Source: Ginglymostoma cirratum (lineage: Eukaryota). From it: 64,000 bases of DNA. The notes under the pieces were generated by a model. The model had not been told where the DNA came from, made no database searches, and worked only from the letters and a program-made list of their open reading frames with translations. The position numbers were made by a program, and so were the translations under genes. Each line of letters begins with the position of its first letter. The first letter of the stretch is position 1. The DNA lies in contig JAHRHZ010000009.1 of NCBI GenBank assembly GCA_024137785.1, forward strand, positions 15,211,892-15,275,891, read 5' to 3'. Positions 1 to 64,000 of the stretch are shown piece by piece.

Positions 1-88
1 CTGGAAAAGCTCAGCAGGTCTGGCAGCATCTGTGAAGGAGAAATTAGAGTTAATGTTTTGGGACTGGTGGCCCTTCCTCAGAACTGAA
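1..88 (-). mobile_element. Penelope-like element terminal (pLTR) fragment, family A, with degenerate hammerhead
   Basis: Homologous to 6700-6785 and to the 3' end of the GIY-YIG-bearing element at 48579-49735. The reverse strand reads CTGAGGAAGGGCCACCAGTCCCAAAACATT, with GAAA mutated. Confidence 0.75.
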
Positions 89-182
89 ACCACTATTGTT
101 CCCAGAAAAGATCAAAGATCAAGGGGCTCAGTTTAATCTTGAAGGTGGAGGAATGGGAGTTACAGTGACAGTTGTCAGCGAT

Positions 183-303
183 GATGTGGAGGTGCTAGTG
201 TTGGACTGGGGTGACAAAGTCAGAAATCACACGATACCAGATTATAGTCCAACAGGTTTATTTGAAAATTCGGACTATAACCTGGTGTTGTGTGATTTCT
301 GAC
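183..303. mobile_element. Short fold-back Penelope-derived insertion, family C
   Basis: Inverted arms gtcagaaatcacacgataccagattatagtcc / ggactataacctggtgttgtgtgatttctgac, flanked by a degenerate 17-bp direct repeat (166-182 vs 300-316). A second family member lies at about 60390-60520. Confidence 0.65.
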
Positions 304-1444
304 AGTTGGCAATGATTTACTCCTGTACATTTTACTGATTTCTTCCCCACTATACCATCCAATTAAGGCCATCATAGCAACATACTGTAGGATCAAACAT
401 TCCCGTGCAGAAACATTTTTATGTTTGCCTTTGTGAGCAACATCACCAGCTAGCATAATGGAAGAACACAGACAGATGAGAAATGATGATGAGCAACATC
501 AGGGGATTTAGGTCCAATTTAAGAGTTAACACCCTCAAGGTTAAGTTCTGGCTTTGCAACCAGGGGATGGAATGTTGTTCCTGTCTTCATAGAATCATTG
601 TAAGTTGACAAAGTACATATTTACTGGCAAAGCAATGAACAGGCTTCACTGGAAACCTCATGAAACTTTCTTAAACTGAAAGATATAGTGATGACAGTGT
701 TTCTTTGTTTTAAAATCTTGTATGCATACTTAGATGTGAGCCCCAGAGTAAACATGACACGGTACAACATTGAGAATCCTTATGTTGCTAACATTGTGTT
801 AGCTTTTTGTTCTGCAGGTTAGATTTGACATTGCTAATTGTTATTGTAATGATAATTAACTTGCAGACTGATTTCTGACATGCTTAAACTCTGCACGAGA
901 TTGGCTGTACTGTAGTCCGCTCTGAGCACAGCACCTCGGCAAGGAGATGGTGGCTTTGGTGTGGGATGCTGTGTAAGTTCAGGGCTGCACGGATTCAGGA
1001 CACATTGCAAGATACTTAAACATTTCAAAATTAAGTGACAGATATTTGTTCAGTAAAGGGTATTAAGATTTACGGAACCAAAGCAGGTCAGTGGAGTTCA
1101 GATACAGCTCAGTCATGGTTTAACGTAAATGGTGGAACTGATTTAAAGGATGCAATAGCCTCTTCCTACTCATATGTTCCTTCCTATACTCGGTTTTATC
1201 AATTGTGAATTCTTAACCACGTCGCTCAAAGATTTTAAAACGAGTAATGGACCCAAAGGGCAAAATGACATCCTTCTGTCCCTGGTGAATTTATTTCAGA
1301 GATCTGTGTCCAAATATAATACTTTACAATGACAAATCTAACTTGCAAAATTAAGAACTAATACAAACTTAATAACATAAGCAATTTAAGCACTTCTGTC
1401 ATAAAAGTGTTGGTATAATGTTTTATTGTGGATGATAAATTCTC

Positions 1445-1712
1445 AGAATCCTTAGCATCCCTACAGTGTGGAAACAGGCTATTCTGCCCAATGAGTCCAC
1501 ACCGACCCTCCGAAGCACATCCCACACAGATCCACCCCCTATCCCTGTAGCCCTGTATTTCCCATTGATAAACCACCTAACACACACATCCCTGAACACT
1601 ATGGGTAATTTAGCATGGCAAATCCACCTAAGTTGTACATCTTTGGGCTGTGGGAGGAAACTGGAACATCCGATGAAAACCGATGCAGGCACAGGGAGAA
1701 TGTGCAAACTCT
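1445..1712 (-). mobile_element. HE1-like V-SINE, 5'-truncated
   Basis: V-domain core (gggtaatttagcatggcaaatccacctaag...ctgtgggaggaaactggaacatccg...gtgcaaactc) shared with five other copies in the window. Confidence 0.85.
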
Positions 1713-2344
1713 AAGAATGAGAGTGTGAAAATTGCATGTGGAAGCATTGAAATAATTACTGTATTGCAATGTTGGGTACGTGCTTGGGTCTGTGAAGTTT
1801 GCAGATATAACTGATATAACCAGCTTGGGCTTGTCTTTTAATTACTTGCCATTTATTTGTCTGTGCTTCTTTCCATTTCAATGTTACACAAAGTGTTTGA
1901 TTTCATCTCTCCTTCGAATCGTGGTTTATTTGGAGATTTGATTAATCAAATTACTCTGTTAGAATAGAGTTCACAACTCTCAGTTGCCATAAGTTATGAA
2001 GACAAGATGAATGAAGTTAGCTTTTGGTGTCGCTTTTTAACTATCAGCATCAATTGAAATTAATTCTTCATTGCTTCCACCTCTAGGTTTATCGGAGCAG
2101 GTTAAACTGTTCTTGTGTTGTTTCTGTTAATGACAAAGCAGTCGTTGTCTTCTTGGAAAGTCAACACTTCCAATGTCCCCTCCAAGCCACTGAATATCCT
2201 GTCCTAACTATAATGCTGTCAATGGGTCAAAACTTTGGATCTTCCTCCCTAGCAGCACTGCGGTATGCAAAAATCAAAGTACTTCAACAGACGGAGAAGC
2301 TTCCGCACCATAATCATCTTGGGGGATGACAAAGAAGAAAAGAG

Positions 2345-2885
2345 GAAGGCTTTGCATTTAAGTAACATTTTACACACTAGCAGATGTCTTAAAGTACTTA
2401 TAACCAGTAAAACATTTTTGAAAGTAGTCAGAATTGCAGCAGATATTTAAACACAAACAGCAATATGACAATTACAACAGCTGGATGGGTATGTGAATAG
2501 GAAGGGGTTAGAGGACTATGGGACGACTGCTGGCAAATGGGACTGGATTAATTTAGGATATCTGGTTGGCATGGACGAGTTGGACCAAAGGGTCTGGTTC
2601 TGTGTTTTACAACTCTATGACTCGAAGACAATGACAAGATAATCTATTTTGTTGTGGTGTTGATTTGGGGATAAGTATTGACCAAGCGACCAGGGATAGC
2701 TTCTCTACTTTTCTTCAAAAAGCTGACATGGGATCTTTTACAGATACCCAGTCAATCAGGTGGGGCCTCAGTTTAAAGGTCAATCAGAAGCTTGGCGCAT
2801 GCGACGGTGCAACACTTCCTCCATCCTGAAGTGGAGTGTCTTTTGTCTTTTGTGCCGAAGCCCGGGAGTAGGACTTGAACTTGAG
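2345..2885 (-). mobile_element. SacSINE1-like DeuSINE, interrupted by a + strand CR1 3'-end fragment (about 2480-2625)
   Basis: Deu-like core ttcttcaaaaagctgacatgggatcttttac, B-box gacttgaac. Nested CR1 tail ggatgggtatgtgaataggaaggg...ctctatgactc. Confidence 0.7.
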
Positions 2886-3172
2886 GTGTTATCAACTGAA
2901 ACGCTGCTGTCAAATCAGGGGACTTCGAAATGGATAACAAATAGTGGTCTTGAAAGCAATTCCCATACCCTCAAAAGGAATCTCAAAAAATAAATGTACA
3001 AGATGCATCTTTGGCGGAATCACCAGAGGTGTCTATGGGTTTAAGGCACAGGGATGACTAATTTGCTGCAAATTGATGTTGTGAACAATTCAGGGAATGA
3101 AAGGGATTTTTCTGCTTAACTACAATATCTAGTTTTCTTTACATACGTTAAGACAGAAATAAAACCACTTAC

Positions 3173-3289
3173 CACCGCAGATGGCTCCTTCACTGTCCTC
3201 ACACTGTCGGTCATCACATTCACAGTTTTTCCCATAGACACGCCTATCTCCTGGTGGGAAACAAGTGCACTGACCACACTGGCATTTTC
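3173..3289 (-). CDS. ITGBL1: ITGBL1 internal coding exon (117 nt, phase 1-1; exon 8 equivalent)
   Basis: ctatttag|GA AAA TGC...TGC GGT G|gtaagt. Translates [40 protein letters not shown]. Confidence 0.96.
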
Positions 3290-4724
3290 CTAAATAGAAC
3301 AGTCAGTGGGTTAAACTCCTTGACAACACATAAACATGAATGATTTTTAGAAAAAGTACTAATTAAGGAGCATTCACTCAGATTTTGCTGGACTTTTCCA
3401 TTATTGAGGTATAAACCCTCCCTCAAACCATGGTGATTGCTTGTGATCACCACAACTAATGGATGATTTGTCTGCCAGTGACATCACAGAAACTGCACTT
3501 CATTCTCAACCTCCCTTGAGTTTCAGGAAAAAGCTGTATTTGCATAAAGACTACCTATTAAACTCACCACTGAAGGTTTGGGCTGGTAGTTAGCAATATA
3601 GGGAAAGCACTCCTTAAAATGGCATGTCTCCAATTCAGAAAACAAACAATGAAAAATTATAGAATCTCATTCCTTTGGGTTGTAAATCATTGTTTGAGAT
3701 TTTAATAATGCTTTATTTTCTCTCATAATGCAATTGTTCTTTATTTTTCAAACTGTCTTTGATTTGAGTCTAGTTCACTTGACGTCCCTGTCCGTCATCA
3801 TTATCTATTCCCCAAAGCTTGATACTCTGCTAGACTGTTTGTCCCATTGTTCTCAAGAGTTCCAAATACTCTACTGCCTCCGCTGGACTGGCATCAGCTC
3901 AGTCATCCAATTAATCCAATAGGGAATTCAAGAGAAATATTTTTGCCCAAATGTGAGAATGTGGACCTTGCAAGTTGTTGGTGCATCCTGCAAGGCAAGT
4001 CTGAGTTGCCAGAATGCACTGTAGGCGCATTGTAGAAATGCCAGGATGGTCATGGCGGGTTGTCAATGTCATTGGAAGAATGCATTCGGCTGGTGCCCAC
4101 GGATCCTGTTGTCCAATGTCCAATATGGCAAACATTCAGAGCCAATTCCACCCGATACCCATTCTGGTTTCATTGTCAAGTTTTCCCAAAGTCTCTCGAG
4201 TTTGGTAAGATAGGAGTTTCAATACAACGGATACACATTGTTGGCATTGACAAAATGTTTACAAGTGATAATGAGCGTCAGTCGGCATGTTGCCGCTACC
4301 AAACAAGAATCTCAGTCACACCACTTGTTAAAGTATAACAGACTCGGATGTTGAGATGGGCCTAGCCACACTTATTTCCTGAATCAGCCACGTACCTCAT
4401 CGTAGCCCATGTCACTCAACCCCCTGTAAGATTCCACCCGTGGAATGGTGAGAACAATACCAGATGCACAAACAATGATATTCAATAGATACATGAGGGG
4501 GAAAGTAATGGAAAGATAGGTGGATAACGTAAGGTGGGATAAAGACTCATATGAAGTGATCGGCGCAGGCTTGGAGGGCCGAAGGGCCTGTTTCTGTGCT
4601 GTAATTTTCTTTGTTCTTTAATTTTCTTTGAAGTACAGCCTCCAGCAATTGAAATGGCTTTCTCTGATGTCAACATTCACTGTATGGCTATGAAATAAAT
4701 TTGAATGATTGACAATAACAACAA

Positions 4725-5215
4725 CTTGCATTTAAATAATACATTTTTTTTAAAAGAAGACCTGCATTTATATAGATCCTTTCATGAACCAGAGCATCCC
4801 AAAGATCAACAGCCAATGAAATATATTTCTAGTTTAGTTGCAGTTGTAATGTTGGGAATGCAAAAACCAATTTGGATGCAACAGATTTCTACAAATAGCA
4901 ATGTGATAATGACCAGATAATTTGCTTTTTGGTGATGGCTGATTGAGGAATAGTTATTGATTATGACAGCAGAAAAAGTCCTCTATGCTTCTTCAAACAG
5001 TGCCATGGGCCTTTTACAATCACCTGAGGTGACAGATGGGGTTTTGGTTTTACAACTCATCCAAAACGTGACCCCTCTGACAGTGCAGTACACCATCAAC
5101 CCTACGTCACAAGCATGAGCCTAGAGGGCATGTCAAAATCTTGGACCCCAAGACTTGAAACCACAACTTTCTGACTTAGCAGTGAGAGTGCTACACAGTG
5201 AACCATGGCTGACAC
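4725..5215 (-). mobile_element. SacSINE1-like DeuSINE, near full length
   Basis: Deu core cttcttcaaacagtgccatgggccttttac, tRNA-like head gacttgaaacccacaactttctgacttag; homologous to 15150-15540 and 60640-61000. Confidence 0.75.
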
Positions 5216-6649
5216 TTAATTGTAGCAAAAAGTCCCAAAGTTTAATCAAACACCACACTGAATAAGGAGTTATGGGGCAGACGGCTACAAGTTCTGTCAA
5301 CAAATAAGTTTTAAGACTCATGTGAAAGGTAGATAGACATGTAAAGAGCTGGGGAGATTCCTGAAGAGAATGTACAGACCCAGGCAGCTGAAGGCATGAT
5401 CGACGCTGGTGGAGCGATGAGAATCAGGCATGCGATTCGATTTAAAATGGAATTATTTACATTTAGTTTGAAAGTCTCAGGATTGCGATACAAGATGTGA
5501 TGTAGCAGGTGTTTACTTGAACTGGAAACAGGGTGAATTGTTCCAATCAGTCAAGGAAGCAGTGATGAAGAAATGAGCTATGCTGTGACCTTGTAACTGT
5601 CCTTGGACACTGACATCAATAAAACCCTTGAAAGATGGAATCCTTGATGTGTTGCCTTTGATGTTGAAAGTGAAGTCTGGCTCTCTCTCTCCCATTTCTT
5701 AACACCAACAAAAACTTGCAGTGAACTTGAGACAAATTTATAATTCCAGTGATTTCCCTAGTGCATTGATTCTCCATTAAATCAGTCACCTCACTTATCA
5801 CAATACCTGTGAGAATTTTATAGGAATATTCGAAATTCACAAGATACTGTAAATAAGCAGAAATGATTCCCACTGGCAGGACAATCAATAATCAGAGGAC
5901 ACCAATTTAAGGTAACCGAGGAAAGAACCAGTGGAGAGATGAAGAGGGTTTATTTTGGGGGGGCAGTGAAATGTTGTGATAGGGAATGTACTGCCAAAAC
6001 ACATAATGGAGGCAGATTCAACAGCAACTTTCAAACTGGGATTGAAGAGTTCCTTAAAAAGGAAAATAAATTTCAATTCATGGAAAAGAGCCGAGGGAGT
6101 GTGACTAAGTGGATAAACTCTTTCAAAGAGCTGATGCTGGCATGATGGGCTGAATGGCTTAGTTCAGCACTGTTGCATTATCTGAAAACCTCACTACAGA
6201 AATGCAAGTTGATGCAACCTTTATATTTACCATCACTTTGTGAAAGAACTGATGACGTGAACTCAGTGGTTAAGACAGAAAGAGTACCAAGCCTTAAGCA
6301 TTAAGGCTGTTTTAATTTGAATTTCACTGATATGCTTCCATTAATCAGTTAAACCTTCATTTGTAAGGATGCAAAGTGCTCCATTACCTGTCTCTACTTT
6401 CTGGTAGCCTCACAGAAACATGGGTAAATCATACTGCCCCAAATCTGATCCCTGTACCTGATCTTCTACACCAATTACACTTCCACACACTCTCCCTATA
6501 TTCTTTAGTCCCTCAGTTCCCTACATTAATTGACCTTGGTCTTGAATATACTCCTGACTGTACATCTCCTCATAAACTTTTTTTCTGAGTTTTAGATTCT
6601 TCAGCTCAGCCTCTTGACATCCACATTGGGAAGTCCTCCCAGTATATTA

Positions 6650-7100
6650 AAAACCGAAAAAAACTGCTGGTGCCATAAATCAGGAACAAAAACAGAAACT
6701 GCTGGAAAAGCTCAGCAGATCTGGCAGCATCTGTGAAGAGAAATCAGAGTTAACGTTTCAGGTTGAGTGACCCTTCCTCAGAACAGATGGAGGCTAGGAA
6801 AATGTTGGTTTCTATGCAGAAGATAGGGTGGGGGGAAGGATTAAGGAGTAAACGATAAATGGGGATAGAGCCCAAACAGAGAGAAGAATTGTTGGACAGA
6901 CAAAGGAGATCCAGCTAGGAAGTTGAATATCTATTAATGCGGACTGTTAGTGGGTAACAATGGGTTGTGCGTATTAGCAAACTATGTGATAACAAGGCCT
7001 GGTGTGTGGGGATTGGGGTAAGGACACGGAAGAGCTCCAGTCCTAAAGTTGTTGAACTCACTATTGTGTCCAGAAGGCTGCAGGGTCCCCAAGTGGAAAA
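6650..7100 (-). mobile_element. Penelope-like element 3' portion (GIY-YIG C-terminus plus pLTR with hammerhead)
   Basis: The reverse of about 7040-7100 encodes LGTLQPSGHNSEFNNF, a PLE GIY-YIG tail. Hammerhead core CTGAGGA...GAAACGTT on the - strand at 6747-6784. Confidence 0.85.
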
Positions 7101-8934
7101 CGTGGTGTGGATTATACATTTCAATGAGATCACCTATTATTCTTTCTCCCAGGTCACGGACAGAACCTTTTCAGCATTACTGCTAATAAATTAAACAGCG
7201 ATCAATCTCAAACAAAGGATATACACGCCACATGTTTCTTCAGTAAATTATTTTGCAAACCTTCAGCTTGACTATAATTTTTACCCTGGAACTAGGTAGG
7301 AATGTGAGCTAACAAAAACGTAACGTGGTCTCTGTGACCTCAGCAACAGGGCCAACACATTATCCACTTGATGATTAAGATTAAGGACTTGAGAAAGAAA
7401 GAAAAAGAAATCAGGTAAATTGGAATTGAGAAAGAGAGGGAAAGAAAAGTAGAGGATCAAAACATGAACATTTGTAAAAGTTTAACATAAAATTTTAAGC
7501 ATCTTGATCAGTTACCTGCAGGAGTGATATTCCAATGTTTAAGTTGTTCCCTTTCTGAGCCAGACAGATTGCTTGGTATTGGGTTGACACTTATCAAGAT
7601 ATTCATCACGCCCCTTACACTGGTAATTACCAGCCCTAGTAGTGATTTCGATGGTTAGCAATGAGCAAATCTATCAAGTTCTTATAAGTAATGGGGAGTT
7701 TGAAAGCATAATGCTGTTGGTATAAAGTAAACAACAGGACAGCATAAATCAACCAGCAAGATCTGGAGACAGCATCTCATGGTGTCTCTCTTTATCCTTT
7801 GAACTTGCTAAACAATTAAGGCATTAATAAGAGTGAGTGTTATTAGCCTACTGTTATTATTATAAAATTATTTGGTCTATCATTTAACTTATAGAATGCA
7901 AATAATCATTGTAAGTGTTATTTGCCAACTGAAAACAAGCAAATAGGTCTGGACAAAACTGATCAAAAAGGTCAGGACATAGGATATCATATGTTTGCAC
8001 AGTTTTGAGAATGGCATCCTAACTATTCTGCTTCTCTGTAAGGAAATTATTAGCTTTACTAAGATAATCAGCACACACTGATTAAATAGAGCAATTTGGG
8101 CATGAATATTGATGCTACAGAAAATAAGTCATTTTCAGACTCTAACAGAAGGCAATAAATGGCCTAATACAGTGATCGGAACTATATATAAAATTCCAGC
8201 TCTGGCCTAACCAATATGTGATACAGTTCCAGCATTACATCCTTGTTTTTATATTCTATGCCTCATCCAATAAAGAAAACATATTGCCTTTAAAACTAAA
8301 ATTGTTTCAAGGAGCTAGGACAGGGATGATTGGTCAAATTGCCTCCTTCTGCGCTGTATGATTCTGAAAACATCCCAGTACCAGTTATTTTCCATAGCTT
8401 CTGGTTCATACAGGTTGACAACTGCAGTTCCCTGAAGAGTTAAGGATGTGCTCTGAAGGTAATTGGGCCCCTCATGTCTTAGCTTTTCATGCATTTTGCT
8501 GGTTTCATCATCTTCAGTCAGTTGATTGTGAACCAATTTTAATGACATACCTTGCAATAGAAAGCAAGACAGAAATCCACAGGGAAATTTGATTTGAAGA
8601 TTAATTTACTGAAAAATGCCAACAGCTTTGGGAAGCTTTAATCACCAGAATGTTAACTATATTCATTACCTGAGACAGATTGTCACTCTTCACAAACGTT
8701 CTCTCACTCACATTGATCTGAGGCCATGGTTCATGTCTATATTACAACAGATGTATTTTAACAAACACTTAAGCTTTCATCCAGGTGTCTAATTATCATC
8801 AGCTAAATAAGAAAATAATATTTTGGCTTAATTTTCACTGCATGATGACCATCAGAATCTCTGAGGGGTAAGGGTCCTTAGCTCAACTGGCTGTTGAAGA
8901 AGGCCAAAAGCTTATGCCATTAATTCCTCAGGAT

Positions 8935-9092
8935 TGACCTCTGACAGTGCAGCTTTCTGACAGTACTAACCCTCCAATAGAGTGGCAATGAGCTCATTAC
9001 CGACTATTCAACAGTGCAGCACTCCCTCAGCACTGACCCTCAGACAATGCAACACTCCCATTGTACTGACCACCTGACAGTACAACATCTCT
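8935..9092 (+). repeat. Degenerate ~33-bp minisatellite (about 4.5 units) derived from a DeuSINE segment
   Basis: Consensus-like ctgaccctctgacagtgcagcactccctcagta repeated; the same word occurs once in the SINE at about 5070-5095. Confidence 0.7.
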
Positions 9093-9997
9093 TTGGTAAA
9101 ACAACTGCACATTTTCAACAAAAGAAAATGAGACACTTATTCCCCAGGTCTTGGGACCACTTGCTGGTTTGGAGCTTGGGGGTTTAATAGATTGCATATC
9201 AAATCAGCCTGGAATGACACAAACATCTGCGATTTGCAATATGTCACTTTCCTTCTGAAAGTGATGAAAGATGTTAAGCTTAAACCTGGGTTAATCTCAG
9301 CCCTGATTAAATGCCTTTGAAATGCAATTGTCATTCACATCAGTGAAATGAATGATATTACATTAATCCATTCCTTTGCTGCAAGGTCACTGAGCAGCAT
9401 ATCTGTTGCGAAGTATTATTTCATTCTCTTTTCCTAGATGACCATCTGATAACTACCGTGAACTTACGGGCATGCTAAGGATATAGACAAGTGCAAAATT
9501 TATCACAAGTGATCAACATAAATAATAATTTGCTTTTATATAGCAGCATTAATAAAGCAAAGCATCCCAAGCTGTTTCAATGAAGTGTTACCAAACAAAT
9601 CCTGACACATTAGGAAATATTAAGGCAAGTGATCAAAAACATGGTCAAAGTGAAAGGCTTTAAGTAGGAACACAATGAGCAAGTAGGCTTTTAAATTTGA
9701 AGCACTACCAGACAGGGAAATGATCTCCCAAGTTGAGCAAACTTAAAACATCTTTAGATGAATGTCTTTTTTACATGTTCTTGAGAATATGATCCACTTT
9801 TTATTCATGGTTGCTGTTATTCATACTTCACTTGCATTTCTTAGAAACATAGGCTAATCATAACATCTCAACTGATTAGAGATGGCTGAGTTAAATCTCT
9901 CACATATTTGGTGATCCAGGTAATTCCACTAGACAAGAAAAAATAAACCACAGCCAGCATGTAAGAATTAGCTACAAAAGCTAACTAGTTGTGAACA

Positions 9998-10255
9998 TGG
10001 AGAAACTTCTTCACCCAAAGGGTTGTGAATCTGTGGAATTCCCTCCCCAGTGAAGCGGATGAAGCTACCTCGCTGAATGTTTTTAAGGCAAGGCTAGATA
10101 AATTTTTGAACAGTAAAGGAATTAAGGGTTATGGTGAGCAGATGGGGAAGTGGAGCTGAGTCTCAAAAAGATCAGCCATGATCTTATTAAATGGCGGGGC
10201 AGGCTCGAGGGGCCAGGTGGCCTGCTCCTGCTCCTAGTTCTTATGTTGTTATGTT
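9998..10255 (+). mobile_element. CR1 LINE 3' end
   Basis: agaaacttcttcacccaaagggttgtgaatctgtggaattc (RNFFTQRVVNLWNS) and tail ctcctagttcttatgttgttatg. Confidence 0.85.
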
Positions 10256-12855
10256 GATTTGTTTCAATAGTTAACATCAAATACTGAGCAATTCTTCATA
10301 TTTATAGAAAAAAAAGGTTACAATTAATTTTGGAGCGTTTGTCTCAAATATCAGTGTGAAAATACTTAAGTTATGAAGGCAAATTGCATAAATTAGGCTT
10401 GTGTTCGCTTGAGTATTAAAAATTAAAGAGGTGACCCAATGCAGAGGTAAAAGACGATTAAAGGATAATTTGATAGGATGGGTAGAGAGAGATTATTTCC
10501 TCTGTTGAAGAAAGTCCAGAACAAGGAGGTAGAACCTTAAAATTAGAGCCAGACTATTCAGGGGTGATGTCAGAAAGCTCTGCTTCACACGAGGAGCAGT
10601 GGGAAGTTGGAACTCTGTTCCCCAAAATGTTGACCTGTTGAACTGTTCATTGACAATTTCAAAAACTGAGGTAGAAATTTTGAGATTATTGTATTTCCAC
10701 CATTTTGGTGAAACTCCTAAACATTACAAATAATTCCTTGGCAAAAGACCTGCCACAGTGATGTGGACTTCTTGCCTCTTGCACGGCACCCTGGTGGGGT
10801 AGTGCTAATATTAGCTCCTGGAACACAAAAATAAACTTCATGTCGGTAACGTGGCACTCAGAGATTCAATAGATGTTTATCACACCTTCCAGTGTATACA
10901 TATATTATAGTCACATACACTTCGGTGTCTGCGCTAATACTAAGCTATTTAAGTGTTTTTAATGATAAAATTGGAAATTAGGTTGATAGTTCCTTTTTTT
11001 TAATAAAAAGCATTGAAGTCTTCTAGCTTGATAGAACTTACTTTTTAAGGGGAGGGATGCAAGACTGTCTCCTTAATCTGCAGACCTTTATTGGTGTTAG
11101 TTGAGGGCTGGAACATATGTAGTTTCCTCAAAATGCTTTTGTAACCTGTTAACAATTATTTGAAATGTATTTCTTTGGTGGAACATCTGTTCTAGGGCTG
11201 TTGTCTAGTTGACCTTCAATAAGGCTTCCAAGTCTCTACCATTGAGAACTTAGATTATTTTACAAGTGGCCATTGCTGCTTACCACTGTGCTACCACGAT
11301 CATTTGCAACGCGCTGTGGGTTTTTACCTTCAGTAGGGTATTTTCACCTGAATGAGGCAATACTTATGTTTGCACCAATAATATGAGAACTACACATGGA
11401 TCACGTAACATACCTCCTGGTATGTATATTATTGTCAGAGGAACTTCATTGTTTGGGCTAATATGAAGCTATTCATGTACAAATAGTACCATGCTTCCAT
11501 CAGCTTATCATGCTTCAAGTGGCCCCAGGTGAGATGGAGTCTAAGACCTTTGAACCCTCAGGTTGTATGTTATCATGAAGATATTATGACCCTGTCTCTG
11601 AAAGGTATAATGTATACTAACTGTTTGAAACAACACAATAACCATCATCAATACAAGCTAGCCGTGAAGAACTCCCCTGAGGGATTTATCTGCTCGTGTG
11701 TTTCCTTTGTCCTGGAAAGGTGAGGCTAAGGTTCAGAGCTTTCTTTGACGGAGTGGTGAAGATTAGGATGTTGTAAGGTGCAGCACTAGGGTCTTGATCT
11801 TTGGCCCACCATTTCTTTTCAAAGAATATTGTAATTCCTGTCAAGTTTTAAGGTTTAAATGATGGTTTGTTTATTTTGGTTCAAATTTTGGAAACTAGGC
11901 ACGTTAACTACCCTAGTTTCGATTTAAATATCCATTCTCATTTTTGTCTCGATGGTCTGATTCTCCTAATCTCTGTAATTGCCTTCAGCCCTACATCTCC
12001 TCGAGAAATGTGTCTTTTTTTTTAGCAATACTCAAGATCTGCACTATCGGATAACCAAAAAGCAAAGAAAATCACCTAAGCGTGCATTTTCTAGCAGGAT
12101 ATTTGAAGTGATAAATAATTGTGAACATTTCCTTTACTGGAGTCAAACTGTGAATTTCTTCATCCATGCACAAGATTTCTTCTGATGTTTTCGGAGGGCT
12201 TTGGGTGGACTTTAGGAACAAATTATTTCCATGACCTCTTTTAAACGATATATTGAGGCAAATTACTTGTTTCTTGTGCTTAATATTAAATGTACTCTCT
12301 TCCTGGAAAAGTCAGAACTTTTAAAATGATGGGGAAAATCAATATGACATATGGTAAGATTAACGGTGTTCTTAAATAGTAAAGGGTACCTGCAAATGGG
12401 GAGGAAGGAATTGTCAAGGGGTGGAGAGTGAATAGAGGCAAGCCATCATTAACACTGCCTTGTAAATTTCCTGCCTCTTGTGACTATATGGTAAGCTAAG
12501 TAAAGGATACATTACTCTGATAGCAATTTCTCACCAGTCTTCTAACAATATCTAATGTTTGAAAATTACATTGTGTATTTTGTCTACTTGAGGCTACCAT
12601 TCACATATACCAGCAGAGGGAGTCTGCTTGGAAGGACCACAAAAGTAACCACAGTTCTTGCAGTTCTCAATCCAAGATATGAGATCCCCTTCCTTGAAAG
12701 TTGTGGCGGTATTGGTGAGAAGGGGAATTAACTGGACAGATACACCCTGCTAACAAACTCATCCTCTACTTGTCACAGCACTAATTAGGTTCTAGGCAAG
12801 AAGATCTATGGGTGACCTTCTTGATCCACCACTAATTAAGAGTCTTAGGTGGAGT

Positions 12856-13202
12856 CACGGTGGCACAATGGTTCGAACCGCTACCTCATATCGCCAGGCA
12901 CATGGGTTCAATTCTAACATCAGGTGACAAGTCTCTGTGGAGTTTGCATGTTCTCCCCATGTCTGCATGGGATTCCACCCCTTGCTCCGGTTTCATCCCA
13001 CAGTCCAAAGATGTGCAGGGTGGATGGATTGGTCATGCTAAATTTGCCCATAGTTTCTAGGGATGTGTAGGCTAGGCAGATTAGCATGGTAAATATGGGA
13101 TTACATGGATGGAGGAGGTCAGTCTAGGTAGGATGCACTTTGGATGGTCAGTGTAGATTTGATGGCCCAAGTGGCCTCTACCTGCACTGTAAGGGTTCTA
13201 TG
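12856..13202 (+). mobile_element. HE1-like V-SINE, full length
   Basis: A box ggtggcacaatgg, B box gggttcaattc, V-domain cccacagtccaaagatgtgcag...ctaaatttgccc, LINE-derived tail. Confidence 0.9.
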
Positions 13203-13583
13203 GCCAATTAATAATCTCAGTTCACTACCACCCAGATCACCTGCAATCCCAACGGGTGAAATTGGGGCCTAGCTTCTGGAATGGGAGTTCTCACATACAG
13301 GGTCTCCCATGCATAACACTGCAAACTGTAAAACTGGTGGTGAACAAATTTTTAACCTTCCAAATACAGGCAAATAGCACAAAAAAGCTACTGGATTTGA
13401 ATATTTGAAACCAATTTTTATTGTTAGTTTCATTCTTTCACCATCCCTATCAAGGTGCTTTTTGAAGTGGGAATGGAGAATTGATGACAACGTGCAAGAT
13501 CAACTTCCATTTTGTAACAACACGAGCCATAGAATCAAACAGCAATGTCTTACAGAAGGAGACAATCCAACCATTATACCTGT

Positions 13584-13679
13584 GATAACAAGGTGTAGAG
13601 CTGGATGAACACAGCAGGCCAAGCAGCATCAGAGGAGCAGGAAAGCTTGACGTTTCTGGCCTAGACCCTTCTTCAGAAG
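13584..13679 (-). mobile_element. 96-bp Penelope pLTR fragment, family B, with hammerhead and 7-bp TSD
   Basis: TACCTGT at 13577-13583 and 13680-13686. The - strand reads CTT-CTGAAGA-AGGGTCTAGGCCA-GAAA-CG-TC-AAG. Inserted in a CR1 remnant (about 13530-14005). Confidence 0.85.
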
Positions 13680-15149
13680 TACCTGTTCTTGCTGTTTGAA
13701 AAAGGTGATGAAAACAAAGGACCCATCCTCCACTGTTTCCTCATAGTCATGCACATTTTCCATTGTAGAATATTTATCTAATGCTCTTTCGAAAGTTATG
13801 ACTGAATGTACTTTTACCATCCTTTCAGGCAGTGCAATGCAAATTCGAACAACTCAGTGTGTTAAAAAAAAAAGTTTCTTCCATTCCTCCTGTTGTTCTT
13901 TTACCATTTACCTTAAATCTGTGACCCTCTGGTTACTGACCCTTCTACCTCTAGAAACAATTTCTCCTCATTCAGTCCATCAAAGCTATTCACGATTTTG
14001 AACATAGTGCGTTCAAAAAAAGAGCAATATAGCAGCATATTGCATTGCTATGCATAAATAGGATGCTGGGTTTCCAACATTACAACAGTAGCTACATTGA
14101 GAAAGTAGATTATAGATCGTAAAGCACTTTGCAATGTCTTGAGGTCATGCAGCATAGACGCAAGTTCTTAATTTTGCTTTAAAGGCCCTTCAGGACTAAA
14201 CATAATCTGCCTACACTGCATCCAGGCACTCTCTAACAGATGGTTATCAAGCTGAATTGACAGACCAGGTCACCTACTTGTGCCAGGAATGGTGTGAAGA
14301 TTGGTACAGGAGGGTGACGTGCAACAGAGGAAACCAATTGTAAGGAAAGAAAACAAATAAGAAAAACTTCTTAAATTCTTCTATGCTATACGTAAATATA
14401 ATCCAAATTTTAAACTTGAAGAAATATAAATCTACAATTGAGAAGATTTCCTTCATTATGCTGCACAGATATGGTAATACGAAATGTCATTTTGACATAC
14501 AACCAGGTTATAGTTACTATTTATTCCAGTCAGTAACTCACAGCAGGTGCTAATTTACTGCCTCATTAGTAACATACCAATTTCTCTCCAAATGTAGAAT
14601 TCCTGCAGTTTACTGCATCAGTACATCCGCTTTGTCCATTTTCTGTGAATATGGGCCATGACTGTTCAATATCACTGCATTTGTACTCTGAAGGAGCCAT
14701 GGACATGGGGGAGGCTAATTGATTAGCTCTTCCAAGGAAGCAGGATAGAAACAGTTGGGAAAATGTTTTCCTTCGCCATGATATGGTTTCACTGAGAACA
14801 CCAGAAGAAGCAACCACAGATTTTAAGTTATGTTGCAATAATTTCCCTAGTTTATTATAATTACCATAAACTATACATCCACAAATTAGTAACACATTGG
14901 TCACATTGGGCCAGGTTTTGACTTCATAAATATGCTTAAAATTTCTTCTCAGGTTCTGGGGATAGAAACAGTTGCACATTCAGCCAAAGACATTTAGAAC
15001 TAGAACTCCAGGGGCTGTTAACACGGATTCTTTATCTCTTCCTAGCAGGTTCCCTCATGTGTACCTGGTAGTCTGAAATGGAAAAGAAAACGCACAATTC
15101 AATTTTCAGTACACTTCCCCTATAAACGGCTGGTATTTTTTCCCATATG

Positions 15150-15540
15150 TTCTGCTTCAGGGACTTGACTTAAACGTTCTGTTCAACACTGCCAGTGTAG
15201 TGCTAAGGGAATGCTGCACTTTCAAAGTGCTGAGTTTTGGGATCAGTTTTTAAAACTGATGTCCTGTCTGCCCTCTCAGACAGACACTTGAAAGATCCCA
15301 CGGCACTATTTTGAAGAAGAGAAAGGGAATACCCTTGTCAATATATATCCTTCAACCAGCATCGCTACATCAGATTATCATCACATTAATATATGGGCAG
15401 TTGCTGAATGCAAAATTAGCTGCTCTGTTTCCAGAATTATGAACATCATTATGGTTCAAGTATATTTAACTGGCTGTAAAGTACTTTGAGATGCTTGGTG
15501 GTACTGAAAGATATTATTGTGATGCAAGATTTTTCTTGAG
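15150..15540 (+). mobile_element. SacSINE1-like DeuSINE
   Basis: Deu core gaaagatcccacggcactattttgaagaagag...tatccttcaacc; tail ggctgtaaagtactttgagatg. Confidence 0.8.
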
Positions 15541-16536
15541 TCGCTCCTTACTTGATGTTAGACAACAGGGAAGAGCCTATTAGTGATTGTTTATACAGTT
15601 CCCATCTTTGTGCAGATGTTATTTTTCTATATTTCTTCTCTAAATTAATGTTTTATTCACTTGCTGGGATTTGAAATACAAGAGTGTTATTGAAGTCAGA
15701 GGATGGGCTATTAGCCGAGGTGAATCATCCATTGCTTTCTGACCTTCTCCTTCTTGAAAGATTAAAGGTTCCGTGGGGTTGTTCCAACCCTCAAAGCCCC
15801 AAGCATCCAAGCAGCATATTATTTATCCCCTTGAATTGTATGTTTCTTTTTGTTTTACTGATTTGTGGTGTGACTCTTCAAAACAGCAGCACCATGGGTT
15901 GAGGAAAATGAAAACAAAATTACAATCTTTAGACTTTCACTTCAAAGTGTAGGATTAATGCTTAGATGTGCCAATGCATAAGATCCGCAATAATTAAAGT
16001 ACAGAACCTGGTCAAGTTATGCAACTGAATCAGGGAACCAGACAAGGACAACTCAAGGATTAGTTTATGTCGAATCTTTAGCATGGAAATAGGCCATTCA
16101 GTCCAATTGATTCATACTAGTGTTTATGTTCCACGCAAATTCCCTCGCAGATCAACCTATCAGCATATCCTTCTATTACTTCCTCCATCATGTTTATCCA
16201 GCTTTCCCTTAAATACATTCATAACATTCCCCTCAAGGGATATTAAAGCCCTGGAGAGAGTGCAGACTCAGTCTCCAAAAGTAGCTGCAAATGATCAAGC
16301 AGCCAAATTACTTAAACTATTCGAGGTTAAAGTTCACTTGAAGGCCAACCTCCCTGATATTCAACTACAAGAAATCTCACAATTTGCTGTGAATCCTTCA
16401 CTTTATAAAACTCTCACCTCAATTTTAAAACCTTAAATTAATTCAAGCAATCACTGGCCTGCCACACCAGAGATTATAAATCAAAACCCGAGATTACAAG
16501 AACCTATAAAGGTGCACTCTCTTTGTATGTGAGATT

Positions 16537-16550
16537 GTGTGTGTGTGTGT

Positions 16551-16584
<34 letters not shown>

Positions 16585-16622
16585 TGTGTGTGTGTGTCTG
16601 TGTGTGTGTCTGTGTGTTTGTG
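16537..16622. repeat. (GT)n microsatellite, interrupted
   Basis: Directly visible in the sequence. Confidence 0.98.
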
Positions 16623-18489
16623 AGAGTATGTGCGGACATTGTGTCCATTGGAGGTGAGCATTTGAGAATAGCCATCTTTAGATTTAAATTCATGAAAGCT
16701 TGCTCCTGATGTGTTCAATTGGAAAACACACTTACCAAGTGTCAGGAAAAGGCGCACCTTTTTCCAAATAAATCATACTGATTCAGGCAGTAAGAAAGGA
16801 CATATATTCTGTGCATCACATGGCTTATCGGTCATAATCCTATTTCAACTGCTCTTTTACACTATGCATGCCCATAAAATATGCCTCTAAGATGACTTTT
16901 GGATACCCTTTTGTGTTGGCTGCCAGTCTTTTCTTGTACTCTCTTCTTGTTTCTCTAGTTTTATTTCACTTCCCTGCTGCATTTCTTTCGTCAACCTGGT
17001 TCTTGAATGAATTGTCCACCTGACATCGGTGATAAACACACTTTGCCTGCTTCACTCTACTCTTTGTTACTTTCATCATTCACGGAGTTCAGCCTTTGAT
17101 GTCCCTACCTTTCCTCTTCTCAGGAACGTATCCTGAATATACCTGAACCATCTCCTCTTTAAAGGCCGTCCATTGTTCTAAGGTCATTTTGCCTGCCAAC
17201 CTTTGATTCCAATTTCCGTGGTTCAGAATAATTCTCATCCCCATTGAAATAATGCTCCCCTGTCGACTATTTTTACTGAGGATTATTCCTTGTCTTATGT
17301 CATAGCCAACCTAAACTTTATGATATTTATTTTAGGTCAAATTCTAGAATTGAGTAGAAATACAGTGAAAAGCTTTATAATGCTCTCAATCATCAGTATA
17401 TTCATTTCATGTACCTGCCTCAGCTGTGTAACCATTAACCCCTTGGCCAACAAAAATCTGCCAATCTTAGTGTTGAAATTTTTAATTTGACCTCAAGCCT
17501 AACAATTATTTTGGTGGGGCGTGGTAGTTCCAGATTTCCTCCCCTTTTGAGTGAAGAAGAACTTTCTGACATCCCACCTAAATGGCCTGGATCTACTTGT
17601 GAGTCCCTACACCCTTATCCTAGCTGCTTCAGTGAAGACAATAAAGGGCATTTGAAAAGTTAATCTTTACTGTACAAGATGAGGATGTGAGCAGTTCCCA
17701 AGGAGCATAAATGGGACAGTTAAACACAGAGGTATATGAATACCAATAGCTGATTAAAAGAGAACATTTTTGGAATAATAAACACCACATAATTAAGTTC
17801 AATTAAAAATAGAAAAGAATAATGGAGAGTCAAAGATTAAGGCCAAGGATAGTTTTCAGATGGGATTGGGCCCAAATTAATTCAGTAGAAAAACGAGACA
17901 TCGGTTCAACAATAAAGTCGCTTCTGGTCTACAGTGGATAGAGTATAAACCTACAAAGAAAATTAAGGCCATAAGTATAGAATCATTGAATTGTACAAAT
18001 CTACAACCAGAAAAGAAAGTACTGTCAGCAATAAATTGAACAGAGAATTCTGGAGTAGTTGTGGTAAATAAATGCATTTAAAGGGAAATTTGATGGATAT
18101 ATGAAGGATAAGGGTTTAGAAAGAGAAGCTGATAGGGCAACATGAAGTAAGCTGAGTGGAGACTCAAGCAATAAACAGTCCTGATCCAAATGGCATATTT
18201 GGGGGCTGTAAACTCTCTGTAACTATACGTAAAAGTATTTTATTTTAAGGTGGCCTTGATTGATGCCAAGTGAAACTTGGGGCTGTTCCAGTCTCCTTCG
18301 ATAATTCTAACAGAAAATTGACTGAACCTCTGGAGAACAGTGTGAACAGAGGAGAATGATAAATGATCATCACCCCACACCCTGATGCTCACTGACCTAC
18401 ATTGCTGCTCACTTGGCACAGATTCAAATTTAAAATTCTCATCATCATCTTCAAATCCCTTCCTGGCCTCACCCCTCCCTGTCTCTGAT

Positions 18490-19339
18490 AATGATATGAA
18501 GTAAATTAATCTTTAAAACCTCATCAATCAACTGAATTTTGGGTTGAGGGAAAATTGTTAAAATAAGCTGGGATCTTTTAAAATGGCCACCAAAATCACC
18601 TGACAGGAAAGTAACCAAACTCATGGAACATTCAATGGAATGACTAATGGCTGAGACTGATGAACATACTGAGAAAACGCTATCTGAGAGGTATTTATCT
18701 TGACATTAAAATCATCTGGAATGTATGCTCACATCGAGACACAACTGTCTCTGCATGTAATGAGATTTCTTGACAACAGGTATTTCTGGAACAAGTGTTC
18801 AAATCTAAAACTCGTTATGCAAAGAGAAGGATTGAGCCCCGACATCCCACGACACACCACCACATCCATAGCAAAGACTAATAAGAGAAACCTGACAATG
18901 GACTATCAAAATCCTTTCCAAAAGTGGATTGCTCCTACTGGGGGCCAACAGTTAGGTTTTCAACCATCAAAATCTATCACAGACACAGCAAGGCACTAAA
19001 AGATGCAAAGTACTGTATATTGAGGTAGTGGCGACCACAGATGGACCTACTCAAAGAGCTCCTTAGAGATACAAACTGGAACCAGTATTTAAAGAGAGGA
19101 TTCAAAAGCTTTTTGACAGTTAATTGAAGAGAATTTGCTGTCTAAAAATTCTCTCTGAAGAAGTTCGCACCTAGTTCCCATAGAAACAGCTATAGAGAAA
19201 ATTATAAAAGAAACAAGAATTTTCAGTAACTGCAACATTCTACACAGCTGATTACATCTAAGAAATCTGTTAGTCAACATCAGACTCTGAAACAATCAAA
19301 GAACTGTGACTTGTGTATTGCTTCAGCCCTGTGTGTGTG

Positions 19340-19415
<76 letters not shown>

Positions 19416-19625
19416 ATGGTGGTGTATTTGTGTGTGCATGGGCCCAAGTGACTACACAAAGGCCATATGCTTGTTGATAGGCTTCATTGTTAATGAATTT
19501 GGACTTTCACTGACTCAAGAAAACATTGTCAATTCATTTCTTATTGCTCACAAAAAAAAATAGGACTTCCTGATGCCTATTGTCAGGCAGCCATCTTTAA
19601 ATTTCCGATAACTAAATTCTAAAAT
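18490..19625. mobile_element. Probable ~1.1-kb insertion (solo-LTR-like) splitting an L2 3' remnant
   Basis: L2 tail sequence (ttcaaatcccttcctggcctcacccctccctgtctctg, about 18375-18488) breaks off and appears to resume near 19630-19665 (aattttggcctcttg). No TSD identified. Confidence 0.35.
19331..19414. repeat. (GT)n microsatellite
   Basis: Directly visible in the sequence. Confidence 0.98.
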
Positions 19626-20220
19626 TTCATCCCACTGTCAAGAACCTGAATTTTGGCCTCTTGGGTTCTTTAGCTCACCTTACTCCCTATTCCCAGGAGC
19701 ACAATTCTGGCTTTTAATTCCATGATGCTGAGAGGGAAAAGGGGGCAGGGGATGGTGAGGTATGTAATTAACTGAGCATAACATGGAATGTGACAGGAAG
19801 TTGGATCGAAGCTGGTAATTTCCAATCATTGCTGATGTAGGGCAAAAGATGGCAGACCAATGCATTTTCAGGAGGTTAGTTGGCATATTTAACATATGAA
19901 CGAAGAAGGAATTCTGAGATAGGATCATGAAATCACTGAATAGTTACAGAACAGATGGCGACAATTTGGTCTTTCTGGTCCACACTGGCTCTTTATAAGA
20001 GCAACTTAGCTAGCCACAATTCCTTACTGTCTCCCCGCAGATCTATATTTTTATTTCACCTCAGGTGCTTATCCAATTCTCTTTTGAAAGCCCTGATTAA
20101 ATCTAACCCCGCCACACTCTCAGGTAGTGTATTTCAGATCCTAACCACTCACTAAATGAAAATGTTTCAGTCAATCATCTTGAGAATTTTGGTTCACAAC
20201 CCTTCCACCAGTAAGAATAT

Positions 20221-20464
20221 TAGGTTTCCTCTGGGTGCTCTGGTTTCTTCCCACAGTCCAAAGACGTGCAGGTTTGGTGGATTGGCCATGCTAAATTACC
20301 CATAGTGTCTATGATGCGTAGGGTAGGTGGACTATCCATATGAAATGCAGGGTTACAGGGATAGTACAGAAGGCTGGGTCTAGGTGGGATGCTCTTCAGA
20401 GGGTCAGTGAGAGTCAATGGGCCAAATGGCCTAGTTCCACACTGCAGGGATTCTGTGATTCTAT
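20221..20464 (+). mobile_element. HE1-like V-SINE, 5'-truncated
   Basis: ggtttcctctgggtgctctggtttcttcccacagtccaaagacgtgcagg...gattctgtgattcta. Confidence 0.88.
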
Positions 20465-21086
20465 AACAGTTTCTCCCTCTGTACTGTATCTGGACCACTC
20501 AAAATTTGAATCAAAATCTGTACCAAAATCAGCGAACCTACTTTGGACGTTTAACTGTGATTGGCTGGTGATTCTGAGCCTGTGGAAATTGTACAACGGC
20601 AATGAGATGACAACAGAAAGAACCCCACCCCTGGATGGGACCACAAAATTCAGTTGAAAACACAGATAAGATCTTCACTGGGATCAGAGGTCGCCATCCC
20701 CTTCCCCTTTCTCCACCTTTTCCTTCCTCATTCCATTAACCACTTCCAGGCAGTTCCCAACCTGCTGGAAGCCAACACTGTCAACCAAGTTGAATATCAG
20801 TAGGAAACTGGCAGTATCAGTAGAGAACACAGAATGTAAGGGAACACAAATTCCAGGTTCCACTCCACAACAGGAGTCACACCCCAACCTATGTCCCCCC
20901 AGTGCCCTGTTTCCAAATACTGTGGTAACTAGACAACCCTAGAAGAAAAATAAATATTTGGTAGTAGAGAATGTAAACATTGTTAAACGGAGACAAGACA
21001 TTGAAGCATTTTGTCCTTCACTCATTACAATCAGGATGTAGGAAACAGACTTGAATAAAGAGGCACTTACTGCAACATCAACTTAA

Positions 21087-21430
21087 GAATCATAGAATGC
21101 TTACAGTGTGGAAGCAGGCCATTCAGCCCATTGAGTCCTCGCTGACCCTCTAAGAGCATCCCAGCCAGACCCACCATATCCCTATAACCCTGGATTTCCC
21201 ATAGCTAATCCACCTAGCCTACACATCCCTGGACACCACGGGTAATTTAGCATGGCCAATTCACCTAACCTGCACATCTTTGGACTGTGGGAGGAATCGA
21301 GAGCTCCCAGAGGAAATCCACGCAGGCTCGGGGAGAATGTTCAAACTCTACACAGACAGTCATCCGAGCTGGACTCAAACCTGGGTCCCTGGTGCTGTGA
21401 GGCAGCAGTGCTAACCTCTGAGCCACCCTG
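21087..21430 (-). mobile_element. HE1-like V-SINE, full length
   Basis: Complete head (ggtgctgtgaggcagcagtgctaacctctgagccacc on + strand), V-domain and tail. Confidence 0.9.
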
Positions 21431-22489
21431 CAGCCCTTCCTATCACTTTTTAGCAATGTTTAAGAATTTAGTAGAATGAATTCTCTATTTCCTGATCAAT
21501 CCTTCCACTATCTCCAATCCAAAATAATCACAGAATAAATCAGCAACTATTTTAACTCAATACCCTCACATTTTTATATTCTGATTATACTATTACGCAT
21601 TTTGCATTGTCATTTGCCACCTAGGGCAACCTCTGGTGTCCTTTCTTCAGCTTCACATTTCACATTTGCACTCTGTGCTCACCCTCAAAATTTCTGACTA
21701 ATATCTAATTAACAGTGAGATGATGAATCCCAATTAGTTCCAACAGCCCTGCCAGTACAAGATTGATAATCATCCTACAAACATCAAGCTATGCCAAGAC
21801 ATTGCCCAAGGCATTTCCCTTAATCATGAAGACGGAAGCCAGAGAAAAGGGATGTTTTGGCCAAAAGACGTTGCAAGTTATTCGAGTCCTTTTAACCAAA
21901 AGTAGACTTTATTGTATATCAGCACCAAGCCCATAATTTAACAGAAATTAGTAACTCTTAAAGCAGACAGTTCAAATTAAAGCTGATTAGGACGCTTTAT
22001 GGAGTGCTCTGTATCTGTGCACTGAAACTCAATTTGTGGAGCTTTCAGATGAATACTGACAATCAAGTATGCCCGCAAGAAAGCAAGCCATGTACTTATG
22101 TAACGCTCCTCACTAACACTATATCTTCTGAACCATGGAGATTGAAATTTTGCATTAACTCAAGAATGTGAGTGCAGCGTGTTCACTGAACTCGGGAGTG
22201 TGAGCACTCTGTGTTCATTGATCTCGGGTGTGTTAATGCTGTGTAATGTACAAGAGTGCAAGTGTTAATACCAAGCGGTGCCTGAAACACCACCTATGGT
22301 AAAGATGTCACATGGACTTGATAGCAAAACAGCTTTGTGTCTCAAAGCAGTGAGACCTAATATTAAGTCCTCCTCACAGTCTCTGTAATAATGTTTATCA
22401 CATTAATGTGATTAGTTGCTAATATGCAATAAACACATGGTCCTCTCCTCGTTAGACCAGGAAGTCATTTATCTCTAAACTTAAACAAA

Positions 22490-22615
22490 CAACTGCAGAT
22501 GCTGAAAGTCTAAAACAAAACGGAAATTGCTGGAGAAACTCCGCAGGTCTGGCAGCTTCCTTGAAGAGAGGAACAGAATTAATGTTTCGGGGCCAGTGAG
22601 CCTTTTTCAGACCTG
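22490..22615 (-). mobile_element. Penelope pLTR fragment, family A
   Basis: tgctggagaaactccgcaggtctggcagc...aatgtttcggggccagtgagcctttttcag; degenerate hammerhead on the - strand. Confidence 0.75.
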
Positions 22616-23779
22616 TTCGGTTTCATTTAGGTGCACGTACAACATGCCGGCAGTGGGGAGAGTTTGAAGATATTTTAGCACATTCAGACTCAGCCGTAAG
22701 TTGCCTGCTCATGCAGATAGTCAGCAGCAGGGAATAGCTGCACTTTAAGACATGGAATAATCTGCAGTCAATGGTAAAAACATTCCAGAGCTGGTAAAAG
22801 ATGAACACTATCAGAAGAATTAGGAATTCCCTGGAGAAGGAGAATTAGTAACTCCAAAGCAGTGACTGCATCTCATGGTGGTGATCTATTGGAACAGTCC
22901 CGAGTTTGGGTTCAGTCAGCGAGTTAACAGACGTTGGAGGCTCTATGACTAAAATTCAGATCCCTGGTGGTCAAGAAAAAAATATTTTTTAAAAAATATT
23001 ACTGTAATACATGCTCAAAATAAGAAAACTCAGGAAATTACTGACAGCTCAGTTGAACATCAGTCATAACTGGTAGGAACAGTGAGATACAACGAAGAGG
23101 AATCAAAGGCCACAACAGTAAATTAAACAGTAAATTAAGTAAGCAATCCTTCATTATTAAACCTTATTAAAGGCAGGAAGCATGTAGAGATTTGGAATCA
23201 TCTCGAAAAAAAATTAAAGAAGCACATTGCAACCTTTAAATCTGTAAATTAAAACCACGATTAAAGCAAACCATGGTTATTAAAGTTGCAGGCAGTGGGA
23301 TTCATTCAGTAAAGCTGTTAAGGGAATGGGAATCATTTAGTAAGGCTGGAAACGGAGATTCATCCAGTGAAACTGCAAAAAGAAAGCAGGAATCATCCTT
23401 TGTAGCCACAAAATGCAGGAAAACCTTGCAATTCAACAACATGGTGCAGTACTGCAACTATTATTGCAAGCTAAAAGTTTTTTTTAGCAAGGACAATAAA
23501 TAATCACATTAGAAAGACATTGGATCAAAATTAATATTGCCAAAAACATTTAATTTCAGACATGGATATCTTTGAGAAAACGGTTTTGACAATACAGAAC
23601 AGCTTAGTAGCTAAGGGAAGCAATGGATACAGGGAGAAAGTGTGAACAGGGTGAACAGCTATGATCATATTAAATGGTAAAGCAGATTTGAATGGCCAAA
23701 TAACCTACTTGTGCTTCACTTTCTTAGTATAGCTGATGATGCTCCAGCTTGTGAATGATGAAAGAAGCCAACCTTTAAC

Positions 23780-24700
23780 AATTAATTAAAAGTCAGAATA
23801 AATCAATTTTTGCAAGGACAAGATTTGATAAAAGAATTCAACATCAAGGATAACTCGTACCTGATTTTATTATTAATTTGTAGAAATAAGTAGAAAACTG
23901 TGACTATGGTAATTTGAAGTCAGAATTCATTAGAGAAAGAATTGTTGTCAGAATTGTGGATGAGTTTTTGTTAGATTCATTGGTGTCCAAAGAAAACTTC
24001 ACTCCAGAGTAAACCATTCAGATGGTGTTTGATGCAGAAGTCCAGAAGGGGCACAAATCAGGAGGCACAGGAGATCAATAGAATCCATTCAGTTCTTAAA
24101 CTTCAAATCCACAAGAACAAACTTGAGAAATTACTACAGCAAGTATATTGGGCCCTGGACACTAAAACTTCCTGTCTGTGCTTTGGAACTAAGAAACTTC
24201 ACAGGCACAGACAGTGCCCAGCCATTATATGTGAATGCCTGTCACACAAAAGTCATATTCAGAAAATGTGCCAAAGTAGGACATAGTCTCAGAAAAGCAA
24301 AAGAAAACTACCTACACAAACAGTTTAATAATGTAGAACAGTCTACAGCAGTAAAAAAAAGCTAAAGTATTCATTGAGAAAATAGATGATCATATCTTAT
24401 ATTTTGGCAGAAGAACCATTGTGTCATCTCAAAAATTTTAAGTTAGATATTGAGACGAGGATCAATATTCTTTATTATCAGATACTGAAATATGATCAAT
24501 ACAACACATTGTACAGCCAACAGAAGTGCCATCATATGATCTAGGAAGTGTAGCACTGAAGATTAAAGCTATTCTATAAACATTAGTCCAATATAAGAAA
24601 CATACTGGTAAAAAATCTCTAATACTTCACAATCAAGAATTCTCACTTTTGAGTAAGAATGTGTGTCTTGACCTCAAATGGCCATAGGAGTTAAAGTAAG
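23780..24700 (+). mobile_element. Degenerate Gypsy/Ty3 LTR-retrotransposon gag-protease remnant
   Basis: Frame-broken motifs: EFIRERIVV-RIVDEFL (gag RDR.V.G motif, about 23920-23980), CFGTKKLHRHRQCPA..CECL..HKSHIQKMCQS (double zinc knuckle, ORF 24029..24286), and NQEFSLLSKNVCLDL (protease C-terminal LL[GS]R motif, about 24630-24680). Confidence 0.65.
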
Positions 24701-27700
24701 AAGGAAGTGATCCAGGAGCACCAAGTCATGGGTCAACAGGTCAAAGGACAACTGTGAGCAAGAAAGAAACCTGTGACTGTACTCAATTAGCAGAAACATT
24801 TCCCAATGCTGTCAATGCTGAAGATAGTTCAGGCTGTAAGTAACAGAAAGATTTGCAAGGAAACCTGATCAATCAGAGACCCAGACAGCCAATGAGCAGG
24901 ACAGCCCCCCAGTAGAGCCAGCTAACAAATCTTTGGCTGATCTAACTCAGAGTTCAACACGACTTGGTGAACAGTTAGTCATGACATTAAGTTTAGAAAC
25001 ATACAACATGAAGACAGACCAATGTTCTGGCATATTTACAAATCAGTGTGAGAGGAAAAATTCCTTATGCCCATGTGTAGCCTATGAGACCTTTGGAATG
25101 TGTTTAGGAAACGTGGGCCACAAGTGAGCCCTTAATGGTCACCTGTGATTACTTTTGCTTCACAGAGGTGACTAAGATTAATACATAATGACCCATGACG
25201 TGGTCAGGATTGCTTGTGGCCAGAATTTCTAATCTACATTATGGATCAATGTATGAGCTACACATTTGTCTGATTGCACATGTCTTTAGGCTTGAAACCA
25301 TAAATAGCTGATTAGCACAATTGTTCTTCAAAGGGCCTCACATTCCTCACAAGGGAAATTCAACAGCATAGAGAAAATAAAAAACTTGCTCTGTCCACTC
25401 TGGCGTGCTGGTATTTTTCAAGTTTTATGCGCAGTTGAGATTAAGTTGAAACTGGAAGACTTTCCAGATCTCAGTGGAGAGAGTGAGGTGAAGGGTCTGC
25501 CTGTTATTCTCACACTGAAATCCTTGACAAAATCTTTAGCTTTGAGCCTCCCAGCATTCCCACCTAGCCCTTTTTTATTAAGCTATCAATAGCTCCGATT
25601 TTCCCTCTGAGAGTCAGTCTTAGCATTTAATATCATGATCCACAGTTTGCCTTCCCAAGTGAAGCCATTAAAGACCCCAGCCTGTTACAGTACCCCATGC
25701 CCTCCCGTGCTATTTCAGCTCCCACCCTTATATCTCAAGTTGTCTTCCTTCACAGTGATTGTCACCTCCGTATCCCAAAGTACTGGCTCCAATCCTCAAC
25801 TTGGAGATATCCACTTTCCCCAAGACAGCACTGCCCCTTGATAACTGCCCTTGAAGATTAGTGCCCAAACCCCCTGGACTGACCATGGCTCAGGTCCCAA
25901 ACCAAAGTGGGATGGTAGCCCCAACTGAGGACAATTCAGACTGCTGGGGGATTTCTGTGGATCTCCCAAGCAATTGCCGAACTCCCAAACTGATTGGGCT
26001 GGACCTGGACGACTGAACATAGCCCAAACCTCAGATTTTTAGGACGTGGATCCCAGGACCCTGATCACACCAAGCCAACGAATGACTGTGAGCAAACTCT
26101 TGAACTGAGATTGGACAACGCCCTTGACTGACCGTGGTAGCGCCCGTGACTGATCATAATTCCCCTTCCCTAAGACTTTAGGTTGAAGCACATCCAGTGT
26201 ATTTGTGTATAAGCTGCTGCCACATGCTGTGGGTGTCACATTGATGTAGCACAGTACTGTACAGCAACACATCTATCCCCTCGACTGTTCAGTGCTGGCT
26301 AGAATTGACTCATCGCTTGGCTTTCTCCCTGCAGTAAAACGCAAAGCAGGGTAGAACTACTATTGGTGTAAATTCTCAATGAAAGCAGCAATACGCAAAA
26401 AGGCAAAGCAGAGGCTGCTGTGAGCATCCACAAATAGTTCAAAAGGATTGAGTACTAAGAAAGTAATACACCTTGAAATACACTCCATTTGAATGCATCA
26501 GTGAGTGGCTTGTACTTGCTTTGCAATGTGCGGTGTCAGTGAGCTCCAAAGTGCCATAGGGAAGTGCTAAACTGTATAATAAGTTAACCCAAGATGCATG
26601 GTGATGGTGCGGTGAGGCTGGTGCTTTGCCCATGACATGGATGGGGAGTGCAGGTGGTCGCTGCCCATTGAGCGTATCCTGAGATTGTGGCCAAGGTAGA
26701 GACTTGGAGAAGATGCCAGTGAGCTGTAGCCATCAGTTAACCCATGTTAATTTTCAAATCAGGATTGGTGCCATCAGTACCTGGAGAATGGCAATGTACT
26801 TATTTAAGTAAGGTGAGCTTAGGTATTAATGAGATGTTAGTGCGTGTAAATAGGTCCCTCACCACTTAGGAGCAAGACTTTCATCTAGCTGTTGAAATCT
26901 TAAGGGAAATATCAGACTTCCTTTTCTCTCTATGTCGAGAATCTGACTTTTTCTGTTCTCGCTGTGTTCTTCCAACTTTCTCAGCAATGCCCACAGCATT
27001 CGGGTACTGGGGAAATTACACCCATTGTCTTTGTAACAATTGCCAGCATATCGATGTAATCTGTAATAACATGCAGTAAACTGTTTCTTGTTCAACACAA
27101 GAACCTCTTCTATCTTGACCAGAAAGAGATTTTTAGTCTACCACCAGCAGATCAAATGGGAACTGTGCAGCCTAGCACTGAAGGAGGATGATGGTGGCAA
27201 ATCCATCACATGGTGAGGTACAGTCTCAGTTTAGCTGTATTTGCATTCTGCTTTTTTCTGATTAAAATAACACAGAGCCATATGTTACGAGTGCATAGGA
27301 CACGTGGTCAAAGGTACAAGTTTCAAGGAGCTTCTTAAAGTGAGAGTGAGGGAATAGAGTTGCAAAAGATTGAAGAAGGAATTTTAGAGTCGATGGGCTA
27401 GGGACCTGTATGCATGACTGTTAATTGACAATGAGCCACGAGATATACAGACCAGTGACTGAAAGTTTGGTTCACATCAGACATAGAACACTATCTAAAA
27501 CTGGTGACTGTTTCATTAACTCTGCGTTTACATGTTCTTAAATTGATCAGACTAATAGAAATATTGTCAATGCCAGAAGACTTTTTTTTGAAGTTTGGAA
27601 TTTGCTTGGCTACTCAGCCTTGCACCTTCCTTTGTAATGTTACTACCTGGGATAATTGGCTCCACAATCGCTCACCGTTAGTTAGGTCTTTGAATTCGCT

Positions 27701-27939
27701 AAGACTTTTCCAAACATAATAAAGGCACCTCTTTCCAAACAGCTGAGTGAAGCAATCTAACAAATATATACAGCAAGTGTTCTGAATTCTAGTTATTTGC
27801 TTTGGCAGAGGCAAAAGTAAATTAATCGGAGAGTCTGGAAACCTTTGGAATAATTAGACATCGACCTGGCAAATTCTTATTTCCAATATAAAGGCAGATT
27901 TTCCATTGTGTGTCTAAAATGGTGCACAGCAGGATTAGA

Positions 27940-28720
27940 AACATGCGACCCATTGACCTGTGCTAGCTCTTTGATAGAGTCGTACAATTAGGTTCACCCC
28001 TCAATTCTTTCGCCACAGCCCTGTGATTTTTTTTAAAAGCACGTATCCAATTCCTTTTTACTGTTGAATCTGTTTGCACCACCCTTTCAAGCAGTGCATT
28101 TAAGATCATAACTTTGTAAAAACAAATGCTTCAGCTTTCCCTCCACTTCTTTTGCCAATAATCTTACATCTGTGTCCTCTGGCTAGCAAAACTACGAGCA
28201 ATTAAAACAGCTCCTCCTTATTTACTCGACCAAAATGTTCTATAAATGTGAACATAGGAATATGGGAAACAAGGGCAGAAGTAGGCTAATCATCCCTTCT
28301 GCCATTCAAATGCACCATGTCTGATTTTTGCCCTCAATGCCAATTTTCTGCACCATCCCCATGTGCTTTGATGTTTTAAATATTTAGAAATCTATCAACT
28401 TTTGTCATGAAAATACTCAATGACTGAAAGTCTGCAGTCCTCTTAATTTCCTGAGTTTTAAGGAGAACCATCCCAACTTGTTCAGTCTGTCCAAGTAACT
28501 GAGATCCCTTACCCTCTGGTAGATGTCGGAGGTGTTGATATCCTTCCTGAAATGCAGTGTCCAGAATTTGGACACAATACAGCAGCTGGGACGTAACCAA
28601 TGATTTATAGAAGTTTAGTATAGCTTCCTAATTTTGTATTCTACAGCTCAGTTCATCAAACCAAGGATCCCATCTGCTCTGCTGAAGTGTTCTCAACTGG
28701 TTCTGCCACATTCAAAGAAT
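27940..28720 (-). mobile_element. Old CR1 LINE fragments (two nested 3' ends plus an RT C-terminal piece)
   Basis: LLYCVQILDTAFQEG (LEYCVQFW motif remnant) in ORF 28376..28600, plus CR1 tail words. Confidence 0.6.
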
Positions 28721-29572
28721 TGTGTTTCTGTTCGAGCAGCCACTTCAAATTGTACTGTTTACTACATTATATGCAAAATAAAAGTGTTTTTAAACAATAG
28801 AAGCTATCATGAGGAGGTCACTATTTGCATTTACTCAATGAGAGACAGGCCAGCGGGACTTAATTTCTGTGATGTCTTTAACATTAATTTATCTAGGCAG
28901 CTTAACTTCAGGGTTTTTTTTATAGGAAAACTAAGAACTTGCCCAAAAAATGTCTTCTATCATGTCAACTTGGGTTGTCCATGGTAGGACTAAGAATCTG
29001 GGATCTCTGATAATTCAGGTCTTCAAATTTTTTTATTCAGATCTCTCCATGGCCTCACCTGCTTATCTCTAATTGCTTATGAATTTAAAATTCTCCAGAA
29101 TCTCTGCATTCCTCAATTTTGGCCTCTTGAGCATTGCCCAATTTTAATTAACTACCAACGATAGACATGCTTTCAGCAGCTTGTCCTAAATTGCAGAATG
29201 CCTTCCTTAAACCACTGTATTTCTACTCAACCCTCTTCCTTTAAGATGGTCATAGACTAATAGTGGTACAGAATAAAGAAACTCCACTCTCTGTGCAAGG
29301 AAAATTCTCCCAATATCTCCTGCTTTGGCTCAGTATCAAAGGTCATTTGATAATCTTGCCTGTGGAGCACCTTAAAGCATTTTACAAGATTAAAGATGCT
29401 AGAAAAATTCAAGCTGTTGCTTTGTAATACCTTGTTTAAAAAGTAACAAATGCTATTCTAAGTCCCTGGTACAAATATTACTCTTTTGCTTCTCAACAAA
29501 TTTACCCATCCTCACCAAAATGCACCTCACCCCAGATTGTCCCACTCACCCACTCAGACCTCCACCCTTAAG

Positions 29573-30192
29573 CTAAGATAACAAGGTGTGGAGCTGGATG
29601 AACACAGCAGGCCAAGCAGCATCATAGGAGCAGAAAAGCTTGACATTTCGGGCCTAGACCCTTCATCAAGCTTTCCTGCTCCTATGNNNNNNNNNNNNNN
29701 NNNNNNNNNNNNNNNNNNNNNNNNNNNNNNNNNNNNNNNNNNNNNNNNNNNNNNNNNNNNNNNNNNNNNNNNNNNNNNNNNNNNNNNNNNNNNNNNNNNN
29801 NNNNNNNNNNNNNNNNNNNNNNNNNNNNNNNNNNNNNNNNNNNNNNNNNNNNNNNNNNNNNNNNNNNNNNNNNNNNNNNNNNNNNNNNNNNNNNNNNNNN
29901 NNNNNNNNNNNNNNNNNNNNNNNNNNNNNNNNNNNNNNNNNNNNNNNNNNNNNNNNNNNNNNNNNNNNNNNNNNNNNNNNNNNNNNNNNNNNNNNNNNNN
30001 NNNNNNNNNNNNNNNNNNNNNNNNNNNNNNNNNNNNNNNNNNNNNNNNNNNNNNNNNNNNNNNNNNNNNNNNNNNNNNNNNNNNNNCTGCTCCTATGATG
30101 CTGCTTGGCCTGCTGTGTTCATCCAGCTCCACACCTTGTTATCTCGGATTCTCCAGTATCTGCAGTACCTATTACCTCTGATACAATTTTAA
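29573..30192. mobile_element. Fold-back Penelope-derived insertion, family B, spanning the assembly gap, with 13-bp TSD
   Basis: Arms 29577-29640 and 30087-30144 are inverted copies. CTCCACCCTTAAG at 29560-29572 and 30193-30205. Confidence 0.85.
29687..30086. other. Assembly gap (400 N)
   Basis: Run of n. Confidence 1.
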
Positions 30193-30544
30193 CTCCACCC
30201 TTAAGGTGTCTACTGTATCAAAAAAGTAGAGTGTTGATCTTTGGATCTTATGATGCCCTTGACGATGGTGGTCAAGGATATTAATGTCAATGGCCCTACA
30301 GTTTATTTTCAGTTTTGTCAGGCAGTAATTGCTTACACTGTACATAATTCACAGAACAGGAACATGTAAAGAGGAAGACCCATTCAATGTTATCAACATT
30401 GGCCTGTATCCTAACTCACATTCCATCAGCCTTCATACTCTTCTCAACAAAAATCTCTCAATCTCAGTTGTGAGATTTTAAAATCAACCCTTAAACTCAA
30501 CAGCTTTACTGGGTAGAGGGTACCAAATTCCGACTCCCCTTTGT

Positions 30545-31020
30545 GGGAAGGATTGCCAGGCTTGGAGGGATTGAGTTACAGGAAGAGGCTGAAAGGGCTC
30601 GGGCTATTTTCCCAGGAGCATCGGAGGCTGAGAGGCGACCTTATAGAAGTTTATGAAATGATGAGGGGCGTGGATAGGGTGAATGGACAAGATCTTTTCC
30701 CCAGGGTAGGGGAGTCCAAAATAAGACGGCATAGGTTTAAGGTGAGTTGGGAAATATTTAAAAGGGACCATTTAAGGAGCAAATTTTTCACACAGAGGGT
30801 GGTGTGTGTACGGAATGAGCTGCCGGAGGAAGTGGTGGAGGCTGGTACGATTACATTTAAAAGTCATCTGGGTGGTTATGTGAATAGGAAGGGTTTAGAA
30901 GGATGTGGGCCAAATGCTGCCAAATGGGACTTGATTAATTTAGAATATCTGGCCAGCACAGAGTTGGACCGAAGGGTCTGTTTCCATGCTGTACGTCACG
31001 ATGATGCTATGGCTGACTCC
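30545..31020 (+). mobile_element. CR1 LINE 3' end (ORF2 C-terminus)
   Basis: LEGLSYRKRL..LGLFSQEHRRLRGDLIEVY...FFTQRVV in ORF 30541..31023. Confidence 0.92.
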
Positions 31021-32427
31021 TAATACCATCCTGGCCGTAATTTTAAAGTTCAGCCCCTTCTTCTGGACACCACCTTACCATTCCTATCTTTCCCTCTTCC
31101 CCTATCAGCTAGGGAAAATAGATTTTTCCCCTTTATCTCATCAACTCCTTCAAGTCTCTTCAACCCCAATCAGATCAACCCTTAGCCAATATTCTTATGA
31201 AACAAGCAAAAAGTTCGAAGTAGCAATGCGGTTAAGACATTGCTTCAGTTGAATGATGTGTGAACGAATTCTGATTCCCTAGAGGATGAGGCTTTCACTT
31301 GCTTCAATGTTGATGCAGTTAGTCCTTGCTTTCGGATTCACAGTAGCAGAAAATGTTATAATTTAGCAGCTTTAATGACACAGTAGTAAAGTGCATATCT
31401 GCAACTATACTGCAGCCAGCAGAGTTATTGCCATGGAAACTAGCACAGCTTATAATCGCTTCAGTGCTGAGAATGTGGAAAATGCAGGATCAAATATGAT
31501 GTGCAAATAGTATATCAAAAAACACATTTATTACTCACACTGTGAGGGAAGTGCGGGGGAGGGTTAGTCAAATTGTACCGGGACAGTGGATTTCACTTAT
31601 GTGGCGAGACTGGGATTGTTCTACTTAGAACAGAGAAAGTTAAAAGGAGATTTAATGGAGGTGTTCAAAAATCAGGAAGTGATTTGAGAGTTTCTCCTTG
31701 TTTCATCCTTGGCAGGAGAGCCAGCAGCCAGAGGACACTGAATTAAAATCATCAGCAGAAGAACTTAAGGCAGAGATGGGGAGATTTTCTCACATAACAA
31801 ATTGTTATGACAGGAATACATGGTCTGAGAGCAGTGGAAGCAGATTCAATTGTAACTTTTAAACAGGAAAGAATTTCAGGGTAATAAAAACAAGCACTAT
31901 GGTTGGTGGGAATCTGAAACAAACATGGAAAATGCTGGAGAAACTCAGCAGGTCTGACAGCATCTGTGGAGTGAGCAAAACAGAGTTAACATCAGTTCTG
32001 AAGAAGTTAGATGAGGAGAGTTGGCCCATAGACTATCCAAACAATAGCCTGACATAGTCATGCTCATGTAATCATAACTTAGCATGTCTCCAGACAATAA
32101 CACCATTACCCCTGGGTATATCTGGTCCCATTGGCAAAACAAATCCATGCGTGGTGGCAGCACAGTGGTATATACTCAGGAGGGAGTTGCGCGAGAGTGC
32201 TCAACATTGATTCCAAACATCATAATGTTTCATGCCATCAGGTCAAACATGGGCAAGAATATTTCCTCCTGATTACCACCTACCACCCTCCATCAGCTGT
32301 TAAATCAGTATTACTCCATGTTGCACTCTGGGTGAGGAATCTCAATGTTCACCTCCAACAATGGCTCAGTTGTACTATAACTGACTGAGCTGGCCAAGTC
32401 CTTAAGCACATAAGGAACAAAAGACTG

Positions 32428-32611
32428 GAACAAAAACAGAAGTTGCTGGAAAAGGTCAGCAGGTCTGGCAGCATCTGTGAAGAAAAAAGTCAGAGTTAAC
32501 ATTTCGTGAACTGTTCTGAGGAAGGGTCACTGGACCCGAAACATTGATTCTAGTTTTTTTCTTCACAGATGCTGCCAGACCTGCTGAGCTTTTCCAACAG
32601 CATCTGTTTTG
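32428..32611. mobile_element. Fold-back Penelope-derived insertion, family A
   Basis: Inverted arms (gttgctggaaaaggtcagcaggtctggcagcatctgtgaag / cttcacagatgctgccagacctgctgagcttttccaacagc) around CTGAGGAAGGGTCACTGGACCCGAAAC. Confidence 0.85.
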
Positions 32612-32912
32612 CCACAAGACTGGGTCTGCAGCAAATTGTGAGGGAACCAAAAAAAGGGAGAAACCAATTTCATCTAATCCTCACCATTCGAACTACCACA
32701 GATGTATCTGTTCATGACAACACCAGCGGAAATGACCACTGTACAATCCTTGTGGATGCAAAGTCCCACCTTCACATTGAGGATAGTCTACATCATCTTG
32801 TGTGGCAGTGCCACAGTGCTAATGGGACAGACTTTGACCAGATCTAGCAACTAAAAACTGGGCGTCCAGGAGACGCCATGAGCCATCAGCACCAGGGTTG
32901 TATTCAACCACA

Positions 32913-33160
32913 TAAGAAGTGAAAGAACTGAGTATACCATAAATCAGAAACAAAAACAGAAGTTGCTAGAAAAGCTCAGCAGGTCTGACAACAACTGTGA
33001 AGACAAATCAGAGTTAACATTTCAGGTCCCGTGACCCTTCCTCAGAACAGAGGAAGTTCTGATGAAGGGTCACCGGACCTGAAATGTTAACTCTGGTTTG
33101 TCTCCACAGATGTTGCCAGACCTGCTGAGCCTCTCCAGCAACTTCTGTTTTTGTTTCCGC
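32913..33160. mobile_element. Fold-back Penelope-derived insertion, family A, with two back-to-back hammerheads and an 11-bp TSD
   Basis: ATTCAACCACA at 32902-32912 and 33161-33171. Inverted arms of about 100 bp; cores at 33013-33047 (-) and 33055-33092 (+). Confidence 0.9.
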
Positions 33161-35536
33161 ATTCAACCACAATTTGGATCCTCATGACCTGGCATATCTC
33201 CCATTCTACCATTACCATTAGACCAAGGAATCAATCCTGGCTCAAGAGAGAGGGGAAGCGGGCAGGCCAGGAGCAGCACCAAGCATACCTCAAAATAAGG
33301 AGTCAAAGTGTGCCAAAGATACAACACAAAGGGCCATTTCAATAGACAGAGCGAAGGGATGCCACAACCAAGTCCGGGACTATGTCTACATTATAGACAG
33401 TAACCAGGGCTCCAGATGCCTGCTTTGCACAGGTTGGGGCCACAGTTCTCAGATTAGGATTAGGAGCATCACCAGGGCCCTTGATTTCTGGCCCTGTCTA
33501 CAACCATCAGATCAGATTTGTGCTCTGCAGTCCTGCAATACCAGTTTTGAATGGTGGCAGGCAATTAAACAACTTACATTCGTAGGAAGCTCCACAAATA
33601 ACCCCATCCTCGATGCTGGGGGCATCCCTGAAAAATAGTGCAAAAGGCATGGCTGAACCATTTGTCACCATCTTCAGCCAGAGTTACCAAGTAAATGATC
33701 CACTTTGGTCCACTCCTGAGGTGCCCAGCATCACAGACGCTCGTCTTCAGCCAATTCAATTCATTCCACGTGATATCAAGAAACAGCTGAAGACACAGGA
33801 TGCAGTAATTGCTATGGGCCCTGGCAACGTTCCAGTAATAGTACAGAGGACTTGTGCTCCAGAACTAGATGAAGCCAAGCTTTTCCAGTATAGCTACTAC
33901 AGTGGCACCTATCTGACGGTGTGAAAAATTGCCCAGGTGCGTCTTGCACTCAAAATGCAGAATAATCCAACCCAGCCAATTAACGCTCATCTACTGTTGA
34001 GTGTCAGCAAAGTGAAGAAAGGTGTCATCAACTTTGTTAGCAAGCAGTCCCTGCTCTGCAATAACCTGCTCACTGATGCACAGTTTAGGTTCTACCAGAG
34101 CCACTCAGCTTCTGACCTCATTACAGCCTTGGTTCAAATATGAACTCAAGGGGAAGTAACAGTGGCATCAAAGCAACCTTTGGCTGAGTGTGGAATCAAA
34201 GAGCTCTATCAGAACTGGAGTCAGTGGGATTCAGGAAAGTCTCCATTTATTGGTGTGATACCTAGGACAAAGGAAGGTGGTTGTAGTTCATTGGAAGCCA
34301 ATCAATCAGTGCTGCTCCACTGCTGCTGGAGTTCCTCAGGGTAGCGGCCCACGCCCAACCATTTTCAACACCTTCATCAATGAACTTCCCTCCGTCTAAA
34401 GGTCAAAAGTACAGATGCTCCCTGATGATTGCACAATGGTCAGTGCTATTTGTGACATCTGAAATACTGAAGAGGTACTCCATATACAGTGAAATCAAGA
34501 CAACATTCATGCTGGATCTGACACGTGTGAGTAAACGACCATCTGCAACAATCGAGAGCCTAACCATTGCTACTAGACATTCAATGACATTACTATCACT
34601 GAATTTCTCATGATCAACATCCCGACAATAAGCATCAACCAGAAATTGAATTGTACCAGCCACATTAATACTGTGGCTACAAGTGCAGGTCAGACACTGG
34701 CATTCTGCTGTGGTAAGTCATCACCTGCTTCCCAATGTCTGTCCACCATCTACAAGGCTGAAGTCAGGAGTGTGATGGAATACTCTCCACTTACCTGGAT
34801 AGGTGCAGCTCTAACAACACTCAAGAATTGTGAACTCATTTAGGACGAAGCAGCCAGCAATTCACCAAGGCTCCTTCAAGTGTACCTTCAAGACGGTGAA
34901 CTTTACCACCTAGAAGGACAAGCGCAGCACAGACATGGGAAAAACCACTACCTAACATTCCCCTCCAAGGCAAACACCATTCTGACTTGGAACTAGATCA
35001 GTACTCCATCAATGTCACTGGGTCTAAATCCTGTCACTCCCTTCCTAACAACATTTACACCACCCAATTTGCAGCAATACAGGACGGTAGGTTCACCACT
35101 CCTTTATCAAGGCAATTAATGATGGGCAATAAATGCTGGGCCTGCCAGCAATGCCACATACACTGTGAAATAATTTTGAAATTGGGACATCCTGCAACAA
35201 TGAAAGGTGCCAGAGGAATGAAAGTCCTATATTTTTAGCTGCCTTTCCAGCAATATTTGCTTCCTGATGGTAGACTCAGTTGGATGTCAGTCCCTTGCCC
35301 ACTGATAGTCACATCTTGGCTTGAAGGAAGGAACTAACTCCATCTGTGTCCTGCACAGTTAACATTTCCTCGGGTAGTAAATTCTACAGATTGTAAAGTT
35401 TGTTTTTTATCACGATGACAGGGAACAGACAGGAATCATCAAAGAAATTTGAGCAATAAATATCTGATATACTGTCATTAATATTAAAGCAAATAATATC
35501 AAACATTGTCGATGTAAAAAGTGGAATTTCACCAAC

Positions 35537-35683
35537 CTCTTCCTGAACAGGGTAAATTAGAATTTCCTCGACATTTCCTTGCACTTTCCTCAACTGACAT
35601 GCGACAAGACTCTGGATGCTCACATATTCTGCCACTCCATCCTTCATAGCAGTTGCATCTTCCACAATTGCACTGCCCAACAC
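35537..35683 (-). CDS. ITGBL1: ITGBL1 internal coding exon (147 nt, phase 1-1; exon 7 equivalent)
   Basis: aaaataaag|GT GTT GGG...GGA AGA G|gttggt. Translates [50 protein letters not shown]. Confidence 0.93.
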
Positions 35684-36399
35684 CTTTATTTTAGATCCAA
35701 TAGGCAGGTATTAGAAAGAAGAATAAAAATAAAATACTGTGAACGTTTGTCAGGTATCAGTATTCAATTTCACTCAAAACCAACATGCTTCACTAATCCC
35801 TGCTAAATTCTATTCTCTTGTCATTTTTATTGTTCCATCTTTGATGATTGTACCTTCAACCAGTGAGAATCTGAACTCTACAATTCCGTCCCTGAACCCC
35901 TATTTTTTTCGATTCCTATAAAAGCAGATTCTTTGGCAAAGCTTTTGGTCACCTTCAGTGTCAAATTTGTATCTGATCCTGTGCTGTTTTAAGTGTGCTA
36001 TATAAATGTAGATTGTTGTTGATGATGCCAGTTGCAGTCAGGTACTTTCTCCATGAGATGCAATATTACAGCTACCTGTGCGACATGAGGGAGATAAATA
36101 GTGTCAAACTCTCAAAATCAATATTTATTGCTTTCTTCTGTATTAGCTACTTGTAACAATCCATTACAGGATAATTCCATAATTAAGCAACTAACAGAAG
36201 GGAAGGCAAAGCACTCTTAAATTGTAGACTGATTAAGAAAAAGTGTGCATATTTATTCTAGAATACATATTCAGAATATTCCTTCTTCCTCTATAATAAA
36301 TAGACATGTGTCAAGTTTCAAATATTGAACAGGTTAGTGATCTTCTATCTAGAAAATAGACTGGGGAACTGACATATTTCTAAATATATCAAAGGTCTT

Positions 36400-37000
36400 T
36401 CCTTGACCCCTCCTATTTCTCATCTACAAGATGTTCCTTGGTGACAATATGCAAAGTCACAGCTTTAATTTCAGATGTATGCTTAGAGAGTACATGGTAC
36501 CAGCTGTACCTCACCACCATCTTTCTTGATTCCTCCACTGTTACTGATCCAAATCTGGTACTGGGTGAGCAGAAATCTTATCCTATTCAATATCAGGAAG
36601 CCTGGAACAATTGATTTCACACTTACTCTAAACTTTGTTCAGTCAATCCGCTTGCAAATTTCGTGCCAGATTTGATCCCAACATTAGCTTCCAACATCAT
36701 AGTTACTCCATTACAAAGATCACCTATTTCTACTTCTGTAATATAGATTTCAATCGCCCAACCTTGGCTATTCCACAGCTAAACCCTCATCCCTTACTTC
36801 ATTATTTCTAGCCTTGACTACTAGCCCGTGCCCCACATTCTAATCTCTGTAAACTTGGATTCATTCAAAAGTCTGCTGGCGGTGCCTTACCCTGCGATGA
36901 GTACTGTTCCCCCACTCACCCCTGTGCTCACTGACTTAATGACACCTGGTTAAGCAAGGTATTGAGATTAAAATTCTCATCTTTGTCTTCACATCCCTCT
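36400..37000 (+). mobile_element. Old L2 LINE 3' ORF remnant
   Basis: ctccattacaaagatcacctatttctacttctgtaatat, tagccttgactac, cacccctgtgctcactgac, ttaaaattctcatc are typical L2 3' words. Confidence 0.65.
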
Positions 37001-37579
37001 GTTGTGATTATATTAAAGCTGATAAGAACAGGGACAACACTCTTGCCCTTCCGTGTCTCAGTGAATGATTTTACAATGACTAATTGTATGTTGGACGCTC
37101 TCTTGGGTCCTCAGCGTCACAGATGCCAGTCATCATCCAATTCAATTCACTCCACATGGCATCATGAAATGGCTGGAGGCAGTGGACACTGCAAAATCTC
37201 TGCGCCTTGACAACACTCTGGCAATTGTACTGAAGCTTTGCACTTTTGATCCTGAAATTTCTCAACCTGCTAGTGACAGTACATATTTCAATCTCTACAG
37301 AGTCAACAAGCCAATAAACTGAAGAACCAGCTGCATCCCTTGCCAAGGTGTTCCTGTATTGCCACAACATTAGCATCTCCCTGAAATGCGTGAAAAATTG
37401 CCCAGGTATTCCCTGCCCATAAAATGTAGGACAAATCCAACCTGGTCAATCACACCTATCAGTTTACACTTGATAATCAGTGAAGTGATGCAAGGAATCA
37501 TTGACAGAGCTATTCAGCAGCAAATGGGAACACTACCACACTGTCACAAGGACACATGTAGTTCTTCAGGGTAATTATG

Positions 37580-38090
37580 TCGAATCAACTTATTCAGAGG
37601 TGTCATGCCACAGCTCTGGAGCCGATGGAACTTGAACCCATGGCTCTTGGTCTAGAGGTAAGGACACTACCACTTTATGACAAGAGCCCTGAATTTGTTG
37701 TGGTTCTTTTTTTTTAAAAAAATCAACCTGTTATGGAACATCTCTAGTGCAGATGGGACTTGAACACGGGCCTCCTGAATCAGAATTAGGGACACTACCA
37801 CTGTTCCACAAGGGCCCTATGATCCCTCAGGGTTTTTTTTTTAAACTATTTTCTATTTCCCAAACAACCTGTTCAGAGATGTTATAACACACCTCTGGAG
37901 CAGATAGGACTTGAACCTGGGCCTCTTGGTTCAAAGGTAGGGATGCTATCACCGCACCACAAGAGCCCTGAATTTATTGTGTTTATTTTTTTTAAATCAA
38001 CCTGTTATGACATATCTCCGGTGCAGGTAGGACTTGAGCACATGCCTCCTGGCTGAGAGGTAGGGACACTAACTCTTCACGAGAAGGCCT
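37580..38090 (-). repeat. Four tandem ~105-bp tRNA-like SINE units arranged as a duplicated dimer
   Basis: Each unit reads on + strand caacctgtt...ctggagcag.tgggacttgaac...ggtagggacactaccac...acaagagccc; period about 270 bp for the dimer. Confidence 0.85.
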
Positions 38091-38137
38091 CATAGCTCCT
38101 CAGTGTTGTGACCTATTCCCAACCATCTTCCAACCAT

Positions 38138-39094
38138 AATTAGGTCAGAAGGGGCTCCCCTGGTGCAGGGTAATATCTGTACCCCTCGATCAGGAGGTCT
38201 GGTTCAAGTCCCACCTGTTTCAGGGGTGTGTAATAACATCTCTGAGCATGTTGATTAGATAAATAGGTTAAATAAAATTTTGATATTAGGTCAGAAGACC
38301 ACTGTCCTTATCCCCCTACCTCCTTCACCTTTGGTGGTTTGCATCAGGCTTTGTTTGTAAATACTTAATTGGTTACACGGGTGTTTTTACTGGTGGTGGA
38401 TGGTAGTTAAAAAAGAAAAACAAAGAAATGCCCCCGTGATTTTGGTGGTGGGAAGGTTCACTCAGTTGTGTGTGCTAACACTCCTGGGTAGAAGAAAGGA
38501 AAATTAGGTCAGTAGAGGCTCTTGCAGCACAGTGGTAGTGTTTCTACCTCTGAGCAAGGACACCTGGATTCAAGTCACACCTGCTTTGAAGGTGGGCAAG
38601 AGCATCCCTATACAGGTTGATTAAACAAAAAACAATTAGGTCAGAAGACCAGTCTCTGTGGTGCAATTTATCAGTGCTATTGTCTGTTAACCGAAAGGTT
38701 GGTAGTTCAAGACTACCTAGAAACAGAGCCTCCCCCAGTAAAGGCGGTGCAGTGGTAGTGTCTCTGCCACTGAGTCAGAAGACCTGAGTTCAAGTCCCCA
38801 CTGCTTCAGACGTGTGCAACAACTTCTTTGAACTGGCTAATTAGAAAATAGGTCTGAAGTTGCCCGTTACAAGCTTTGCATGAAAATTAATCAACAGGAT
38901 AACATGGGCGAAACATCTAAAAGAAAATCAATTGCGTATAGGAACACTTCTGGATTTTAAAAATAAATTACATTAGAAGTGGGGCAGTGGTAGTGTCCCT
39001 ACTTCTGAGGCAGGACACCTAGCACTCCCCATATGCTACATTGGTGTGACAGCAACTCTGAACAGGTTGGTGAGAAAATAAATTAGATCAGAAG
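38138..39094 (+). repeat. Array of seven 14-bp direct repeats (AATTAGGTCAGAAG) separated by 100-205 bp inserts, including four + strand tRNA-like SINE units
   Basis: Repeats at 38138, 38285 (13-mer), 38502, 38634, 38846, 38966 (degenerate) and 39081. Confidence 0.85.
38652..38725 (+). pseudogene. tRNA-Asn(GTT) pseudogene
   Basis: GTCTCTGTGGTGCAAT...CTGTTAACCGAAAGGTTGGTAGTTCAAG aligns without gaps to the recalled vertebrate tRNA-Asn (74 nt, about 75% identity by hand count). Anticodon loop intact; D-arm, T-stem and acceptor pairing broken. Confidence 0.85.
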
Positions 39095-40753
39095 TAGGGA
39101 TGTTAATTGATGGTTCCACAATGTTCAGCATCGTTTGCAGTTCCTCAGATACTGAGGCAGCCCCTCATCCAAATTCGGCAAGATTTAGTCAATATTCAGG
39201 TCTAGGCCGATCAGTAACATCGGTGCCAGGCAATGACCATTTCCAACAAGGAAAATCTAACCATCCGATCTTGATGTTCAATAGTATCACCATCGCTGAA
39301 ACCCCACTATCAACATTTGTGGTTGTTACAATTGACCAAACTGGACTTGTGATATAAATATTGTGACTACATGGCCAGGTCAGAAGATAGCAATTCTGCA
39401 ACTTGTAACTCACCACATGACTTCTGAGAGCCTGCCCACCATCTAGCAGGCACAAGTCAAAAGTGTGATGGAATGCTCCCCACTTACCTGGTTGATGCAG
39501 TCCAACAGCACTCAAGAAGCTTGACACCATCAAGGACGAAGTAGCCCACTTGATTGACATCACATCCACAAACGATGCACAACAATAGCAGTGTGCACCA
39601 TCTACAAGATGAACTGCCGCAGCAATACACCCAAACTTCTTAGCACCTTCCTAATCAGTGACCTCCACCACTTAGAAAGAAAGAGACAGCAAAAAGCATG
39701 GGAACACTACCATCTGCAAATTCTTCTCCGAACCATGCACTATCTTGAACATCGAACTGTATCACTATTGCTTCATTGTCACTGGATCAAATTCCTTCAA
39801 TTCCCATCCTAACTACACTTTTGCTATTCTCATACCCCAAGGACTGCAGGGGTTCAAAACAACAGCTTACCACTACCTTCACAAGGGCAATTATGAAAGG
39901 GCAGTAACCGCAGTGATATGTGCATTCCAAATACAGATAGTTTTTACATGATTTGAATTTGGAATAATTCACATTTCTAATTGATGAGAATCAGGAAAAG
40001 TGGAATGAGCAGATTGGATGCCCAGCACAGACCCCTTACTAAGAGTTTCAGCTTTGCTAAAGACTGTGAAGATTATTATTTCACAAAGCAAGTTGTAGAA
40101 ATTCTGGCTCCTTATCCTCAGGACTTGAATACTAAATTTTAAATGTCAAAAGAACTGCTCACTGGTGTGAACAAAAGCATATCTTCAAATATATCAGCAG
40201 AATGAGGGGGAAGCTTTGCATATTAACTGTTCCCTCCACATGGAAAACCCAAAGTAATGTGAAAAGTACACAGTTATTTTCAGAGATATGTGACAAATAC
40301 TTGGCACATGGTATGAGAGTCTAAGCTTGAGTTCATTCCTGCTAAGCAAACAGAAAAACCAAATTCTAACTTTATGAACCTCTATAGGCCGCCCCTTACC
40401 CTGCCCTTTTCAAGAGGGCAATGCCCAAGCCTCGTCAATCTTTCCTGATCAGGAAGCCCTCCAACTTTAGGTATCATCCAGGTTTATCATTCTTGCATAA
40501 TGCATCTTCTATATCTTTCCAATAACATGGAGACCAGAAGTATGCACAGTACTCCAAGTGTGCACTCATTGCCTCTAGATTTGAACTCTTGCTTGCAATA
40601 CTCCTTGGAGAGCCAAGCACAGGATATTGTCACCTAATCCTTGGATCCCTCTGAACTTGAGAATTTGCAGTGTTTCCGGACTTGAGCTGAAAATTTCAAA
40701 GCCAAGGTTTTCCTTCTTTCCGTCCCTCCCCAGCATTGTACTTTTTTTTAAAG

Positions 40754-41093
40754 AATACCTACAGTGTGGAAACAGGCCATTCAGCCCAACAAGCCTACAC
40801 TGTCTCTCCAAAAAGCATCCCACCCTGACTCACCCCCCTTCCCTACCTCTGTAACCCCACACTTCCCATGGCTAATCCACCTCATGTATACTATGGGGCA
40901 ATTTAGCATGGTCAATCCACCTAGCCTGCACATCTTTGGACTGTGGGAGGAAACTGGAGCAGTTGAAGGAAGCCCACACAGACACAAGGAGAATGTGCAA
41001 ACTCCACATAGTCGGTTACCCAAGGGTGGAATTGAACCTGGGTCCCTGGCCCTGTGAAGTAGCAGTACCAACCACTGAGCAACCATGCCACGC
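40754..41093 (-). mobile_element. HE1-like V-SINE, full length
   Basis: Head, V-domain and tail homologous to the other copies. Confidence 0.9.
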
Positions 41094-41311
41094 AGTCCCC
41101 CATAAGTGATGTTGGTAAGAGATCATCAAGCCTGCCCTTAAACCTATTGAGGTCATTAACTACTCAATTAGAGGCGAGCTAAGGGCTTGTTTCTGTCTCA
41201 GCTCCAGGAACACATGGTAACTGGAGAAAGGAGAATGAATCAGACAAGCCTGCTACTCCACAATCTCAGGATAAATGGCATTAAGGAAATGGAGGTACAT
41301 CCTGTTGCCTG

Positions 41312-41368
41312 ATAACAAGGCGTGGTTATGTCGGATTCTCCAGCATCTGCAGTACCTTTTATCTCTGA
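41312..41368. mobile_element. 57-bp Penelope-derived micro-insertion, family B, with 16-bp TSD
   Basis: TACATCCTGTTGCCTG at 41296-41311 and 41369-41384. Insert = ataacaaggcgtg (inverted arm) + gttatgtcggattctccagcatctgcagtacc..atctctga, homologous to 30138-30182. Confidence 0.85.
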
Positions 41369-42022
41369 TACATCCTGTTGCCTGTTTGCTTAGGCTCCAA
41401 CCTCACCCTCCACACACACACACAGCCGCACTGACCTTACTCTGTTATTCATGTTGTCTTCCTTCCTGGGACTGCTTTACCCCTAGTGAGGGCTGCTACT
41501 GAGTTCTTACACTGCTGGGACAACACAGCTACCAGCCAATCATATTGCCCAGCAGCTGTCAAGGGCAAGACTCCCTAACTTATAGGGGCAGATGTACCAA
41601 TTAACTTGTTAAAGGCTGCCCCCAACATGTTACCACTCACAAAAACATCTCTCCCCCACCATCACCACCCACCTACCCCTCCATCTTAAAATTATGCTCC
41701 GTGTTTCAGAATAATGACCTTTCATGAAAAAAGCTGGAAAGCTAACTGATTTCGAGCATGTGTAGAGACAGGGGAACAGAAGAACGAAAAGGAAGCTCTG
41801 TGACAGTGTGGATGACAGGACAGATTAAATGACAGAAGGAATGATTGTGCAAAGCCAAAGGAAATGGTAATAACAGATGTAAACAAAAATAATATCGGTC
41901 TATAGTAACTGTATATAACACGAGCAGAACAATAGATGGAAGCATGTTAATTATACAAACAATTTCCAAATTGTCTGAAAATAAAAGTCATATTGAATCT
42001 GTGTAATACAGCATTTGTTTAC

Positions 42023-42163
42023 CTGAGCAGAAACTATCGGAGTATCTGTCATATACAGCGAGGCAGTCTCTCTCATCACATTCACATGTTGCCCCATGAA
42101 TGTCACCGTATTCACCACTGGGATCCAGGTCATAGCATGTACACTCACCACAGATGCAATTCC
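42023..42163 (-). CDS. ITGBL1: ITGBL1 internal coding exon (141 nt, phase 1-1; exon 6 equivalent)
   Basis: ttttttttctttag|GG AAT TGC...TGC TCA G|gtaaac. Translates [48 protein letters not shown]. Confidence 0.97.
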
Positions 42164-42539
42164 CTAAAGAAAAAAAATCACAGCATGATCTGAGAAGGGT
42201 GGTATTGTGCTGTCATCAAACACGGCCATACTGTGTAATCCATGCTTAACTACTGTAAATTATATTTATTATGTAGTCATTGAGAGTGCATTTCCTTTCT
42301 CATCCTCCCATCACATTCTGTTGTTCAAGTGGCGTTTCAGTTCTGACAAAAAAAATCAGTAACCAATCTCATCCAAAGAGATCCCCAACTGATAGAATTT
42401 CTGGGCTAAACTTTACCTTTGCTATCTTGAGTCATTAACTCCATGAATGGTATCATTTCTTTATCACCTCACATATTGCTTCTATTTTCTCAATTTGATG
42501 CACTATCTCAGAAATTGACTTCAATTTTGCTATCCTCCT

Positions 42540-42900
42540 TGATACCATACATGACCAAATGCTGTCTTGATGTCAAGGGCAGGCGTTCTCATTTCACCTC
42601 TGGACTTCAACGTTGTTTGCCCAAGTTTAGACTACAGCTGTAATGAGATGTGCAGCTCTGATGATATTTAAAACTACCCAACTGTGAGCAGGTTATTGCT
42701 GAGAAAGTACAATGTGATAGCATTGTTGACAGCCCCTTCCACAACTTTGCGGACGATTGAGAGTAGACTGATGGAGCAGTAATTAAGCGGATTGGATTTG
42801 TCCTGCTTTTTGTGGAGAGGACTCCTCTGAGCAATTTTCCATATTGTTTGGCAGATGCCAGTTGTAGCTGCACTAGAACAGCCTAACAACAGGCATGGCA
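42540..42900 (-). mobile_element. CR1-group LINE RT fragment
   Basis: WKIAQ..PLHKKQDKSNPLNYCSISLLSIVRKVVEG (RT domain NYRPISL motif) in ORF 42674..42901. Confidence 0.85.
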
Positions 42901-42956
42901 AGGAGGAAGGCTTCCTATTTGCTAACAGAGCAATCCCTTCTGCACCATCCCCACAT

Positions 42957-42959
<3 letters not shown>

Positions 42960-43006
<47 letters not shown>
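42960..43006. repeat. (CA)n microsatellite, perfect
   Basis: Directly visible in the sequence. Confidence 0.98.
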
Positions 43007-43007
<1 letters not shown>

Positions 43008-45754
43008 CATCCATTTCCTGCAATGTCACTTGACCTATCCAGCGCAGAGACAGAGTATCTAAAGCCACAGCATCTCATTCCTGCAACTATAAATTGTTAG
43101 ATTTGCAAATTCTTTAATTAAATGCTTTCAAAAAAGCTTAACTTTTTCTTTCATTCACAAGTTTTACTCTCTTAATTAAATCTTTCTTTCTTTATTTATT
43201 TCTGTTTCTATCCCTGATTTGACCAATTCCCTTGATTTCCTTTCCTGTCCTTTTCTGTTTCTTTCCCAATCCTTCAATCTCATTGGTTATGGAGATAGAC
43301 TGCTGGGTCTCATACAAAAGGCTATGGATTCACAATTCACTATCTTAACCTCCCAGCAATAAACAATCATGAGGCCACAATTAATATCCACCTAATAAAC
43401 ACAATTAGTACTCAATTGATAAACAATTAACATCAAATCCACCATTGCCTTTGCTGTGCTATTTTCAGCTCATGTACCCAATAAGTTAGGATTCTAAAAT
43501 GATCTCTAGGTGAAGGATGAGGAGAAAAGGTCTCTCTAACTAACATGGAATGCCAGGTGATGCGCTGCGTCTGCACAATCTCAGCTATTATACTGAGTTG
43601 TCACTTTGTTCTTCCACCTGTGCACAAACATGTGCAGCAAATAGCCTCCCATCCACCATGTGTAGGATTCTGGGGTTCAATCAGATTCCTAAGGCATTGC
43701 ATTTAAAGGGAGAAAAGGGGATGGGAGAAGGAACTCTCTTACTCAGTGAATAGTACTGAATTAGGACCCGTCGGCTTTAAGGGCAGGGCAAATAGAGATG
43801 GTCAATCATTTCTAAAGGAAAACTGGACAGGCATTTGAGGTAAGTTTTCAGGGTTACATGGATAGAGGAAAGGAGGAAAGGAATGGGAGTGACTGGGTTG
43901 CTCTACAGAGAGCTGGTACGGACTCATTGCGTCAAGTGGCCTCCTTCCTTCCATGCTGTAATGACTATTTGACAAAAGAATTCATTCATTACTATATTTC
44001 AGAAAACTATAGTTCAATCTCAATGAAAATGTCCTGATGACACTAGAGAATAACCGAAGTTCAACATGGAAAGGAATCAAACCTGTTCCACCCTGTAGCA
44101 TCTGTAGTGCTCGTATTAAATTTGCTCTGCTGCTGACAATTGTACAAGATAAAGATCAGTAAAGTAACAAAATGATGTACATCTCCTGATCTGTGCATGA
44201 TGGTGAGATATTGAAAGAACTTTCATTCATCTCCCCAAAATCACTGCAATGCACTAAAGGCCATCCCCTGCAATCATAGAGCCATAGAAATTCAGAAAGA
44301 GCAGGATGCAATTTCAGCTCATTGCTGGTTCTGCCATAGAGAAATCTGTGCTATCTCCATTTCCCAGAACCCTCCTTGCTGTTAAACAATTAGCATCTTC
44401 AAGTGTGGATCTTAAAAACCTTGATTGTTTTTGTTCAAAAATTGGCAGATTAATTCCAAGCAAAAAATTGATGCAATTACGTATATGAATTACATGGAAT
44501 GAAATAAAGAAACAGACCATTCAGCCCACCAGTTGTGCTGATATTTATGTTATAAAAGAACCTCCAACTGTCCCCCTTCACTCACCCAGTCGATATTTCA
44601 TTCTATTCGTTTTTCCCTCATACCAGCTTCACCATCAATGCATTTGTACTATTCAACTTAATAAGTTATGCTGTTCTACTTAATGAAAATGTTTCTGCTG
44701 AATTCTGTAATGGATTTATTTGAGACCATCAGCTGCTTGTAGCCCCTAGCTTTAATCATCTTACAAATAGAAACATCCAATCAGCCGTAACACACCTTCA
44801 GTATTTTAAAGACCTCTATCAGGTCACTTCTCAGCATTTTCTTTTGCAGAGAACAAAGCTCCAGCCTGTGTTTAAGCCCCACATGAACCTTTTCCCACCC
44901 TACTTCATTGTACTCTAACTTCATTCTATCTACAAATCTTCACCCAGTCTTTTATGACATCTTTTGATTTGCTTATCTAAGACATATACTCTTTGTCCAG
45001 GAATAATCACTCGAGCTATGAGAGTAAGAGGCAGAGCTCACACTCGTGTGTTCACGCTTGATAGCACCGTCTTTCACTAATGAAGAAGAATGCCCTCACT
45101 AGCCCAGCATGGTATCGGTGAGAAAGACACTTTGCGTCCTTGATTTGCTTTCAGACCATTGAGGGTGTGTTTAATTTTGAGTACAGCATGTAACATATGT
45201 GAACACTGGCTCAATGAGCTGATTTCAAACAGCTTTGAGACCTGCCAATAATTAACACACACATTCTCAGACAAGGCTCAGAGCAATTTTTTTCTTGTGT
45301 TATGGAATAACTAAACACTTTGAAGTTGGGAAACTACAAGCCTTGGACTGTGTAATAGTTTCTTGGCTGGAAGCCAGCTCAGGAACATTCTCAATTTTCA
45401 CTGTCATTCTGGGGTAGCCAAGTAGAACAACTTATGAAATGATGCTGTCTCTCTGACTCCGTCTTTCACTGTCTTTCTCTCTCTTTCTCGTTCTTCACAT
45501 TCAACATATCCATCAGCCTGTTTAGTTTGAAATAAGAGTGATAAATCAGAAAATAACAGGTCTGCTGGATTTTGAAATTTTCTTTTCTGAGTTGAGTCTT
45601 TCAGAGCCACGGTATGATTTCTACCACAATAACTCCTGCTGTCATTACACAAAACCGAAGCAATCAGAGTAGAAGTGGGTAACATCATTTACTCTAAATT
45701 TCAAGCTTCTTCATTAACATTTTCATTACGTCTGAACTGTTTTGAAAGACACAC

Positions 45755-45895
45755 CTCGGTTGCTGCAGACCTTGCCATCCGATGACATGCATTTCCTTTT
45801 GCTCTCCCACGGGGTAATGTCACACTGGAATTCACATTTATCGCCATGCCAACCAGGCATACAGTAGCAGTTACCACAGTAACACTTTCCATGCC
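45755..45895 (-). CDS. ITGBL1: ITGBL1 internal coding exon (141 nt, phase 1-1; exon 5 equivalent)
   Basis: tttaag|GG CAT GGA...AAC CGA G|gtgtgt. Translates [48 protein letters not shown]; the motif [19 protein letters not shown] is characteristic of ITGBL1. Confidence 0.97.
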
Positions 45896-46879
45896 CTTAA
45901 ACCACAAGAAATAGTGGGTAAAGCAGCAAAACTAAAATTTAAGATTATTGTGACAATTTTCAGCCGAGGCATTTATTTCCCAGATTTCATTTCACAAATT
46001 ACCCTTCATGATTAATTTCAAAACAATTTGACACACATGCAGACAGATGTCGTCCTCAATGTCCAAAACCACTTCCAATTATCACACAAATAACGGGTTC
46101 CTAACATCAATAAAATTACCCCACATACAAGCCAACTATTCCGTAGAAGTGGTTAAAAAAAATTAAAATTAAATTCTGGTTCAGGTGCAAATATTGCAAA
46201 AAGTTGTCCGTAGTAAGTGACCTGTTCCAATGGCAAGGGAAATGGATTGTGAATCTAGTCAGAAAATTAGCATGAATGTTTGTTCCAATCTTTTATCATG
46301 TAAGATTTTCATTTATCATGTAACAAAAATATCACGCGTTTGTATGGCACCTTTGTGAGATAAGTATTTACAAAGTGTTTTACAAGGGGAAAACTGGACA
46401 GATAGTACACTGAGCTAAAGTATATATTAGAAGGCTGGTTTAAAGTGTGATGAAAGAGTGAGGATCTTCAGTAGGGTTTCTAAAGAGTTGAGGGGTTTGG
46501 AGAGATGGAGGGATACAACTTGGTTTAAGCCTTCTGTTGTTAGAAGATTGGATAGAAAGAATAACATATTTCTACGTGGATTAACTTCACAATTCATCAG
46601 GGTTGAACATCTGAGTATGTTTTGTAAGGGAACATAATTTTTAAAACATTTCTGAATGCCACAAAATAACCCAATAAATGTTATCTTCAGTGAGTTCAAT
46701 CCCTTTCAGCGTTATGCACATCTGATTCTTCCAAAGCTCGTAACTACAGGAAACCTGGGGCCACTTTAGCAAAATGTCAGGTGAATGCTTGCACAAATAA
46801 TGCTACCAAAGACTCTACTTTCACTTTATCGAGCATGCAGAATGCAGCACTTGTTGAAATGAAATATACTGAGGTGCAC

Positions 46880-47002
46880 CTCCACAGATCTCGCCAGTTT
46901 CATCGTCAATGCAATCTTCGTCGTTGCACTCACAAAACTTTCCATAAATCAGTTTTTCATTCCCAGGATTGTCGCAGATACACCTGCCACAGTGACAGGT
47001 AC
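46880..47002 (-). CDS. ITGBL1: ITGBL1 internal coding exon (123 nt, phase 1-1; exon 4 equivalent)
   Basis: ttttctag|GT ACC TGT...TGT GGA G|gtgcac. Translates [42 protein letters not shown] (also visible in ORF 46821..47033). Confidence 0.95.
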
Positions 47003-47504
47003 CTAGAAAATATGAAAAACATGGAGCACTCATTATGTGTTGCTTGCATGAATTCCATTGTTTATTGCATCATAAAACAGACAAATACAACTTGGCTTAA
47101 TTATTGCAGTTATGATACAATCCTCGAAATACTTCCTCCTCTCTACAACCTCTCTGGGCTGTAATACAGATTCTTTTAGTTTATCCATTCATGGGATGTC
47201 TGTGTCTCTGTCTACGCCAGCATTTAATACCCATCCCTAACTGCCCGGGATAAGGTGATTGTGAGCTGCTGTCTTGAACTGTTGCAGTCCATGTGGAGAA
47301 GATACCTCGAGAGTGCTTCAGGAAGGGGATTCCAGGATTTTCACCCAATGACAATGAGATAATAGTGATATTATATCATATATATATGGGCCACTGTGTA
47401 GTGCTTGGAAGGGAATGCACAAGTCGGGGTAATAGTGCTGCTGCTCTTAATCTTTTTTAGGTGGCAGAGGTCACAGGTTTGGAAGTTGTTGTTGTTGAAG
47501 GAAC

Positions 47505-49985
47505 CTTTGGAACATTGGATCAGGAGTGGGCCATTCAGCCTGTCAAGTTTGCCTGAACATTTAGACGAGATGGTGGTTGATCTGCTACCTCTGGATCTTT
47601 CCCAAACTGTCTCCATATACCTGAATGTCATTAGTCTCCACAAACCCTCAGATTTTTGTCCTCAAACCTGTTCAATAATTGAGCTTCCACATCCCTCTGA
47701 GGTAGAGAATTCCAAAGTTTTGTTATCCTCTGAGTGAAGAAATTCTTCCTCACCTCTGTCATTAATGGTCTGCCCCCTAGCCTGAGATTATGTCCTCTGG
47801 TTCTTGTGTTACCAGCCAAGGGAAAATACATTTACATTGTCACGCTCCGTAAGAATGTTCCAAGTTTCACTGAGATCGCCTCTCATTCTTTAAACCTCAA
47901 GGCAATACAGGCACAGTTTCCTCAATTTCTCCTTAAAAGGCAATCCCACCATCCTAAGGATAAATCAGGAGAACCTCCATTGAACTTCATTAATGGCAAA
48001 TACATTCTTCCATATATAAAGAGACAAAACTTTACAGAATACTTCAAATGCAGTCTCACCAAAGTTCCATAAAACTTCAGGAAAATATCATTACCTCTGT
48101 ACATTAATCTCCTTGCGACGAAGGCCAAAATACCATTCAGCTTCCTAATTGCTTGCTGTACCCACATGCTAACCTGTAGTGACTTGAAGATAAGGGCACT
48201 CATGTCCCTTTGAACACCCACACATCCCAGTACTCAAGTTAAGAAATATTCCGCTTTTTAAATTTCTTTTCTACCAAAGCAAGTAGCGTCACACTTAGAT
48301 ACATTAAATTCCATCTGGCACATCTTAGCCTGTCCAACTCATCTTGAAGCCTCCTCCTATCCTCCTCACAATTTTTGCTCCCACCCACTTCGGCGTAGTC
48401 AGCAAATTTTGAAATATTCCAATTGGTCCCACATCCAAATCATATTACAGATTGTGAACATACATGGCCCCAACACTGGCCCAAGTATGAACCTACTAGT
48501 AATAACCTGTAATTCCGAGAATGATCTGTTTATTACTACACTATTTCTGTTCTATTAGTCAATTCTCAAACTATACTGAAAAAAACAAATAAAAACATAA
48601 AGACCAAAAAAAAAATCTTCTCACATCTATTCTAATGATGCCACCTTTCGCAAGGGGATCTCAGAAATGTCCACGTTTTTCCACAACCAAGGATTCCCCG
48701 CCACCGTCCTTGACAGGGCTCTCAGTCACGTCTGACCTATTTCTCGCCATTCTGCCCCCACCCCGCCTTCCCTCCCTCCAATAATATCATTAGGGACTTC
48801 CTGGTCCTCAGTTACCACCCACCAAGTTCCATATCCATTTCATCTACCTTCAATGGGATGCCACCCCCGACCCACATCCCCCTCCCCTCTCTTGTCACCA
48901 TTCCACAGGGACCATTCCCGCCAGGATACCTTGGTCCACTCCTCTTCTATTCCCAACACTCCCCCACACTCCCACAGCACCTTCCCACGCAGAAGTTGTA
49001 ACACTTGTTCGTTTACTCTCTCCCTCCTCACCATCCAAGGTCTCTGATACACCTTCCAGGTGAAACTGTGATTTACCTGCACTTCACTCACTCAACCTAG
49101 TCTACTGTATTAGCTCCTCACAATGTGGTCTCCTCTACACTGGGTGGATGAAAGGCAGACAGGGTGACTAATTTGCGGAACACTTATGCTGTGTCCTCAA
49201 AACTGACCCTGAGTTTCCAGTTGCCTAGCATTTCAACATACCATCATGGTCCCTGACCAACATCTTTATCTCAGACCTACTACAGTGCTCCAGGAAAGCT
49301 CAGCACAAGCTGGAAGAACACAATCTCATTTTCCGCTTGGGGAACCTACAGCCTACAGAACTCAGTATCAAGTTCAATAATTACATCTGAACACCTCCTT
49401 CCACATCCTTTACCCACCCCCATACCCAGACCCTGTCATGACATATGCTGCTTGCATCATTGTCTACCCATCTTCACCAATTAATGGTCCTGGTTTTTTT
49501 TTCTCTCTGACTAACCATTATCCATCCCTTTGTCTGCCTAACTACTGTTCTCTTTCTTTGGGCTCCATCCCACCTACTGCCAAGTTCTTTCCTCCCTCAG
49601 ATCCCCCTATCATCAGCACATATACCACTTTTTCCTAACTACTGTCAGTTCTGAAGAAGGATCACTGGACCCGAAATGTTAGCTGTGCTTTCTCACACTG
49701 ACCTGCTGAGTTCTTCCAGTAATTTCCGTTTTTGTCTATACTGGTATATTCACCCCATCACATGCACTTCAAATTTATTGAGTAATCTCTTGTGTATGAC
49801 CTTAGCAAAAATCTTCTGCAAATTCAAATACATCACACATCCACTGGTTCTCCCTTGTCCACACTGCAAGTAACATCCGCATTAAACTCCAACACATTTG
49901 TCCATCATGATTTTCCTTTCACAAATCCATGTTGACTTTGCCTAATAACGTGCAATATTTTCTAATAACCCAGTTATTACATCTT
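47505..49985 (-). mobile_element. CR1 LINE RT/3' region, split by a Penelope insertion
   Basis: TRGHNLRL...RKNFFTQRITKLWNSLP and YGTLVRLHLKYSVKF in the ORF track; the sequence resumes after 49743. Confidence 0.88.
48579..49735 (+). mobile_element. 5'-truncated Penelope-like retroelement (RT thumb, GIY-YIG endonuclease, pLTR with hammerhead), 8-bp TSD
   Basis: SEMSTFFHNQGFPATVLDRAL, RRSCNTC, NLVYCIS.SQCGLLYTG...AEHL, RKAQHKLEEHNLIFRLGNLQP; hammerhead at 49646-49685; CTATACTG at 48571-48578 and 49736-49743. Confidence 0.92.
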
Positions 49986-49989
49986 TGTT

Positions 49990-50760
49990 GAGTTACCGCA
50001 GTGCATTTTGTAAATGATACACTCTCGTACCATTATGTGATAGTGGTGAAGGGATTGAATGTTGAAGGTGGTCAATGGCACATCAACCAAGCAGGATGTT
50101 CACTCAGGCAAGTGGAGAGTATTCCATTTCATTCCTAACTTATAACTTTTAGATGTTTGACAGGCATTTGGGAGACATGGGTTAGTTAATGATTGCAGAT
50201 TTCTAATCTCTGACCTGCTCACGTTAGCATAGAATTTGTATGGTTAGTTCGATTTAGTTTGTGGTCTGTGAGTAACCAACAGGGTGTTGATAGTTGAGAA
50301 TCAGTAATGGTAATGCCATTTAACTTCAAGAGAAGATGATTGGATTCCCTCTTGTTGGATGTGGCCATTGCCAGGCACTTGTGTGGTGCAAATGTTACTT
50401 ACTATATATCGGCCCAAGTCTGGATATTGTGCAGATTTTGTTGCAGACAGACATGGACGGCTCCAGTATCTGACAAGTTATGAATGTTGCTGAATACTGT
50501 GCAATTGGCAGCGATTACTTCCTTTCTAACTCATGATAGAGGGAAGGCCATTGTTGAAGGAACTCAACACAGCTGAGCCTAAGACACTTCTGAACCGGGA
50601 GGCTTGGGTTCAACTCCTATTTGCTCGAGACAAATGTAATAACATTTCTGAACAGGTCAAGTTGAAAGTATCTATCCTGGGGAAATTCATGGACTGAGAT
50701 GATTGGCCTCCAACAACAACAACCATGATAAAATTCACATAGTTGTCTTTGACCCTCTAA
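49990..50760 (-). mobile_element. CR1-group LINE fragment carrying a tRNA-like SINE unit at about 50588-50670
   Basis: Homologous to 51360-52150; interrupted by ttctgaaccgggaggcttgggttcaactcc...taataacatttctgaacagg. Confidence 0.75.
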
Positions 50761-51014
50761 CTTTTTCTTTGAGTCCAGCACTAATAAAACAAATAGGGAA
50801 TTAATAGGAAACTCCTTTACCCCAAAAGTGAGAAATGTGAGGCTATACATTTTGGCAGGTATGCTAGAAAGACTGAATATCATTTAAATGGAGAAAGACT
50901 GTAGAAAGTTCCAGCACAGGTGGATTTGGGGGTCTTGATACATAAACCACAAAAAGCTAACATCCAAATTCAGCATGTAATAGGGAAACCAAAATGGAAT
51001 CTGGGCTTTTTTAA

Positions 51015-52218
51015 AAATTTATTCACGTGCAGAATGTGGGCATTGCTGGCTGGCCAGTATTTATTGCTAGGCCCTAGTTGTCATTTAGAAGATGATGGTG
51101 AGTTGCCTTTTTGAACTGCTGCATTTCATGTGCTGTAGATAGACCCACAATACTCTTCAGGAGGAAATTCCAGGATTTTGACCCAGTGACATTGAAGGAA
51201 TAATAATATATTTCCCAGTCAAGATGGTGAGTGTCTTGGAGGGGATCTTGCAGGTATTGGTATACTCACGTATTTGCTGTTCTTGTTCTTCTAGATGGAA
51301 GTTGTCACGTGTTTGGGATGCGCTGTCTAAGGATTGTTGGTGAATTTCTGCAGTGCATCTTGTAGATAGTACTCACTGCTGCTACTGAGTGCTGGTGGTG
51401 AAGGGAGTGGATGCTTGTGCATGTGGTGCCAGTCAAGTGGGCTGCTTTGTCCTGGATGTGTCAAGCTTCTTGAGTGTTGTTGGAGCTGCACTCATCCGGG
51501 CAAGTGGGGAGTATTCCATCACACACCTGTCTTGTGCCTTGGAGATAGGGGCTTTGCAGGTGGCAGGAAGGGAGTTACTCACCACAAGTCCTCACCTCTG
51601 ACATGCTCCTGTAGCCACTCTGTTTATGTGGTGAGTCCAGTTGAGTTTCTGGTCAATGGTAACCCCAAGGATGTTGATAGTGAAGGATTCAGTGATAGGA
51701 ACACCCTTGAATGTTAAGGGGCTGTGGTTAGATTGTCTTTTATTGGAGATAGTCATTGCCTGTCATTTGTGTGGTGCAAATGTTACCTGCCTTTGTCAGA
51801 CCAAGTCTGGATATTGTCCAGATTTGAACATGGACTGCTTCAGTATCTGAGGAGTCGCAAATGATGCTGAACATTATGCAATCATCGGCGAACATCCCCG
51901 CTTCTGACCTTATGATGGAGGGAAGGGCATTGATGAAGCTGCTGAATACAGTTGGATTTAAGACATCACCCGGAGGAATTCCTGCAGAGATGTCAACGTG
52001 GTCGACATGGACTTGAAGGGTCTATTTCCATGCTGTATGACTGCATGCTCTATGTCCTGGAGCTGAGATGACTGATTTCCAACAAGTACAATCATCTTCC
52101 TATGTGCCAAGTATGACTCCAACCAGCGGAGAGTTTGCCCCCTGACACCCATTGATTCCAGTTTTGTTCAGGCTTATTGATGGCACAGTTGGTGAAATTC
52201 AGCCTTGATGTCAAAGGC
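51015..52218 (-). mobile_element. CR1-group LINE 3' 1.2 kb nested in a + strand CR1 (50845-51010 and 52220-52770)
   Basis: MGVRGQTLRWLESYLAHRKMIVLVGNQSS RT motif; 3' tail ggccagtatttattgc; the flanking CR1 pieces are collinear. Confidence 0.85.
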
Positions 52219-55179
52219 AATGGAGCATTTAAAAAAGGGAGGTCTTGCTAAAACTCTTGAAGGAGCAAGTCATACCACAGCTGGAATACCATGAACAGTT
52301 TTGGGACCCTTACATAAAGAAAGATATACTCCATTGAAGGCAGTCCAGAGAAGGTTCACGAGGTTGATCTTGGTATGGAGAGATTTTCTTATGAAGAGAG
52401 TTTGAGTAGGTTGAGCCTTTACTCATTGGAGTTTAGTAAAAAGAGAGGTGAATCTATTGAACCATACATTATTCTCAGAATGCTGAAAGGTTGTTTCCCT
52501 TGTGGTAGAGTCTAGGACCAGAGGGCAAGGGTTGAGTGTTCACCCAGTTAGGAGAGAGATAAGGAGAAATTTCTTCTCTCAGGGACTAGTGAACCTGTGG
52601 CATTCTTTACCACAGTGGGCGGGTTGATGAGACTATTCAGGGCTGAGCTAGATAGGAAGGAATCAAGGGTTATGGGGAAAAGGCAAGAAAGTGGATTTGA
52701 AGATTATCTGATCAGCCATGATCTCATTGAATAGCATAGCAGATGTGAAGGATTTCTACTTCTCATAGCCTTATTGTAAGAATGTTGTCCTCACTCCCAC
52801 AGGGAGTGATTGAGATGAATAGCACAGATACGTTTAAGGAGCAGCTTAATAAGCTCATGGGGGAGAAAGGAATATTAGGACATATCGATGGCTTAAGATG
52901 AGTGGAGCGGGAGGAGGCTAGTGTAAATCATATACCAGTTGAACTGAAAGCTCTGTTTCTCTAATGCTGGTTCTATGTAATTCTATGTGAAATCTTAAAA
53001 CTGTGCAATTTCTTTTATCCACCTTGCTTCTGCATGCTGTCCACAGACAATAAAAATCTCAGATTCACGTCAGCTTATGCGTGAAATTCATTGATGTTTT
53101 CTCACCCTGTCTTTTCAACATTGGCTGTGCCCATATAGAATTGGTGACACAAATTATTCTTTCATTTGACGTAAATTCTGGAACCAGAAGTAAGACCATT
53201 TAAACAATTTATTAATGTAGCTAATTCTGAGATTTTTTTTATGTGAGGGCAACTGGAACACTCTCTCAGGAAATTGCATCTACATTGTAATAAACCCCAT
53301 TAGTAAAGGAAGTAAGTGATAGTCTACAATTATTGCTGGCTGAATTTGATAGTTATTTGACAAATTTCCTTTCCCTGCTTGAGTTCTGAACTTCAGAGCT
53401 CCTCCTTCTTTTACAATAGTTCAACTCATTCATGTATGCTCTACCCAAAGGCACGTCCTTGACTTGTTGTTTGTTGATGTGTCATCCAGAACTGTTTCCC
53501 TTCCCAGTGGTGGTTTGTCATTGCCTTTTATTCTCAGGGCCTGTGAGTTATTCTAAACTGCACAGTAGCCATCTATCCAACTGAGCAAACAAATGTCAAA
53601 GAGGGAGCAGATCTCTGTTGTTAAAGTGGGAAAAAAACCTGCAGGGTTGAGTGGAATAAACAAGGGGATTGGGACTAACTGGATGGCTCTCTTAAAGAAC
53701 CAGCACACTGGGCCAAATGGTCTCTTTCTGCATCTTCTGATTCTGTTCTATGATTTCCTGAACAGGGTATAAAATGTTGCAGCGCCATTCATTAGTGTGT
53801 AGTAAATACTAATTAGGATAGGCTGCCATCCATTAGAAAACCATAGCCAAATGCTGAGTGCATTTGGAGATCATTTCATGGAAAGGAAATAGTTTACTAT
53901 TCATTAAAATAAGCTGACAACATAAGCATGACATTAGCCCTCAAATGAAAAATAGGGGAAATTTCATCGATTGTAACGGTAGAAACACAAAACTTTGAAA
54001 GATGCATGTCCTATGGTTGCAATTTCACTTGTGATGCCACAAAATACCAAAAAATCATAATGTGCTCACAATAATAATCCATTCAATATCTCCCTTTGCA
54101 ATTAACAAATCACCGGACAGATAGAAATGTCACAATGATGATTAATCTTGCCGTGAATGTACAATCAGCTGTGGATTTTTGAACAAAATGAGAGTAAACT
54201 GGGATTAAGTGATAAAACAGAGCATCACATAGTATCTACAACACAGAAAGAGGCTGTTCGGTCCAATGGTCTATGCTGATGTCTATGGTCCATCTCAATA
54301 TCACCCTATCCAACAACCCACACCTAATTCCTCAACGAAGATTGGTGCATGCTTATTTTTGATGGAAATGGACTATAGCTCATATGGGCCAAGAATTACA
54401 ATGTATCTCACTGAACGTTGTGCTAACTACAACTGAAATCTGCTGGAATTCTGGAAGAAGTAGTAAAACTAAGAAAAGTACAGGGATAAAACATGAATGC
54501 TGAAGTTGCAGAAAAAGACAAGGTATTAATGACGGTTGCAATTGTTAAAGATATTAGTGAAAAGTTTTTTTGAACTTTTAAAATCCTGCTGGAAAAGGAT
54601 CTTTCCAAAAAAATACCAGGGATGAGGGTCATCAGCCAGGGACAGAGTCTGGAGAAGTTGGGGCTATATTTTGTCATCAAATCTCACAGCTCTTTGAAAG
54701 AGCTATCCCACTTCTCCTGTTCTTTACCAATGGCCCTGAAAATGTTGTCATTCAAGCTAATATTTAATTCCATTTTGAAAGTTGCTGTTGAATCTCACCA
54801 CACTTCCAAACAGTGCAGTCCAGATCTGGAAAACCCACTGTGTAAAACAAATTCTCTGCAGCCCCTCTTTTGACTCTTTTCTGATTATATTGAAATCTCT
54901 GTCTTTGGTTACCATACCTCCAGCCTATAAAAAGAGTTTCTTCTTGTTTACATTTCAAAGACACTCATAATATCAAATCTCCCCTTAATTTTACCAGCTT
55001 TACAAGAGAACAAGCAGAGCTTGTGTGGATGTTTTAATAGTTTAGCTCCACTCACCTGTAGTATGTTAAATAATTGAGAGCCACTTCTTGTCATCCTACT
55101 TCATGCCAGACTCACTTTTGTTCTCTCAGTCATTTCCTCTGGCCTTTCCTTTCTGTCACACTTGCTGCATGTCGCTTTT

Positions 55180-55520
55180 TTTATTCATTCGATGTGGATG
55201 TGTCTGGCTAGGCCAGCATTTATTGCCCATCCCTAATTGCCCAGAAGACAGTTAAGAGTCAACCACATTGCTGTGGGTCTGGAATTGCATGTAGGCCAGA
55301 CCATGTAAGGATGGCAGGCTCTTTCCCTAAAGAACATGAGCGAACCAGACTGGTTTTTCCAACAATCGGCATTGGTTCCATGATTATCACAAGACACTTA
55401 ATTCCAGATTTTTAATTGAATCCAAATTCCCATCTGCTCTATGAACTGGCATCCCCACATCATTACTAGGGACTCTGGATTAATAATCAACTGATAATGT
55501 TACCAGGTCATTGCCTCCCC
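55180..55520 (-). mobile_element. tRNA-derived SINE sharing its 3' tail with the CR1-group LINE
   Basis: Tail ggccagcatttattgcccatccctaattgccc; a + strand copy of the head and body lies at about 62715-62955. Confidence 0.8.
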
Positions 55521-57445
55521 CTAAATTTTTTTATTTTCTGTCATACCTGTATCTCTCATTGTTATTTCCTCTCACCCTTACTTCTTGTCACCCTTACTTC
55601 CTGTCATCATTGCTTCATCCTCTCACAGTTTTCTTTCGTTCATACGCTTCAGACATCAGCCGTAGTATTCAGGTTTTCAGGTACATCCAAAGGAGGAAAG
55701 TAAAGTAGGAAGGCAGGGACATTTAGAAAGAGACTCCAGAGTATAGAACCCAGGCAGCTGAAGGAATGGCCACCGATTTCGGAGTGATTTAAAATTGGGG
55801 ATGTTCAAGAGGCCAGAATTGGATGATGTAGAAATGTTGGAGTGTTGTGAGGCTGGAAGAAATCACAGAGATAGGGAGAGGCGAGGCCTTGAAAGGATTT
55901 TAAAACAAAGATGAGAATTTTAAAATGTAGCTTTGTTTGACTGCAGGCAAGAATAGGTTAGTGAGTGAGCACAAAGGTGCCAGATAAATGGGCCTTACAA
56001 TACCAATATTCTGGCGTTCTGGACAATGGCAGTCAAATATTGGGGCAACAGTTACAGAAGTATGGAAATAAATGTAATAATTCTTAAAGTAGATATTGAG
56101 GTATCATTCCCACTCATATTTCCAGCATGGAAATTTGGAAATAGTTCTGTAATCTTGTTGAACTCTATCAGTATGTAATGATTTATTCCAACAGATCAGA
56201 CAATAGTGAGAATTACCTGGCATGAACTAATGATCATGACCAGAGAGCCATCTGTTTAAGCGAATGTTGATGTTAATTAATACTATCAAGTTAGTTGAAC
56301 CATGACTGTTGCTTACTGGTAACACAAGGCAAAATCTAAAATCTCATTCCTTAATGTTATTTTGTCTCTCCTGTATTCTACCAATACACAGAAACGTCTC
56401 TTTGTTCCTTTATCACTGCCATCTCCTCCAGAACCCTTTCATTCGTTCATTTCATCAAAACTACATCTAACTTTTGTGCTCTGATAAAAATCAATTGGCC
56501 ATTGACTGGAAACATGTAATTAAGTTTCTCTGTCCACTGAGGCTGCCTGATGACTAAGCATTTCCAGGATTTTCTGCTTGCAATTCCAGAAAAACGTGAG
56601 ATATTTTAGCCTGACCCAGGGATGTGCGATGTCGTATAAAAAAATCTGCTTTCATTTAGACCACATATCATTTGATTTGGACTCTGGATGTGTAAAATAA
56701 ATTATTCCTGGTCCAAATAATTACTGTAAACCTTGAGTTCTTTAAAAAAACAGTTAGCACTTAAAATTCCTGTATACAATCCTGGGTATTAACCCTGTTT
56801 TTCTGTTTTTTCTCTGTCTCTTCTTAGCATCTTTGGCTAAATTTAGAAAAATTGTCGTCTGGCGTAATACCAAGAGAAAGAACCAAGTGATGATTCATTT
56901 GCGTGTCACACAGATCTGAGTATGCTCATTATTCCGAAAAGAAACTCAAAGGCAAGTGAGAAAAGTGCAATTTGAACATTTCTTATTAAAGGTCTTGTTA
57001 AAGGTCCTTAATGGTAGGTTTACAAAGAATTTCTTAAATCTGTTTTTAAACTAATCAGAGTGGATGTGGAAAGGATATTTCCTCTTGCAAGAGGAGCTAG
57101 AGCTGGCATCACTGTTTAGAAATAAGGGGTTTCCCCTTTAGGACAAAAGTTTGGAGGATATTTTTCAGACTATCATTGTCAATCTTTGGAATGCTTCCTC
57201 AAAAGGCAGTGGAAGCAGAGCCTTTGAATATTTTCAAGGTAGAAGTTCTCAGAAGATAACACATCTGATGACACATCTGTCTCCATCAGAACATCTTGTA
57301 GGCGTTCCTGATTTTCCACCAAAAGGCAGTGTGACAACCTCAGAGTGGGTGGAACTGAACACAGTTTCAGCATGAGTTCTTTCAGAGCCATCACCATATG
57401 CAGTATATTAAAGTTTGATGAAAATACAGAAACAGCTTTCCTTAC

Positions 57446-57592
57446 CTGCATTAGAACAGATCAGACCATCTGAATTGCGACACATTTCTTTGCTTTTCTT
57501 CCTGGGAATATTGCAAGTCTTGGGATAATGACAAGCAATCCCAGACCAGCCATGGTCACAGATGCATTTCCCGCAATCACATTGCCCATGGC
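57446..57592 (-). CDS. ITGBL1: ITGBL1 internal coding exon (147 nt, phase 1-1; human exon 3 equivalent)
   Basis: Reverse strand aactag|GC CAT GGG...AAT GCA G|gtaagg. Translates [50 protein letters not shown], matching recalled human ITGBL1 [24 protein letters not shown]...ICSNAG. Confidence 0.95.
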
Positions 57593-58244
57593 CTAGTTAC
57601 AGAGGAACAAATAAAGTCACAAGCGGTCCCCAGATATCGAATCTTTTCAAACAAAAAATCCACAAACATGTTTTTAATAGTTCAGAAACAGTCAACAAAT
57701 TCACGTTACATGAACTTCTACTCTTGCTGATGGTGAACTTGGTGGTGGGAAAGACATTTAATTAGACAGGGTAGTGTCAGACACAAACCCTGTCACCTTA
57801 GCGAGAATTAAGCTCTGGCAGGAAGACCTGTGGTTGACCTTCCCATCCTACAACCAATTAAAAGCCTTACGTGATTAATTAAAGAGCCCTTAAAATCCTC
57901 AACCTACTACTGCTGGGGTTGACCTCACTGCAGGTGAGTCTGTCACCATGTGGCATGAATGACAGACACACTGTGCAGGTCACATTAATTGAGAGGGCGG
58001 TGGGGACAGTCTCTAGATTAAATCCTTGCCTGGGTCCTCCACAATTCTGCACAATTTGGGTGAGGGAGTGGGGAGGGGATGGAGGAGGGAAGTCTTTACA
58101 GCTCCAACTGTAACCTCCTGGCATGTGTTTCGACTGGACCTCCTGAAAACAGTCAGTGCAAGTCTCTTACGGGCTTTCGGGCCAGCAGCTGATGGCAGCT
58201 CCAATGTCACAACAGAGTTTCATCCACATTGTGGGATACTAGAG

Positions 58245-58830
58245 CACAAATAGAGTCGTACAGCACGGTAACAGACTCTTTGATTCAACCATTCCATATC
58301 GACCATAATCCCAAACTAAACTACCCCCACCTGCCGGCATTTGGCCCATATCCCTCCAAACATTTCATATTCATGTACTTATCCAAATATCTTTTAAACA
58401 TTGTAACTGTAGCCACATCCACCACTTTCTCTGGAAGCTCATTCCACACACAAACCACTCTCTGTGTAAAAAATAAATGCCCCCATGTTTTTTTTTAAAA
58501 CATTCTCCTCTCATCCTAAAACCATGCCCTCTAATCTTGAAATCCCATGCCCCAGGAAAAAGAGACCTGCCATTTACCTTATCTATTTCCTTCGTGATTT
58601 TATAAACCTCTACAAGGTCGCCCCTTGATCTCCTACATTCCAGTGAGAAAAGTTCCAACCTATCCAGCCCCTCCTTATAACTCAAACCCTCCACTTCTGG
58701 CAACGTCCTGGTAAATCTCTTCTGAACCCTCTCCAGATTAATAATAATATCTTTCCTTTAATAAGGAGACCAGACATGGACACAGTACCCCAGAAGAGGC
58801 CTCACCAATGTCCTGTACAACTTCAACATA
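58245..58830 (-). mobile_element. CR1 LINE 3' end
   Basis: EGLSYKEGLDRLELFSLECRRSRGDLVEVYKI in ORF 58371..58703. Confidence 0.92.
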
Positions 58831-60389
58831 AATGGCTAATATGTCTCTCTGACATTTCTTCCTTTGCTTAAAAATATTCATCACCTCCTCTGAAACAGAG
58901 GAGAGGAACATTTAAAATTGACGCAATCTTCCTCATGCAATTATTCCAAATATGAGACCAAGGATTAACCCAACAGGACTCATTCAGGCATTAACAGTGT
59001 TATAACATATCCTGCAGATTATTGAACAGGAAGAGGCCATTCAGCCTGTTCCTCGAGGCTGTTGCACCACGCAGTTAGATCTGTATCTTAACTGCATTCA
59101 TCTGCCTCAGCTCTAAAACCCTTCTGGCCTTTCCAACAAAAATCAATAGTTCTGATGAAAGGTCAGAATCAGCTTCTGTCTCTAGACCTGCTGAGTATTT
59201 TCAGCATTTCTATTGATTTTAAAACAAAAACTGATTTCAGTTTTGATCATGTCAATTTACCCTCCCTCTCTGCAGCTTCGTAGTGGACAGTGTCACAGAT
59301 TTCCAATATCTTTTGTGTAACGTACTTCTTGATATGACCCCCAAATGCTAGAGCTCTACCTTTAAGATTATGGCCCTTTCTCTGAGCACTCTCCCCACTG
59401 CCCACTCCAACGGAACCAATTCTCTCCGTCACCGCTATCAGATGCTTTGATTATTTTAAATTCCACATTTAGATCACTCATAATTGTCCATTCTGAAAGA
59501 GGTAGAAGCATGGTCTATCCAACTTCTCATAATTGAACACTTTTTGGCCCACAATCTTTCTGGTCCATCTATGCTTCACCCTGTCCAAGGACAAAATATT
59601 TTTCTTGAGGTCTGATGCCCAGAACTGAGCTCAATTACTCCAGATAGGGATTAATTAAAGCTTTTATATAACTGTTGAAAACCACCACCCAAGACATCAG
59701 GCTCTTTCAGATTTCGACTGAACTAGTGAGTGTGGCCAATGATTTCTTTTTATCCTGTTTTCATTTAATTTACATTGGTTTGAGTGACACAATGAATTGA
59801 ATTCTGTATTCTTAACCAATGCCCTATAAGTCCAATTACAGTTTTCTTTAAATCACAAATGTTTAACTAATAATTAAAAAAAGTGAAGAGAGTCGGCAGT
59901 CTATTTATCAAAAAAGCAATATTTGATGCACCATTAAGTCAGATAATGAAGATCAGTGACTATGATGTGAAATTCTCCAATAGGTCCTTCATTAGAAACA
60001 ATTGTGCAGCAGTCCACCACAATAATGTAAAAAATGAAACCTATTCTGTAATAATTCTTTTAAAAATTATTGAATTGTATAAGGGATGTATCAAATGAGC
60101 AGGATGCATCCATGCTACATTATTCTAACTACTGTGTAACAATAATTAACAGCCTGGATTTTCAAGATGCACTTAATTAATGATTGCCGCTTCTATAAAA
60201 GATACAGAGTTGCAGAACCTTCTGGGATGACACCAGAAATGTCGGAACCTAAACATTCAGGTAAGTGAGATAAATAGGAAAGGAAAGAAATTAGAAAACA
60301 AAAAGCCGAAACTGATAGAAATACCCAACTCATTTGTCAAAATCGGAATGGGAAAGGTGTGTTGACGTTTCAGATGGCGAGGGGAGCCT

Positions 60390-60520
60390 TGATGTGGAGG
60401 TGCCAGTGTTCGACTGAGGTGGACAAAGTCAGAAGTCACACAACAAAGGGACTACACTCCAAAAGCTTGTGATTTCAAATAAACCTGTTGGATTATAACC
60501 TGGTATCATGTGATTACTGA
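60390..60520. mobile_element. Fold-back Penelope-derived insertion, family C
   Basis: Same 5' sequence as 183-240 (gatgtggaggtgccagtgtt...gtcagaagtcacac), followed by the inverted arm aaataaacctgttggattataacctgg...gtgattactga. Confidence 0.65.
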
Positions 60521-60639
60521 AGTTTCAGAAGAATACCTGTGTTAGATCAAAAATTTGTCTTGAGATCTTGATTTAATTTTTCCTTACAAATTCGTAGTTT
60601 TATTTTCCCCTGACTAGTTCAGAAGAAGGAAAAGGTACA

Positions 60640-61000
60640 TTTGCATTTCTGAAGGATATTTTGCGACCTATCCAACCTGTTTCACAGGCACTGAAATACT
60701 TTTGAAGTGTAACCACTGTTATGATGTAGAAAACATCATACTCAATTTACATGCAGCAAGCTCCCACAAACAGGAATGAGATAATGTCCAAACAATATGT
60801 TTTTTTAATAATATAGTTGATGGATAAATATTGACCAGGATACCAGAAAGAACTGACTGACTCTTCTTCAAAATAGTCTCATGAGATCTTTCAGCCTCAC
60901 TTGAGCAGAGTTGGACAGGGCCTCAGTTTAACATCTCATCAGAAAGACATTCCTGACAGGTATTAGGGTGCTGGCCTGGATTTGGTACTGAAGTCTCTGC
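60640..61000 (-). mobile_element. SacSINE1-like DeuSINE
   Basis: gataaatattgaccaggatacc...ctcttcttcaaaatagtctcatgagatcttt, the Deu core in reverse. Confidence 0.78.
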
Positions 61001-61225
61001 TCATTGAGGTATAGCTGGAGCCTGTACTGGGATGATTTGCTGATTTGTAGTAATTACAGCTTTAATACCATAAATTGCATAATTATTGCACTGCTGCTAA
61101 TGTTCAACACAGTGCTAAATCTAACCCTTTAGGGCCATTAAAATCAAATTGAACAGGTTAATAAAGAATTGTTTACCATTGATTTAACACATTGTTTCTT
61201 GATTTAACTATTTTACTGTACCTCT

Positions 61226-61565
61226 AGAACATAGGACATAGAACATTACAGCGCAGTACAGGCCCTTCGGCCCTCAATGTTGCGCCGACCTGTGAAACCA
61301 ATCTGAAGCCCATCTAACCTACACTATTCCATTATCATCCATATGTTTATCCAATGACCATTTAAATGCCCTCAAAGTTGGTGAGTCTACAACTGCTGCA
61401 GGCAGGGCATTCCATGCCCTGACTACACTGTGAGTAAAGAATCTACCTCTGACATCTGTCCTATATCTATCACCCCTCAATTTAAAGCTATGTCCCCTCA
61501 TGCTAGCCGTCACCATCCGAGGAAAAAGGCTCTCACTGTCCACCCTATCCAATCCTCTGATCATC
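61226..61565 (-). mobile_element. Relatively young CR1 LINE 3' end
   Basis: MIRGLDRVDSESLFPR...RGRFFTHSVVRAWNALP; tail agaacataggacatagaacattacagcgcagtacaggcccttcggccc. Confidence 0.92.
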
Positions 61566-61706
61566 TCTGGTCAGCCTCCCGAATTCTATCCTTTGTAAGT
61601 TCAAGACCATCCACAACTCTACTGCCCTTGTCCAACCTCACGACAAATGTCATTCACTCACTTGTGCTTGTAGAATGAGCAATTCTATTCTTGTTTACAA
61701 ATCCCA

Positions 61707-62062
61707 GAATTCAGCCCATCAAGTTCACACTGACCCTCTGAAGAACATCCCACACAGACCCACCCTGTCCCTGTATCCCTGCAATTTTAATGGCTAATCC
61801 ACCTAGACAGTACATCCCTGGACACTATGGGCAATTTAGCATGGCCAATCCACCCTAACCTGCACACTTTTGGGCTGGGTGAGGAAACCGGAGTCCCCAT
61901 AGGAAACCAAGCAGACACAAGGAGGACGTGCAAACTTCAAATCTTCACAAGATGTTTACATGAATGGTTCCAAAAATAAAGAGCTTAAGACAATCACCTG
62001 ATGGTGGAATCAAACCCAGGTCGCTGTGATGCATTGTGGAACAGCAGCGCCAATCACTGAGC
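61707..62062 (-). mobile_element. HE1-like V-SINE with a ~48-bp internal insertion
   Basis: V-domain intact; extra sequence between gtgcaaacttca and agacaatcacc. Confidence 0.85.
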
Positions 62063-62079
62063 CCTTATTTGGGGTAGAA

Positions 62080-63460
62080 TTAATAGTCACATGGAGAAAT
62101 GTTGTTAATTCAGAACAGACAAAATAGATTTGTTAATGGTAAGTTATGTCTGATTAAAGTGGAGTTTTTTGAAGCGGTTTTGGAGAGGATTGATGATGAC
62201 AATGCCGTTAATGTAATGTACATGGATGTTCAGAAGGTGCGCAATACAATACATACATCGGTGAAAAATTATAAGCATTGGAATAAAAAGACAAGGAGCA
62301 ACACAGATACAAAATTGGCCGAGGAATAGGAAACATGTTAATTTTTTTTTTGGGGTGGACTGGATTATTTGTCGTGGAATTCCCATGGGGTCATTATTAT
62401 CATTTGCTGTTCCCGATAGATATGAATAGATATACATTTATCGACATAGATTTTGATGTCCAGGGGGCAATTTCAAAGTTTGCAGCTGAACACACTGTAA
62501 ACAAAAAGGAAGACAGTGTTGAACTCCAAAGAGACAGAATCAACTTGGTGCAGTAGGCAGCATCTGGATAGTGTGCCTGAACAGTCTAAGGTGCTGAACT
62601 CAAGTTATGGTGATAAAGAGGTGTGAGTTTGAATATTGCTACTGCCAGGTTTGATCTGGAGTTCTCTTTCAGCTGCTGCCATGCACTGTTTGGGTCAGAA
62701 ACCTCTGTTTTTGGGGAAGGGAAGGCTTAGTGATATTATCGCTGGGCTGTTAATCCAGAGACCCAGGTAATGTTCTGGATATTCAGGTTCAAATCCCACC
62801 ACAGGAGATGATGGAATTTGAATCCAATAAAAATCTGGTATTAACAGCCTGATGATGGCCATGAAACTATTGTCAATTGTCAAAAAAACCTATCCAGTTC
62901 ACGAGGGTGCTTTAGGGAAGGAAACAGCCATCCTTATGTGACTCTGGACCCACAGTTCAATGCAGAGAAGTGTAACTTGAAATATTTTTGTTCAAAGAAC
63001 ATGGAGAGACAGTAGAAAAGAAAGAATACTTTAAAGGTCTAAAGGGTGTACTGGAACAGAAAGACCAAGATCTTTATATGCATACGTCACTAAAGGCGGC
63101 AGGGTCTATTTTGCACTTCAGCAATAGGGCAAAAGTGCAAGAGTGAAGTGGTTATGTCAAACCCCATGAAAGATACTAATAATACTTCAGCTGCAGAAAC
63201 GTGTATAGATCTGGACACCACACTTTAGGAAGATTGTCGATGCACTGGAGAGAATGCAGAAAATGTTTAAATGAATGGTTCCAAAAATGAAGAACTTAAG
63301 TTATAAGGATATATTGGAGAGGTTTGGATTGTTTTCCTTGAAGGGGAGAAGGCTAAAAGGAGATTTAATAGAAGTTTACAAAGAGCGTTTGGAATGTATT
63401 CCCTGGGAGAGTGTGCAGGTTAGTTCAATTCAGACACTCGAGAGAGTATTAGATGATTAA
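62080..63460 (+). mobile_element. Old CR1 LINE RT fragments split by a SINE
   Basis: AVNVMYMDVQKV (YLDF.KAFD), ISKFAAE (FADD), LSYKDILERFGLFSLKGRRLKGDLIEVYK. Confidence 0.82.
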
Positions 63461-63767
63461 GTAGATTTAAATTTAGACTTTATTGTCACATGTACTCAAG
63501 TACAGAAGTACGGGAATACAATGAAAGTGTCTAATGTCAACACACACAGCGCCATCTTCGGTACAAAGCTACCTAGATGCAAAAAACTTAGGTACAAAGT
63601 AGTAAGAAAAACAGAGATAAAAAGTTAAGCATTACCTTCATAGAATAAGTAGAAAAATAAGGAAATAAGGTAATAGTTAATATTAAAGGCATTCTTAATT
63701 TAAACCAGAAAATAAAGGAATTAAGTTAAAAGTTCAACAGTCTTTGATGAATCAGCCACTTATATCG

Positions 63768-64000
63768 GGCCTAGACACCGCCATGTGCCACTGAGACACC
63801 AGGCCCAGAAACTACCATGCGTCGCCAAGACAACAGGGCTGGGGCACCGCCGTGTGCTGCTGAGACACTGGGCCCAGACACCACCATGTGCCACCGAGGC
63901 ACCAGGCCCAGACACCGCCATGTGCCACCAAGAAACCAGGCCCTGACACTGCCATGTGCTACCAAGACACTGGGCCCAGACACCGCCACATGCCACCAAG
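63768..64000 (+). repeat. GC-rich 34-bp minisatellite, about 7 units, running off the window end
   Basis: Unit ggcccagacaccgccatgtgccaccaagacacca starting at 63768, 63802, 63836 and onward. Confidence 0.95.

Follow-up and report, generated by a model that had tools for sequence, protein, structure and literature searches.

How does a LINE in the genome of Ginglymostoma cirratum come to hold the same short word seven times over, with cargo of differing kinds in between? The window that we analysed, a stretch of 64,000 nucleotides, contains such an array, and the initial annotation had read it as a possible record of serial retrotransposition into a single site, in which each event regenerated the target and captured a different RNA, giving a CRISPR-like architecture. 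Target-primed reverse transcription duplicates its target. In CRISPR arrays a short repeat alternates with different spacers, and each addition regenerates the repeat. The features of the array and of its surroundings are as follows.

37300-37521, plus strand: host LINE, upstream ORF2 fragment, with 65-68% matches to two other copies in the window
37575-38085, minus strand: second stack, two dimers of SINE A (four units in all), missed by the initial annotation
38090-38151, plus strand: stretch of host LINE that separates the two stacks and has word 1 at its end
38138-38151, plus strand: word 1, the native copy of the duplicated 13-14 bp target, on the 5' side
38152-38283, plus strand: SINE A unit 1, full length, long A-rich tail
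38284-38297, plus strand: word 2
38298-38501, plus strand: 5'-truncated 3' UTR of a Tx1-clade LINE (family B) with A-rich tail; longer copies reach Tx1 ORF2
38502-38515, plus strand: word 3
38516-38633, plus strand: SINE A unit 2
38634-38647, plus strand: word 4
38648-38745, plus strand: decayed pre-tRNA-Asn copy with short leader, tRNA (38652-38725) and trailer; no word before the next SINE
38746-38845, plus strand: SINE A unit 3
38846-38859, plus strand: word 5
38860-38965, plus strand: 5'-truncated and internally deleted Tx1 3' UTR, with the 3' end of a sister subtype (L047, L049)
38966-38979, plus strand: word 6, the most decayed, three mismatches
38980-39080, plus strand: SINE A unit 4
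39081-39094, plus strand: word 7, 3' copy, with native host LINE after it
39095-39900, plus strand: host LINE continues with the RT region and what follows it, matching the window copy at 51075-51898 at 67% over 839 bp

At the far end of the window (63768-64000) there is a 34-bp tandem repeat of 6.8 copies that runs past the window end.

The seven words are indeed present. Copies of AATTAGGTCAGAAG are found at 38138, 38284/5, 38502, 38634, 38846, 38966 and 39081, with 0, 1, 1, 0, 2, 3 and 1 mismatches in this order, and are separated by spacers of 132, 204, 118, 198, 106 and 101 bp. When three mismatches are allowed, the whole window contains 17 matches (expected 9.1 ± 3.0), seven of which fall on the same strand of a single 957-bp stretch. 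The proposal that the word is LINE sequence is confirmed by another host-LINE copy in the window, which has a single uninterrupted word, ...ccatcataaggtcagaagcggggatgttcgccgatgat, at 51901-51914 on the minus strand, just before the GMFADD codons. Moreover, the LINE does continue after the last word, as had been noticed: the interrupted copy is collinear on both sides of the array and resumes at 39095. The T of ATT is common to all seven words, and the uninterrupted window copy reads ATA. An A-rich tail immediately precedes words 2 to 7, word 1 being the exception. The host LINE is presumably CR1-like, judged by its motifs, and not Tx1; a tblastn search with the Tx1 ORF2 protein P0008 gave no match in the window, host LINE included.

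The cargos fall into few families. Four are units of SINE A, as the initial annotation had it, a tRNA-like SINE of about 115 bp that is short, dispersed and non-coding, and that has an A-rich tail and target duplications. One of the units scores 17.1 bits on the Rfam tRNA family RF00005 (E 3.3), and A- and B-box-like motifs can be recognized by eye. The tRNA-Asn copy was likewise correctly recognized: 38652-38725 scores 28.9 bits on RF00005 (E 0.0019), just below the gathering score, ARAGORN called no tRNA at this copy, and its leader and trailer are similar to what flanks the tRNA at genomic tRNA-Asn loci. The fusion of a tRNA to a SINE with no word in between recurs at two other loci (L144, L152). 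At a further locus (L079), a repeat termed X below is filled with SINE and Tx1 units, and ahead of these, after the left half of X, non-Asn tRNA-like copies are present as cargo.

Two ideas on how the SINE might choose its site were rejected. One of the array's units does contain a word similar to the target, as had been noticed, but the SINE generally does not: among 122 near-full copies, AGTCAGAAG is found exactly in 2 and within one mismatch in 4. Homology-assisted targeting by this word, which the initial annotation had suggested, would have to rely on a rare variant that is internal and lies away from the priming 3' end. Tethering to the Pol III machinery upstream of tRNA genes is also unsupported. 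Six intact-looking tRNA-Asn loci (L130, L135, L138, L147, L148, L149) have no SINE or LINE unit within 1.5 kb, and the sole upstream SINE among 21 tRNA-match loci is found at a decayed one (L133).

The two remaining spacers had been described as unique DNA, a reading that we reject. A search of the genome with the array gave 72 matches among the 40 scored of 5,239 candidates, and most of these hit spacer 2, which is present in dozens of genomic places. For spacer 5 there is one other BLAST match only; two collinear segments of it match the profile of family B, at profile positions 204-250 and 328-356. Its 5' half was left unplaced by global alignment and was placed by the profile search, with 2.9 bits, a comparison in which 0 of 300 shuffles was reported above 0. 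Both spacers are 5'-truncated 3' UTRs of a Tx1-clade LINE. Members of family B have a fixed 3' end with an A-rich tail, variable 5' truncation points and a target duplication. Longer copies run upstream into a decayed open reading frame that matches the C-terminus of Xenopus Tx1 ORF2 (P0085; 36-56% identity and E 2e-7 to 2e-13 for L020, L029 and L033). A related copy with a different 3' UTR (L123) is 48% identical over 210 amino acids to the RT region of X. laevis Tx1 ORF2 (E 2e-54), and its closest database relatives are turtle proteins with endonuclease and RT, at up to 50% identity. The 50%-identical turtle relative, P0008, has an N-terminal AP-like endonuclease. This domain is not reached in any of the fetched copies, among which the lowest tblastn start on P0008 is residue 204 and no intact Tx1 copy was found; five extended regions, searched for a full-length Tx1, contained 5'-truncated copies only. 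A check for a C-terminal zf-RVT domain gave 21.9 bits with PF13966 (E 0.00028), below the cut-off of 27.5, and NCBIfam added nothing.

To judge by these alignments, family B is a Tx1-clade non-LTR retrotransposon whose ORF2 RT is closest to Tx1, and all six cargos derive from one Tx1 LINE lineage, from its SINE or from a pre-tRNA fused to that SINE. The capture of different or unique RNAs, which had been part of the original reading, does not describe this set. Two further observations concern Tx1 copies elsewhere. In L053, L057, L063, L071, L072 and L076, the Tx1 copies have other types of 3' UTR, and their ends abut a different TATA-like word within a second repeat, which itself terminates in AATAAA...CA; L053 has a word-SINE-word stack there. 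LTR TATA boxes may serve as targets for several Tx1 subfamilies, each with its own. L122 contains a broken ERV-like stretch (100-5300 and 5305-7625) with gag-, integrase- and env-like frames recognizable by eye, and the duplication on either side of its Tx1 fragment is unusually long, roughly 250-350 bp.

Are the units independent insertions, or copies of one another? The initial annotation had named as the mark of simple tandem duplication that the SINE units be each other's closest relatives with collinear spacers, and neither is the case. We compared 122 near-full SINE copies from the fetched loci. Their distance is 0.293 within the same cluster (131 pairs) and 0.296 between different clusters (7,250 pairs). 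The window's four units rank as each other's 29th to 112th neighbours of 121, and their mean distance is 0.32, compared to 0.296 for random quartets. They share 15 derived letters, compared to 10.7 ± 4.3, an excess that is not significant. SINE units that are no closer within the array than to copies elsewhere argue against simple tandem duplication. A tree of 48 copies is star-like, with 1 of 45 branches supported, and does not reject the four window units as one clade (p-AU 0.285), which makes the sequence-based test of independence weak. The stronger argument comes from the cargos, which are of different families and lengths and were truncated at different points. Local tandem duplication of a word-plus-SINE unit, followed by decay and replacement of some cargos, could accommodate the unrejected monophyly, and in the neighbouring minus-strand stack the two halves share an otherwise unseen deletion and linker; the unlike cargos largely refute it for the array, at which Tandem Repeats Finder gives nothing, and we consider it very unlikely.

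The neighbouring stack deserves a closer look in this context. It is separated from the main array by about 55 bp of host LINE, faces away from it and carries a boundary word of its own, likewise host-LINE-derived, at about 38094-38107, 37821-37834 and 37560-37573. An internal deletion and a linker common to units 1 and 3 are found in no other fetched locus. The stack may have arisen by duplication of a dimer on the spot, in which case duplication does occur near the array, or by two insertions that had the same dimer as their source. Another host-LINE copy (L139:1470-1625) has a SINE at the same minus-strand site with an 11-bp duplication.

The main array very probably results from six successive target-primed insertions by the Tx1 machinery, in each of which 13-14 bp of the host LINE were duplicated.

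Mixed stacks of this kind, with their units head to tail, are found at other genomic loci. In a selected sample of 121 fetched clusters, 58 consist of a single unit and 63 of 2-13 units. Between 14 and 18 of the 121 clusters in this selected sample have at least five units (five clusters with five, four with six, six with seven, and one each with 8, 9 and 13). Many stacks sit in repeat X, whose empty copies measure 249-266 bp and which has TG...CA ends, a TATA box, an AATAAA and 5-bp host duplications. In the 14 copies with both ends, the 5-bp flanks match at 4-5 of 5 positions in 6 and at 3 or more in 10; in the 4- and 6-bp registers the flanks of these 14 copies are near random. Repeat X thus looks like a solo LTR, and a comparison with Rfam gave no credible match. 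To see how often X is occupied, we took 30 X copies, out of 498 candidates of which 40 were scored, that had been retrieved with only the left half of X. SINE or Tx1 units are present at the TATA word in 24 of the 30, one of the 24 being the query copy; five are empty, and one has another poly(A)-ended insert. The word reads TATAAAGCAGACCC in L087 and L089. It recurs between units, and X resumes past the last word in many copies. We conclude that the TATA word of the solo-LTR-like repeat X is the main target of the Tx1/SINE system. In L087, the X word is followed by unrelated sequence ending in a long pure poly(A), which is possibly a processed mRNA end put in by the same machinery.

Off-target stacks are flanked by locus-specific words (L006, L013, L026, L139, L143), and a comparison of these words with the X word showed no clear common motif. 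A script found multi-unit stacks at 10 of 14 central non-X loci, window included, two or three of which look by eye like one split copy. Among the off-target clusters, B comes first in 15 of 21 and A last in 13 of 21, a trend from which no conclusion can be drawn, since most of the loci were retrieved through their similarity to B, and since copies of B are sometimes split.

How does the site in the host LINE compare? Exact patterns of a word followed by the SINE start were found 14 times for the X word and 0 times for the host-LINE word, and those of the SINE end followed by a word 50 times and 2 times, respectively, counts that are to be read as ratios and not as copy numbers, since exact patterns detect the least decayed fraction only. 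The two host-LINE cases are the array and L128, a second host-LINE copy that is filled at the array's site and has a decayed target duplication. Serial retrotransposition into a single site with target duplication, the core of the original proposal, is supported, L128 being likewise filled. The large excess of insertions expected at the LINE site is not seen: two filled junctions stand against 1,296 exact empty sites. The host-LINE site is a rare secondary target.

The array might also have arrived ready-made, as one block copied from elsewhere. Dimer-like blocks do exist, in the second stack and in the tRNA-SINE joins, but the internal words are the host LINE's own sequence with the variant letter of the array copy, and none of the 40 candidates scored (of 5,239) matches the array as a block, coverage elsewhere reaching no more than about 330 of its 1,111 bases, with identities of 69-88%. 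Such a transfer is extremely unlikely.

Contigs of a relative (runs X1, X2, X4 and X7, from three studies) cover 37869-38230 and 38230-39240 with all units present. The array is about 94% identical in this relative (58 changes in 1,026 bases), which indicates that it is old and has been static between the two species. No partly filled orthologue or smaller allele was detected among the contigs of this one relative, in whose listing many joints are paralogous SINE copies. The stepwise growth between species that the initial annotation hoped to observe is thus not seen, all units being already in the one relative compared. Nor do the units reveal an order of insertion. The SINE units lie 16-22% away from the column majority and show no gradient. 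In the arrays compared, the less diverged unit is the 5' one in 10 and the 3' one in 18 (p 0.18); a further comparison gave 6:9 at X and 3:3 off-target. Insertion order or polarity by divergence is not significant.

These results bear directly on the notion that the cell uses the array as a memory, into which foreign or cellular RNAs are taken up between conserved repeats. The repeat-spacer look is there, and the words are less decayed, with 7 changes in 91 positions, than the SINE units (about 17%), although the array was found through its recognizable words. The spacers, however, are not unique; they are retroposon copies with A-rich tails, of variable length (101-204 bp). Polarity is not significant, many such stacks exist genome-wide, and the relative shows unchanged unit content with ordinary divergence. 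No host gene was identified, no associated genes were seen, and Pfam gave no match in 8 of the window's 13 longest open frames. With no sign of use either, we give the CRISPR-like reading practically no credence. The array is a fossil by-product with no sign of function.

How would six serial target-primed insertions come about at one poor site? Tx1 ORF2 would have cut the targets and copied all cargos, as the shared targets, the co-stacking, the A-rich tails and a similar 3' motif in SINE A and the Tx1 LINE (seen by eye, unscored) suggest; with no intact Tx1 copy or endonuclease among the fetched copies, the link to this enzyme is indirect. A first insertion would leave word, unit, tail and word, and later insertions would re-use a word of the stack. 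The junction of an A-rich tail and a duplicated word would constitute a fresh site, better for nicking and priming, so that stacks could grow at almost any seeded site. Six events at a rarely filled site, together with stacks that are common at unrelated words, favour such a feed-forward step. It would make the 5' unit the oldest, and the trend of 18 versus 10 arrays agrees with this, without being significant. Tentatively, and short of an even chance, we picture a self-reinforcing Tx1/SINE system that homes to an LTR TATA word and prefers seeded tail-word junctions irrespective of the word, and whose stacks record six to thirteen events with LINE ends, SINEs and pre-tRNAs as cargo, possibly through a processive complex.

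Processivity could be taken further, to one burst within one cell, in which the Tx1 complex re-nicks the regenerated target and takes up another RNA at every round. The six insertions would fit, at a site seldom occupied across the family, and so would array units of similar age, multi-unit stacks at unrelated words and the template switching evident from the tRNA-SINE joins. Yet a brief period of family activity would also give similar ages, clustering needs no processivity if a good or self-improving site is used repeatedly, and 58 of the 121 clusters are single units. A single burst is therefore improbable, and successive insertions remain the preferred reading.

Related systems are known. 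The LINE clade of Xenopus Tx1L is the same as here, as judged from the RT match of L123, and both target another repeat. Tx1L reportedly inserts into the Tx1D transposon in a strictly site-specific manner and with a longer duplication, whereas the preference here is strong but leaky. In crocodilians, according to Kojima 2015 (PMC4494074), Tx1-Mar LINEs and SINEU share a target inside a Mariner element, tandem SINEU-3 copies sandwich a target duplication through sequential insertion, one host has two opposite-facing sites, and two Tx1 families prefer LTR retrotransposons. The supplements of that paper list Tx1 targets that may bear on novelty. In contrast to that system, the SINE head here is tRNA-like instead of snRNA-derived, the elements go mainly to the TATA word of a solo-LTR-like repeat of 266 bp, and the stacks are long, mixed and also found at unrelated off-target words. 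For Drosophila, McGurk and Barbash (10.1101/158386) report double insertions with an intervening target duplication for R1, P element, jockey and DMRT1, and independent events recognized by different 5' truncations. Those elements, as in the array, are separated by a copy of the target duplication. They are for the most part dimers of one family, in which unequal exchange may cause expansion, whereas the present array is heterogeneous and unamplified.

Judged by its sequence features, the array belongs with such serial-insertion tandems, having a target copy at each junction and units of apparently independent origin. Serial target-primed insertion that regenerates its own duplication is a known mechanism; its members here are apparently undescribed. 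Our literature search found neither this set of families nor a cartilaginous-fish system nor Tx1 at TATA boxes, and families may be held in Repbase, Dfam and subscription papers, which lay outside it.

What does this mean for the biology of these elements? The array itself cautions that repeat-spacer patterns in vertebrates can be stacked retroposons. The genome-wide system is a further case of a Tx1 LINE and a partner SINE that target another mobile element, with an occupancy of the LTR TATA word of about 80% in the X copies examined. Filled X copies raise the question of whether insertion behind an LTR TATA box supplies a promoter, and the long, mixed off-target stacks constitute a natural data set for asking whether an insertion improves its own site as a target. 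The locus is an old by-product; the interest lies genome-wide, in the targeting of an LTR TATA word and in the possibly self-reinforcing growth of the stacks.
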